DNA of 64,000 nucleotides. It comes from Magallana gigas. Lineage: Eukaryota. The translations under genes were made by a program, and so were the position numbers. Below are positions 1-64,000 of the stretch, one piece after another; within the stretch, counting starts at the first letter, position 1, and each line of letters opens with the position of its first letter. Below the pieces are notes generated by a model that worked only from the letters and a program-made list of their open reading frames with translations, did no database searches and was not told the origin of the DNA. The stretch covers positions 41,540,001 through 41,604,000 of the forward strand of contig NC_088858.1 in the NCBI RefSeq assembly GCF_963853765.1, in the 5' to 3' direction.

Positions 1-837
1 TTATATATATGGGAATTTATTAATACCCTTAATGCACTTATTTACATATATCAGATCACATATTTTTCTTATGTCATTATGGAAATATATAATTATAAAC
101 CGGTAGATTGAACAGATAGTCAAAATATTGTGTTTTTGTCATTAGCGTATAAAGAATATTCAATACCAGTCCTAATGGAAATTTTGAGTCCTCGCTAGAG
201 CTCTTTCCTTTTGTACAAAAGATTAATGGGGTCCTGATGGTATTTCTACATGTAAATTCAATTCTCAATTCAGAAGTAGTTAAAGTCTCCTTTGGTGAAC
301 CTCAGATTCTGTGTTGATATTTAAATGTAGCATTAGTAGTAAATACCTGTTGATAGTCAATTCTTTGATCACACCAATTGAGCCGTTTATGAATTTTCAA
401 TGCTGAAATTTAAATGATCCAATTCATTAACACTAAAAAAAATGGTCTTGTCATGCAATGCTGTGGATTTTGTGGTTATATAAGTATATATGATTAACAT
501 TAATTATGATTAAATTGGTTCATCCACATACATGTACATGGGTACTTGCTGACCTTTAGTCTTTTATTTCCACGCACCCTCACTACATTTGCTTCTGTCT
601 GCTCTTGAAGTATATTTTGTATATTTGTTGGAGAAATTATCTGCTAAGATTTCAGAGCTTAATATTTGGTTTTTAGTTGTTTGTGGATAGAAAAACAATT
701 TGTTATCATAGGTTTAGAGATATGGTTTATTAAGGTTTGTTGGTAAAATTTTTAGTTTCCTTTGATTAAAGAATTTCAGTTTTATAAATTATTTTGTTAG
801 GTGTCTAATTGAAATTTTGTTATTGATTGAGTCTTGT

Positions 838-1088
838 TAGAACCATTTTAACAAGACCTTGGACTTTCGGATGGAAGTAGCTATCTATTTCTTGCGTCAA
901 AACAAGTTGAAAATGACGCGGTTTGAAGCGAAATATGCACCGATTGCATAGTCTTAGCTCAAAAGCTGAAATTCTTGTTGATTTTAAAGAGCCATGGCTG
1001 AGTGACAAGCAATGAAATAGACAGGCCTACGTCACATTGCTGTTTGACACAAATACCCAAAGTCCAAGCTCTTGTTGAAATGGTTCTA
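838..1088. mobile_element. ~250-bp MITE-like inverted-repeat element in a MOK intron
   Basis: The reverse complement of 838-867 (TAGAACCATTTTAACAAGACCTTGGACTTT) matches 1059-1088 (AAAGTCCAAGCTCTTGTTGAAATGGTTCTA) at 28/30. The outer TA could be a TA target duplication. No coding capacity recognised. Confidence 0.6.
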
Positions 1089-2263
1089 AATTAAAGTGTA
1101 CATGTTTGTGGGAGGGGGGTTAGTCTTTACACACTCCAAGTCCAAGTCCAAGTCCAAATCTAAATTCTGATAGATATTTCAGAATGCATTGGACATTTAT
1201 GACTGATCTCTATGTCACTCAAAGTTTGTGTTTTCTTGTGCATGTACATTATTACCGTATATAATAATTAAGGAGATTCACAGTAAGTTCCAAAACCTAT
1301 AAAAATCATGAACAAGGAAATACTACTGCAGCCTTGAGTTCAGGTTTTATCCTCATGCATGCCTGTTTAGCTTAACATTCAAAGTTAATCAATAACAAGA
1401 TTAAATCTACAAGATAAGATCTAATTAAGACATTCCACATAACCCCAAATTTTTTCATGTACGGAAGTAGGATGGAATTGGTCTGTTTTGCTGAGTCATG
1501 GTCTTAACCAGCTATTTGCTGTCTGGTTGGCGTAAACGTCAACTTGCTCCAATCTTTTCTCCGTGATCGATCCTTCCCCCTCTGAAGTAGCAGTCTCTTT
1601 AAATGGTTTCTATACACAGTGTTTAGAGTATCTGCTCCCCTAATATTCTCAGACAAAAGTCGCTATGTAGGGCCTAGAAGCCCGCTATTCAAACAGGAAA
1701 CATAAAATAAGTAAACAATTGTATCTGGTTTTGAACTTAGTTGACACATTTTATCATACTGAATTAATCACCCACAACAGAATTTTGAAAATTGTCTCAA
1801 TTTAATAAATGATGTAAAACTCATCCCAGTGATTACAAAATGACAAATTTAAAATCTTAAAAGATTAATTTGATTTTACCTTTGAAAAAAAAAAACAACC
1901 CAGCAACATGCACTTTCTATTCAGTCTGACTTATTTAAAGTTTTTCGTATGTATATCAATTCTGTTTTCTGTTTCATGCATACTATATAGTTTACTATTT
2001 TCTTCAATAAATGATTTTATCATTTGCAAATGATAGCCAAATTAAATTTTGATGACCCCCCCCCCCCCCCCCCCCCACCCCTAATTTTTTTTTAAATTAA
2101 TGCGTGCATCCCATCATATGACATTTACTTAGCATTTTGTTCTTAAATATTTGATTACAGTACATACATAGCAGCAGGAGTGTTTTAATTTGATCAGCTA
2201 TTGATAATGAATATGATATTTTTTGATACATTTGGTACAGTTTTCTTCTTTTTTTATTTCCAG

Positions 2264-5200
2264 TTTAGAACAAGTGAATAATCTAAGGGAAATTCAAGCC
2301 ATGAGAAGACTCAGCCCACACGCCAATATCCTGGAACTCCAGGAGGTCATATTGTAAGTCATTTGGATACACTTGTTTGAAATATATCAGATTCATAAAA
2401 TCATTAGGAAGAAAAAGCAAGTTCTTATCCTTAGCCACCCATCTTCGCAAGCTGAGGGTTTTTGGTCTTCTCTGCTACCCTTTGGAAGAGCGGAAAGTGG
2501 AGCAACCAAAAACCCTTGGCTTGCAAAGATGTTTAATACAGTAGCAAATATGTCATTTTTTTTTAATAAAATGTCTTTCATACAAAACTAAGGGTATAAT
2601 TCTGAGTCTCTATAGACTACATGTAAATTGTACATTGTCTCCTATATTTAAAGTTTGTGCCATTAGTTAGTAAGGTACAATATTTTACAAAGTTTTAGAA
2701 GAAATCAGTGGCATCATATTGGTTTTCCAAGTGATGTTCAATGGAAGAGTAATTCATTCATGGATAGGTATTTTCTGAGGAAAAAAATGCCCTTTGTGTT
2801 CTTTGAAATGTTATACATATACCATTCATCAAGATAATGACAGAAATAATTCTAAGATCCCCTCAACAAAGTAGGGCATTCTCTAGACAGAATATTGACT
2901 ATACTTGTATTTTCAATAATTAACAAAATACACAATCATGTTTGTGGCATTAAAATTGCATGATATATTGATGTATTGACACGGTGGTATCAATGATTCA
3001 TGAACTGTGGTAGGAATGTTTTACATGTAAGCTTTTTGGTTCTTATAAGATTGAGTTGAAGGGACTGATCTAAATTAAATAACTATGTGCATTTCTGTTT
3101 ATCTTGTGTGTGCTATAATGAACCCTGTGTGTACTGGGTAGCCAAGACTGACCAAATATTTATAAATGCCGATTATAGTTTTTATTGATTAACATAAATT
3201 ATATGTACACATTTATAATTGGCCATTACAAGATTTCATTGTTATTTTGTTAGCAAAAGTGACCAGTTGTTGGTTTATTTAAATACAGAAGTACATGTCT
3301 ACATATTGAGTATAGAGTGTTTTAAACAAATCCTTGAAGATGAAACCTTTCATGTTGGAAAAAAATTGTCTTACTTTTATGAAAGATACACACAATTTGA
3401 AATAAAATGAGGAAATCCTCTGTGGGGCTTTTTGAGTTCCTTGGTCGGTTATGTTAAATTCTATCTGACCAATATTTTACATGTTATTGTATTTGATATA
3501 TTTTATGCCTTAATTAATCATTTAAAAAATTGGAGTTGAAAATAATGTGATATATTTAATTGTTTTACTTTATATCAAAACATATATACTGTTTATATAT
3601 ATAAACAGCCATATACTTAATACAATAAATCTAAGAACCGCTTTTCTCTAAATTACAGTGACAAGAAGTCCGGAACTCTAGTCCTTATATGTGAATTAAT
3701 GGATATGAATATCTATGAGTTAATACGAGGTACGTATTTCATATACATGTACTGTACTAATTCTAAAATTTGCATACTGCATAAGTGTGTAAAGCTATTA
3801 CATGATATTATTGCAATTTTTTCCCAAATTTTGCCATGATAATGTACATCTGTTTCAAATGGATATTTAAATAGACTTATATATATAATTATATTTCCTG
3901 TTAGAATATTTCATAAAAATATAGTTTTGAGAAGGGAATTATCTTATGACTGCAATTTAATTTATAAATCTCGGGGAAAATTAAGAAGTGGTTATATTGA
4001 CCTTAGAAAATGAAGGTCATTTGATTCCTGTGGGTACTGTCTGTCTATCGAGTATACTCTCTAGTTCTCCTGGTCATATCCATCAATGTCGGGGGGATTT
4101 AATGGGAAAGAACATGAGAAACTCCCATTGTAAAAAGGGCCACCAAGGATGTTGCATGAATAATTCAGCATGGGTCTGTCTCTAAAATACATTTAAACAT
4201 ACCTTGATCATAATAGAAATATATAGTGGTATATGTTGAAAGGTTGGCGGGTTATACTCCCAGAAATCGTATTTATTACATCTAGATTGCAGGTACCAGC
4301 CATTTTCTCTCTGCTTTTATCTAAGGACCAAAGTATTGTGGCTCGAGTATATTGATTCGATTCATTCGCTGTTAAAACCTGAAGCCTTTACTTCCTATTT
4401 TGTAAGCTATCAACAAATATCCCTCGTTATGAGTCTTATTAATTTGAAGACAATAAATCTTCATGGCTGTAATTTTTTAGTGATACAGAATTTTATGTAA
4501 TATCTAATATGTTTACTATTGGTTGTATTACTTAGTTGATAACCCCACATAAAATACAGCATTTATAACTTGGAGACCATAAAGAAACACTCTTACTAGT
4601 CATTTTGCTTCCAAGAGACGACATCATATTTATTCATAACTGTTCCTTTCTGTTTAAAAGAATTCAAATATTCCAGAGTTGATGGGGAAAAAATTGTTTT
4701 GATGAAATTCAGGAGGGTTGCTGTTTTAAAAATTGACATTAGATATATTAAAAAGGCATTTAACTTGGGTGTATCAGGAAATTACCTTTGGCAATGAAGA
4801 AAAAGTCATTGAAACTAAGGGTGTTTCAAAGGAATGAATATTTTATCTTACTTTATTTCTTTAAAAGCATGCAGTATGAAGACATTTTATAATGGTAGAT
4901 TTTTCAAAATTTAAGAATTCTATATGAATAAACTAGCTGTTATTCTGATAATTTAACCCCCATTGCTCCATAATTATAATCAATTTGTATATAGAACAAT
5001 GCCATAGATGTACCCATATTCACAGATTAAAAAGTTCCAGAAACATAATGTTGAAATTATATGGCGAACGGCAAATCTATACATGATGAGATGCAAATTG
5101 TATTACTTTTAAATTTTTAAACATTAAAATGTTCCAGTATACTCATTGCCATAGCTAAGTTCATAGCAACATCAGAATTAAATGCTTCTCCAAAGGGTTT

Positions 5201-8200
5201 TAAATTAAGGGAAATATATTACATTTAACATTAAAGCATCTTTCTCAGACAATTAGACTTTACATGAAATTAAGATATATTAAAAGATGTACTCTGAGTA
5301 TATAACTTGAATAAAATCTATTGGGATCTGGAGGCTGATGATTATGTATGTAAATACCATCACTTTATGACAATACATTAGTTTGTATTGATGAGTAAAA
5401 ATACTTAAAAGGAATGTATGCTCATGTGTTGAAGTTTTTGAATTCCACAGCAACTAGTATTTAATGTTACAACATAAGGCTTAGTAGATCTCCAATTAGT
5501 GCTGGTTTTAAGGCCCTCTGGATTTAATATCCTTTAGTTCACCAACCCCAGAATATAGATTTTGCCATATCGCTGCAATTTTATGGAGGAGCAAAGGGTA
5601 TTACAGTACCCAAGAAAAGACAAGATAAAGTTAGCATGCATACTAGTTGTGATTCAATCTGTATGCCAAATCACACATTCAAATATTGATTTAAATAAAA
5701 AGACTGTTAAGAGAAAAGAAAATAAGACCAGGCAGATTTTTTCTTCCTCTTGTTATATGCTTGAGCTATGTCTTTTACTGTTTGGGGAGGTCTCCATTTG
5801 GAAATAAATGAAAAAAAGTCAGCACCAATTGAGGCCATAGTTTATAACTAGAACAGAGAAATCAGCACTTAAACTGTCAGAGAGTGTCTCGCCAACCTTC
5901 TGCCGTGTTCAGGCTGTCTGTGAAGTCCTTTAATGGCCATTGATATTGTCATATACCCTGATTACTCATTCCCATGCATTATTAGAAGGGAACTAAATTG
6001 AGTTTGATAATAACCTTGTGAAAAACTGTGATAGGATGTACCTAGAAACTCCCGAATTTAATCTAAATTGAATAAACTGTGAAATAATGAATTTTCATTT
6101 GGCAAGATATTCATATCCTAATATTAGGCTTCACAGAATATATAGTAAAATGTCAGATACCATAAGTAACAAGTTCAATACAGGTACATGCTTCTGGTAG
6201 ACAGGGTGTTGTTTACCTTCTTTAGAAAACATGGAGATCCTTTTTTCAATAGATCAAAGTGAATCAGATTGTGATAATGCTGTTCTCTGCATTGTTAAAA
6301 AGCAATATCTTCATAAGCACTGACAAGGTCTTTTATTCAGCGCTGAAATCATTTCCTCCTCACATTTTCTGGTCCCAGGGTCTATCTCTCTCTCTACAGT
6401 TGTATTAATATGACCATAACATGTAAATGCAAGTACCGAGAAGACAAATTCAAAATGCATTTCACAGAAAAAAAAAACTAAGTATTAGCCTTCTTGTGTG
6501 AAGTGCGCTAAAACATGCTTGAAGTGTGCACAAGTGGTTGAATTTGATAAATACTAAATAGAACAAGTTTTGTCAACAATTTAAAGGGGAACGCTGGTCT
6601 CCTTCTTTTTGCCTATCTCAGTCATGTTCGTTTTATTAAAGTGTCATATGTAACTTAGGGCCTTAAAGGGCAAAGAACAGAAATTTCTCTAATGCAGTTG
6701 GACTTTGGAGGCTTCTGACTTCTGTGGGAACAGATTAAATTCCCCCATTTGTGTCATTGTATTTCATTTCACCAAAATATGGATATAGAAGCTCATGCAT
6801 TCATAAAAGTCAAATTAATTATGAAAAACTATTTACTGAAAATTCCTTTGTTAAAGGCAAGAAATTAATATCCGTGTAAAATAGCAAGAAGCAGTCCTTG
6901 CGGATTTAAGATCTTGCTTTTATTTTTCAGACAGTTTTCAGCTGTATGAAATTATACCAAAAAGTTGTGCTCGTGATTTTTCTCAATTTGATGCAAAACA
7001 GTGGTTTCGCGGAATAAATGCTCACGTAAAATAAGGAATTTACAGTATTACACACATATGCTTAGAATCATTAAACTCCTAGTTTATCAACTTGATTGAA
7101 TGTTAATGGGAATTTTTACTCATTCTGACAATCGGATGCAAATATTTATCCAGATAAGATAAAAAAAATTGTATACAATAGCTACATGTTAATGTTTTGA
7201 ATGTGTCCATGCATGATTTCAGGAAAAAGACATTATTTACCAGAAAGAAAAGTCAAACATTATATGTATCAACTTCTTAAATCGGTTGAGCATATGCATA
7301 GGTAAGGCGGAGCACCTGACGCAAGCACCTGTTCCAATTAAGCAGTCTTTGTTCTCCTCACCCCTGCACCTATAGCAACTCTTGCATCACCCTGTAGCTA
7401 GTCTATGTTCGCACTTTGTTAAAAGATTTCATATAGCTTTATAGGCTACCTATTTCTCATATAAAAAATAGCTACTGGTTAGATTTTAAGTAGTTTAGAT
7501 CAGTTCTTTCTCTGTAGTTTTGTCTAACACATATATTCTGGCACAGTAGTCATTTAGTCTATAGTCACTTTGTAGTCAAGTTGTTTTCACTCTTGGATAT
7601 CATGAAGCCTGTCATATAAATAATATCCCAGTCTAACTTCATCAGATTCTGTTGAAAAATAATTCAGGTTATTTCAATTTAAAGTATGGATTTTGATTTT
7701 GTTTGGTTTTTCCTATTCAAATTCAATGGCATCATTTTTAAAAAGTAGTATATCATCAATGTGTATGAACCATTGCTTCCCTCGGCAAACAGTGGCCAAA
7801 CTTTTAAAGTCTTTGTTACCCCAGTGTTTTAAATCCCAGTTGCAAGGGAAAGTACATTGTATTTCACAGTTCTGATATTGCCTCATAATGTAGAATGGTG
7901 TACCATGTCATGAAAAGTGAAATAATAAATCTCTGAAAAGAACAACTCATGCAGATGTGATAGCAGTCATTTGATTGCAGGGTAGTTAAGATTACGGAGG
8001 GTTCCTCTTTTGTTTTGGGTTGTCAACAAGATGATCCGTGCCGATGCCCTCTGTCAAGATCAATTCAGAAAACTCTTCTGTTTTACCTTATATTTCATTA
8101 CCTGGCCACGATAAATACTGTACCTTGGTGATATGCTTCTTGTAATCAAAAGATTGATATATGTATAAACAGTAGAAAAAATATTGGGGGTATAAAGAAA

Positions 8201-11200
8201 TCAAACCCATAAAATTACTCGTAGATAGTTTTCAAAATGTGTTTCTTTTAGATGTTGACTGTTATTTTTTCTTGAATCTTCACACTTTCCTACAATACAG
8301 TGAATGAAAGAGCAATGTTTTTAAGCCTTATTGTGCACAAGCAATTTAATCAAATTGGAAAAAACAGTCATATTATGGTGTGACCAGTGGTGAAAGTCTT
8401 ATATATTTGGTTGATGTACAAATCAACATAAGATGAATTTTAAATTAAAAGTTGATCGAAAACTTAAATCAATAATCAGGGCTGTAGCAACTCTCAGTCA
8501 GCTATGAAAATTGGTACACAGTTTTTGTCATAAATTTTTGTAAAGTACATGTACCGGTACATGTACATATTAAAAAAAAATATCAATACGATTTAATAAC
8601 ATAATTTTTATAATTGCTTTAAGACTGATGATTGACACTACTCGGCATCATTGCTCTTTAGTACATTGTATGACACTGATATTAGTAGAAATGTTCACAC
8701 TAGATCAGCTACTAGTAGAGCATATGTGTGTGTTTTCTTTTGTTTCACCCTATACCTGACATTTCTTGCAGACAAACGTCACTATCTTCCTGAGAAAACG
8801 GTTAAAAAATACATGTTACAACTTTGTAAATCAGTTGACCATTGCCATAGGTATGTACAGGTAGAAATGGCTGCATCAAAAGTGACTGCTTTATCATTGT
8901 TTTGATGGTTTAAATAATGACCAAATTGATTGAATGAAAAAAAGGATTAAATCCTGTCTAGCATGTTTTGAGAGTTTGAATTATTATTAAAAATTTGTTT
9001 ATTTGTGCAACCAGTCGACCTGTTTGTTATAATTAACTTATTATAATGTGTGGCAATTAAATGTGACAATGATTATTTTTAGAGCAAGTACATTTGTTCA
9101 TTAAACAAAATAATATTATAATTTCTGTGCATTTAATATAACATGTGTATTATTAATGCTTGCCTACTGGCACTGTACCAGTTATCGGCTAAAATTTAAC
9201 GGTTTCTTTTCATAATTCCTTATTTCTTGATATTTTTGGATAAAACTTGACTCACTTTAAAAAGTGGACTCCTTATTTATCAATCTGTTAGTTTATATCA
9301 TTATTTAGAACCCAAAACATCTTGTTTTGTGCTTTTATGCACGCCCCGAATTTGCCAAGTTCTTACGATTTACTGTACCAGTTATCGGCTTCGTGATAAT
9401 AACATAGTAAAAATCCGTGTTCATGTTGATTTTATACTCTGCACCAAATTGTATACTACTCAATACATAATTGTGCAATCAGGCTTTCAATTGCGCTACG
9501 AATCTCTTGAAAATTCGTGAATTCCTTTTGTTTATACATGTTAAATGTATTGATTTTATATGTCAAATCAAAGAAGGGATATAATAACGTATCACAAAGA
9601 GGTAATATTCTATTTTTAACTTATTACGTCACTTCCCCCACTGCTGAAAGTGCAAAGATGTAAAATCAGCGGTAAACAATGATCTTTTAAGCTCATTATA
9701 AAACATATTCAAGAAAGTTTTCAAGCAAACTTACTTTTCTTTATTCGAAAAAGACGACTGAATTAAAAAATCTTGGATTGTCGCGTGCTATAAACCCGAA
9801 CACTCAGTTTAGCCGATAACTGGTCTTAGCCGATAACTGGTACAGTACCAGTAGTACATAGAACTTTCCTATATAGTTTCATTTTGTTTTTCTCCTTTTT
9901 TAAAACTTATTAAACTGCATGCAAAAATGGAAATTCTCAACATAGGATAAAACGTTACCACCACTAATATTTTATACAATAAAAAATCTAGAATTACATA
10001 GATTTGAACTTATATTCAGAAATCAAAATGTATATTTAAGAATTAAATGAATTTTTTGTTTTTGAAATACTTACTGCAAATACTTACTGCATGATTGATC
10101 TTCTTCTATGTAGGAATGGAATATTTCACAGGGATGTCAAGCCAGAAAATATCTTAATAAGGGTAGGTTTCTCATCTCTTGAAAAAAAATATTATTGGTA
10201 GGTTTATCATCTCTTACAAAAATTGTTACTAGTTTTAGATTTAGTCACATGACAATGATCATATCCTTAGTGATTAAGGTTCAGTACATTTTGAATTCAT
10301 TTGTTGCATATAATCACAGTTAAAAACTAGGTTATTTATAGAAATCAGTTCTACCAAACAATATACCAATAGTTATAATTTTATTTTGATTTCTTTTTTT
10401 CAGGAAGATGTTCTGAAACTTGCAGATTTTGGTTCTTGTCGAAGTGTCTACTCAAAACAGCCTTATACTGAGTATATCTCAACTCGATGGTCAGTATTCT
10501 GCACTCTGCACTTTAATTCACTAATTCTTTAAAAAACACTTTGATCAGGATATGTTTAGTTTACAAAAACAGTATTTTATTGAATGGGATTAGGCAGCAA
10601 ACAGTCAGCCTCTTTTAGCCCTTTCCCTAATATGAGCTATTTACATTCTATTTGACCTAATTGATTTGACATTGACCTTTTAGGAACCTCCATAACAGGT
10701 GTTTTGCAATAAATCAGCTTGCACATTCAGTGCAGCAACCAGTCATTGACAAGTGCAAATATGTCGTAAATCTGTCTGTTTCAAAACTATCATATTGGTT
10801 TTAATGTGGAATTCATGAAATAGCGCTGTTAAGTTCTTATCGACCTGTTACAAAGTGGCAGTAGCTTTATTTGACTTGCCTGCAGATGTTAGTTTTAGGG
10901 AAAATCCAATGCATATTGATCATGCCTATTTTAGGTTAAAATGCAAACAGAGAATATTTACATATTTTTTCTTTCAAATTTTACTTACATGAACCAAACA
11001 AATACATATTAAGATAAACATTCAGATATGGCCCCTGGTAATTACCTTTCACTTCCATGCAGATAGTATATATAAATTATATAAGAATTCTAGGTATGGG
11101 AGATGTTATTTAGTAAGCCACAAAGTATTCACATAAAATACATACTGTTGAAATATTATCAGTATTCAAATAATTTTCTTATATGAACAGCTGTGTTTTC

Positions 11201-11280
11201 ATCAGGAATTGTTTTAACAGATTGTTTTGAGAACAATTTTCTATACTTACATGAGGTACAAGTCAACATTGGTGCTGTAA

Positions 11281-11343
<63 letters not shown>

Positions 11344-14300
11344 TGTATAGAATTGTTTTGTTGTAAGAGTCTGGGCCGGGATTCATAAAGATTCTAAGAT
11401 TTTTCTTAAAAAATGCACTTAAGTGTTAAATAAATTCTTAGTTAAGAAAAAAACTTAAGAACAAATTCATAAAAATACTAAACATAATTCTTAACTGAGT
11501 ATAAACTTAAGAAATTCATGTACTTAAGTCAAAGCTCCATGACAACACTTACAAATTCCCGGAATTTTCCTTGCCTACAAACGCGCTCTTTTGTGAAAGA
11601 GGTAAAAAAGTTAAGACTGTGACGTGAATTAGCAGACGGGAAAAAGTCAAAACAATGGATTCGCAGACGAAAAGAAAACCCAATTGGAACGCCGATGAAA
11701 CGCTAGCACTAACAAACCTAGTCGATGAAAATAAGCAGATATTGAGGGGGAAATTAGGACCATCGCTGACTTCAGAAATGAAAAGCCGGATGTGGCGAAA
11801 CATTGCAGTTTCATTGACTGCCATGGGTGTTGGGCCCGGTAGAACCGCTGCAGAGGTTGAGAAGAAATGGCACAACATTTTCTCTAAATCTAAATCAGAG
11901 ATATCTGATCACAGAAGAGCTACGACTGGAACAGGTTTGTTATTACGCACAAAATTGAGCTTGTTTTCAAAATTTAAGTTCGCATACAAATTGCATGATA
12001 CAAAGATACACATTTATTTCGTTTCAGTAATGACAATTGAAGGATACAATGTAGGCCTATACTTATATATAATTTGATTCACTGTATAATAAAAAAGACT
12101 AATCAATTTAATATTTCCTGTACAATACAAAATTTGCCGCGAAAGGATTTGTATAAACTCCGATAGAATTCATTTGCTATAACCGAGGAAATGTGGATCG
12201 CCAAATTTGAACAATTCACATTTTCGGTGTGTTATTCATTATCATGTTCAGCTAAACCACAAATGAGAAGTTGTATGAGGCCTTGTGTTAAACAATGTTG
12301 TTTTTTAATGCAAAAGCAATGGAAATTAAATTGTAAACAATTAACACTGAAAAAAATACATGCACCGACCTAAGGGGGGGGGGGGGGGGGGGGGTCATTG
12401 GCGTTTTGACCCCCAACCCCGGGAAATTTATTTAAAATCAAGTTGTAACTATGCCTTGGATCCCCTCACAATGTCAAACCTTGGAAAACCCTCCTTCCAT
12501 GGAAAAATATGGACATTAGGAATTTAATAAAATTAATATGAATTTTCTGCCGCGGGGGGGGGGGGGCTTCCACAGACCCTATTTAGATCTGCGCATGCAC
12601 ACATGAAAATATAATACTTGGATTTCAATTATGATTATAAATACCACATGTATAAATGTAATAAAGAAATTATGATCACAATTAGATGGAATCGCAATAT
12701 ATTTTGAATTTTTGTATAATCTTTTACTGTTATTTTGCATATCAAATTATGTTGCTGTGTACTATTCTCAATTGATTAATTGATGATTGAAGGTGGTGGT
12801 CCTCCCCAAAAGACACTCAGCACAATCGCCATGGCTGTTTCAAATGTGGTGGGGGAAAACAACACTTGCCTGTCTGGTATTCCCGGAGGTTTGGACACCT
12901 CTATCATTCAGTTGGGCGGACTTATTGGAGAAGAGCCAGTGTAAGAATATATACACTAGTATGCGTGTGTGACTAAACAATCTCATTTAAAATTACTGGT
13001 ATCAAGAATTCATAGAAAAAGGTATATATAAAGAAAAATAAGTAACTTGAGCTGTATGAACAAAACTGATGAAATTTATTGAGATAGGCATATTTAATGA
13101 CTTTTCATTGATATCAATCATTCCAAGTATGAAATAAAATATTTATAAAAAAATGTTTTTGCAAAGATCATAAAATCATAAAACTCCAAATATGGTAACA
13201 TCTACAGACAAACAAAATTTTAATCTTCACATTTTTTGCAGTGGGATCAATATTATTGAGGGACCACCAGATACAGTTCCCCACATTCTGGACCCAGAAT
13301 CACCTCCGCCGCCATCTCCATCTTCATGGATGCTGCCATTAAGCAGAGGTCGCACCAACTGCTCTAATCCTAAAAGGAAAATTGAGGAACTGACTTTGAA
13401 GAAGCTAGAATTAGAAGTTCAGTATCTAGAGTTGAAAATCAAAAAGCTGAAGAAAGAGGAATGAAAAAAAACTATGTCCATTCAATCCATTAGTAAAACA
13501 GAAATTAATTTATATAAATAATGAAGTAAAATGTCAATAGAAATGTAAAGTTAAACTTAAAAGAAATAGTATTTATGACAAATTTTAGAGATTCAGTAGT
13601 TAAATCAATGAATTTAGTAAGAAAGACTTGAAATATGTGCACCTATGATGATCATCTACATGTACAATTAGTGATTTTTATGTGATATTTTATGAAATTT
13701 ATTTTATTAATAATACAAATGTTGTTGTTGTTGTTGCTGTTAATGTTATTTAAAAAAAAACCTGAATATTTTAAAACATGTATGTTTGTTTTCACTCAAA
13801 TGCCTACCAGTCAAAAGTGAGTTTCAGCGAACAGCTGTCTGTAACGAATTCCATCATTCTGTTGACCATTCTGTACATTCAGCCCATCATTCTGCTGATT
13901 GTCATCCAGGTCACCATCCAGGGGGCATGGTATCTGTCTGTCTTTGCAGATATTGTGTAAGATGCAACAAGCAACAATTACTTGGCAAGTCTTGTCTGGG
14001 GATAATCTAACCTCTCCATGCAGAACGTGGAATCTTCTCTTAAGCTGTCCTATGCCTCTCTCCACAATACTTCTTGTCTTTTTATGAGCCCTATAAAATA
14101 CCCTTAATAAATCAATTCTTTCACATGTCTTTGAAATTTAAAATAAAAAATTATGCATATTTTTTAATCATAAAAATTATCAAATTCCATAGATAAGAAC
14201 ACTAATTAACAGATCCCTATTAAGCAGCTCAATGATACTACTTGGCAGATAAATGCCTAAGAATTACTGTAAGCTTCTTTCTGCTTACTTCTATACACAT

Positions 14301-17300
14301 GTCCAGTAAAAGCTATAGCATCAGCAGCAAGGTGCATTTTAAATTCAGAACATGTTGATGCACTTTATTTCTGATAAATCTCAGCATATAAAAGATTTGG
14401 AATTATATAATTAATATGAACCCTTGACAGATGAAGTGAATGGTCTCACACAGATTAAATGATTCTTTTATGAAATTGTCAAATTTAAAATAATACTTCT
14501 GTAAAATATTCCCCAGCAAGGATTATAATTACCATGTACATATGTTGCTTTTCAATTTATAATTATGATATAAGTATATGACTACTTATATAGGCATATA
14601 ATTACATGTATATGTGTGGATATTTTTAGATATTGAAATGATATACTAGGGAAAATAATTCTTAATGGTTCAAAAATCAAATTAACCAAATGATATTACT
14701 CCCCCCCCCCCCCATTAAAAAAAATATAAATGGGAAATTTCCTAAATTGATAGAGAGAGATAGTTTAAACAGTAATGTAGAACTAGCAGCAAAATGCCAT
14801 ATCATCCCGTTATATTCTGTACAGTGACAGTTTTGAATGAAATAAAATTTTGGTGGAATGAAATTCATTGATCCGCCCCATGTTATGTATATATTTAGCA
14901 CTGCTGTCTCCAGAGGGCGCTTATCAGGAAAACGAAAGTAGAACGGTCATGGCCATTTTTTCGCTGCTTTTTTCGTGTTGGTTGTATCATGTATGGACAG
15001 GGTGGATGTACCGGTATATATTAGACATTACTTAGCTTTTACCTGACAGAGAATTATGTGAAATGGGAAACGTACCTGTTATAGTTTGTTTGACAACCTT
15101 GGTTTGGTCGCAAAAATGGAGTTAGGAGCCATCTCTTTGAACAGGTTGGGACCAATCGCCCAAATGGGATAGAATATCCCAAACGGGTTATTATGACCCA
15201 AACGAGCTATATATAGATATCCCGCACGGGCTACATAACGCGGTTTTTTTTTCTGCAAGAAAAAGAAGACTTGTTTCCGCAAGATGTCGAGTACATTGGT
15301 AAGGAAATTGAGTCATTATCTGTAGATTGAGTTAAATTCTACGTATTTTTCATCCCTATTCACTTCATAAACTTATTTACTAAAACATGAGTCAGTCCTT
15401 TTGCACGGTGACCTTAACTGTTTTTCTTTAAACTTACCTTTATGTTCTAATATCAACAAAAGTTGAAGTAATTTTCTTCGACACTAACACATGGAAGACA
15501 TATTGAAACAATAACTTCTCGCGAGATCAAATTATCCAATCAGAAAATGGCTATGATCTTTGGTGTGGTTGAAATTTAGAGCTTATTGTATGGAGCACCA
15601 GAAGGACTAAAATAAAATATTAATTTATAAGGAAAATGAAATGCGCCAATAACATTAGATTTCGTTCTATATTATAAAATATGACGTTAATATATTAAAT
15701 TTGCATTGAAATTTTTTAACAGAGAAAAAATGGCAGAAGCGGAAAAGTTTCTAATCTAACTCTTGGGAAGAACAGGAGACAGGTTCCATCCCAAGTTGGA
15801 TCAAGGAGCGTTAGCCAATCATTTTTTAAGAGAAAAAACACTCTTCTAGAGAAAGTAAGAATATGTTTTATTAATTGTTTTCAATTAAATTAAATAAATA
15901 AAGTTTATATTTACAAATATACAATTTTGATTATATAATATGATGATATTATGATGTAACATAATGTGATGTTTCATTATATATATATACAATATTTACA
16001 AATAAATAAAGTTTATATTTAGTATTATTTACATATCACACTGTTTTTTTAAAATATCATACAATATATACAGATAAAAATACTACATTTGTGAAACATT
16101 TACATATTCTAATTGCAAGTTTTACAGGTGTATTTACAATTATGTGATAAGGAAAATAACATTCCAAGTAATTGTCAGCATAAAAATTGCAATATATACA
16201 TATAAAAATTTAATCATTTCGGCCCTCCGATTTTAAAACATCATGATAAAATTTAAGAATATCTGCTTTTGTCTTCGATTTAACTTTCCTCCACTCGGCA
16301 TTGATTTTCTCATTGTTTATATCCTCAAGTTCACCTTCAATTATCTTAATAATTTCGGGTTTTGTTTTATTAACAATGGATTCTGCTTTTGTCCTTTCGT
16401 CTGTGAGAACAAAAATCGGAGGAAATTTTTTTCTGTCACTGAGGCTGTGGTTGATAATAAAATTCATAAAGTCTTCGCGGTGTCGCAATGAGTTTACGTG
16501 AAACTCCGTCAATGAACGGTCCAAGGATTTCCCACTAAAAGACGTGTGACTCTTTTCTTTGAACGGCTCATTTATGTAGCCTGATTCTCTGATAGACTGT
16601 CTAAAACAATTGATTTCAAAATCAATATTGTACATGTAAGCGTATTCGGCATCAAGCTCACAAATGCATAGAGCAGCACTCAAGTTTCCTCTGACCTATA
16701 CAAAAATATGAAAAGTTTTGTAAATAAATTGTTTAAAAATAAAAAATAAAACGATTGTAAAATTATTTCATTAAATTAAACATCGCAGAAAAAAGTTAAA
16801 GAAATGACATAGTAAAAGGTAACGGAAATCGGCTTTGCCACCCCCACCCCAAGAAAAAATGGCGGCACCCCCCCCCCTTTTCAAAAACACAATTCTCAAT
16901 AATTTTGGTTCAACACACGCATTATTATGATTGGAAATGTATAATGATGTTAAGATATATATGCATTTGTATGAAAAATATACATGCATGTATCTACTTT
17001 AGGCAAAAGAGATACACGAAACCACAGGCGCAGACTGCGTCTTATACTTAAAGAGCCCTGGAGGGACAGAATATGTGTACAAGTCTGCAGGGGTGAATTT
17101 TGACTTGGTAATAAATTAATGAATACTTTATTTCATATATAAATATTTTATGTATGAACGTCATAAAAAAGAACTCAATTAATATTAAAAGAGTACTTTT
17201 ATTCCCTATGTTATAAATTTCAGGGAAAGATCAATGTTCAAGATGGACCCCAACAAAAAGAAGACGTCCCATCTACAAGCTCAATGGACCCCAGGACATC

Positions 17301-19740
17301 CCTGTCGTTGTCACCCATAAGGAGCAGGACGCGCCATACAGAGACGCAGACATCGGAGTCCTCCTTCTCCACAGTTCAAGATTCTACACTGTGTAGATTC
17401 TGTGGAGAAGGGAGGAAAGATACCAAGGCTCTCTGGATTGGGTGTTCACATGTCTCGCAGCGTGGGCGGGTGAAGCAGACATGCGAGTACTGGGTGCATG
17501 CTTTGTGCGTTGGCATTACAGCCACAACCAAAGCACCTCTGAGCAGAATTGGATGGAAATGCCCTCACCATATCATGATTGCTAAAGATAATGCTAAAGA
17601 TAAGAATAAAAAAAGTAAATGAGTTATTGGGTTTTTTTATTTCAAAATGGCTGAAGTTACCTTTTCTAGTTTGTCAATGCACCTACAAACATTTCTCCAC
17701 TTCTCCTCATCAGGCACTCCATTTTGGATCCACATCTTCGTTTTCCTGTTTTTGGCTTCTAATATAAAATCACCCCCCTCACCCTTGGCATCACTGCCAG
17801 AAACTCTGTAGGACTCATGTTCCTCAATAAACCCACGTACTTTACTTGGGCACTGAATTCGAACAAATGAGTCCCTCATATATGTCTCCATGTAAAATGG
17901 CATGTTAAGGCCAAAGAATAATGGTGAAAACTTTGTTTTAGACGCATTAATTGCTGTGGAATTGTTGCGCCTGACCCCTGCTCTAAATACATGGAGGGCA
18001 AGGCAGTATGAAAATACTACCTCAGCCATAAACTTATAATTGGGGTTTTTAACCCCAACATACCATTCATAGAAGCCACTGACAGAAGGCGAGGATGTAC
18101 TCGGATCCCTCACATATACCAACAAAAGCTCTGCAGCCATTGACTGCAGAAATATCTGAAAAATTTGCCAGCTTTTGTGGTGGTCTGCAAAATAAATGTC
18201 ATAAGATAAAAGTTGGGACAAAACTTTTTTAATATTCGTTTTTATAAAATAAAACTATTTTATTTTTACCTGTTGCGCTCATAAATGAGGCTTGTGCTTT
18301 TGGGCTATTGAAGCCTAAAAGTTTTGCAAGATCTATAAGGATCACATCCCATAGCAGGCGAAATATGGCTTTCGTCATATTGATCTCATAATGACCAAGT
18401 CCTGAAATTAATATTGTGCATTTTTATATGGCATAACGCTGTATTTATTTCTTATTGATTACTAGAAAAAATACAAAATTTCCTTGTTTTATAAAATAAT
18501 TCAAAGAACTATGTACCAGGTAACATGACAATGTCGTTGTACTTTCTACACTTCTCTATGTCGACGTTTAGTGCATGGTCGTAATTCTTTATGTGCTCCT
18601 TGAAATCTGGTTCATCCATGAACTCCATGCCACAATCCGGACAGGTAAACATGTTCTCTACAAAAATATATTACGATGTCAATTTTGATTTCGTGTGATT
18701 TTTATGTTTACACTTTTAATAAATTAATGTATTTTAATTTGCGACAAACCGATGATTCTTGATGCAAGAGTATAGGGCAGGCCATCACACCCAACCATCG
18801 TCCATTTCCTCGCCTCACCCACCTTCGCCTTCTCTCGAATGTGATCAAGAACCTAAGAGCGTATAAATTTAAAATAAATATTAACAACTGCATGTAGTGG
18901 TTGACAAATAGATTGATGAATTAACGATTCATGACTTACAAACCTTCTCAACTGCCTCGTAAGAACAGGGGTTTTCGAAACATGGTTCTCCCATGATGAC
19001 AGTTGGATTTGGTCCATCGTTAGATTTAATGAAAGAATACCTAAAAAATTTAATGATCAAATCATTGCAAATTAACAAAAATGCAATTTTATCGAATTTT
19101 AATTTTGTATAAAAAATCCGTTTATTTAATAATAAAATAATATGTACCTTTCCTCTGCTGTAATATAAGTTATATTTAGCAAATTCTTATCAATGTTGTC
19201 CAGTCCGTTGTCATCCTGATGGCTAACAATTTTCTCTAATTTGTCTCTAATGAATTCATTTCTAAACAGACAAAAAATTATAAAAATATTTATTCAGCAT
19301 ATAATTTATCATTTAATTTTAATTTGATAATAAATGCAATGTGAGTTATAATTTTACTTATATAGAACATAATGTACCTATAGTGCCGAAACGTTTCGAA
19401 GTGTATCATATCAAGATCTTTCATTTTACTAATTGTATCTCGTTTGCCATCACTAGTGTGATTCATCCACTGTCGTGGAGATAGTTCCAGAATATGTTGA
19501 ATATTGCTCTCAATGTCCGGGATAATATGTACCATGGTGGTAACGACACTGGCCTTCCCTTTGTAATTCACCTCCACCTTCCATTTCTTCTCTAAAACCT
19601 ATGGTTGCAACACAAAAAATTATGAAAATTACCTAATTTGGACAGGAATATTTTTTTTTCAATTATAAATTATATGATACTGTTTTAAAATACATGTAAA
19701 TATACGTATACGACTATATGCTAACTCAAATAACTTGTAT

Positions 19741-19790
<50 letters not shown>

Positions 19791-22700
19791 TTTAATCCAA
19801 TTATTTGCCCCAAAATCCTTAACGTTTACCGTACATATAGAATTATATGTGAATATAAGCTTATTGCAACTAAAGTTTATGTTTATTATCACCTGATTAT
19901 TGTCAAAAAATGTTACAACATCAGCGTTTTGGGGGCATTCTATGGCGTCTTTGCTCTGCTCTGAAATCCAGTTCTGAACTGTTGTGTAGGATCCCGATGG
20001 ACTGCCCTTACACCCTATCCTCAAAGCGGATTTGCTACCAGTTATGTAGTATCTAGATAACATAAATAGAGATAATGATTTATTAGAATAAATAATTAAT
20101 TATGCAAACATCACATACACAGTACTAATGTGTAGATTGAATAAAATAGGCGTAATTTGACTGCAATTATAGTCATTACGTGAATACTTGTGTGTGTGTG
20201 TGTGGCTGTATTTTAAACATACCCAAGCAGATTTTGAGAGAAAGACATTGGTGAAACAAAGGAATTGTTTCTACACCCGTAGATAGACTCTACAGTCTTT
20301 GCTAGTCTAATTTCCTCACAAGCATCGTTGCAGATCCCTTTGATGAAATTAACTATAACATGGTTTCTTTCTTGCAACCAGTCTGAAACGACACACAATT
20401 ATAATAATAAATATTTATATCATAGATAATATATAAATATATTCAATAAATAATATAACAGTGTGTATGTGTGTGTGTGTGGGGTGGGGTGGGGGTGGGG
20501 GGGGGGGGTTGGTGTGTGTGTGTGTGGGGGGGGGTGAACATGTGCGTTTATTATCTATAATTTATTTATTTACCCTTCAGATTGAACGTTTCCAAGTAAT
20601 CTACATCTTTATACTGGCTCCCAGAAGTCACAGTATCCTCGTAAACTGCTTTGGTTTGTGTTTTTCCTAAAGTATGAAATATTTATTCAATACCAATGCA
20701 TAATTGCCTCCTTAAAATATATACACAGAGTTAGTTAATTGGTTTTTCTTTGAAATAATAAAATTTCATTTCGTCGTTGCTTGTAAAATATTACAGGTGT
20801 TAGTTAGAGGATATATTACCTAAAGCGTATGATAAGGAAGACAGCTGATCGCTTGTTAGTCTATTATTGGAAACTGCCCCCAGGAACTCTTCAAAATACT
20901 CCAAAATACTGAACTTCTTCTTTTTAGCCGCCTCCTCAGTCTCATCTTCGTGCTGAAGACACTGCTCAGCAAATTTTACACACAGAGAACACAAAAAGGT
21001 AGAATGTGGGAATATAAATTCCCTTTTCAACAAAAAGTTAACGACTTTAACTTTAATTTTTTTGTCGGATATTCTCTGAACAATCTCCTCGTCGTCTGGG
21101 AATAGGGTTGAACAGTATACATGCTGTTTGCAACTGCATTTGCGTTTAGGGGGCATATCTACATAAAAAATCATTAGATAAGATAAAGGTAAATATAAGC
21201 CTCAAAAATTTGTTTCACATAAATGAACATGTGTAACTAATTGTGTATTCAATCTTATTTGTTAATCTTATAAACATAATTTACTTTATATCAGCAATAA
21301 ATATTGCGGACCAGAATGCACCAGTATCAAATTCACTGGGTACCGTTTAATAACTCCAAACTTGCACATAATATCATCTTGATGAATTACATTTTTAAAA
21401 TCACGGATAAATTGCAGTAAACATGCTCATAGGGATTTAATGACTTTGGCAATATGTTTAGACAAATTAACACTAAGAACATTATTTTTCATATTTACAT
21501 AGGTAACGTAATATAATGATGCATGTATGTTAACCTTCATCACTTTTTATTCATTTGTGACATAGATTTTTAAACGTTTATACAACTTTCAAACAACATT
21601 TCCGTAAATTTTTCAATACGTTTCCTCAAAAACATATATACAAGAGTTTTAATAAAATTATTTAATAATTCTCATTATGGCGCACCATACATTCTATTTG
21701 AAAATATGACCTATTTTATAAAACACTCTTCAATTGGACAGTTAGTGATCACATGATCATGCAAGCTTTTCAAAATGGCGGAATGAAGTCGTGTTTTTCA
21801 GCAGGTAAGAGTAATTATGGCTTAACTGAAGTTTAAATAGCTTTAACAAGGAAAATGTAATCGTAAATATAAAAGAGACTTACTTTTCACCTTATGTTCT
21901 CGCACTTCCGCATCAGTTAAGGCTATGAGGACCGAATTTTCAGCTGCCTTTTATATACTTGGGCCCCTATGAGCAATCCAGATCCCTCGCAAAGAAGCGT
22001 ATTTTGGAAATTCTCGTGCAAAATATACCGCCAAATTTTATGTAGCCTGTTTGGGATATCTATATATAGCTCGTTTGGGTCATAATAACCCGTTTGGGAT
22101 ATTCTATCCCATTTGGGCGATTGGTCCCAACCTGTTGAAGGATACCCGCTGTCTCCTAGCAAATGCGTATGCACAGGGATTTTGTTTTGGTCAAACAATG
22201 ACTTGAGTCCACTCTCATTCAAGATCCTAGCGTCATGTGTTGAGCCTGGCCATTTCGCTACGACATCAATTATCTTGTGGAATGGATCAAAGACGACCTG
22301 TGTGTTGATGCTGTGGTAATGATGTCTGTTGACATATTCGTTTTCGTATTGAGAAGGAGCGATAATTTGTACATGTGTGCCATCGATGGCCCCAACAATT
22401 CCAGGAAACCCAGCGATTTTGAAAAACTCTTCTTGGTTTTTGCGAATTTCCTGAAGATTTAGTGGAAATTTAATAAACTGAGCACAAATTCGTGGAGAAG
22501 AGAGACATCTTAGAGTTGCAGTAATTGACCTAGAAACAGTAGGCTGCGAGACACCCATGTCGTCTCCATTGCACAACTGCATTTTACCGGTAGCTAAAAA
22601 TCTAAGTGTTAATAAAATTTTCTGCAGTGGAGAAAGTGCACAGTTTCTGCGTGAACCACTCATAAGTTCGTTACCAATCAACCCCTCTAGAAAACGGATA

Positions 22701-25700
22701 CCGGCTGAATCAAATCTGTACCTCTCAACAAGTTCAGCATCACTGTACTCTACCAAACAGTCTTTTCTTTTGCGAAAACATCTTCTGTGTGCTCCGATGG
22801 CAGCCATTTTGATTTTGAACTTAAGTTTTTCTTAGAACTTTAAGACACCTCAAGAGGACTCTTAGATTTAAGTATTGCTTAAGATTTTTCTTAGGCATAA
22901 GTTGTTTTATGAATAAAACTTAAGTTTAAAACAAATTCTTAGCGTGACTTAAGTATTTTTTATGAGTTTAAGTATTTTCTTACACTTAAGTGCTGTTAAA
23001 GTATCTTTATGAATCCCAGCCCTGATCTTTTAGTGTTGTTTTGAAGGTATTGTTATAAAAGCTTGACCCTCTAGTGTTTTATTAATAAGGTGTAAGTGTT
23101 TAACTCCCTAGTGTTGTGTTGTTGCGAAAGATATAAGAGACTGACCCTCAAAAGTTCTTTTGTAGGTATTGCTTTAAGAGTATGATCAGCTAGTGTTGTA
23201 TTGTAGGTATAGCTATAAGAGCTGTAAGAGTTTGACCTTTTAGTTGTATGTCTGACCATATGTTGTGATGTGTTGTAGCCAAAGGTTTAAATTTTTCAAC
23301 TTATGTTATGCTGTAGGTATCGGGCTCCGGAGTGTCTACTCACTGATGGGTATTATACCTACAAGATGGACATATGGAGTGTGGGCTGTGTCTTCTTTGA
23401 AATCCTTAGGTAAGTTACAAATATCAATCTAACTAAAATCAGATCTCTCTCAATGTCCTTAAGTTTTCGATATGTCTACAGAATATATCCAGAGGAGGAG
23501 ATTGAAGATCTTTTTTTTTCTTTAAAATTGTTCTAGACATACTGCTTTATGCAGATTAATATTTGTAAAATATTCATTTCAACAAAATGTTCTAGCCCTG
23601 CAACAACAAATCCTGCAGCATCAAATCTGCAAATGCAATTTTATGTGAATGCATTTTCTTCCTTACGTAAAGAATACTTTGCACAAAAACGTGTGAAATA
23701 TTTCATCAAGATCAATTGAATGCGAAATACATGTATTTGCATGTAAATAAAATCAGAAGATGATACTGTAAAATATTTTTTTGGTATCAATATTTTGCTT
23801 TGGATGTTAATTTAATGACTTCCAATCTTACTGTAAAAGTTATTCTGGTAGGTACTGGGTACTGTGTATATTAAATTGTTTCATACGTGTACTTTGTTTC
23901 TTTCAGTCTTCACCCTCTTTTCCCTGGTTCAAATGAAGTTGATCAGATTGCTAAGATACATGACATAATGGGTACTCCAGACTCCAGTGTTCTAGATAAA
24001 CTCAAAAAGTGAGTTCTTTTGTAGCTGTTAAATTCATTCATTCTTTTACTCAATATTTCAATCCTCATTACTGGCATGTTACCTCTGATTATTGGTGCAC
24101 AAAAGTTAAGTTTCTTCCTATTTCTTTTTTATCCAATTTACCCACATAAAATGTTATGGGCAAATATAAATCTTTTGCAATAAGGTACATTTTTCTTTTT
24201 TATATGTTAGAGGGAGAGAATTGTGTACATAAAAAAGATTATGTCTTAAATGTCAGAATGATTGGTCTTAGAAATCTTTACAATGAATGATAGATCTAAA
24301 TTGTTTGAGTTTTGCCCTGCTTCCGTGTAAAAAGTATAGTGTAAACTATACGTTTAGCCAAAATAAAATTATTTATTGGAATTGCCTATCCCCTTATTGA
24401 AATACATGTACCCCCACTTTTTTCAGGGAGATTTTTATTTTTTACCAATTTTCAATTAGTCAAACTACAAGTTTGAAAAATTAAAAAAAAAGTTCCCTCC
24501 CTCCCTCCTGGGCGTAAAAACCTCCAGATGGCAATTCCACACGAACATTTTTTAAGGATGTCCAATTGTAAGTTGTTATGTTATTTGTCATGCAGATCAA
24601 GGGGAATGAATTTCAATTTCCCCCAGAAGAAGGGTACGGGTATCGAACGTCTCCTCCCTCACTGTACGCAGGAGGCCATCGAACTTATTTATCAAATGTG
24701 CACTTACGACCCTGATGAGAGAATCACAGCAAAGCAAGCCATACGACACCCGTACTTCAAAGATCTCAGGTCAGTGTTAAAAACTGTAAAAAGTAGATTC
24801 AGCTTCTTTCTTCTCCCTTTTTTTTTAAAGCTTTTTTTTAGAAAACAGGAAAATGTTCAGTTGGGGTAATTTTCACTCAAATAAAAGAGGAAAAAGTACA
24901 TTAATTTGCTTTATTATTCTCTCACATTCTGAAAACTAAGTAATTTATTTGCATATCATGGCATTTGACATATGTTCTGAAAAAGTGAAGTTATGTCAAA
25001 GAAACAATGTTTATGCAGTTTTTTAAATTTTTTATCATCTTTAACAATTTTACACAGAAAAACCCATCCTTACTGTTGAAATTACAAGATTGTGTTAAAA
25101 CAATAAATGAATATATTTTTTATAGTCAACAATTTTTCTTTAAAATTTTTAACAAAATGTATATAAAGAATCAAATTAATATCAACATAATGCTTTGATT
25201 AGCATCACTATATTTCATAGGCATTGAATTTAAAAATACATGTTCTGTTATTCTATGAAATGCAACTTTAATTAATATGTTTAATCAGGGCAACAAAACA
25301 ATCAAAGCAAAGGTAGTATGGCAGATTGCACTATCAATTTTCCTTGTTGTTTTTTTTTTCTTGTGATAATATAATATTGATATATGAATTAGAAACTTAG
25401 ATATGTGTAATCCAGACATAGAAAAGGCAGATTCCATCTTGAATTTGCATATTTGACGTCTTGATGATGTCAGAGCAAGGATTGACATTAACCTTTGTAG
25501 ATTTAGAAACCTGCAAAGTTGACTGACGTAGATATTCTATTCAGTGGGAAGGGTTAATTTTGGGATATACTCAATTGACTCCAAGCCAGCATGCCTATTA
25601 GTTTCATAAATGTAAACTATTCAACTGTGCCTGTAGTCTAATTACTATTTCTACCTGAATTTGAAGCCTGTGTGACTCATCCAGTTAGAGGAATGCGCTT

Positions 25701-28700
25701 AATTGAAAGAATTAAAGAAATGGTTATGTAACATAATCATTTAATCTTCTTTTCTGGATTATGAACATGGAGTTATTAAAACTGTTTATATTTACAGGGA
25801 ATTCAGGACTTATCATTATAATAAATTTTGTGACAAGGTTACTTACAAGTATTTATAGCAAATCTATAGAATAATAATGGACCTGTTGTGGAAACCCCTG
25901 TACCTCTTGTAGACTTCAATGTGTGGTAAATGACTGAGATTAGTGCTACCTTTGAAAAGCATCAGAAGTAATGACAGTCTTATACCGTAGATAATTAATA
26001 CAGCTACTTTCCCTTTCTTCAGACTAATTGATATTAGATTCCTTTTTCTGAACCATTTATTATAAAAGAACTCAAATATTTATCTTGGTCAATTTGATTG
26101 ATTAGTTAATTTCCACCAACCAGAAAAGACATATAAAATCTGTGTGTTGTATGACTTGTATCCCAATCATGTTTCTTAGTGAGCGATTCTTTTCTGCTTT
26201 TCACATATCTGGACATTGTACCAGCTAGCAGCTGGTACATGTTCATCTCATCTCATGCAGATAATAAAGTTGTTCCAGTATCTATATAAATACATCATAA
26301 TGCAATAGGAAAAGGTAATGCATATGCCCCTCAGGTGTTTAAAGAGTGGGTAAGGGCTAGATCACAACCCTAATTAGAAGTAAGAAATGAAATTAGACAA
26401 ATTTATGAAATGTCAGATAAACATAATTGCAGTTTTATTTTTCAAAGGGTGATGAATGAAGTTAGTATCAATCCTTGCAAATGAACAAAAAAACCAAAAA
26501 AAAAACCCCACAAAAAACTGTGAAATTTACAGATTTAAAACTGAGAAAGCATATCTAAGTTAGATTGGTGTTAGATATTTTGCTGGGTGGTTGTAACTCT
26601 GACAAAATTGCTTTTCTTTTTGTAAGTGTTTATCAATATGTATATAATCCCTTTTTCAGCAGTAAAAATTCATATTTGATTAAATATTGGTAACAATGAA
26701 GTCATTTGATGCAGCAGAAACAATTTGCAGAGAGAATTTTGAACTTGTAAAGTCAAGTTCAGTGCATTATCACATTATAGAAATGTCACCAGGTTAACAG
26801 GTGTGTGACTGTTGGTCAATATATCAGGATTCTCAAGAGCTCTGTGGTTACGACGCTGGCACGGTACACCAGAGGCCTTTGGTTTGAGTCCTGGTTGAGA
26901 CTTGACTTTTCACAACCTGTAACAGAAAAACAAGCATGTTAGCATAGATCATAGAAACTTGATTCTCTTTTGTTGACGCTTTACCCCCATGTAACTGTGT
27001 CTATAATATGAAAGCTTACTAATATATGGACAAATGAATGAAGCCTATGACAGTTGATATGATAGCTTATTAATAATTCAAAATTTGGTTTTTAAATTTT
27101 CCCTCCAAATTATTGCTTTGGGTCTGCATGAATGATTGTGGTGTGGAATTTTGTTTTTAACATGTTTATGCTGATCTTCTTGTCTCTCATTGGGGTGTCT
27201 ACCCAGAGCATATGGGTGGTTTGTTCTACCCTCCCCAAGACTAGAGAAGCTAGAAAATGTTCATTCCACCACTGTGCAATGAATGAAGCAGTGAGAGGGA
27301 GAGTTTACAGATAAGTTTGTGGGTGATAACCTAGAGAGGATTTCATGGTTTTCCAACCTGTCACCCAGTTCTTTTTTGTGTTGAAATATCATATGATAAA
27401 AATGAATGTGTAAGGTGTCGGGTCTCCTATTGTGTTAAGAGTGATTCAGATGATATTATCTGGTACATGGTAAACACTTTGCTCTAATTTTTTTCCTTTA
27501 TTTATTGTTTTCTGATCTACACTGTGGTAGACAATAATGCAATATAGAAATTTGAAGATACTTTTTCTATATCATTTTATGTTGTGCAATTCTAGATACA
27601 ATGTATATTTTCCAGAGTTTTTCAATATTTTGATTATTATAAATTTATTTCTGTAAACAACTCAGTGACACTTTTTTTTTTTTTTTTGGGGGGGGGGGGA
27701 AATTTTGCAGAGCTCTTGACATTGATGATGATGATGATGATGATGAAGTGTGATATGATAATGTTATTGATGATGATGAAATTTGATGATGTTGTTAATG
27801 ATGATGATGATATGTGTAGGGATGCTGACAAGAGAGCAGCATTGGCAGCAAAAGCCAAGGAGAAGGATGACCTGGAGAAGAAAGAGCAAGTGCGCCCCCG
27901 AGACAAGGACGAGACTGCCACCATTACGACGCTCGAGGTGGACACGTCGCGGACTGAGAAGAAGAGATCCGAGACAGAGGTGTCCATTCCCAGCCTACCC
28001 AAGGCCCCCTCACTGCAATCTCACCCACACATTTTTAAAGACAGGAAAAAAGTGGATAGAGTGGTAACTTAATTTTGTACATTGATTGTTAACTTGTGGT
28101 TTCAGTGTTGAAAATGGTAAAGTTGTAAGAATTCTAAGGAATTTTCAACAGGATATTAAAAAAAGATATTTATTACGGTAAATATTTTATTTATATAATC
28201 TTGGTTTATATGAGTTCAATTATCAGGTTGATATTGATTTTTCTGTAAAATTGATATAGTTAATAGCCATGGATTTTCCATGTGAACATTAATGTTATTA
28301 AACATTTCACATTGTGCTGGTGCTGTATTACGATAGCTCCATTGTTGACTGTCTTCCTATTCTCCCATTTCAGCGTCGGCATCGCAGGGTGTTAGCGGAG
28401 AGCCAGCACCAGTATAATCACACAGGCCTTAGTTTACCCAAAGTGTCCATGAACCCGTCCTTTCATACCAGTTCTTTTGGGAATCATTATAATGCTCACA
28501 ACCCCTCTGCCTCCACGGTCTCTCTCCTCCCCAGTCTCAGCAGCACATACAAGGCCCCAAAGGTACCACATAGCACAGCTCAAGTACCACACAGCACCGC
28601 TCTAGTTATAATTATTACTTAAAGATAAGGGTTTATGCAAGTGCATGTTGATGTTATAAGCTTAAAGATAGTTTAAGTGCTGAATAATACAGTTAGATGC

Positions 28701-28952
28701 AATGTTAAAATGATAAAAAAAAAATGAAAAGGAAGTTGGTTTGGTCAGGAAATTATTGCTGCTATAAACTTTTCAAAAGGGGCATAATTCATACATAAAA
28801 AACAGCAATTACATATAGCTTTCTTAATACATTAATAAATGTACAGTACTTAGCATTTTATTGCTTTGTTTCAGCATGCAAACAAAGCTAACAAGCACAT
28901 ATATGGCAGTTACCAGCTTCCGTCACTGGACAGAAGGGGTGCAGGATTTTAA
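2264..28952 (+). CDS. MOK: MAPK/MAK/MRK-overlapping kinase (MOK/RAGE), partial: N-terminal Gly-loop exons not found in the window
   Basis: GT-AG exons in consistent phase: 2264-2353 (LEQVNNLREIQAMRRLSPHANILELQEVI), 3659-3729 (DKKSGTLVLICELMDMNIYELIR), 7223-7301 or 8772-8850, 10114-10162 (NGIFHRDVKPENILIR), 10404-10489 ([26 protein letters not shown], TEY motif), 23317-23409 ([30 protein letters not shown]), 23907-24008, 24596-24769, 27820-~28063 (donor uncertain), 28374-28562, 28875-28952 (stop). [27 protein letters not shown] is characteristic of MOK. Confidence 0.93.
7223..7301 (+). CDS. MOK: MOK mutually exclusive exon A (alphaE helix region)
   Basis: 79 nt, ttcag|...|gtaagg; encodes (G)KRHYLPERKVKHYMYQLLKSVEHMH(R). 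Confidence 0.85.
8772..8850 (+). CDS. MOK: MOK mutually exclusive exon B (paralogous copy of exon A)
   Basis: 79 nt, ttgcag|...|gtatgt; encodes (D)KRHYLPEKTVKKYMLQLCKSVDHCH(R). 19/27 aa identical to exon A, same phases. Confidence 0.85.
9167..9851. mobile_element. 685-bp non-autonomous DNA transposon (TA TSD, Tc1/mariner-type MITE)
   Basis: Left end CTGGCACTGTACCAGTTATCGGCTAA; right end TTAGCCGATAACTGGTACAGTACCAG (1 mismatch). TA flanks both sides (9165-9166, 9852-9853). Extra internal copies of the TIR core at ~9373 and ~9818. Confidence 0.8.
11289..11340. repeat. (AG)n microsatellite
   Basis: Direct reading. Similar AG tracts at ~19746-19785 and ~39012-39080. Confidence 0.95.
11655..13464 (+). 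CDS. Harbinger Myb/SANT-like DNA-binding protein, ~216 aa, 3 exons, ORF intact
   Basis: Exons 11655-11934, 12793-12940, 13242-13464 total 651 nt. KRKPNWNADETLAL...MWRNIA...EVEKKWHNI trihelix motif, TGTG|GGPP linker, GIPGGLDT motif and a C-terminal coiled coil (LKKLELEVQYLELKIKKLK). Confidence 0.9.
12359..12597. mobile_element. small degenerate inverted-repeat insertion with poly-G tracts in intron 1 of the Myb gene
   Basis: Left CATGCACCGACCTAAGGGGG versus right TTTAGATCTGCGCATG are imperfectly complementary. No clear TSD. Confidence 0.35.
15142..15238 (+). repeat. left terminal inverted repeat of the nested transposon
   Basis: Reverse complement of 22038-22134. Contains CCCAAATGGG, CCCAAACGGG, CCCAAACGAG and CCCGCACGGG boxes. 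Confidence 0.95.
15284..17622 (+). CDS. transposon-encoded MADS-box-like (SRF-like) plus PHD-finger protein, ~211 aa, 4 exons
   Basis: Exons 15284-15298 (MSSTL; least certain), 15723-15854, 17003-17092, 17224-17622, all GT-AG and phase 0. The exon 2/3 junction gives QSFFKRKNTLLEK|AKEIHETTGADCVLYLKSPGGTEYVY. Exon 4 has CRFC..WIGC..TC..WVHALC..WKCPHH (PHD, last ligand His). Confidence 0.8.
16210..21156 (-). CDS. DDE/D transposase of the nested element, ~855 aa, 12 exons, ORF intact
   Basis: Exons 21156-20820, 20666-20574, 20382-20223, 20052-19893, 19598-19378, 19261-19148, 19040-18944, 18852-18750, 18657-18517, 18401-18270, 18184-17661, 16695-16210 total 2568 nt, all GT-AG with matching phases. 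Candidate catalytic motifs: VVTFFDNNQ (D1), WTMVGCDGLPY (D2), LPGLGHYEINM (H motif), GGDFILEAKNR (E). Confidence 0.85.
20461..20535. repeat. (GT)n / poly-G tract in transposase intron 2
   Basis: Direct reading: gtgtgtatgtgt...ggggtgggg...gtgtgtgggg. Confidence 0.85.
22038..22134 (-). repeat. right terminal inverted repeat of the nested transposon
   Basis: Reverse complement of 15142-15238 with 3 mismatches. Confidence 0.95.
23025..23280. repeat. degenerate ~40-bp minisatellite upstream of a MOK exon
   Basis: Recurrent TAGTGTTGT..TGTAGGTAT.GCT(A/T)TAAGAG..TGACC(C/T)T units. Confidence 0.55.
26792..26923 (+). repeat. short interspersed repeat remnant with a degenerate tRNA-like core
   Basis: CTCTGTGGTTACGACGCTGGCACGGTACACCAGAGGCCTTTGGTTTGAGTCCTGG resembles A box, anticodon arm and B box. 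The ends (GGTTAACAGG...CCTGTAACA) are partly inverted. It does not fold as a full tRNA by eye. Confidence 0.4.
27722..27810. repeat. (GAT)n-rich tract immediately before a MOK acceptor
   Basis: Direct reading. It produces the spurious poly-Met ORFs in the ORF track. Confidence 0.85.
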
Positions 28953-31107
28953 GACCAGCATCACAAGCTTCTTGAAAATCTGATGACCTCATAACAGGAA
29001 TCAAAGACTATATGGAGTGTTCATTTTTAATTCATGAACAAATCTATAAAAGATTACTGCAATGTGAATTTTGTTTCATAATTGTTTTGTAGAGAGAAAT
29101 GGATTTGAGGAAATTTGGGACTTATATTGTTTAATATGATTTAATGATTGTATTTTACTGATTTCCAGAATTTTAACAAATAGGGTTGGAACTCTGTGTA
29201 CTAGGGCGTGCATTTTTTTTATTTAATGCCACAGAACAGTTTGTTAACTAAATAGTTTTATTCAATCAAAAGGGAGGTAAAACATTTTCTGTCTGTGCCA
29301 ATGAAAATATTTCCATTCAGTGTCAACTTCTTTTTGAATTAATTTCTCTTACCATCTTTTGTACCAATGGTTATACATGTTCATTTTCTTTATTCACAGG
29401 GTAAAAGAAATTTTTATTTGTCTTATTTTAAAAAAAGAATGCTTTAGCTACATGATGACATTAAAAAGTCCATACCTGTTAACTGGTGTATATATTTTGA
29501 GTTACTGGGGTATTAAATATTGTGTTTTATATGGTCAAGAATAAAATTGCTGTTATTATTGTGCCAAACAATATAAGATAAAGCAAAGAAGTTTATTTTT
29601 ATGTATATGTTGTCATTCAAATGTATTTATGAAAGGTTTGTCATCTCTTATTATAGATACTAAATTGGTTAAAAATTGACCACTTGTACAAAGCCTGTAC
29701 TGAAAATTGAAAAAATGACATCATTGATCACATGTACGCTTGCTCCCAAAAAATGTGAGGTCTATTTTAAACTTTGTATGACACGTACTGACAAGAATAT
29801 AAAGTAAGTGCTAAAGAATCCTTTGACTCCAATTCTAACATTCCATCTGATTGGTTTGATCAGAAGCCATTTGTTTTTTTAAATCATAGTGCTGTGTAAA
29901 ATATGGACATTATTTACTAGTGTAGCATAACCAATTCATGTTGTTACAGGTAGATAACTTTGAGGTAGGTTATGAGCTATTTTTGAGGTATAGGTACCAA
30001 TTTGTTTTTGAGGTAGGTTATGAGTTTATTTTGAAGTATGTATAAATGTCAGGTTTTTTTTCTTTCCCGAGACCACCATATAATACCAGTATTATTGTAA
30101 GATGCATATATCTGAGGTAATATTTTTCTCAAGTTACTGGCCAATTTTTTGCAAAACTCTTCAAGTTTATTTTCTTTAATTCTTGAAACTTTTACTTCAG
30201 TTAGAACGTTATCATAGTTACAATATTTAATGTTCTTCTAGTGTGAATAAATTGATGAAACTGTATTGTCCCAAGAACCTATATGTAACCCCACAACTGT
30301 TGACATTCCTTTTTCATGTCATTGACAACTTTAAGGTGAATAGAAAGAGATGGTGATCACAGTTTATTCTCTGATAATTTGTTACAGTGTAAACCTAGTG
30401 TTTGATTTTATGGCTTTATCCTCTAGTATTCATTTGATTCCGTCCAAAAAAAGAAAATTATTTTTTGATTTTATGAGTATTTGTTATTTATTTTGCTCAT
30501 TTATTTTGTAGTATGTCTTTCAAAGCCATTGTGATAAATGTATTTTGTAGCATTTGTAATAAGTGATGTAGAAATGAATATTAGTCTGAATCTTACTGAT
30601 GTATTTAAAAATCAATAAATTCTCTTATATATGATCAAACCTGTATCTGTTGTCAATCCCTAGTGTTAAAACCTGAGGAGACAAATAATGGCCATTTAGT
30701 GATCTTGATCATCCAATCTTAGTTTACGGGAAACATTTTTATTTTAATAGGTATTTTATTCAAATATATAAGAACGTATGAATCGGATTGAACAGCAGGC
30801 ACAATGCCTATATATATGTTCTCTCCTACATGAAACATTATCGCTGGTGTAGAAGAAATTCTCGAATTCAGTTTTCCTTGGTTTAATAGATGACATCAAA
30901 TATTATTATTCCCTGTGCAACAAGATTCATGGGTATAATGTTTTTGAACTGTCTGTCAGTCAGTCGTGTGTAATTCTCAGTGCATCTCCTCTTAAACTGC
31001 ATTTCTTTTTCTTTCTGGGAGCTTCAGCGCTCTTGAAATTTAAGAAACTTTTGGCCATACATTGAACATAGGACATATAGTGGATGTATTTGGGACCCGT
31101 TGTGCAT

Positions 31108-31317
31108 ATTATTAGGAAATTTTAATTTCATTATTTTGCTGGAAATTTCAATCCTTTTGAATTTAGAAATTTGTTGTTAGGCTACCTGAGTCGTTCAGGT
31201 TACCTATTGCCTATTATTAGGAAATTTTAATTTCATTATTTTGCTGGAAATTTCAATCCTTTTGAATTTAGAAATTTGTTGTTAGGCTACCTGAGTCGTT
31301 CAGGTTACCTATTGCCT
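31108..31317. repeat. tandem duplication, 2 x ~105 bp, between the MOK and ANKEF1 3' ends
   Basis: ATTATTAGGAAATTTTAATTTC...CAGGTTACCTATTGCCT occurs at 31108 and again at 31213, apparently identical. Confidence 0.9.
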
Positions 31318-32548
31318 TTGGTCTTCATCTTTCGTCTGGTGTTGTCCATTAACAACTTTACATTAACTTGTAACAATTGACCTAAATTGTAATGTAGTTT
31401 ACTTCTTGAAAACTACCAAAACTGTAAAACTTGATAATTTCTTATAACTGAGTAACACAGCAATAAAAGATGTACCCTCAATCAACACAGTTGAGGCCTG
31501 TACAGCAAATTACTTAGAATTGTTAAGAAATCTGACTTAATTTTATAGGAGTTGTAGGGTTAGCAGCGAGGAAAAAGAAATGTGGAGTAAAAAACCTTTT
31601 CCAGTTCATTTTCAGGTTTGAACTCATCTTGGGTTGATACAATGATGCTTTAATTTTGTACCATAGAATTTAATTTGTGTAGCAAAATCCACATGCAGGT
31701 CTTGGCAATATATTTATTCACCAATAATCAAGTTACAATTAAAAGAGTTAACAAAGATACAAACTTTAAATTCATACAACTTCTCCAAAACAATGCATAC
31801 ATATACATGTACCAGCACATGTAATTCCATCTATGTACAGTAACAACGCATACTTATAAATCTATCTCATAATGTAAAGGGACAAAGCCTTACCTCACTC
31901 ATTACTATAGTCAAACACATGATTTCCAGATATTATATCAATTCCTCTGACTGGGGGTTTATAAAAAATCCATCTACCGATATCTGTTCCAACTCAATTA
32001 ACTTTATAGTATGAAGTATCATTTTACTTTATGGGAAAAAAACCCCTTCATTTCAGTCATAAAATGGCTCATGCATGCAAACTTATATTTCTATACCTAC
32101 TGACATCCAACTTAAGGTAACACGTACAGCAGATAGAAAACTAAGTTTTGTACATTTTGAAATGTGTATTTACACAATTTAAATTTTCAATGTAGTTATG
32201 TGATTAAGTCATGAATTTACTCTGATACATGTACAAAGGCACCTCAACCAAATAAAAATTAGGAAGTTTTATCACAGAATTTGCTTTATAACCGAACTGG
32301 ATACTGCCAAGAACATGCATTTAACAATACTGATGATTTCATCAACACACAATGAAACATGTTTGCATGTAAAAGAAAATAAGGCAAAAAAATATGTGTC
32401 CACAGTAAATTGCATATAAGATTGATACACAGGTACTCATGAAATTAACAATTCAGCAGTTTCTTAATCTAGATCAAAATCAAAGTTACACTCCCTTCCT
32501 GAAATTCATATACAAAATATAAAAATGATGTTTTAAAAAAGGTCATCA

Positions 32549-35500
32549 TTAATCATCATCCCCCATTTCTTCACATCGTTTTGTAATATTTTTATTAAAG
32601 GGCATCTCAAAGTCATCAAAGTCCACTTCCCACCCATATCGCTCCCGATTAATTTGTCGCTGTTCAATGAGTTCTTTACTGCTCTGCTGTTTGGTCCAAG
32701 GAACTAGAGGAGTATATGTAATGTCTTCCTGTTCGTCCATCCCCCCAGCTAGAGCGGAGGCCGCCCGGAGAATGGAGCCTTTCCTCTGTCTTGGGGGCTC
32801 ATCAAACTCCCCAAATCCCAATGGACCTGAATGGGAATGGTGCTAAAAACCACAAAAAAAATGCCTCATTAAAAACTATTTTTCAATAATCCAAGTAATT
32901 TTCATTAATTCTCTATACAAGTTTTGATGAAAATTTACACTTAATTTTATCCTCTTGTTAACTTAATTGTTTGCTTTTTTATAAGACTTTTTTGAAATTT
33001 GTGGACATTTAAATTGAAACAAATCTATTCAGAGGTAATTAACTGGTATTCAAAAAATTAAAAACAACAACAAAATATCTAGAGAGTTAAATGTATAAGT
33101 GATTGAGTGAAGCAGTTAAAACATAAAAGGTATAATAGTAAGCAATTAGGAGGATCGCAGGAGATTATTGTGGCTAAATGCTAACAGCAAAATCAGGTGT
33201 CTATTGCCACAGGTACCCATGAGAGTGTTGGCCTAGATGCATCATTGTACATGTACAAACTAGAAATGGGCAAAATTGTTTACCAACAATATAAAAATTT
33301 AAAAAAGAAATTTCAATTGAATTCTCTTAGATAAGCACCATGTAAATTTTTTTGTCAAATATGTCTTTTTTTCACAAAAAAGGGAAGAAAAGATATAACA
33401 ATTTGGCCCACACATGTAATAGCTGCAACCATTTTTGTTTGCTTTTACTTTGATAGCACATAACATGAAAACTTTCTTAATGCTTTTTAAATTGGAATGT
33501 GTCTTTTATCAATGATAAATCTGCATATAAAAGGCAAAAAGTTGAAACTGGTAAAAAAAATATGTATTTTTGCAGATTATGTCTCTTTTTCTCTTCAAAA
33601 TTTGCATTAAGATAATGATCACACAAGAAGGATACACAAGAATCTAAGGTTTAATCTTAGATTTCCACACCATTTGTTCAAAGAGTTAAGAAAATGCTTA
33701 CACAGTGAGCAACACTAAACCAAATTAGAACTCTGCCTTGAGGGTACCTGTGTTATACAGAGCAAAAACAATGCCATCAAGTTATGAATACTCATTAACA
33801 CTAAGCCATCTTTTTAATCATTACAGTTGTTAGAAAATTCTATCAATTTTAGTAACGTTAACTTTGTTTACATTGCCAAAAGCTAAAGATTACCAGTACC
33901 TCTGAATACTATCCACTTTATCCACTTTTTTAACTCTACAAATTAATTATCTCCCCTGATTTTACATGTTTTTGCAGTAATTAAGAGAGCAGACATATAT
34001 CTCACAAGAAAAATCACCCAAACACACAGGGTTTATACTTACAGCGACATTCTCCTTCGCCTCAGGGGCTGGTCCTGAGGAAGGGCGAGTGGTTTTACCC
34101 CCTCCCCCTTTGCCTTTCTTTCCTTTCCCTCCTTTCTTGTCCCCCATGGCTGGCAGGCTCTCCCATTTTAACTGCACCACATCTACAACTCTCGGATCAG
34201 CCCATGCTATGGCAACGTCCATTGGGGTATGACCTAAAATCATTTGTTGAATAAGTTTTATCTTAATGTACACACCAGTACACATTAATTTAAAAATACA
34301 TGTACATCAAAATTTGTCAATTTTACTGGATCTTACCTTTAGAATTTTCGGTCTGCACTTTACAGCCTTTACCGATGAGATACTCTACCACACTATCTCG
34401 AGAACTCTCAATGGCTCGTGTGAGTGGTGTACCACCATTCATTGTGGTAGCGTCTATCTCGGCACTGTGGTCAATCAGATACTCCACCACATCCAGCTGT
34501 CCTGCGTGGCAAGCATGGTGAAGTGGTGTCCATTTGAAGTTGTCCCTGGCATTGATCATTGCCCTGAAAATCAAATACACCAGACAAGAAAATGAGCAAA
34601 GTTGAAGTAAAGTTTTTTGCCATGGTATGATCAAGATATCTTTTACTGGTATACTGTCTTTGTTTTTCTTAAAACTTATGAATTGTTAAACAACTTACCC
34701 ATTGTCAACAAGAAACTTGACCATGTCAATCCTTCCAGTAGCACAAGCCACCATCAGTGGAGTCTTGTAGTACTTATCCCGGGTGTCTGCCGTTGAACCC
34801 CTCTGGAAAGCATTCTTCAGTGACTCGTAGTCGCCATTTTTTGCAGCATCAGCAATGTTCATGTACATTCTGTCCGGGTGGTTCAAATACCATGCGGAAT
34901 CATCCTGCAGTGGGTGAGCTGGGGGCTTGTCCCTGTCAAAACGATTTGTATCAGTGAAGTGAATATGTCGCTCAATGAACATCTCTGGTGGTGCTCCTCC
35001 ATAGGTTCTTGGTCCCTCGTCTTTAGTACAGATTGGCATAACAAGCTTAAACTTCCCCTTCTTTTTACCTCCCTTTCCTTTTTTCCCTTTCTTTTTCTTT
35101 TTGCCTTCAAAGGCACTCATTAAATAGTTTTTATTCACATATTTTTTGCCAGTTAGAAAGTCATTAAAGTCAACATTGCCATCTTTGTTTTTATCGTGAG
35201 CCGCTACGACTTTCTTCATTTCCTCTTCCTCCACTGGTGCCCCCATTCCCGTCAGACTGTCCGAAAAATTGTCTTTCGTCACAGTTCCTTTTTCATCAGG
35301 ATCGTATTTAATCATCATGTTAAGTATTTTTTCGGATCTCTCGTATACCCAATCGTATAGAGCAATGGCCCAAGGCTCGTTGTTTTTGCCCACTTTGCCG
35401 AAACTTTTCTCGGCCTTCCTACACTCCTTCGTGGCCTCTTTGTGGTCTCTGTCCTTTGCCAGACTTCTCCCTGTCTCTCCTTCATTGTTCTTTGGTTTAG

Positions 35501-37011
35501 GATTACAACCTGAATAAGAGAAAAGATTGCAGCATGTTCATAAGATACACTTTAATTGCAATCTTCATTCATTTAAAGCCATCTTAACATTCATAACATA
35601 TACATGTACCAACTAAAGCTATACATTTAGTTTTATTCTGATTTTCCTTTACCTCTTTGAGCCAGAAATTTACAGCACATTCCGTGGCCATTCATTGCAG
35701 CATTGTGTATGGGAGTATTGCCCTCGGAGTTAGTCTGGTCAAACAATGCTCCATGCCCAGACATGCAGGCCAAAACGGCTAAACTGCCTCCAATTGCAGC
35801 ATAGTGAGCAGCATGGTTATGCTTTATATCCAGAGCATTTACGTCTGCTCCACGCTCTAGGATGGCTCGAACAACCTTGACACTTCCACTTGCTGCAGCA
35901 GCCATTAAACAAGTTTTTCCTGTTTTCTGAAAAATTAATTCACATTTATTTATGCTTACTTTCATGAGTGGGAGAAAAAATTCAAAACACAGATAGAATG
36001 TTCTCATTAAACAATTACCTCCTGTTTTCCATTTGGGTTAGCTCCCTTCTGAAGGAGTTGGATACAGGCCTCCTCATTATCAATGGCCGTTTCACAGGCA
36101 TAGAGAAGAACTGGAATCCCCTCCATTGATATGTTGTTTGGGTCTGCTCCATGCTCCACAGCTATCTCTAAACATTTGGCATGGCGCTCAGTGGGAGAAA
36201 TACAGTAGAATAAAATACCTGTGAAATAATAAAGAACAATTTACTACATTGGGTATGTTCTTTCTAGTGCTAATGATGTGAATTGATTTTGTAATTCATA
36301 TAAAGTGTTAATTGTCAAGAAGGTAATATGTGAATAAGAGGGAACATTTCAAGATTCCTTTTTATTTACTCCAGGATTATAGGTAATGTGATTAGCTTTT
36401 AAGTAATTCTTTTCTTCTTAATTGCAAAATTAGAATTTAAGCATACATTGCTTTCATTTGTATGTACATGTAAGAAGGCAATTCATATCTCTAGTAACAT
36501 GATTTTCATCTGAAACTTTCTTGCTAATTTCACGTGAGAAAAGCACTCACATGAATTTCCTGTTAATATGGCATGATTTAATTTTTCATGTAAAAAGAAT
36601 TACTGTTTCAATATGAAATGTAAAATGATATTGAAATGAATTTATATGTAATGACTGATCCATACCTTTTCCTTCCAAATCTTTTATGTCCATTTTAGCT
36701 TTAACCTCCATTAGTTGTTCCAAACACTGAACATGCCCAAACTCCGCTGCTCTCATTGAAGCGGTCCTACCCTTCAAGTCCACAGCATCGGGGTGAGCTC
36801 CGGAACCAATTAAAAATTTGACCATCTCATCATCATTAGCTGCAGCAGCCACTCCCAGGGCCGTCAAACCATCATTGGCATCGTTATAATTAATCAGGTA
36901 CGGTATCCCATGGTTTATGAGTTTTGTGATTTGATTCATGTCTTTTTCTCTGACACATTGCAAAAGCTTGCAGACCTGCAGTGTCTGTAATCTATCTCCT
37001 GCAACAGGCAT
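32549..37011 (-). CDS. ANKEF1: ankyrin repeat and EF-hand domain-containing protein 1
   Basis: Exons 37011-36666, 36218-36019, 35926-35653, 35509-34699, 34563-34337, 34233-34043, 32842-32549 in matching phase. N-terminus MPVAGDRLQTLQVCKLLQCVRE, multiple ankyrin repeats (TPLHHACHAG, TPLMVAC), EF-hands (DPDEKGTVTKDNF; DKNKDGNVDFNDF) and a Lys/Gly-rich segment followed by LVMPICT. Confidence 0.88.
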
Positions 37012-38545
37012 CTTGGTCTATCTGAATTTTTCGCTCTTGATTCTATGACTATTATGACTAGAAGTTTTTTATGTTCATCAATAATGAGGGTGCTTATAGC
37101 TTGCTCCTACTTGTCAGGCCATCATAAATAGTTGATGTTCCTAATTTTTAACTGCATGCAGGATTGTATCTGAAAGTGACATTAAAAATCAATTAAGGTA
37201 ATGAAAATTTCAATACTACAACGAAATCGTAATAGTTTGTTATCTAATTTAAAATACTGACAAAGAGATAACAGGCTAACATTTGATGTGCTGTGGTTTG
37301 CAATTACTAAGACACATGCTGCACATTCCGATTTTCGCAAAATTACATCAATATCAATGAATGCATTGCTTCGACAGCTCAATCATTACGATCCATTTAT
37401 AAAACATGAAGTTCGCTACCTGTTGTCTTACGATGGGTAGTCACGAAATCTTGTTATCGGGCTGTGCGTGTCGACGTCCTTTCTTTCATTATTTATTCAT
37501 TTTGACGAGCTCAACCCGCCATTACTGTTTGTTAGTTTCCAAGGAAGAGGCTAAGCGCCTCGTAGCGGCCCGTAAACACTCGGACTTTTCCGTGTGCGGC
37601 CACCTTCGCGCACCTGTCGACCCGAATTGCTAGCTACATATACAGGTCTTTGCAGCTATGCCATGTATCTATGTATTTCGATTGATATTTCAAAACATAT
37701 TTTATTTCATTTATAGAACACGTGTGTTGTTGTTGTTGGGGGGGGGGGGGGGGGGGGGGGGCACTACCCCAACAAACCGAAATAAATAAATATAAACTTA
37801 TTATATAAACAAAAATGAAACGAATTAATAAGTGAACTAAATAAATAGCTTTAAGTAGATTTAAAAGAAATGAATACATATTGTATGATTATACATCAAA
37901 CTATAAGTTGCTTTCGAACATTGGTGAATATTGATTAATAAATATAGCATTAAGTAGCATCTTAAAACTGAGAGGGGTTGGGAAAATTTAGAAAGGGGAC
38001 ATTGAGCAAGATGAAAAAAGGATCTTGGTTCTACCTCCCCTCGTTGAGTGAACCTATATGAATGTATAATTAAATACTCCAGGGCTGCAAACATGTAGCA
38101 AAAGAGGGGGGGGGGGTCTGCACCCCCACCTCCAAAAGTTTTCTTAAAAATTGATTTATGATCGATGGAGTTGCCCTCTCCCTCCGCTTTTAGGAGCAAA
38201 TTGAAGTGAACAAAATTACATTAAATTTTATTGAATTTTTATTTAATGTTCTTTTAGGAAGATGAAGTAAATATATTTTTTTATGAAATAATACTAAAAA
38301 CTATCTTTTGTATATGTTGGTACATGTATATATGATTATTAAACCTAAGATTTTGAAATGTGCCCCTAGGTACAAAAGAAGCGTATACCTGTATAATCAT
38401 ATATTGATCGATTCTCAGCTGAATGTCATTTTAACGCATACACATTAGGCATACACACAGGAACAATCGGGAAAAAAAGGCCCCTCTAATCAGATATCTT
38501 TAACTGCTCGGGATTTATTTTCCAAAACACTGTACCGGTTTAAAC

Positions 38546-39004
38546 ATGGCAAGCGTCAAGAGCCCGGTCAGAATTGACAATTTTTTGCAGTTTTCGGCGA
38601 AAACTTTGAAAGGAGAAAAAATTGACTTCAAGCAGTATGAGGGGAAGGTGATTTTGGTGGTGAATGTGGCTTCCCTCTGAGACACCACCAAGAGGGACTA
38701 TCCGATGATGAACGAGCTGGTCGACAAATTCGCCGGCAAGCTTGTGGTTCTCGGGTTTCCCTCTAACCAATTTGGACACCAGGTAGGAAATTATTTAACT
38801 CATAATTATATTTCTTGATGGGAGAGTGTAATATATACTACGTAATAAGAACCTTAATTAAACAGCGTTGTTTTCCGTAAAGAGAAATTATACATGATAT
38901 ACATATGTACATTTTTTTTTATAATTCTACATGACTGTATTGATTATAATTTTTTTTATTTAGTATCTAGATTAGATTGTTCATGTTAATCACATTCTAA
39001 AGGA

Positions 39005-39084
<80 letters not shown>

Positions 39085-51276: not shown

Positions 51277-54200
51277 ATGGCGTCTGGTAAAAAAAATATT
51301 TTTTTTCTATTGAAAATTAGGCATTCAGGACTTTTATGGTCATAGTTTAAACAGACATGAATAAGGATTGTTCTTAGATTTATAGTGATAGTAGACGACA
51401 TTTATTGATTATGTTTATACATATATTTCTCGAAACTTAATCAAATAGCTCAGAAAACAGGATTATATGATGGGGGGGGGGGGGGGGGGGGGGTGCGGGT
51501 GACACTGAAAATCAGGGATACTGTCAATGTGATTCTGAATCCGCAAATTAATTCAAGATGTGATGGTTTTCTACGTTTTTTAGATTCACTTAAAAGTCAA
51601 TGTAATATTTGGTGAAGTAGACACGTGCATATATATGGCAAGAATACAATACAGTTTCCCAGTGCGGCAAATTTGTAACCTAGTTACAAATGAAACCAGA
51701 CTAATATAATAATTACCCTTCCTGATTTAAACTTCAACCATGTTTCAAATTCTGTATAAAACCCATGTCTACTGTAAAACAGGATAACAGGGGTAACGAA
51801 GGTAACACACCAAAGGCAGACCCTTGTTTCTATACTTAGCTATGTTCTGAAACAGGGTTACATGGGTTACGAGGGTAACAGACCCTTGTTTAAATTTTGA
51901 AAATTCCTTTGGTGGAGTATTTTTATTTGATAACACCTTCTGTCAGAATCAAAATGATACCATGATTAAGAATATTGGACCATTCATTTATAAGGTACAA
52001 AATGTGGTCGTTATACATTGAATACCTTAAATGATATCATTTTTTCCAGCTGATATTTGCTTTGAAAGTATCTTCTATTTGTAAACTGAAATGCATCCAT
52101 TTTGCAGACACATCCTTTTGGATAAAGTTTTTCACAGAATGTGGGATACCAGCAGGGGAGGCAACAAACTATGCCATCATTTTCACAGATAATCGCATTC
52201 AGAAGGACATGTTGATAGATCTGACCAAAGAATACCTCAAAGACATGGGGATAACAGTGCTGGGTGATGTTATTGGGATTCTCAAGCATGCAAAAGAAGT
52301 CCATTCTCAGGTATATTCCATAGTAGAGTACTATGAATGAATCAGTTTAATTCATCTATAGAAGTTATATTCCTTATAAAACAAAAACTGGTAAATGTAC
52401 ATCACTTCATATAATGTGAAAATAAAACAAAGACAAACATTCTTGCGTTTTTATTAAATGAGTAACCAAGGTTTTTATTTCATCGACAAATCTGTCATTA
52501 TCTAAATTCCTATAGATTTAGATTATTTAAGCATACCAATACATTTGTTTCATTTGATTTTATGTCAAAACAAAACAGATTCAATGTCATTTTTTTTCAA
52601 ACAAATTTTTAAGAATGCCCGTGACAAGGCTCTGAAAGGTTCTGTGGCAGACAGGCCAGTCCCACTGGTTCCTAAAAGGTCAACAGGTAAGACAACATAC
52701 CTGAGAGAGGAAAAATTACAGTTCTTATAAAACTGTGATATGTCATCTCCACTTATTGATTTTAGAGGTTCTGAGAGTTCAGTTTCAATGATTTTTAAGA
52801 CATGTTCTATTATCACCAGATTGCAGCCCATCATAATTTGCATATTTTAATCTATTTGTAATAATCAGTATATACATATAAGTAACAAGAAATTATTTTG
52901 AGATATACATGTAGTATTGTAGTTTGTATGTTTACATATTATTATTATATTTTGAGGTAAAGTTAGTTACTTACACACATGCATATGACTCCCATGGTCA
53001 AAGAGAATATTTCTCTTGATCCAATTTGCTCTGACCAACTTAGATCTTAAAACTCATATGGTAACTGTACACATATTTCTTTGTGTAAATATAGCTGCGA
53101 GCCGGACAGTTAATCACTACATTGGTAAAGACCCGGATGCTGCCCCCATGAACCTGCCCATTGTTCCAAAGCTGTCCAGGGAGCTGTCCGCCAGACTAGG
53201 TGAATCCCCTCGATCAGGTAGGTTGCCCTGAATTATGGCTATTCTAATTATAAACAATTAATTATATACGTACATATTGCTTATGATTACAAATTTTTTT
53301 TATAGGCATGTACATGCATCAATCATAGGAAGTCTCTTATATAATTGCAAAATGTTAAATTTTTCATACCTTTAAAACATTAACAATTCAAGTTGTTAAG
53401 ATCAGTACGAATTGTTACAGCAAATACCCCTATATAAATAAATTCATGCTAACTGAAGAGTCTATTTTCTTCCACTTATCTTAAAATATTATACACATAA
53501 ATAATAAATTTTTATTTATCTTTTTGCAGAATCTCCTAAAGATATGAGTAATGTTGTTAAAATACCTGTTAGTACACGGTTACAAGAAGAGGTTCCAGTC
53601 CCCAAATCTCGAAGGGTTTTACCTGAGCATGAGGGCAGGTACAAAATAAAAATGCCCTCGGGTACCACCGCCAAAACTCAGAAAATATTAGAACAGGGTC
53701 TGCCAGCAGGTATATACACAAAAAATTGGACAATATGTTTGCACTGTACATTAGAAAATGGAATATTGTAAGGTTTGCTATACTGGTACATGTACTTTTT
53801 CTTTTTATGAAAGGTTTTTGCATTAAGTACAAAAACTTAAAAGTTTTAGCTTCTTGGGAGTAAAAATTTCTGTGGTAGATAATGGGGATGAATAATGAAT
53901 TTTTTTTAAATGTGCTTCATTGGAATTCAAAGGTAGAACAATCTTTAAAAGTCATTCAGAAAAAATACATAAGGAATAAAGGTAGCTAAAGGAGTGCAGT
54001 TGTAGTTTTGCAGACTTGAAGATTAACAATGTACCTGTATATGTTTTATACTTTTGGCATCTCCCAATGAAATAGAGCTATTTACTTTTGAATCTGACTG
54101 GTGATTTCATGCTTTTTTGCATCACACCAAAATTACTTTTAGTTTTAACAAATCTCAAAGCAAATTCTTGATTTTGCAGGAAGGAGAAAATCTAATGTGT

Positions 54201-55773
54201 TTGAGAGACTGGGTGAAGAATCTCCCAATCCAACTAGTGCTAAAACTTCGCCTATCTCAGTATGTTGTAATTACTATACCATTACTCTTTGATTCAGAAA
54301 GTTCCATTGTGTTGTTCATCTTTTCTAGCCAAGGATTTTTGGTTTATGGACTGAAAACCCTTGGCTATAGAAGTTGTGCATTGTTCTACACATTAAAGTT
54401 TTCTCGTTAAAGCTTATTAGAAATATAAAGTTAATTTTAAACTACTGGTACTTACATTGTAAATGTGACTGTTTCTATTCTATCCTCAGCCCTCTGTTTT
54501 CAACCGCCTTGGAGGTAAATCAGCAGTCAAACGTCCAGCCACGTCAACATCAGTCGAGACAGACCCAGATCCTGGTGAGCCTCCGCTCGAGTATGCTGGT
54601 GTCCTCAAATCCTCTCCAACACCAGTCAAAAAGACTAAAGTCACCATCACCAATAACAAAAAGTACGCCTCTCTAGGAAAGATCACCATATCCAACAAAA
54701 CTGTGACAAGTGCCACTGGCAAGATCATGGAGAAGACAGTCACAACCAAAAAACTACTGGTGGCCAAAAAGCCAGGTAGGTCAAATGCGATGGTTTGTTC
54801 ACTGCAACAATAGCATCAAAAATGAGTGTTTGAAGAAAACGAGAATTACCAAGTGCATGTATATCTTTAAGATTCAAGATTAGAAGAAGAGAGATTGCCC
54901 TTGATATGTTTGCAAATTTAAGATAGAGGAAAAATTGCATTTTTTACACATTGAATATTCATAACAGAGATATCAAGCTCAAAATATATTGCAAAGGTCT
55001 AAAAATTAACTCACATATACTTAATTGACATGCCATTTTTATTTTAATTTATTCTTCATTTTGGATGCAACAAGTTCATGGTACTACATGTAGGTTTACA
55101 AACCCCAATTTGCTGTAGTACATAAACTATTTTTTTGTCATACAAATAATCATGTAGTATCCTTTTTTTTAATTTTTGAAAAAGTTGTGGTCAAACCAAG
55201 TCCAATGTCATCGTCAGCGGCAATGGATATGGCAAGTAGTGGTACCAGCATCAGACAGAGGCTGGGAAAGAAGGTCAGCCTTCCAGTGGTGTCCAGCACC
55301 ACCGATGACGGGGAAAGCCCCGCAGTCAGGACAGGTAAATGATGTCTGCATTATTCACAAAATATAGAATATACATAGCTATTGACAATTACCGTATATG
55401 GATTACTAGTTGTACTTAAAAGCTAAATGTTTTGTTCTGAAGTAATTTTATGCTACTACCTATTGCAATTACTACCTTGAGTTTATGCTTTTATATGCAG
55501 TTTTTAAAAAAGTAAAATGCTTTAGAGGTTTTTTGCATTGTCCAAAATTTTTATGGTAGCTAATTATCTAGTCCTTTGTCTTTTGCATTTTAAGTTGCAA
55601 ATGCTATTTGTTGATTTAAAATTGAATGCTGTAACTTTTATAAAAATGTTTCAAAGAATTTTTAAGATTCATTTTTGCTTTATTTTGAAGGCATTGCAAA
55701 GAAAGGCAAAGGGCAGAAATCAGAGGTCAGCTCTAGCAATGGTGTCTTCAGCAGGCTGGGGAAAGCTGTGTAA
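51277..55773 (+). CDS. C19orf47: C19orf47 homolog (N-terminal SAM-like domain)
   Basis: Micro-exon 51277-51286 (MAS, inferred); 52108-52310 (SFWIKFFTECGIP..NYAIIFTDNRIQKDMLIDLTKEYLKDMGITVLGDVIGILKHAK); 52614-52686; 53095-53217; 53530-53709 (VLPEHEGRYKIKMPSGTT); 54180-~54258; 54491-54776; ~55184-55334; 55691-55773. Repeated VF.RLG motifs. Confidence 0.85.
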
Positions 55774-57623
55774 CTCAGTGGCTCCAAGGAGATGACGCAA
55801 GGTTAAACAGAGTGACTCTGTAATGTGATGTATGAGAGAGTGCAGGCTGTCGCTAAAGTTCAACAGTATCATGAATGCTTCCAAATGGACAAACTGTCAG
55901 TGCTACATGTAGATTTGGGCATTAATAGTTTAGAGGGAATAGCACAATGTACTTGTTATGAAATCTATTGCTTTCACAAGCAGAGAGGAGACAATCTTTA
56001 CTAGATGAAGGTGACCTCTACTAGTTAAATGACATACAGGTGTGTACAGTTCTGACAAACTGTGTACAAAGCTCTGCAGGTTTTCTTGTTATAGATATTT
56101 TTTTGTAACAATTTGATTTCATAGCTGTGATCTGACAATCTTGATAAACTGAAATTTTATTTAAAATTTTCTTTTTCCCAGGTACATGTTTGTATAATGT
56201 TACAGGTGTTGTTTTAACTGTACATTGTTGGTTAAAATTCGTGACTGGATGATAAACTCTTAGTGCAATATGATGGAAATATGTTTGAAAACAATATTGA
56301 AGACAACACTGTTTGGCTGACATTGAATTTTTAGCCTATAAAGTTCAGTTTTCAACATGGCAGACTAGCATTCATCTAAACTACCGGTATATATTTAAAC
56401 TATGTGTTAATTTAGTCTGTAAAAAATCAATCACTCACAAGACTGAGTGATACATTTTACAACATTGCTCCCTTTTGAATTAATTACACCCTGGTATAAT
56501 CTTCATTAAAAATTGCAACGTTCAAAAAGGTAAGGGGAAATACAATAACTCTGACGATTTATATTTCATTTTTTGTCCTGTTGCAATTCAATGATACAAA
56601 AAAATTGTATACATCAAATTTTTTCAATCAAATTGGTTTCTACTGATGAATTATCACTGCATATGGAAAACGTATACAGTACTAGGTAGTATACATGTAT
56701 GTGCATATTTGTCTAATTTTTATTTATTTATTTTTTTACATTTTTTTTGGGTCTTTAAAGACAGTATTTTTAAATACTAGGGTAAATTGATTTGTCATTA
56801 AAAAAAAAATCAATTCTTGTATGAGTAGTTTAATTTGGATGTAGTAATTTTTTTGAAGAGGAGAAGGAATGAATTTCTTGTAGGTAATATGAATTCTAGG
56901 GGTTTATTTGAGAGGGTTTGGAGTGTACAAATTTTGGTTGGTATATAAATAGCAAGATATGCTCCATTTCATTTGGAATCAATATTTGTTTCAATGTAGT
57001 CATAATTGTTTTAATACATGTATATTCAGTAGGATGATAATAAATACCAGTTTACAAAGAGTTTTTAAAGTGTCTTGTGTATTTACTTATTGTAGATGTG
57101 TGCAAGCCAAAAATAAATCCCAATCAACATACTGTTTTCTAGAACCATAATTTATGAATGAAAAACAGAATACTCATTGTTCATATGAAATACTGACCCA
57201 GTATGGTTTGTACTGTATTTTCTTTAATATTCAAAGCCTGCATGCAATATTTTACCTAGCATTTTATGCTGATATGTTAGTGTAAAAATGTTTGCTAAAG
57301 AAAATTCATGAAATAGTTAAACATTTTATGAACAGTTCAAAAAGTGGCTACTAGAAAGAAAAATATCTGTGTTAAATTTTGTTTTTCTTTAGGCATTCAA
57401 GCACCACATTTTATCATTGGTGTTTGTGTGATATTTGGCCGAATGCTCATACGGGTCGGAACCGGGGGTTCTTTTTACTGTTTTCTTTTTGCTTGACAAG
57501 ATTTTTGATAAGATGACATGTACATGTAGTTTCTAATTTGAATTGCGCACATTTTTATAATATGAATTTTTGGACTTTTTCGACAAGAATGTCGAGAAAC
57601 CCATATATGGATCATGTTAAATA

Positions 57624-58736
57624 CCGTAATCCGGTGAATATAATACGCAGTAGTGTACAATACGCACCCCCCACTTTGGGCCTGAAAATGGTGAAAAAAG
57701 CTTGTTGGGATGTATAATACGCATCAAAAAAATTGACCAAACGGCAATCCTGAGTATCAACAAATCAGTTATACTTTGTATGCACGCTTGAAACTTCATC
57801 ACGGGAATACGCTACCGGAAATAAGAAAAACACAATATTTTCTTAGATACGGATTTATTGTAACTAATACATCGCGGTAATATCTTTAATTCATAATCAA
57901 TGTTTTAAATAGACCTAGCATTAAATATTCTACCGTAAATAAAATCAACTACTTATATAATTATTTAGTCATTACAATCCCTGTGAAGTGAAAAACGGAT
58001 GATGTACAGGTATGGAGATAACGGACCTAATTAAATTCTTAAATGACTCTGATCAAAGTGATCAATTAGAGGCCTGAAACATAATAAAATATATGCTCAA
58101 ATAGTTGTGTTGTGTAAAGTACACATAGCCTAAGGGGGGTGTCTGAGATACCCAAGGTGTCAAGCGTTAGCGGAGGGGGAGCACAACTGTTTCTGAATCA
58201 ATGGCTTCAATTAAAGGAATAGGTTATAGAATTATTTATATTCATAATTATTTGCAATAAATTAATTAGCATTACATGAAAATGGTTAAAAATGAGCCAA
58301 ATGATGTGTAAGCTGTTTTCAAAGATCGGTTACAAATAGCACGTGGCCATCCAAGTCCGCATTCTATTAATAACAGCTGTAATGGCGGCGTACACGGAGA
58401 TAAAGAATAGACAATTCAAATCAATTTTTAAAGGCCATTTTGAAACAGTTTATTTATTAACAGACTTAAAGTGTACATTTTCTTTAATTACATGCTATAG
58501 TAATGATTTCCTAAGGGTTAAATAATAATATATATGTGACAATGAAGGAATGTTACGATGTATAGCGGGGTATCGGTCCTGTCTGTGAACAGCATAGGTA
58601 ATACGGCAGTATGATACCCCGTGCTTCAGCTAGGGAAAAAATATGTCCAAATCCTATAGGGATGTATAATACGCACCCCTTTCTCACGGTAAAAGATGCT
58701 GGGAAAAAAGTGCGTATTATATTCACCGGATTACGG
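57624..58736. mobile_element. 1.1-kb non-autonomous Tc1/mariner (pogo/Tigger-like) element
   Basis: Perfect TIR CCGTAATCCGGTGAATATAATACGCA / TGCGTATTATATTCACCGGATTACGG, TA on both flanks, and subterminal repeats of TAATACGCA. Confidence 0.85.
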
Positions 58737-58829
58737 TAATATTTAAAAATAAAATTAATTAAATCAAACTATGTATCAGTAATAGAAATATTTCTTGAAA
58801 ATTGTATGGATCCAAGGAATATTAAACTC

Positions 58830-58918
58830 TAGTCTCGTTCAACCAAACGCTTGGCTGACACCGTAAATCTCCGCCAAGGATTCACGGAGACAGCCCAGCG
58901 TCGAGTTGAATGAGACTA
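58830..58918. mobile_element. 89-bp miniature element with TAG..CTA termini and a ~10-bp TSD (AcademH-type MITE candidate)
   Basis: Left TAGTCTCGTTCAACCAAACGCTTGGCTG versus reverse complement of the right end TAGTCTCATTCAACTCGACGCTGGGCTG. Flanks are TATTAAACTC (58820-58829) and TATTGAACTC (58919-58928). Confidence 0.6.
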
Positions 58919-60226
58919 TATTGAACTCTGGCGTAGGAATACATACCACTACAAAAAATATTTAAATTGTTAGTACAATGTACCATTTAAAATCTGACTA
59001 TTTTCAAGGTATTTATAAATAAGTTTTATTGAAAAACAATGCTTTAGCATACATAACATCGAATTTATCAATTATTTTCAAGAACTAAGTCTTGTCAGCA
59101 GCAATGATTTGTGCTGAGGTCCAAACACTGTTTCACTTTCGGTTTGTCTGAGTAACTGTATAGGAGAGTTGATTAAAATCAACTCCCAAAAATGAAAGAA
59201 AATTTGAGAAAATAATAAAAAGATTATATTAAGGTAAATATGAAACTATAGAAATAGGATTAAGAAAGTAAAACAATTCAAGTAGTAAATCACCAGCTGA
59301 GGAAATTACCAAATGGCATCCTTTTTTAGGATCATCATTTCAATGTGATGCTTAAAGTAAAAAGGAGAAGGGGGCAAAAAGACAAGCTGTAGCTTCTTGT
59401 ATAAACTACAAACTAGCAGGTTATCACGGGAATTGTTTCTTGAGTGCATGTCAAATGACTTATTTAAACAATAAAATGCTTTTTTTGGTGATTCATGCGG
59501 GAAATGAAGGGGGCGACATTGCAGAAAAAATACATAACCCACATTTTTTCTGCAATGATCGCTAGTTTGCTACCTTCATAACCTGCATGAGTCATCAAAG
59601 AAAGCATTTTATTGTTTACCGGTGTATATACATCTTTCTTTTAAAAAATGATTAAATTGATTATAAAAATTAAGTAAAATTCGCTAGATGTAGTTATTAT
59701 AAGTTTATAAAATGTAGAACCCCTCCCCCCTTTGATCTGTGCATGATTTGTTGACATTTGTGACTTCAAAATTTGGTGGATGTTATCTATAATGATCTGA
59801 AGGGTAAATTATAATTGATTTACTGTCATACCAAAAAGTCTATCCTAATTTAATGTTACCATAATGAAAATGAGTTATCCCCTAAAAAGAAAGATAACTC
59901 TAAAAATCCCTGTCTGACAAATTTTATTTTAGTATTTGACTTGAGACTTAAACTAAACCATTCATTTTTCTCTACAATTTACTTACAGAAAAAAGAACCA
60001 AAATACGAGCAAAACAGTTTATTTAAAAACAAAACTTGCATTTCAAATGAAAAAGATAAAAACAAACTCATACACATATTGCAAAATAAATCGGACAGAC
60101 TCTTATCCCATTAGAAGAAGTTCCCATTTACTCTAATTAACAGATATTGATACTAAAAGTTTCAAAAATATTGATGAATGATCCAGCACATAGTTTATAA
60201 TGCACACAGTTGTTTATAGTAGTTGT

Positions 60227-61441
60227 TCACTTTCTCATGTTTCTGTGTATAAAGTAGGCCCCTGCTGCCAGGGCAGCAATAAGGGCTAGAGAACCACCCA
60301 CAATGGTTGCTAAACCGAGTCCAGAGGAGCTGTCTGAGGGATTGATATTTGAAGAGGAACCAGAACTTTGGTTAGGGCCATTCTCACTTTCTTCATTCTC
60401 TCTCCTTTGCTGCTGAAATGGGAAAAAAATAAAGCATGAATAAACACAAAAATATGTGTATGCTGCTACACAATTTTATAATTTTCTTGGGGTGTGTATT
60501 ATGTATAAGGGTCTAAAAGAAAACATTTTTTATAAGACAGCTTCAGTGAAAACCATTCCTGAAAGTCCTCTTATCAACCTATAACAAAAAATCTATTCCA
60601 GTAAATGTATGTCACTCATCCCTTTTAATATGGCGTATCTTGACATTCTCATTCAAGTTCTTTACTTACTAGTATTGCTTCCTCCGCCCCTTGTAGAACT
60701 CTAAGTGTGACAGTTTCCCCCGCATTCACAAAATGTTGTACAGCTTCATTATGGGTAACTCTGTCTAAACTAAAACCATTTATCTGAAACAAAAGTAGTC
60801 ATGTATTTACCGGGGTACCTGTTATTAGAAATCTGAAAATTGACATGTGCATTTAAGTTTACATTTCATATACATAATATGTCTATAATAAGCTTCACAT
60901 ACATGTAAAAGCAACTAAATGTTGAGGTGTTCCTAATATCAAGTGTTAATGAAGCAATGAAGTATTGGCATAATAACATTTTTTTTTTTACCAGGTAATT
61001 TAGACTATAATATTAATATGTATCTGGGATTATTAAAACTTCTTAATAAATGTAGGTGCAGTACTCAACACCACCAGTTAAATGTATTATTCATAAAGTG
61101 ATATCATGGATGCTGAATTTTCTCTGAATTTTAGTTTTGGAATCATATTGGGTAAAATTGAATATTCATTTCTGGTGAGCACTAATTGATATATGTCAAT
61201 TTTCATCATTAATTATGAAGATACATTGCACCACATGTCATAAAATTCTTATGAAATGTTCAAGCAATCCTTACAAGAAATGTTGAATATCTACAAATAT
61301 TTACCTCTAAAATTTTATCTCCTTCTCTTAAACGACCATCTAAAAATGCGGCACCATCCTCTCTTATTTTAGTTACAAAGATTCCAGAGTCCCCCTGTAC
61401 ATATGGAATGTCTACACCTCCTCTTATGTTGAAACCTAGGC
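60227..61441 (-). CDS. SYNJ2BP: synaptojanin-2-binding protein / OMP25 (PDZ plus C-terminal TM), partial
   Basis: Exons 61441-61305 ([46 protein letters not shown]), 60783-60670 ([29 protein letters not shown]) and 60412-60227 ([30 protein letters not shown]). First coding exon not located. Confidence 0.87.
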
Positions 61442-62320
61442 CTGTAAAACAAGGTTCTCTCTTGTAATAAATATTCAAAGAAGTAGCAAAATGAAAGGCA
61501 ATAACAAATAATACAATTTTCTTAGAAGTAATACATGTACTAATCATCTGAGTAAGTAAATGATTTATTATATTATAGTGATGAGAGGCAATGACCAACA
61601 ATGCATCTTTCTATGAAAAAAAATATTCATGTACTGATCATCTGTTAGTAAGTAAATAAGTAAGTAAATATATTAATCATTATAGTGATGTGTTTCATAT
61701 AATCATAAACAACATGTGTATTATATAATAATGAAAGAAATAAACAACAGATGCATCAGAGCTATATATCACTTCATAAACATGAATATACTGTACAAAT
61801 AATAAATTTGTGCATTTCTATTTTTTATCAGTACATGTACATGTATAAGATTATTTATTTTGTGTGACAAACTAGTTCCCATAGCATTATAATAATATTT
61901 AAGATAAAGACCCATTAAACAATTTTTTAATAAATATAAAGTTATTGCATGTGTATTTAAAATTATTAGCTTCAGTACATGCAGGCATTCAAAACAAAAT
62001 GTATGCTACTTTCATGTCAATTCTGTAGATCCACGGTTCATCAACCTAAATTAACAGTAAAGCTGCAGAGTTCTGCAGCTAGATTTAAAATAGTTGTTTC
62101 ATAATTTTGTTAACACTTAATTTGTCAACCACTAGCACATGTTGTTGACACTTTGGAAATGCGGGCCAACATTGCACATATGTTTCATATTACAGACATT
62201 GTTAATATAGTCCACAGTCAGTACAGACATTGATATTTATATTGATTTCATGTCAACATCTACTGGTAGATGTTTATCACATGCATAAACACTGTGAACC
62301 AATTTAGACAATAATTTTCT

Positions 62321-62359
62321 TTCATTAACAAATACTGTTAAACAGTATTTGTTAATGAA
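62321..62359. repeat. perfect 39-bp palindrome
   Basis: TTCATTAACAAATACTGTT-A-AACAGTATTTGTTAATGAA. Confidence 0.9.
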
Positions 62360-63634
62360 TACAAAACAGTACATTGTTATTTATACAAAGCGTTTTTACA
62401 TTTGTCATTAAAATTAACATTTGATGATGTCAAAGTGTCAAAATTAATATAATTAAACAAAAGTATATGTTTTTACAGAGGAGTAGTGGAAATTCTTTAA
62501 TCTGCATAATACACTATATTTTTTTTCTCCATTACCACTTAGAATGATATTATCAGGTCCCTATATCGGGCTTGGGGTAATGCTAAATGTAATAGTAATG
62601 CATTGCAATGCATTACATACAGTCGTTTTACCGGTAACGAATATTTGCCAGTATCGAATAATTTTTAGAAAAATTATTGGTGAAAGACGAAGTTAAGGTT
62701 TCAAAAAATCCTAGCTAGGTAATTATAATACAGAAATAAATATTCTATCAGTGTGTGAAGTTGTTTGACATTTGCACGATTGTTCACCGTATTGTTTACA
62801 GATTAAAAAGGTGACCCAGATATGAGCTGCCGGAAGTGCAAGGCAGAAAAAATGAAAGTGTGAAAACAATTAAGCCTGACTATGAAAATAAGTTTGTTAT
62901 TGACCCCTATTTTGTGGATAATTAGTAATTATAATCCAGTTAATAAGATTAGGCATCATATCAAATAATAATGGAGTTTTGAATGAAATTACGACTTCCA
63001 ATAGAACCATGTGTAGTTTTCCTAGTTTCGGGTCATTGCGATAGAAGCATTATTTGGCTGGATATATTGATAGATGTACAAGAAAAACAAAGGCAAATGA
63101 CAATTACTTATCATCAATTACAAATATAGAGTGTTTTCATGAAAATTCAATTTTCAATTTCATTAAGTAACACAAATGAAAACTGTTAGTCCAGTTTCAA
63201 TTTGACGGGAAAACGGTATGACAAAAATAACGATCATATTATTTGTTTAAATGACATATTCACACAATTATTTTTCCTTCTTCATTTATAAGTCTATTAA
63301 CATGTACCTCTAGTATATTTTTTAAATTAATTCGCCTCAAAATATTCTGTCAGAAGTAATAGAGGGCGCTTGATTTGATACTGGAAAACGAATTCGAAAC
63401 TAGATTTTTGGAGGTTTGATTCTACAGTTTAGAAGGACAAAGAAACGTGATTTAAACAAAAAATAAAAACATTTGGAATTCTCATAATAATAGTCGCATG
63501 CACGATGAAACCGCATACTGATTCGTTAGCGGTAAAACGACTGTACATGTATTTTCAAAGTAATGCTAGTAATGTGTAATGCCACAATTTTAGCATTACA
63601 AGTAATGGTGATGTAAAATCTAGTGTAATGCTGG

Positions 63635-63683
63635 CATTCTTTTCTCTCTTTATATAGGGCCTATATATAGAGAGAAAAGAATG
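63635..63683. repeat. near-perfect 49-bp palindrome
   Basis: CATTCTTTTCTCTCTTTATATAGG-G-CCTATATATAGAGAGAAAAGAATG, with one T/T mismatch. Confidence 0.85.
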
Positions 63684-64000
63684 AGTTTCAATCACATCAC
63701 TATGAGTATGTATCGCTTAAATGATTGGATCACAGAGATGGTTACATTATTGCAGCTAAGCAATATATGGATCAGGTAAATAAATTCATAGCCACTGTTA
63801 TATCTTTATTCAATCAAATATACCATTTAAGTAAAAAAAATGAATTGCGCAAGTTTTAAATTTTCTGCATGATGCATCTCGAAATTGAATTTAACGGTCG
63901 AGGAAATTCGAAAAAAAGTGATCACAAACCAAAATAATGGTATCTATAGATAAGATGCAGTCGGCAAGAAAAAATAAGCACAAACCATGATTTCCCCTTT

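Follow-up and report, generated by a model that had tools for sequence, protein, structure and literature searches.

An oyster DNA transposon that pairs a DDE transposase gene with a gene for a predicted MADS-box and PHD-finger protein

Introduction

Several of the described systems closest to the element reported here combine a transposase with a second protein. En/Spm, a cut-and-paste element of the CACTA type, makes the DNA-binding protein TnpA in addition to TnpD by alternative splicing of one transcription unit; TnpA recognises short repeated subterminal motifs and also controls the element promoter. CACTA elements, which belong to the CMC group, generate 3-bp target duplications. PIF/Harbinger elements have a two-gene design in which a DNA-binding Myb/SANT partner is thought to bring the DDE_Tnp_4 transposase to the ends; they duplicate 3 bp (TWA), and large MITE families are mobilised in trans. 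In ProtoRAG and RAG1-RAG2, a 5-bp target-site duplication (TSD) is associated with two convergent genes, and the RAG2 partner carries a Kelch propeller and ends in a PHD finger. The MADS-box genes of animals are commonly divided into two lineages, SRF and MEF2, and no published transposon-borne MADS gene was found in the literature.

Two further groups are relevant to the transposase. Chapaev elements belong to the CMC superfamily, in which the second D of the transposase is followed by C(2)C and H(4)H motifs; Chapaev duplications are given as 3-4 bp and the termini as CAC...GTG (PMC4079192). A preprint reports them to be the sole transposase lineage in which the RAG1-NZD-like N-terminal 'Chapa' domain is consistently kept (10.64898/2026.01.24.700457), and no partner gene of Chapaev is described in the literature found. 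Among Academ elements, AcademX has 3-4-bp and AcademH 9-10-bp duplications (PMC10045372), and many members encode an XPG nuclease or a helicase. Here we analyse a DNA transposon in a 64,000-nucleotide stretch of the oyster Magallana gigas (NC_088858.1, positions 41,540,001 to 41,604,000; hereafter the window, in whose numbering coordinates are given) and compare it with these systems.

Results

An intact and recently mobile element

The transposon occupies 15142-22134 and measures 6,993 bp. CAGGTTGGG begins at 15142, and its complement closes the unit at 22134. The left terminal inverted repeat (TIR; 97 nt, 15142-15238, plus strand) begins CAGGTTGGGACC and matches the right TIR (22038-22134, minus strand) over 97 nt with 3 mismatches. 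TTGAA is present on both sides, at 15137-15141 and 22135-22139. The insertion lies within a Harbinger element, two paralogues of which (L035 and L036) are uninterrupted and contain one TTGAA each. A first-pass annotation of this DNA had described an intact DNA transposon, a 6,993-bp unit with 97-bp TIRs and a clean 5-bp TSD; these boundaries are exact, and TIRs, TSD and unfilled sites all agree with that description.

The family comprises four near-identical copies, three of which have both genes intact, and many MITEs in the oyster. Among 14 further insertions examined, 12 are flanked by a perfect 5-bp TSD and two by one that is a single base off, a perfection far exceeding chance; overall, the 5-bp TSD is found in 18 examined insertions, with one mismatch in 2 of the 18. 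Family termini are CAGG...CCTG, with the sequence CAGGTTG. The 9-nt terminus is identical in two diverged families (L037 and L039). The element is thus an intact, recently mobile cut-and-paste DNA transposon in the oyster.

The plus-strand gene encodes a MADS domain and a PHD finger

By predicted splicing, four exons with GT/AG borders join on the plus strand into a single open frame of 211 aa, which holds the 39-aa MADS string quoted in the first-pass annotation. Exon 1 (15284-15298) supplies the ATG and four further codons, and its donor (TTG|GTAAGG) is the least certain predicted junction. Exon 2 (15723-15854) encodes a basic N-terminus and the first half of the MADS helix, up to ...KRKNTLLEK; in all diverged copies a GT donor follows immediately past the final K. 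The rest of the MADS domain (helix end and two strands) lies on exon 3 (17003-17092), as supported by the profile match, the structural model and intron conservation, and exon 4 (17224-17622, with the TGA stop codon at 17620-17622) encodes a linker, the PHD finger and a basic tail. The junction LLEK|AKE, at which an intron had been proposed to split the domain, is kept in six diverged element copies with GT/AG borders and in phase 0; the residues at this position are K|A in the element copies and S|A in amphioxus. The PHD exon shows a dN/dS of 0.19 against a diverged family copy. Database proteins from the window locus are unspliced read-throughs.

Profile and fold comparisons agree on the identity of the protein. 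For the spliced core, the only Pfam family match is SRF-TF (PF00319; 28.2 bits, E 1.3e-6), about 2 bits above the curated cut-off of 26 bits; the alignment opens at profile position 9, and the N-terminal arm is divergent. The model also matches two diverged paralogues in the oyster (27.1 and 32.0 bits) and the corresponding proteins of the clam Tegillarca (46.1 bits) and of amphioxus (43.7 bits). Sequence matches in the PDB are four only, to MCM1, SRF (two chains) and SEP3, and the SRF string that the first-pass annotation had given from recall matches PDB chains 1hbx and 1srs. An AF2 model built from the single sequence, with a mean pLDDT of 66.7, contains a long helix (26-46) followed by two strands (50-55 and 61-66) arranged as an antiparallel hairpin. 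In a Foldseek search against the PDB, the best 46 matches are all MADS structures (SRF, MCM1, SEP3 or MEF2), with E-values of 6e-3 or weaker; the SEP3 match has an rmsd of 1.2 Å across 41 residues. The PHD finger (PF00628; 26 bits, cut-off 24) spans residues 57-115 of exon 4, with ligands that follow the Cys4-His-Cys3 pattern in the order C-x2-C ... C ... C-x4-H-x2-C ... C-x-H, except that the final ligand is His. An 8-residue loop insert in the PHD finger of the window family is absent in Tegillarca. By profile and fold, the spliced protein is an SRF-type MADS domain followed by a C-terminal PHD finger, as had been proposed from the bare sequence.

The oyster host SRF gene (locus L030; G000 C6:18006351-18006608) offers a direct comparison. 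Both MADS domains are of the SRF/MCM1 type and share the TG past the helix, the S..G..Y hairpin and 13 of 38 identities. The host gene has a phase-0 intron between ...KK and AYEL, the place of LLEK|AKEI in the element. Because the MADS-box intron has the same position and phase in both, a shared origin of the transposon's MADS gene and an SRF-type gene is suggested. The element MADS domain differs in its high divergence and in a changed N-terminal arm for DNA contact; moreover, the protein is PHD-fused, lacks a SAM/MEF2-type extension, and is encoded in multiple copies between TIRs.

The minus-strand gene encodes a DDE transposase interlocked with its partner

On the minus strand, 12 predicted exons yield an 855-aa DDE transposase in a frame without stop codons. 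Exons 1-10 span 18270-21156 (21156-20820, 20666-20574, 20382-20223, 20052-19893, 19598-19378, 19261-19148, 19040-18944, 18852-18750, 18657-18517 and 18401-18270). Exon 11 (17661-18184; donor AAG|GTAAC) contains the catalytic E within FILEAKNRK, and exon 12 (16210-16695; acceptor TATAG|GTC, phase 0) encodes the C-terminal about 160 aa and the stop codon. A 157-aa minus-strand open reading frame (16210-16683) corresponds to this final exon, a link that the first-pass annotation does not make; the exon aligns with the C-termini of the relatives P0012, P0025, P0055 and P0100. Exon 12 sits within intron 2 of the MADS-PHD gene, and therefore the two genes interlock; the last transposase intron (965 nt) in turn encloses MADS-PHD exons 3 and 4 on the opposite strand.

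The transposase aligns nearly full length with P0021 (37%), P0025 (32%) and P0055 (29%). Three columns are invariant (D323, D521 and E773 of P0025), at which the window protein reads FFDNNQ, GCDGLPY and FILEAKNRK. The C(2)C and H(4)H motifs of the family alignment (C538/C541 and H555/H560) show conservation of at least 90%, and their counterparts in the window protein, CPDC and H-x5-H, likewise fall on invariant family columns. A model of P0025 aligns best with the P element transposase (Z 9.9, 346 residues) and then with Hermes (Z 9.1), compared with Z 5.7 for RAG1 and Z 5.6 for Transib. The open frame, the D/D/E columns and the P element/Hermes-like fold of this relative confirm the second gene as a DDE transposase with an RNase H-like core; it belongs to Pfam family DUF6589 and has motifs resembling those of Chapaev/CMC. 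The RAG1-type N-terminal domain RAG1_imp_bd is matched in six relatives (P0054, P0085, P0100, P0105, P0128 and P0162); Pfam searches did not find it in exon 1 of the window transposase or in P0021, its closest full-length relative.

The TIRs carry phased dyad boxes

Four phased CCC-N4-GGG boxes are found in the left TIR (15159-15234, plus strand; starting at 15159, 15178, 15197 and about 15225), and the right TIR carries the same four. Seven of the nine CCCAAAYGGG matches in the window fall inside the two TIRs, with spacings of 19, 19 and 24 nt. Between boxes 3 and 4 of the left TIR, at 15209-15218, lies CTATATATAG, likely a TATA box; the right TIR contains it as well. Across 22 ends of autonomous copies and MITEs, CCC and GGG are retained in at least 90%, and in the MITE boxes they are invariant; in many MITE ends, box 2 is the reverse complement of that in the autonomous copy. 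The boxes of the window TIRs are CCC-W4-GGG and differ from the canonical CC-W6-GG, and the TIR of the L037 family contains a perfect CC(A/T)6GG. With their dyad-like, CArG-like geometry, the boxes are candidate MADS sites; they could equally be bound by the N-terminal zinc domain of the transposase itself.

The gene pair is kept in other families and species

At no fewer than 11 oyster loci (that is, at least 11), the PHD exon is paired tail to tail with the C-terminal transposase exon, and a genome scan with the Pfam MADS model recovered two more MADS/transposase pairs. Partner proteins of diverged oyster families are 40-46% identical over their aligned parts. In Tegillarca the same genes are paired in an element of 6.6 kb that begins CAGGTCCGGG, has CAGG termini and is flanked by duplicated TTGAA. 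The pairing of MADS partner and transposase also occurs in amphioxus, where the partner lacks a PHD finger and an in-frame stop interrupts the copy examined. On a metagenome contig (L033), the open reading frame upstream of the PHD gene gave no MADS profile match. The co-occurrence of the two genes thus extends from oyster loci to Tegillarca and amphioxus, and the MADS gene is a long-standing component of this transposon lineage.

No described superfamily accommodates the family cleanly

The transposase recalls Chapaev in its C(2)C and H(4)H motifs, but the 5-bp TSD and CAGG...CCTG ends do not agree with a Chapaev assignment. Academ was set apart by TSD and domain content only, the family having a 5-bp TSD and none of 17 relatives scanned containing an XPG or helicase domain. 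The same motifs, being those of the CMC group, link the transposase to CACTA, from which the element is distinguished by ends in CAGG rather than CACTA and a TSD of 5 rather than 3 bp. Its second DNA-binding protein is a likeness to En/Spm, yet TnpA is neither a MADS nor a PHD protein, and the oyster element consists of two interlocked antisense genes in an animal host. With PIF/Harbinger it shares the two-gene design and large MITE families, but not the transposase type, the TWA duplication or the Myb/SANT partner.

The likeness to ProtoRAG and RAG1-RAG2 extends over the 5-bp TSD, the two convergent genes, the partner that ends in a PHD finger and the RAG1-type N-terminal zinc domain of transposase relatives. 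However, the catalytic core does not resemble RAG1 or Transib (Z 5.6-5.7) more than it resembles P element or Hermes (Z 9-10). Neither these lower scores nor the termini, which are not CACxxTG, agree with a ProtoRAG/Transib assignment. The partner has a MADS domain where RAG2 has its Kelch propeller, and its PHD finger matches the generic PHD model, with no RAG2-specific family among the Pfam matches. With its 5-bp TSD and CAGG termini, the family fits no described superfamily cleanly.

Discussion

As a whole, the data are best explained by a two-gene transposon whose MADS-PHD protein acts at the TIR boxes, at the promoters and on chromatin, an explanation that we favour with moderate confidence. 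End binding, promoter control and chromatin steering are roles that we infer for this protein. For the proposal of the first-pass annotation, in which MADS-PHD binds the element ends and/or steers integration, the support is circumstantial and comes from the CArG-like dyad boxes of the TIRs, which are conserved in MITEs. A dimer of the MADS domain would bind the phased, dyad-symmetric CCC-N4-GGG boxes in both TIRs and thereby mark and pair the ends for the transposase, in the manner of TnpA of En/Spm or the Myb-like protein of Harbinger. MADS-PHD probably also regulates the inward TIR promoters, and its PHD finger may anchor the complex on histone H3 tails, thereby biasing the place or the timing of transposition. 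MITEs that retain the boxes would be mobilised in trans.

These observations are also compatible with a role in promoter regulation. MADS-PHD might then be the element's transcription regulator only, binding boxes near the TATA-like CTATATATAG to switch both inward promoters for autoregulation or copy-number control, with no direct part in transposition chemistry. Of the four boxes, three immediately precede CTATATATAG and one follows it closely, some 70 nt ahead of the MADS-PHD ATG, and at the opposite end this module is directed towards the transposase gene; the interlocked antisense layout also points to regulated expression, and the MADS proteins studied to date are all transcription factors. 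We nevertheless consider this restricted role unlikely. Gene-less MITEs retain the boxes at both ends, for which a cis requirement in mobilisation is an easier explanation than a promoter, and the two roles are compatible, TnpA of En/Spm combining them.

More doubtful still is that the MADS-PHD gene is a passenger, a captured piece of a host SRF-type gene without function for the element. CACTA-related DNA transposons are known to capture host gene fragments, and a MADS-box intron with the position and phase of that in host SRF is consistent with capture of genomic DNA. Passengers, however, decay fast and are not common to several phyla, whereas the same tail-to-tail partner occurs in diverged oyster families, Tegillarca and amphioxus, with open frames and splice sites, a low dN/dS in its PHD exon and matching dyad boxes in the TIRs. 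Least probable, and in our judgement very unlikely, is an artefactual gene model in which chance open stretches bear a coincidental MADS likeness. Single exons do give no Pfam match for the MADS part, the exon junctions are predicted, and the window copy barely exceeds the SRF-TF cut-off; against this, five independently diverged spliced cores exceed the SRF-TF threshold, two of which reach 44-46 bits, the intron has kept its position, the fold matches are all MADS structures, and a PHD profile match follows downstream in the same frame.

Building on the favoured explanation of a MADS-PHD protein acting at boxes, promoters and chromatin, a broader proposal is possible, which we advance tentatively and at somewhat less than even chances: a bivalve and amphioxus lineage carries an SRF-derived MADS factor, PHD-fused in bivalves, that recognises CArG-like boxes in the TIRs, is required for mobilisation of both the element and its MITEs, and couples transposition or element expression to chromatin state. 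If true, the lineage would represent a third and mobile branch among the MADS-box genes of animals, a transcription factor would spread together with its own binding site in hundreds of copies, and the layout would parallel the RAG1-RAG2 transposon in its 5-bp TSD, its convergent PHD-bearing partner and the RAG1-type N-terminal domain of transposase relatives.

With related elements in Tegillarca and amphioxus retaining the partner, these MADS genes look like a further, mobile animal lineage alongside SRF and MEF2. The two-lineage picture would change if a lineage so diverged, present in many copies and carried by transposons, were added to it, and in molluscs and amphioxus its copies would make MADS gene counts too high or hard to interpret. 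Among the few two-component cut-and-paste systems, a MADS domain with a PHD finger represents a new class of DNA-binding partner, and its convergent position provides an independent comparison for how RAG2-like chromatin reading may have joined a transposase. As the MITEs scatter dyad boxes genome-wide, the family also offers a system in which to ask whether a mobile element seeds a regulatory network, supplying both the factor and its sites.

An intact element inserted in a Harbinger transposase frame

The element spans 15142-22134 of the window. The 6,993-bp unit proposed in the first-pass annotation stands, with inverted ends of 97 nt that contain three mismatches, as does its clean 5-bp target duplication, which reads TTGAA on either flank. 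The insertion target was a PIF/Harbinger transposase encoded on the minus strand (Pfam DDE_Tnp_4, E 1e-18), whose open frame occupies 22135-22807 and resumes left of 15137. Nine or more further copies of the interrupted Harbinger element, 89-97% identical, exist elsewhere in the genome. The unfilled paralogues L035 and L036 run uninterrupted across the insertion site with one TTGAA each, a direct demonstration of both the insertion and the duplication of 5 bp.

In the oyster genome that contains the window (G000, 564 Mb), three full copies occur besides that in the window. L001 is 99.9% identical to the window element; L003 is 98-99% identical, with a frameshifted transposase; L002 (C1:4475772-4484461) carries 1.7 kb of extra sequence at about element position 935, a point past the transposase stop and within MADS intron 2, and both its frames remain open. 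The genome also holds one 85% copy, as well as numerous MITEs of 370-430 bp with the element's termini. Five-bp duplications flank all 14 further insertions examined, with one mismatch in two of them. MITEs L006-L015 (for example, C7:39040564-39040936) match the TIR over its first 50-72 nt and show 5-bp duplications. A (GA)n microsatellite and a GT/poly-G tract lie in the transposase introns (19745-19790 and 20470-20535), the microsatellite being the source of a small length difference among copies. The stretch 16716-16756, intronic to both genes, was excluded from later searches.

A predicted spliced MADS-PHD protein

The four exons first proposed for the plus-strand gene (15284-15298, 15723-15854, 17003-17092 and 17224-17622) have GT/AG borders throughout and together give an open frame of 211 residues. 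The MADS domain that had been read from this frame by eye is recovered by both profile and fold: Pfam SRF-TF is the sole match to the spliced 68-residue core (28.2 bits, E 1.3e-6, cut-off 26), and a Foldseek search of the PDB with a model of that core returns MADS domains for all of the best 46 matches, after which the probability falls to about 0.1. Only the spliced core is recognized: taken singly, the element's exons gave no MADS match, either against Pfam or in a PF00319 scan of the genome. Searched with phmmer against all PDB sequences, the core matches just four, namely MCM1, SRF (twice) and SEPALLATA3. Its single-sequence AlphaFold model contains a helix of 21 residues and a hairpin of two strands, a part in which pLDDT is 70-90. 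Splicing two diverged oyster families at the equivalent junctions yields cores of 27.1 and 32.0 bits against SRF-TF; the core of the clam Tegillarca granosa reaches 46.1 bits, and that of amphioxus, with an in-frame stop read as X, 43.7 bits.

This MADS domain belongs to the SRF/MCM1 type, with the helix followed by TG and 13 of 38 residues identical to host SRF. Within the MADS helix the coding sequence is broken by a phase-0 intron with GT/AG borders at a K|A junction (S|A in amphioxus), a position common to the window copy, the Tegillarca and amphioxus copies and three further oyster families. An intron stands at the equivalent place in the SRF gene of the oyster itself (IMKK|AYEL), and the MEF2 genes have none at this position of the MADS box. 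The PHD finger also proposed for this protein is borne out by exon 4, which scores above the Pfam PHD cut-off (26 bits versus 24). Compared with a diverged family copy, the PHD exon gives a dN/dS of 0.19, over 60 codons and with dS near saturation. Database searches with exon 4 return solely unspliced read-through calls from Logan contigs; of the element's words, intronic ones among them, some 75% occur in RNA-labelled runs, as either DNA or unspliced RNA could produce.

The transposase and its antisense interlock

Homologue-guided splicing of the minus-strand gene joins 12 exons into an open frame of 855 residues, alignable near end to end with the relatives P0021, P0025 and P0055 (37, 32 and 29% identity). 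The C-terminal exon alone retrieves 753 relatives with E-values of 1e-3 or lower, and the Pfam family of the relatives is DUF6589. An alignment of 16 full-length relatives contains invariant D (FDN), D (CDGLPY) and E (LE..N..K) columns, with C-x2-C and H-x4-H conserved after the second D. The model of P0025 (pLDDT 78) aligns best with P element transposase (Z 9.9 over 346 residues), followed by Hermes (Z 9.1), and lower with RAG1 and Transib (Z 5.6-5.7). The gene product is thus a DDE transposase, as initially annotated, with the invariant catalytic columns in its open frame and a P element/Hermes-like fold in the P0025 model. Kinship of the core with RAG and Transib was set aside, the modelled fold being nearer to P element and Hermes. 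A family profile found nothing significant among PDB sequences (RAG1 NZD chain 21wb, E 0.74), and Foldseek with the P0025 model gave no match at E 1e-3 or better.

The last transposase exon (16695-16210, minus strand), which includes a 157-residue ORF at 16210-16683, lies inside the 1,148-nt intron 2 of the MADS gene, and the last transposase intron (17660-16696, minus strand) in turn encloses MADS-PHD exons 3 and 4. Given this reciprocal placement of exons in introns, the two genes are interlocked antisense (15855-17660), so that their primary transcripts would share about 1.4 kb of complementary sequence. The interlock is likewise present in the Tegillarca element; no match to the last transposase exon was found in L037 or L039, two other oyster families. 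In L033, an intronless element on an ENA metagenome contig, the two genes are plainly convergent, with no interlock.

Repeated boxes in the terminal inverted repeats

Each TIR contains four CCC-N4-GGG boxes spaced by 19, 19 and 24 nt; CTATATATAG follows box 3 and precedes box 4, with the MADS-PHD start codon about 70 nt further on. Of nine matches to CCCAAAYGGG in the window, seven fall inside the TIRs, and CCC and GGG are retained in at least 90% of the 22 ends compared, which come from autonomous copies and MITEs. The autonomous copy has CCCAAACGGG as its box 2, where many MITE ends carry the reverse complement, CCCGTTTGGG; a site with dyad symmetry that is recognized by a dimer would be expected to behave in this way. 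In geometry (CC, six bases, GG) the element's boxes match the CArG box of SRF, and the TIR of family L037 contains a perfect CC(A/T)6GG. These sequence features are suggestive of CArG-like dyad sites that a dimer may read.

Superfamily affinities

The RAG1 N-terminal zinc domain is described in a 2026 preprint (10.64898/2026.01.24.700457) as the 'Chapa' domain of Chapaev transposases, and 6 of 17 relatives of the transposase match the model of this domain. C(2)C and H(4)H are Chapaev hallmarks, and Chapaev elements are described with 3-4-bp duplications and CAC...GTG ends (PMC4079192). Our family has the C(2)C/H(4)H motifs in common with Chapaev but departs from it in its 5-bp duplications and CAGG ends. 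Academ, a second candidate and one abundant in bivalves (PMC10294476), has duplications of 3-4 bp or 9-10 bp (PMC10045372), from which the 5-bp duplications also depart. Comparing Chapaev and Academ by their descriptions, we lean towards a Chapaev-like assignment. Searching the bivalve TE library supplement (PMC10294476) for the element's termini produced no match; its Sola1 part is unrelated to the element.

Age and proposed role of the partnership

The two genes also occur as a pair in Tegillarca and amphioxus. Within the oyster, a PHD exon lies tail to tail with a transposase C-terminal exon at at least 11 loci, at identities down to about 40-50%, and two further pairs are found among sub-threshold matches of the Pfam MADS model. 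The diverged families L037 (6,630 bp, duplication GTAAA) and L039 (7,107 bp, duplication CTAAA) are complete elements that both start CAGGTTGGG. In Tegillarca, the same two genes are enclosed by a 6.6-kb element that has CAGG termini and duplicated TTGAA at its flanks. In amphioxus, the transposase relative P0100, with a RAG1-like N-terminus (NZD), is followed by a convergent MADS gene (L040:15614-16700, minus strand) that has the same intron and an RGG-rich tail in place of the PHD finger; an in-frame TAA takes the place of the conserved SKRK-motif Lys in the copy seen, and a search for the ends of the element found none. L033:415-10600 combines an intronless 982-residue transposase with a convergent PHD gene; its TIR starts GTCGGGACCAAGCGCTCTATAGGG, a recognizably oyster-like terminus, with no clean target duplication. 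An ORF upstream of the L033 PHD exon is MADS-like by eye, had no Pfam match and was not counted. Elsewhere in the oyster genome, outside the known SRF/MEF2 genes, L031 (C5:25438584-25438703) is a single-exon MADS-like stretch (PF00319, 22.6 bits, sub-threshold, profile positions 1-40) with no transposase match nearby. Judged from these sequence comparisons, the partnership between MADS gene and transposase is old.

The anatomy of the element, the identity of its domains and the conservation of the pair are established. One rival account of the MADS-PHD gene makes it a passenger. That reading fits poorly, as the pair is conserved across phyla and dN/dS is low. Another rival account makes the protein purely regulatory. 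A search of the full-text literature on MADS proteins and transposons returned nothing relevant. We model the role of the oyster protein on two end-marking or end-pairing partners of a transposase, TnpA of En/Spm and the Myb-like protein of Harbinger: its MADS domain would bind the TIR boxes as a dimer, and the bound protein may then serve the transposase by marking the element's ends or bringing them together. Regulation of the inward promoters of the TIRs would be a further, probable role, and the PHD finger, by analogy with the chromatin-reading finger of RAG2, would add chromatin reading.

Follow-up and report, generated by a model that had tools for sequence, protein, structure and literature searches.

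Within the analysed window, a 64-kb stretch of oyster DNA, a 6993-bp DNA transposon was found with its termini at positions 15142 and 22134. It carries two convergent, interleaved genes, one for a DDE transposase and one for an accessory protein with a MADS domain and a PHD finger. Each end contains four 10-bp boxes. Most probably, these boxes serve as subterminal repeats of a cut-and-paste element of the CMCT kind that has two genes and appears to be active, and we lean towards the MADS protein, rather than the transposase, as the protein that binds them. As read from the sequence, the link between MADS domain and boxes is geometric and correlative.

Structure and classification of the transposon

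The target-site duplication TTGAA, 5 bp in length, was read on both sides of the element (15137–15141 and 22135–22139). The terminal inverted repeats were delimited by repeat search and alignment at 15142–15238 on the plus strand and 22038–22134 on the minus strand. They comprised approximately 97–105 nt and were 95% complementary. In a comparison of the ends, each started with the terminal 17-mer CAGGTTGGGACCAATCG (15142–15158, plus strand, in the left end), followed by the boxes at offsets 18, 37, 56 and 80. Within the 17-mer, CAGGTTGGG was common to all oyster families and a similar motif was present in one other organism. The 17-mer is presumably the end that the transposase recognises and cleaves. 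The element was inserted into a Harbinger-type DDE_Tnp_4 transposase frame, identified at 22143–22807 on the minus strand by Pfam (PF13359, E 4.3e-17) and sequence reading, and this frame resumed left of 15137. Four full copies with 99–100% identity were present at different genomic sites. The three copies other than the one in the window were flanked by TTGAA or TTCAA duplications, each at another site. A 5-bp duplication was found in the four full copies, in three other families and in more than 10 pairs of gene-less miniature copies (MITEs), which were flanked by duplications of their own. Based on the nearly identical copies at different sites and the many MITEs, the transposon looks recently active.

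The accessory gene is located on the plus strand and was modelled with four exons. Exon 1 (15284–15298), comprising the ATG, five codons and a GT donor, begins about 45 bp inside the left end and is conserved in the relative L031. Exon 2 (15723–15854), delimited by AG/GT signals in phase 0, encodes a basic N-terminal arm and the first half of the MADS helix up to ..KRKNTLLEK; homologues were present at five other loci. Exon 3 (17003–17107) was assigned by sequence and profile comparison and encodes the remaining MADS helix and the beta-hairpin, from AKEIHETTGADC to YVY. Exon 4 (17224–17622) comprises a linker, a PHD-type zinc finger and the stop codon, supported by homologues and by a Pfam match above the cut-off (PF00628, E 1.3e-5). 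With the predicted splicing, the product would comprise 216 residues and combine a diverged MADS domain of the SRF type with a PHD finger. When public proteins were searched with the PHD exon, only unspliced ORF calls and no gene model were recovered. The sequence comparisons indicate purifying selection on the accessory gene, with dN/dS values of 0.09–0.33 between families.

The transposase gene (16210–21174, minus strand) was recognised as a multi-exon gene by ORF, profile and alignment comparison. Its stop-free coding pieces were located on the minus strand at 20803–21201, 20216–20398, 19746–20099, 19293–19598, 18932–19186, 18727–18852, 18512–18670, 18232–18423, 17640–18254 and 16213–16695. 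The last exon sits within intron 2 of the accessory gene. Members of the CMCT clade (EnSpm/Mirage/Chapaev/Transib) have 5'-CA..TG-3' termini and target duplications of 2–5 bp (PMC12730594), and the element agreed with this description in its CAGG...CCTG termini and its 5-bp duplication. In the alignment of 20 full-length relatives, C685, C688 and H701 were invariant and H706 was nearly so (at least 90% of the sequences). These residues lie between the motifs CDGLPY and DF.LEE.NR and agree with what is described for the CMCT clade. The element's own exon at 18512–18670 showed the C-x2-C and a histidine pair, but with five residues between the histidines. PF12560 (RAG1_imp_bd, Chapa region) and cysteine/histidine motifs were present in relatives of the transposase, and Pfam did not detect PF12560 in the N-terminal transposase exon of the element itself. 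Pfam identified a C2H2 finger in the element's own transposase gene, and residues 14–83 of the transposase model resembled ZAD zinc domains (Z 4.7–4.9). The transposase profile, searched against PDB sequences, gave zinc-finger matches only and none to the RAG1/Transib core. Foldseek found nothing for the transposase model at E 0.001 or better, and VIA returned generic DDE folds (P element Z 8.1, Hermes 6.4, RAG1 5.0–5.2). Judged by its motifs and the literature, the transposase is CMCT/Chapaev-like, an assignment that carries no claim of homology to the RAG1/Transib core.

Neighbouring groups were also considered. Chapaev, Chapaev3 and Transib share the CA..TG termini (PMC4411706, PMC4079192, PMC12730594), and Transib/RAG have a 5-bp duplication like that of the oyster element. 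Strict Chapaev elements differ in their 3–4 bp duplications and CAC..GTG termini (PMC4079192). This label was ruled out by the 5-bp duplication and the CAG..CTG termini. The Academ superfamily is characterised by an Academ-type transposase and a 3–4 bp duplication. The Academ label, compared by description only, was dropped because all features found point to CMCT.

Assignment of the MADS domain

The initial annotation had attributed a MADS domain to the element. Four independent lines agree with it: profile–profile comparison with shuffles, an intron shared with SRF, the predicted fold and the predicted dimer. A composite profile of exons 2 and 3, made from six diverged relatives, was compared with the MEF2 MADS profile in hhalign (Prob 94.5, P 8e-8). 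The alignment comprised 58 ungapped columns corresponding to MADS positions 3–60. Its score of 40.2 compared with a mean of 9.2 and a maximum of 19.6 in 300 column shuffles. A 12-residue insertion in the N-terminal arm of the MADS domain, which the annotation had implied, is unneeded because hhalign aligned the domain without gaps. Exon 3 alone aligned to MADS in the expected register (P 0.0033). Smith–Waterman comparison with oyster SRF gave scores of 50–63, which were equalled by 0–1 of 2000 shuffles. Identity of the accessory MADS domain to the SRF/MCM1/MEF2 type was about 20–34%. The accessory gene and oyster SRF have a phase-0 intron at the identical place, between the helix lysine and the next alanine.

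Structure prediction with AF2 was performed for the uninterrupted domain of a relative, using an input alignment without canonical MADS rows. The model showed a single long helix (residues 14–44) and hairpin strands at 49–52 and 62–65, with a core pLDDT of 72–86. In a Foldseek search of the PDB, the best 46 matches were all MEF2, SRF, MCM1 or SEP3, with probabilities of 0.57–1.00 (at least 0.85 for the first 45) and a core rmsd of 1.2–2.1 Å. VIA compared the model with 48,161 chains and ranked MEF2D, MEF2A and SRF as the top three. In the model, the accessory domain has the MADS fold of a long helix followed by a two-strand antiparallel sheet. The homodimer prediction reached a score of 0.66, with interface residues 22–55, compared with 0.01 for the best of three controls. 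Contact agreement between runs was at least 93% and partner pLDDT at least 75. In the calibration, 21 of 30 proteins solved as one-chain pairs attained this mark, and none of the 23 solved as single chains did. A symmetric homodimer via helix and sheet is predicted; the pass may be due to memory of solved MADS dimers.

Direct searches gave blanks. Pfam SRF-TF (PF00319) had no match, up to E 1–10, in exon 2, in exon 3 or in the uninterrupted domain of L056, a relative from another organism. A genome-wide scan with PF00319 recovered the host SRF/MEF2 genes and zero copies of the element. Neither exon 2 nor exon 3 had a phmmer match among PDB sequences, and the exon-3 profile matched only adiponectin in the PDB (E 4.1). 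These blanks are attributable to the split of the domain by the intron and to its divergence. They are outweighed by the hhalign comparison with its shuffles, the comparison with oyster SRF and the Foldseek results.

Boxes in the ends, in MITEs and in relatives

The left end contained box 1 CCCAAATGGG (15159–15168), box 2 CCCAAACGGG (15178–15187), box 3 CCCAAACGAG (15197–15206) and box 4 CCCGCACGGG (15221–15230) on the plus strand, matching the initial annotation in coordinates, letters and spacings of 19, 19 and 24 bp. The offset of box 1 was kept in relatives and MITEs. Box 2 was reversed to CCCGTTTGGG in many MITEs, and box 3 is degenerate, with GAG at its end in place of GGG. The right-end boxes were read on the minus strand at 22108–22117, 22089–22098, 22070–22079 and 22046–22055, the last being CCCAAACAGG, the variant fourth box that had been claimed for this end. 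SRF sites follow CC(A/T)6GG and MCM1 sites CCYWWWNNGG. The boxes, as had also been recognised, keep the CC-N6-GG frame and are non-canonical: positions 3 and 8, which are A/T in SRF sites, are occupied by C and G, respectively, so that the boxes fall outside the CArG definition. The boxes, box 1 among them, fit the looser MCM1-type pattern.

Sequences with up to one mismatch to CCCAAAYGGG occurred nine times in the window, compared with 3.96 expected from whole-window shuffles, and seven of the nine fell within the two ends, which total 194 bp. The CC-N6-GG frame was found three times per end of about 97 bp versus 0.133 times per 100 bp in a background of 234 kb. The boxes are far above chance. 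Their consensus is CCC-A-W-W-T-GGG, a 10-bp dyad with a 19-bp period. In length, CC..GG frame, A/T-rich centre and dyad symmetry, the boxes have the geometry of MADS dimer sites, as represented by the CArG sites of SRF/MCM1/MEF2.

Many MITEs hold the boxes at exact 19-bp spacing and lack the genes. The terminal motif and two to four boxes were kept in 36 distinct ends, which belonged to full copies, relatives or MITEs, and the spacing between neighbouring boxes was exactly 19 bp in 43 of 56 cases. About 75 bp of the end, comprising the 17-mer and the boxes, represented the sole part common to MITEs and the full element; past the last box, the MITE sequence was unrelated to it. The box arrays of MITEs were forward–reverse–forward (11), forward–forward (6) or forward–forward–forward (3), with box 2 either way round. 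Perfect palindromes CCCAATTGGG also occurred. The frequent inversion of the middle box shows that the site is the dyad of the consensus. The MITE unit CCCAAATGGGATATAATAG was a plain tandem repeat. L033 was rejected as an autonomous relative, as it consisted of two MITE-type ends 6.3 kb apart with no related coding sequence between them.

The same transposase together with a convergent MADS gene was present in the oyster families L048, L050, L052 and L034/L038 and, outside the oyster, in L056 and L055 from two further organisms. The PHD finger accompanied the MADS gene in the oyster families and in L056. The comparison left out the distant oyster relatives C7:42147848, C7:41255288 and C6:37199594 and also L058, a relative from another organism with no clear ends and a weak same-strand MADS-like match (E 0.032). 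L034/L038 kept CC..GG frames with different cores at offsets 18, 37 and 80, and showed CCCAAATGAG at the offset of box 3 (56). L048 had CCCAAAATGG at offset 18, and L056 the boxes CCTTATTGGG and CTCTATAGGG. L050 held the canonical CArG box CCTTTTATGG, found in no other family. The CC/GG frames hold fixed offsets across relatives that are merely 72–80% identical. L048 and L050 had one box per end, just modestly above chance, and the ends of the degraded family L052 contained no strict CC-N6-GG box. Between the element's own and the L034 copies, the box cores changed about as fast as the spacers and the CC/GG flanks alone stood out. The terminal motif, not the boxes, was conserved across all families. 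Box 1 adjoins this motif and starts with CCCAA in three of the four oyster families. Box-bearing elements that lack the MADS gene were non-autonomous MITEs only. They do not refute MADS binding, as their proteins would be supplied in trans.

Proposed function of the boxes and known systems

In the proposed mechanism, MADS-PHD dimers would bind the MADS-shaped boxes, usable in either orientation, and the conserved 17-mer at the terminus would be read by the transposase. As an array, the bound dimers would mark and bend the ends and may help to recruit or pair them. Since the left-end boxes are located 55–125 bp upstream of the accessory-gene ATG (15284), they may double as autoregulatory sites of this gene. 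Several observations count against binding by the MADS protein. The boxes are non-canonical and the domain is too diverged for Pfam SRF-TF. CCC/GGG triplets are typical zinc-finger targets and the transposase has zinc fingers. A period of 19 bp does not equal an integral number of turns of the helix. Among the families, L052 is without a strict box, L048 and L050 are modest, and the cores drift like the spacers.

Binding of the boxes by the transposase itself, through either the C2H2 finger or the Chapa/ZAD-like zinc-binding region at the N-terminus, is judged rather unlikely. The element would then be similar to Ac, P elements and Tc1 elements of the IR/DR type, and the MADS-PHD protein would do other work, for example chromatin targeting via the PHD finger, nuclear import or regulation. 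Transposase-bound subterminal repeats are said to be the commoner case in cut-and-paste elements. The PF12560 and cysteine/histidine motifs of the relatives, the ZAD-like residues and the C2H2 finger of the element's own transposase all fit such binding, as do the G/C triplets, which suit zinc fingers, and the position of box 1 next to the terminal motif with its recurrent CCCAA start. However, it would then be a coincidence that the repeats have a 10-bp dyad shape (CC-N6-GG) particular to the very DNA-binding family encoded by the second gene. The occurrence of box 2 in both orientations is more readily reconciled with a symmetric dimer than with zinc fingers arrayed in one direction, and it is the terminal motif, not the boxes, that all families conserve.

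It is less probable still that the boxes serve mainly as CArG-like promoter sites for host SRF/MEF2 or the element's own MADS protein and are dispensable for the DNA reaction. The distance to the accessory-gene ATG, the presence of SRF and MEF2 genes in the host and the canonical CArG box in one family suggest such a role, whereas over 850 bp separate the transposase start codon from the boxes of the right end. A purely promoter role would also be insufficient because gene-less MITEs, which have spread widely, keep the boxes and their spacing, and little else, at many sites. A promoter function could coexist with end recognition. Neutral tandem duplication of a 19-bp unit in the ends, with a coincidental CArG-like look, is very improbable. 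The plain tandem unit of the MITEs and the drift of cores between families about as fast as spacers are consistent with it; against it are the fixed offsets of the CC/GG frames in the 72–80% identical relatives, the analogous boxes in ends from another organism and the retention of at least two boxes by MITEs.

Binding of the boxes by the accessory MADS protein would have counterparts in other two-gene systems. PIF/Harbinger elements, as reportedly described by Sinzelle et al. 2008 and for Ping/Pong-mPing, have a Myb-like second protein. They are likewise two-gene cut-and-paste elements, in which a separate, sequence-specific DNA-binding protein is believed to occupy repeated subterminal sites and bring in the transposase, and their MITEs are said to be mobilised in trans. 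They reportedly differ in transposase superfamily, in their 3-bp TWA duplication and in an accessory Myb/SANT domain in place of MADS and PHD; binding was demonstrated there and is a proposal here. En/Spm (CACTA), with TnpA and TnpD, is, like the oyster element, counted among the CMCT clade in the broad sense and has CA..TG termini. Its accessory protein TnpA binds short subterminal repeats present in both orientations and is believed to join the ends. Unlike the oyster element, En/Spm is understood to have a 3-bp duplication, CACTA termini and 12-bp motifs, and TnpA is a non-MADS protein derived by alternative splicing of one transcription unit rather than from one of two convergent interleaved genes. 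SRF, MCM1 and MEF2 share the domain order of basic arm, long helix and beta-hairpin and the predicted dimer, whereas the MADS domain studied here resides in a mobile element and is joined to a PHD finger. RAG1–RAG2/ProtoRAG (PMC4411706) is similar in the RAG1 N-terminal region of the transposase lineage, the 5-bp duplication and a PHD-bearing second protein, but RAG2 belongs to the Kelch-repeat proteins and has no domain for DNA binding. This resemblance is only a lead.

In the papers and preprints searched, no MADS-encoding transposon and no MADS protein in a subterminal-repeat role was found, and the literature searched on Chapaev, Chapaev3 and Transib described no MADS accessory gene for these groups. 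To our knowledge, MADS proteins are otherwise known as cellular transcription factors only. Two-gene transposons whose separate DNA-binding protein reads subterminal repeats are already known from Harbinger/Myb and En/Spm TnpA. The MADS domain was apparently captured by the mobile element, and the intron that the accessory gene has in common with host SRF suggests that genomic DNA was captured. We tentatively propose that a CMCT/Chapaev-like lineage, which occurs in oysters and in no fewer than two further organisms, took up an SRF-type MADS domain together with its intron from a host gene, joined it to a PHD finger and uses the dimers on CArG-like dyads to define its ends, a scenario that is possible rather than probable. 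If true, no earlier case of a MADS domain acting in transposition would be known. The PHD-bearing partner would represent an independent parallel to RAG2, suggested by a lineage with the RAG1 N-terminal region and RAG-like 5-bp duplications. A PHD partner that occurs together with a 5-bp duplication and a transposase of the RAG1-N-terminal type would bear on the RAG-like gain of accessory chromatin readers. The MADS system could provide a compact, programmable end-recognition module, and capture of a transcription factor by a transposon would reverse the usual domestication story.

Structure and family of the element

The transposon occupied positions 15142-22134 (6993 bp), with the flanks read directly, and a 5-bp target duplication, TTGAA, was present on both sides. 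The inverted repeat spanned 97-105 nt; the left arm contained four boxes and the right arm lay at 22038-22142. The host frame of the insertion was a Harbinger-type DDE_Tnp_4 transposase (22143-22807, minus strand, and 15079-15136; PF13359, E 4.3e-17). Its two halves join across the element, reading ..LLGDSGYPSKRWLLTP.. in an exact reconstruction of the empty site, and the element is therefore a clean nested insertion.

The 10-bp CC-N6-GG boxes described for the left end in the initial annotation were read with the same letters: CCCAAATGGG at 15159, CCCAAACGGG at 15178, CCCAAACGAG at 15197 and CCCGCACGGG at 15221. Their spacings of 19, 19 and 24 bp were reproduced, as was the variant of the fourth box in the right end, CCCAAACAGG. 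Allowing at most one mismatch, CCCAAAYGGG matched nine times in the 64-kb window, seven of them in the 194 bp that make up the two ends, versus 3.96 matches expected by shuffling for the whole 64 kb. The CC-N6-GG frame occurred three times per element end, compared with a background of 0.133 per 100 bp (234 kb).

A copy survey of the oyster genome, about 564 Mb, recovered four full copies that were 99-100% identical and located at different sites: the copy in the window and those at C9:45655732-45662756, C4:20526703-20533729 and C1:4475771-4484462. An extra insertion of ~1.7 kb was present in the C1 copy, at the point corresponding to window 16080. Each full copy was flanked by a TTGAA or TTCAA duplication and the short gene-less copies (MITEs) by TTNAA-like ones, which suggests a target preference for TTSAA/TTNAA. 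Diverged relatives and many MITEs of ~180-760 bp were present in the same genome, and more than 10 MITE pairs had their own 5-bp A/T-rich duplications.

The 36 distinct ends compared had in common the terminal motif CAGGTTGGGACCAATC and, after it, between two and four boxes. Neighbouring boxes were spaced exactly 19 bp apart in 43 of 56 pairs, and the repeat unit of the MITEs was CCCAAATGGGATATAATAG. Past the last box, MITEs showed no relation to the full-element sequence. Since the terminal ~75 bp is the sole part common to MITEs and the full element, it is likely the sequence that the family needs in cis. The middle box was inverted (CCCGTTTGGG) in many MITE ends, with 11 forward-reverse-forward, six forward-forward and three forward-forward-forward arrays. 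The box position matrix was CCC-A-W-W-T-GGG, and perfect palindromes, CCCAATTGGG, occurred as well. Judged from these arrangements, the box is a dyad site that apparently works in both orientations.

Among transposase relatives, full-length sequences ran to 900-1100 residues and bore DUF6589 together with PF12560, known as the RAG1 N-terminal 'Chapa' region (PMC4411706). The element, with its CA..TG termini and 5-bp duplication, conforms to the definition of the CMCT clade given in PMC12730594. It did not match Chapaev proper, whose termini are CAC and whose duplications measure 3-4 bp (PMC4079192), and the features found point to CMCT rather than to the label 'Academ-like'. Sequence and fold searches with the transposase returned generic DDE matches only (P element Z 8.1, Hermes 6.4, RAG1 5.0-5.2), from which no RAG1-core homology is claimed. 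In the transposase relative P0088, a zinc region at the N terminus (model m012491c9ee89, residues 14-83) was similar to ZAD dimerisation domains of Drosophila (Z 4.7-4.9 over 60-65 aligned residues), a possible clue from modelling to the role of the RAG1-like 'Chapa' region. A distant relative of the transposase (27% identity) at G000:C7:42147848-42148402 lay in an uninterrupted 929-residue open frame, possibly because this copy lacks introns or has been domesticated. Adjoining a transposase relative in another organism, a 2.4-kb element (L058:4397-6837) had ~300-bp inverted ends with the motif GGGACCAA, known from the terminal sequence of the oyster family.

An accessory gene with a MADS domain

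The accessory gene model is a prediction based on splice signals, conservation and frame. Its plus-strand exons, 15284-15298, 15723-15854, 17003-17107 and 17224-17622, had canonical splice signals and were in phase 0 throughout. One short conserved plus-strand exon, below a 40-residue cut-off, was found by translated comparison with diverged relatives. The predicted protein has 216 residues and a C-terminal PHD finger (PF00628, E 1.3e-5, above cut-off). Between exon 2, ending ..KRKNTLLEK, and exon 3, starting AKEIHETTGADC..YVY, a 1148-bp intron interrupts the MADS box.

This gene and the transposase gene, which has several exons, run convergently, and in this clade the two are interleaved. The last transposase exon (16213-16695, minus) lay within accessory intron 2 and accessory exons 3-4 (17003-17622, plus) inside a transposase intron, with antisense interleaving across 15855-17660; positions 16716-16756 fall in introns of both genes. 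This layout recurred in the related locus L038; in family L052 the genes were merely convergent. The pair was also present in the oyster families L048, L050/L051/L053, L052 and L034/L038, which had transposase exons of 47-74% identity, their own ends and their own 5-bp duplications. Within ~1 kb of nearly every better-preserved transposase locus of the oyster genome there was a PHD-exon match. In other organisms, a convergent MADS-like gene followed the transposase at L056 and at L055; a PHD finger was identified in the L056 gene (PF22908, E 6.6e-5) but not in that of L055. Between families, dN/dS was 0.09-0.33 for MADS exon 3 and the PHD exon. Conservation with the transposase and selection are as expected for a transposition factor. 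Weak PF00319 matches of the genome scan (E 0.66-4) at G000:C7:41249912-41253449 and C6:37200855-37200932 lay 1-6 kb from distant transposase relatives (C7:41255288, C6:37199594); more diverged families may also hold MADS genes.

No SRF-TF match was obtained by Pfam in any stop-free piece of the element, a genome-wide PF00319 scan matched the host SRF and MEF2 genes and no element copy, and PDB sequence searches with single accessory exons gave no match. Single-exon scans fail because the intron interrupts the MADS box. Exons were joined by a local script, and a profile of exon 2+3 composites from six diverged loci was compared with a MADS profile from 17 MEF2 sequences. In hhalign, 58 ungapped columns aligned with MADS positions 3-60 (Prob 94.5, P 8e-8); the score was 40.2, versus a mean of 9.2 and a maximum of 19.6 for 300 column shuffles and 9.2 for the reversed alignment. 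For exon 3 by itself the alignment kept to the register predicted for it (P 0.0033; 1-31 on 32-62), and each composite scored 6-14 bits against the MEF2 model in that register. Smith-Waterman scores of composites against oyster SRF were 50-63, equalled by 0-1 of 2000 shuffles.

The oyster SRF gene (L045, G000:C6:18006051-18006908, minus) has a phase-0 intron in its MADS box, ..IMKK / AYELS.., and the accessory-gene intron lies exactly at this position, as does a splice acceptor at L055. The identical position suggests that an SRF-like gene of the host was the source of the domain and that capture took place at the level of genomic DNA.

The uninterrupted L056 domain was folded from an alignment consisting only of fragments taken from the elements and excluding canonical MADS sequences. 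The predicted model consisted of one long helix and a hairpin (core pLDDT 72-86). In Foldseek against the PDB, its best 46 matches were all MEF2, SRF, MCM1 or SEP3 (prob 0.57-1.00, the first 45 at least 0.85; core rmsd 1.2-2.1 Å), and the next match had prob 0.11. VIA against 48,161 chains ranked MEF2D, MEF2A and SRF first, at modest Z of 4.6-5.5. Two L056 domains were predicted to pair symmetrically via helix and sheet (0.66; best of three controls 0.01), a result that may reflect solved MADS dimers already learned by the predictor. Of 30 proteins solved as same-chain pairs, 21 attained the pairing mark, against none of 23 whose solved structures are single chains; the runs had at least 93% of contacts in common, at pLDDT of at least 75. 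The earlier claim that the element encodes a MADS protein was thus upheld by hhalign, the shared SRF intron, the predicted fold and the predicted dimer. On sequence and modelling, the accessory protein has a MADS domain of SRF type that has diverged. The literature searched, which did not cover Repbase reports, contained no account of a transposon encoding a MADS protein.

Candidate proteins for box recognition

We infer with modest confidence, a little above an even balance, that the MADS-PHD protein binds the boxes. MADS dimers recognise 10-bp sites with a CC..GG frame, an A/T-rich centre and dyad symmetry. The boxes have this shape and occur in either orientation in MITEs, which counts for MADS binding; CCCAAATGGG fits the MCM1-type consensus CCYWWWNNGG. 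Also in favour, gene-bearing relatives had such boxes: CCCAAAATGG in L048, the canonical CCTTTTATGG in L050, and CCTTATTGGG and CTCTATAGGG in L056, while at offsets 18, 37 and 80 L034/L038 retained the CC..GG frame around altered cores. Against it, the boxes depart from the canonical CArG sequence, in agreement with the initial annotation, the L052 ends carried no strict CC-N6-GG box, the single boxes of L048 and L050 were only modestly above chance, and box cores drifted about as fast as spacers.

The G/C triplets of the boxes would also suit the zinc fingers of the transposase, and binding by the transposase itself is a conceivable but rather unlikely reading. A mainly transcriptional function appears improbable, and boxes without any function would be very surprising. 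Because the left-end boxes lay 55-125 bp upstream of the accessory gene start, they may, besides being recognised by the MADS protein, also act in a promoter or in autoregulation. Harbinger and En/Spm are known two-gene transposons that work with a separate accessory DNA-binding protein, a likeness counted in favour of MADS binding. The terminal motif, and not the boxes, was common to all families. This suits a similar division of labour in the oyster element, in which the transposase would act at the terminal motif and the accessory protein at the boxes.

Follow-up and report, generated by a model that had tools for sequence, protein, structure and literature searches.

The window analysed here, 64,000 nucleotides of the Magallana gigas genome (contig NC_088858.1, positions 41,540,001 to 41,604,000), contains a DNA transposon inserted within a Harbinger transposase gene, in one of its exons, and its ends, target-site duplication (TSD) and transposase raise the question of which superfamily, if any, it belongs to. 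A preliminary description had compared its transposase with Academ/DUF6589-type enzymes without naming a superfamily with confidence. The element and the interrupted gene comprise the following features.

15142..22134, minus strand (that of the transposase): whole transposon, 6,993 bp, with the same end bases in three more full copies
15142..15238, plus strand: left terminal inverted repeat, 97 nt, first bases CAGGTTGGGACC; 94 of 97 positions equal the reverse complement of the right end
22038..22134, minus strand: right terminal inverted repeat, ending in CCTG on the plus strand
15137..15141, no strand: left TSD, TTGAA; the identical 5-mer lies on both flanks and other lengths do not match
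22135..22139, no strand: right TSD, TTGAA, repeating the left 5-mer
22135..22807, minus strand: upstream part of the host Harbinger transposase exon (DDE_Tnp_4, 69 bits)
13811..15141, minus strand: remainder of the host Harbinger gene, with an exon piece from 15141 to about 15071, an intron of about 1 kb and the last exon at about 14089-13811

The element begins at 15142 (CAGGTTGGGACC...) and ends at 22134 (...GGTCCCAACCTG); the CAGG..CCTG termini and the TTGAA duplication of the preliminary description are both found here, and the inverted repeats match with 3 mismatches in 97 nt, the outermost 82 nt being identical. The span first given, 16210-21156, covers the coding region, but the whole element is larger. 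Once the element and one TTGAA are removed, ...GDSGYP runs on into SKRWLLTPF... in a single frame (read from the translations), and the last exon of the host (about 14089-13811) matches DDE_Tnp_4 (43 bits), as does the upstream piece, so the claimed restoration of the Harbinger frame is borne out.

Elsewhere in the genome, three further full-length copies (97-100% identity) have identical end points, giving four full copies overall. TSD lengths were tabulated over the genomic copies, as had been proposed: an exact 5-bp duplication, and never one of another length, flanks 15 of 15 end pairs (14 in this genome and one in a foreign assembly). The consensus among the 14 in-genome pairs is TTNAA, with each T and each A present in 12 of 14. 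Genome-wide there are 322 occurrences of the terminal 16-mer, compared with 11 of a reversed control, and many of these 16-mers are paired 300-1,100 bp apart, marking MITEs; between 55 and 76% of the words sampled from the gene stretch are present in each of six RNA runs, and the element is apparently transcribed. This is an intact, autonomous cut-and-paste DNA transposon, and the four full copies, the excess of 16-mers with their MITE pairs and the RNA-run words show that it was active recently.

The transposase gene lies on the minus strand in 12 exons (2,568 nt, or 855 codons and a stop) with predicted introns that are all GT..AG, reproducing exactly the 855-residue reading frame proposed earlier. 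A profile built from 27 full-length relatives aligns in order to all 12 exons.

20820..21156, minus strand: exon 1, with the start codon (21156) and an N-terminal Cys/His region; profile positions 19-147; donor GTAATA
20574..20666, minus strand: exon 2 (profile match and splice sites)
20223..20382, minus strand: exon 3 (profile match and splice sites)
19893..20052, minus strand: exon 4, with the predicted first catalytic Asp in FFDNNQ (D at 19904-19902)
19378..19598, minus strand: exon 5 (profile match and splice sites)
19148..19261, minus strand: exon 6, the poorest profile match of all exons
18944..19040, minus strand: exon 7 (profile match and splice sites)
18750..18852, minus strand: exon 8, with the predicted second catalytic Asp in VGCDGLPY (D at 18786-18784)
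18517..18657, minus strand: exon 9, with a C2H2 zinc finger, CxxC-x12-H-x5-H (18643-18575)
18270..18401, minus strand: exon 10, with the GLGHYEINM motif, its G and H invariant and its E and N nearly so
17661..18184, minus strand: exon 11, with a helical insertion domain and the predicted catalytic Glu in GDFILEAKNR (E at 17759-17757)
16210..16695, minus strand: exon 12, C-terminal domain with the stop codon; family-profile score 92 bits

All four motifs of the preliminary description are present in this gene model: FFDNNQ at 19910-19893, VGCDGLPY at 18795-18772, PGLGHYEINM straddling the junction of exons 9 and 10, and GDFILEAKNR, whose D, E and N are invariant, at 17774-17745. Exon 11 scores 238 bits against the family profile and finds 744 relatives in the database at E < 1e-3. 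The finger of exon 9 begins about 18 residues past the second Asp; its match to Pfam zf-C2H2 (E 3.6e-4, 21.3 bits) falls under the 25.2-bit Pfam cut-off, and the motif is kept across the family.

In the alignment of the 27 relatives the D, D and E of the catalytic site and an N are invariant. An AlphaFold model of one relative (P0043; pLDDT 87.9, pTM 0.83) has an RNase H fold, and its fold-aligned range (residues 278-864) takes in all three invariant acidic residues; the model thus points to an RNase H-fold DDE transposase, the identity proposed earlier. Over residues 278-860 the P0043 model resembles integrase cores (Z 9-9.7), Hermes (Z 9.2 over 281 residues) and the P element transposase (Z 8.8 over 368 residues); scores of this size, 8-9.7, are of moderate strength and single out no superfamily, and a search of PDB sequences with the family profile returned zinc fingers only. 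The hAT element Hermes and the P element give the longest structural alignments and, as here, have an RNase H core split by a helical insertion domain, but they show no sequence similarity to the family and duplicate 8 bp (7-8; PMC3014272 and, in part, general knowledge) rather than 5; no hAT dimerisation, THAP or GTP-binding domain was found for the transposase.

The presumed catalytic residues are the D of FFDNNQ, the D of VGCDGLPY and the E of DFILEAKNR, with the C2H2 finger after the second D and, ahead of the E, a large helical insertion domain. If it works like other DDE transposases, the 855-residue enzyme would bind the 97-bp inverted ends, excise the element and join both 3' ends to target phosphates 5 bp apart, preferentially at TTNAA; repair of the stagger would leave the 5-bp duplication.

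A second gene, on the opposite strand, appears to be interleaved with the transposase gene.

17233..17622, plus strand: PHD-finger exon of the second gene, within transposase intron 11 (Pfam PHD, 26.5 bits)
15720..15856, plus strand: possible first half of an SRF-type MADS domain that has diverged, belonging to the same gene and resembling by eye the MADS protein of L051
17003..17100, plus strand: possible second half of the MADS-like domain, likewise resembling the L051 protein by eye

Pfam, BLASTP and genome searches gave no significant support for the two MADS-like pieces. L051, an element from a foreign assembly that falls in another major clade of the tree, combines CAG ends (CAGTTC...GAACTG) and a TSD of 5 bp with a genuine SRF-TF gene; CAG ends, the 5-bp TSD and a MADS-type gene may thus be traits of the whole lineage.

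DUF6589 (PF20231) is the only transposase-type Pfam domain matched by the family; 14 of the 27 members match it, collinearly but weakly and in part, and most relatives lie below the gathering cut-off of 27 bits, which is exceeded by P0015 (37 bits, the best) and P0043 (28.7 bits). The Atlas clusters nearest to the family are mollusc DUF6589. The exons of the element, scanned singly, do not reach DUF6589, nor is the element among the genomic DUF6589 matches listed. At least 50 of the 104 genomic matches have a convergent Helicase_C match 0.5-3 kb away (up to about 7 kb in a few), which is the AcademH layout: according to PMC10045372 and PMC10799480, which cite Kapitonov & Jurka 2010 and Kojima 2020, AcademX elements carry an XPG nuclease and AcademH elements a helicase. 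From the helicase linkage in this genome and this literature we infer that DUF6589 is the Academ transposase, with the caution that KolobokH, another group of DDE elements, also carries a helicase (PMC10799480); no mention of DUF6589 as a transposase was found in the literature searched.

The resemblance to Academ that the preliminary description proposed is therefore indirectly supported, by the relatives that match the domain of helicase-linked elements, and not by the exons of the element itself. Like Academ elements, this element and its kin are long (7-10 kb) and abundant in bivalves, with a large transposase and a long stretch from the second D to the E. The hallmarks differ. Published Academ TSDs are 3-4 bp (AcademX) or 9-10 bp (AcademH) (PMC10045372), against 5 bp here; all 49 curated bivalve Academ consensi begin with TA, 45 of them with TAG and none with CAG; and in place of an XPG or helicase gene the element has its opposite-strand PHD/MADS-like gene, a domain scan of the transposase exons, the PHD ORF and the two MADS-like pieces having found neither domain. 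The DUF6589 scores of the family are weak and partial, and its loci are separate from the helicase-linked DUF6589 loci: none has Helicase_C nearby in the genome, and none of the five genomic XPG_I matches lies at a copy of the element. Judged by published descriptions and the 49 consensi, the ends, the 5-bp duplication and the companion genes match no described Academ branch, as the preliminary description had already remarked of the termini, the TSD and the missing domains.

The best explanation, which we hold to be somewhat more probable than its competitors together, is that the element represents a transposon lineage related to Academ yet separate from it and moving by the mechanism outlined above. 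Its enzyme would belong by descent to a large lineage of animals, with members in molluscs, amphioxus and others, and that lineage would be a diverged sister of the helicase-riding DUF6589 transposases of AcademH type. The lineage would be marked by CAG...CTG ends, 5-bp duplications and a MADS-type or PHD companion gene without XPG or helicase, and in one clade by a RAG1-N-terminal (Chapa) zinc domain.

TSD length serves as a marker of transposon superfamilies. If an Academ-related group had a third TSD length, coupled to an accessory gene of another sort (MADS/PHD in place of XPG or helicase), this would favour the view that accessory proteins track integration geometry. To our knowledge, few superfamilies of eukaryotic DNA transposons are as poorly characterised as Academ, none of whose members has been studied biochemically; this element, which is complete, young and apparently transcribed, with sharp ends, matching MITEs and a 5-bp TTNAA target, is well suited to a first transposition assay.

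A repeat collection such as Repbase or Dfam could already list, whether as Academ or under some other name, a lineage that shares these ends and 5-bp TSDs; that the element is merely one of its ordinary members, and so offers nothing new, is unlikely. In favour are the size and easy detection of the family, the repeated mining of oyster repeats and the marked expansion of Academ in bivalves, where 100 families have been curated (PMC10294476). Against it, all 49 curated bivalve Academ consensi begin with TA and none with CAG, the literature consulted gives Academ TSDs of 3-4 and 9-10 bp only (PMC10045372), and it does not mention DUF6589 as a transposase.

Assignment to Chapaev (EnSpm/CACTA in Repbase, the CMC group) is quite unlikely, although several features point that way. 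Of the 27 relatives, six match RAG1_imp_bd (44 bits at best), and a sister clade (P0093, P0046, P0070 and P0094) has the full Chapa domain, which according to Kapitonov and Koonin is absent from all other known transposons. These relatives show the motifs H-x3-L-x3-CRxCG, D-x3-IhP-x2-FC-x2-C and W-x-p-h-x(3-6)-C-x2-C (PMC1131882), the last with F for W, followed by GRP/PGRG stretches that resemble AT-hooks and have counterparts in Chapaev-1_BF and Chapaev-1_NV. Published accounts count the Chapa domain, and likewise C(2)C and H(4)H motifs, among the traits of Chapaev and Transib (PMC4411706, PMC4079192); most relatives have C(2)C-x12-H(4)H after the second Asp, and the ends, like those of Chapaev, start with CA. 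Under this alternative the Chapa-bearing relatives would be ordinary Chapaev elements and the DUF6589 matches a distant, unnoted similarity. Chapaev elements, however, have a 3-4 bp TSD, invariable CAC...GTG termini and C(2)C, LH and H(4)H motifs (PMC4079192), and Chapaev3 elements target TWA and have transposases about 500 residues long (PMC3014272). Here the TSD is 5 bp in every pair, the ends are CAG...CTG in two clades (CAGG...CCTG here, CAGTTC...GAACTG in L051), C(2)C and H(4)H together build one compact C2H2 finger rather than separate motifs (H(5)H in the element itself), with no distinct LH motif identified, and no Pfam CACTA-family match appears even at E up to 10. The protein of the element also lacks most of the Chapa domain: exon 1 has no PF12560 match and retains C-x-C-x2-H and H-x4-C-x2-C, apparently a reduced version of the Chapa-type zinc domain of its relatives. 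The preliminary description had remarked on neither the Chapa domain of some members nor the C(2)C...H(4)H finger of the family. Both point towards Chapaev/Transib-type elements, which makes the placement less clear than "Academ-like" would imply.

RAG1 has a zinc-binding CxxC about 18 residues past its second Asp and E-x2-N-[KR] at its catalytic Glu. The element has the same two features, its relatives carry the Chapa domain, and its 5-bp TSD is, as the preliminary description said, a hallmark of Transib and RAG (PMC1131882, PMC8355894), but a diverged branch of the Transib/RAG1-like superfamily is very improbable: RAG1 aligns to the P0043 model over about 350 residues at Z 5.0-5.4 and HzTransib at Z 5.6, well under Hermes and the P element (about 9), no RAG1-core family is among the Pfam matches of the 27 members, the PDB-sequence profile search returned only zinc fingers, no RAG2-like gene is found, the ends start with CAG and not CAC, and the targets are AT-rich. 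Measured against published descriptions, the earlier remark that no superfamily could be named with confidence is fair: the hallmarks of Academ and Chapaev fail, and of those of Transib the 5-bp TSD is shared but the CAC, RSS-like ends are not.

A bolder form of the Academ-related reading, possible but doubtful, is that the lineage amounts to a superfamily or a deep sub-superfamily lineage, combining an Academ-like DUF6589 core, a Chapa clade, Transib-like 5-bp TSDs and, where a nuclease or helicase would otherwise stand, a MADS-type DNA-binding gene. In that case the RAG1 N-terminal domain would have moved among unrelated transposase cores, which matters for how RAG1 came together; the Chapa domain on relatives whose core is not Transib-like has a direct bearing on the disputed origin of that part of RAG1. 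Through its Chapa clade the lineage may also be the unclassified family behind the Aplysia element N-RAG-TP, reportedly described by Panchin & Moroz in 2008.

The coordinates given for the transposase in the preliminary description (16210-21156) take in the coding region alone; the complete element is a DNA transposon of 6,993 bp (15142-22134) with TTGAA at either side. The window is AT-rich eukaryotic DNA from a 564-Mb genome, in which it lies on contig C6. The 5′ start of the element is CAGGTTGGGACC and its 3′ end the reverse complement of CAGGTTGGGACC, in agreement with the CAGG..CCTG termini reported earlier; as inverted repeats, the ends match over 97 nt with three mismatches, and identity is complete over the first 82 nt. 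The insertion splits a Harbinger transposase gene within one of its exons, and each of the two resulting pieces matches DDE_Tnp_4 (Pfam). Deletion of the element with one TTGAA joins ...GDSGYP to SKRWLLTPF... in a single frame, which bears out both the proposed TTGAA duplication and the proposed restoration of the Harbinger frame. The host gene has an intron of its own (~1 kb), and its upstream ORF is open over 294 codons.

Features of the element and its host gene, in window positions (transposase exons from profile matches and GT..AG introns)
15142-22134, whole transposon, 6,993 bp, TTGAA at either side
13811-15141 and 22135-22807, pieces of the Harbinger host gene, DDE_Tnp_4
21156-20820, minus strand, transposase exon 1
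20666-20574, minus strand, transposase exon 2
20382-20223, minus strand, transposase exon 3
20052-19893, minus strand, transposase exon 4
19598-19378, minus strand, transposase exon 5
19261-19148, minus strand, transposase exon 6
19040-18944, minus strand, transposase exon 7
18852-18750, minus strand, transposase exon 8
18657-18517, minus strand, transposase exon 9
18401-18270, minus strand, transposase exon 10
18184-17661, minus strand, transposase exon 11
16695-16210, minus strand, transposase exon 12
15720-15856, 17003-17100 and 17233-17622, plus strand, opposite-strand gene: two MADS-like pieces and a PHD exon, in that order

The transposase gene model combines profile matches (27 full-length relatives) with the requirement for GT..AG introns and an unbroken phase. 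The profile matches 12 minus-strand segments of the element in order, giving a predicted coding length of 2,568 nt (855 codons plus stop); the exon sum is the one expected for the 855-aa, 12-exon ORF first read from the sequence, and all four motifs singled out in that reading (FFDNNQ, VGCDGLPY, PGLGHYEINM, and GDFILEAKNR) are found in the predicted protein. Between 55% and 76% of words sampled from the gene stretch are present in six RNA runs, which suggests that the stretch is transcribed, the count also taking in introns and the opposite-strand gene. An (AG)n microsatellite (19748-19785) and a GT/poly-G tract (20463-20530) lie within introns 4 and 2, respectively.

The genome contains three further full copies (97-100% identity), a decayed copy of 37 kb, and many short copies that have nothing but the ends in common with it. 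An exact 5-bp duplication flanks 14 of 14 in-genome end pairs, and other lengths fit none, so the 5-bp target site duplication (TSD) reported for the window copy holds for further copies. The duplicated sequences are TTGAA (three pairs), TTCAA and TTTAA (two each), and TTAAA, TTATA, TCTAT, TTTAT, ATTAA, ATTGA, and TGTAA (one each); T stands at each of the first two positions in 12 of the 14, A at each of the last two in 12 as well, and the middle position takes any base, which indicates a target preference for TTNAA. Genome-wide, the terminal 16-mer has 322 occurrences (11 for a reversed control), with pairs often 300-1,100 bp apart, indicating a sizeable MITE progeny of the autonomous element, copies of 375-409 bp included. 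The element thus combines an intact gene with sharp ends and exact 5-bp TSDs, and it is accompanied by identical copies of young age and by MITEs that have its ends. One of the three further full copies (G000:C1:4475772-4484462; G000 is the oyster genome searched) is 99-100% identical and carries an extra, later insertion of ~1.7 kb near element position 935.

Queries for the family searches were single exons of the window or database relatives. Exon 11 alone has 744 relatives (E below 1e-3) among 1.8 billion representative proteins; the full-length ones (830-1,100 residues) include proteins of Crassostrea virginica, the ark clam Tegillarca, and amphioxus. Across the 27 full-length members, the D of FDNxQ and that of CDGxPY are invariant (27/27), as are G and H of GxGHxExN, with its E and N nearly so, and D, E, and N of DFxxExxN[KR]. 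About 17 residues beyond the second D lies a CxxC-x12-H-x3-5-H finger. A confident AlphaFold model of the database relative P0043 (pLDDT 87.9, pTM 0.83) aligns structurally (VIA-align) over residues 278-860 with retroviral integrase cores (Z 9-9.7), the Hermes hAT transposase (Z 9.2, 281 residues), and the P element transposase (Z 8.8, 368 residues); scores for RAG1 and Transib are lower (Z 5.0-5.6). The alignments with integrase, Hermes, and P element place the enzyme among DDE transposases of RNase H fold, with an inserted helical domain, and the conserved catalytic triad lies within this fold; the Z scores are middling and single out no superfamily. Foldseek of the 1,027-residue model against the PDB gave no significant match, and the family profile matched only zinc fingers among PDB sequences. 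Word-based protein searches with P0015, another database relative, and with the alignment returned 6 and 2 proteins, respectively, and no helicase or XPG fusions.

DUF6589 is the only transposase-type Pfam match of the family; it is found, collinear, in 14 of the 27 members (best 37 bits; cut-off 27), and in the Atlas the clusters closest to the family consist of DUF6589 proteins from molluscs. The window's own exons, each searched against Pfam, match a C2H2 finger only and do not reach DUF6589. At least 50 of the 104 DUF6589 matches in the genome have a convergent Helicase_C at 0.5-3 kb (a few up to ~7 kb). Pairing of a DDE transposase with a helicase has been published as the layout of AcademH (PMC10799480, PMC10045372), and on this likeness we read DUF6589 as very probably the Academ transposase domain, the alternative being KolobokH; the window family would then be a diverged Academ relative. 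The best-scoring intronless DUF6589 ORFs (~600 residues, e.g., G000:C4:24116256-24117560) have no helicase close by.

Loci of the window family form a set apart from the helicase-linked DUF6589 genes, and none lies near a helicase in the genome. The TSD of 5 bp contrasts with the lengths published for Academ, 3-4 bp in AcademX and 9-10 bp in AcademH (PMC10045372). All 49 curated bivalve Academ consensi start with TA (45 with TAG, none with CAG), whereas the element has CAG...CTG ends. Academ elements carry an XPG or helicase gene; the element has neither (XPG_I has five matches genome-wide, none at its copies), with PHD and MADS-like pieces on the opposite strand instead. The earlier proposal of an Academ-like, unclassified lineage is upheld in part: relatives match DUF6589, and TSD and ends are unlike those in published descriptions of Academ and in the curated bivalve consensi, but the Academ link is indirect, and a link to Chapaev through the RAG1-N-terminal-type zinc (Chapa) domain had been overlooked.

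This domain (RAG1_imp_bd) is found at the N-terminus of 6 of the 27 relatives, including amphioxus and C. virginica proteins (best 44 bits). It is otherwise reported from Chapaev/Transib elements, and Kapitonov and Koonin stated that no other known transposon has it. In these relatives, all three motifs published for the RAG1-N-terminal/Chapa domain are present, with F replacing W in the third; AT-hook-like stretches come next, as they do in Chapaev-1_BF. The family also has C(2)C and H(4)H, both listed among the hallmarks of Chapaev (PMC4079192). However, Chapaev has TSDs of 3-4 bp and invariable CAC...GTG ends, and neither CACTA nor RAG1-core families turn up among the family's Pfam matches, which for four members with a Chapa domain holds with E allowed up to 10. 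The structural match is poorer for RAG1 than for hAT or P element, and the zinc domain of the window transposase is reduced to remnants. On these described hallmarks, that the element is of Chapaev type seems improbable. With Transib it has the 5-bp TSD in common.

Two 1,021-residue ORFs of the genome carry a Chapa domain (39.7 bits; G000:C2:53472863-53473117 and G000:C9:44608291-44608545) and may be true Chapaev or RAG1-like genes; family proteins gave no match to them, so they do not help in placing the family. A third Chapa match (G000:C4:21005815-21006117) lies 4.3 kb upstream of a same-strand Helicase_C (C4:21010407-21010718).

The opposite-strand gene of the element and the transposase gene interlock: the PHD exon of the former sits within transposase intron 11, and two pieces with transposase exon 12 between them resemble, by eye, a split and diverged SRF-type MADS domain. 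For this MADS reading, Pfam, BLASTP against the MADS protein of L051, and a genome-wide SRF-TF search were all not significant. L051 is a foreign-assembly contig whose transposase branches elsewhere in the family tree, in another major clade. Its element is bounded by inverted ends of 65 nt that begin with CAGTTC and by a 5-bp duplication, CCATT; on the strand opposite the transposase it carries a clear MADS gene of SRF type (48 bits), and this gene layout recurs in another copy. CAG ends and 5-bp TSDs thus occur in two well-separated clades, with a companion DNA-binding gene clear in one and suggested in the other, so that these features look like traits of the lineage rather than quirks of a single copy. 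The L051 relative spans 9.6 kb (L051:1088-10664), and its inverted ends contain repeated CC(A/T)6GG-like boxes, e.g., CCAGATATGG. A 158-residue ORF upstream, which shows zf-AD at 25.6 bits (Pfam cut-off 28) and a faint signal resembling RAG1_imp_bd, may represent exon 1 of the L051 transposase.

In the mechanism we propose, the transposase would bind the 97-bp ends, excise the element, and insert it at bendable TTNAA sites, where the phosphates attacked would be 5 bp apart. The target, being near-palindromic, points to a symmetric dimer of the transposase, and the companion opposite-strand DNA-binding protein may aid recognition of the ends.

Two other foreign contigs were searched for ends and TSDs. 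On L050, the search turned up no more than a weak inverted pair of 31 nt with no matching TSD. L052, with a relative from another assembly, has good inverted ends of 85-100 nt (L052:419-505 and 10494-10596), the flanks of which do not match in a TSD search; they have the core GGGACCAA-CGC in common with the ends of the window's element, even though the two transposases are only 42% identical, in the exon 11 region.
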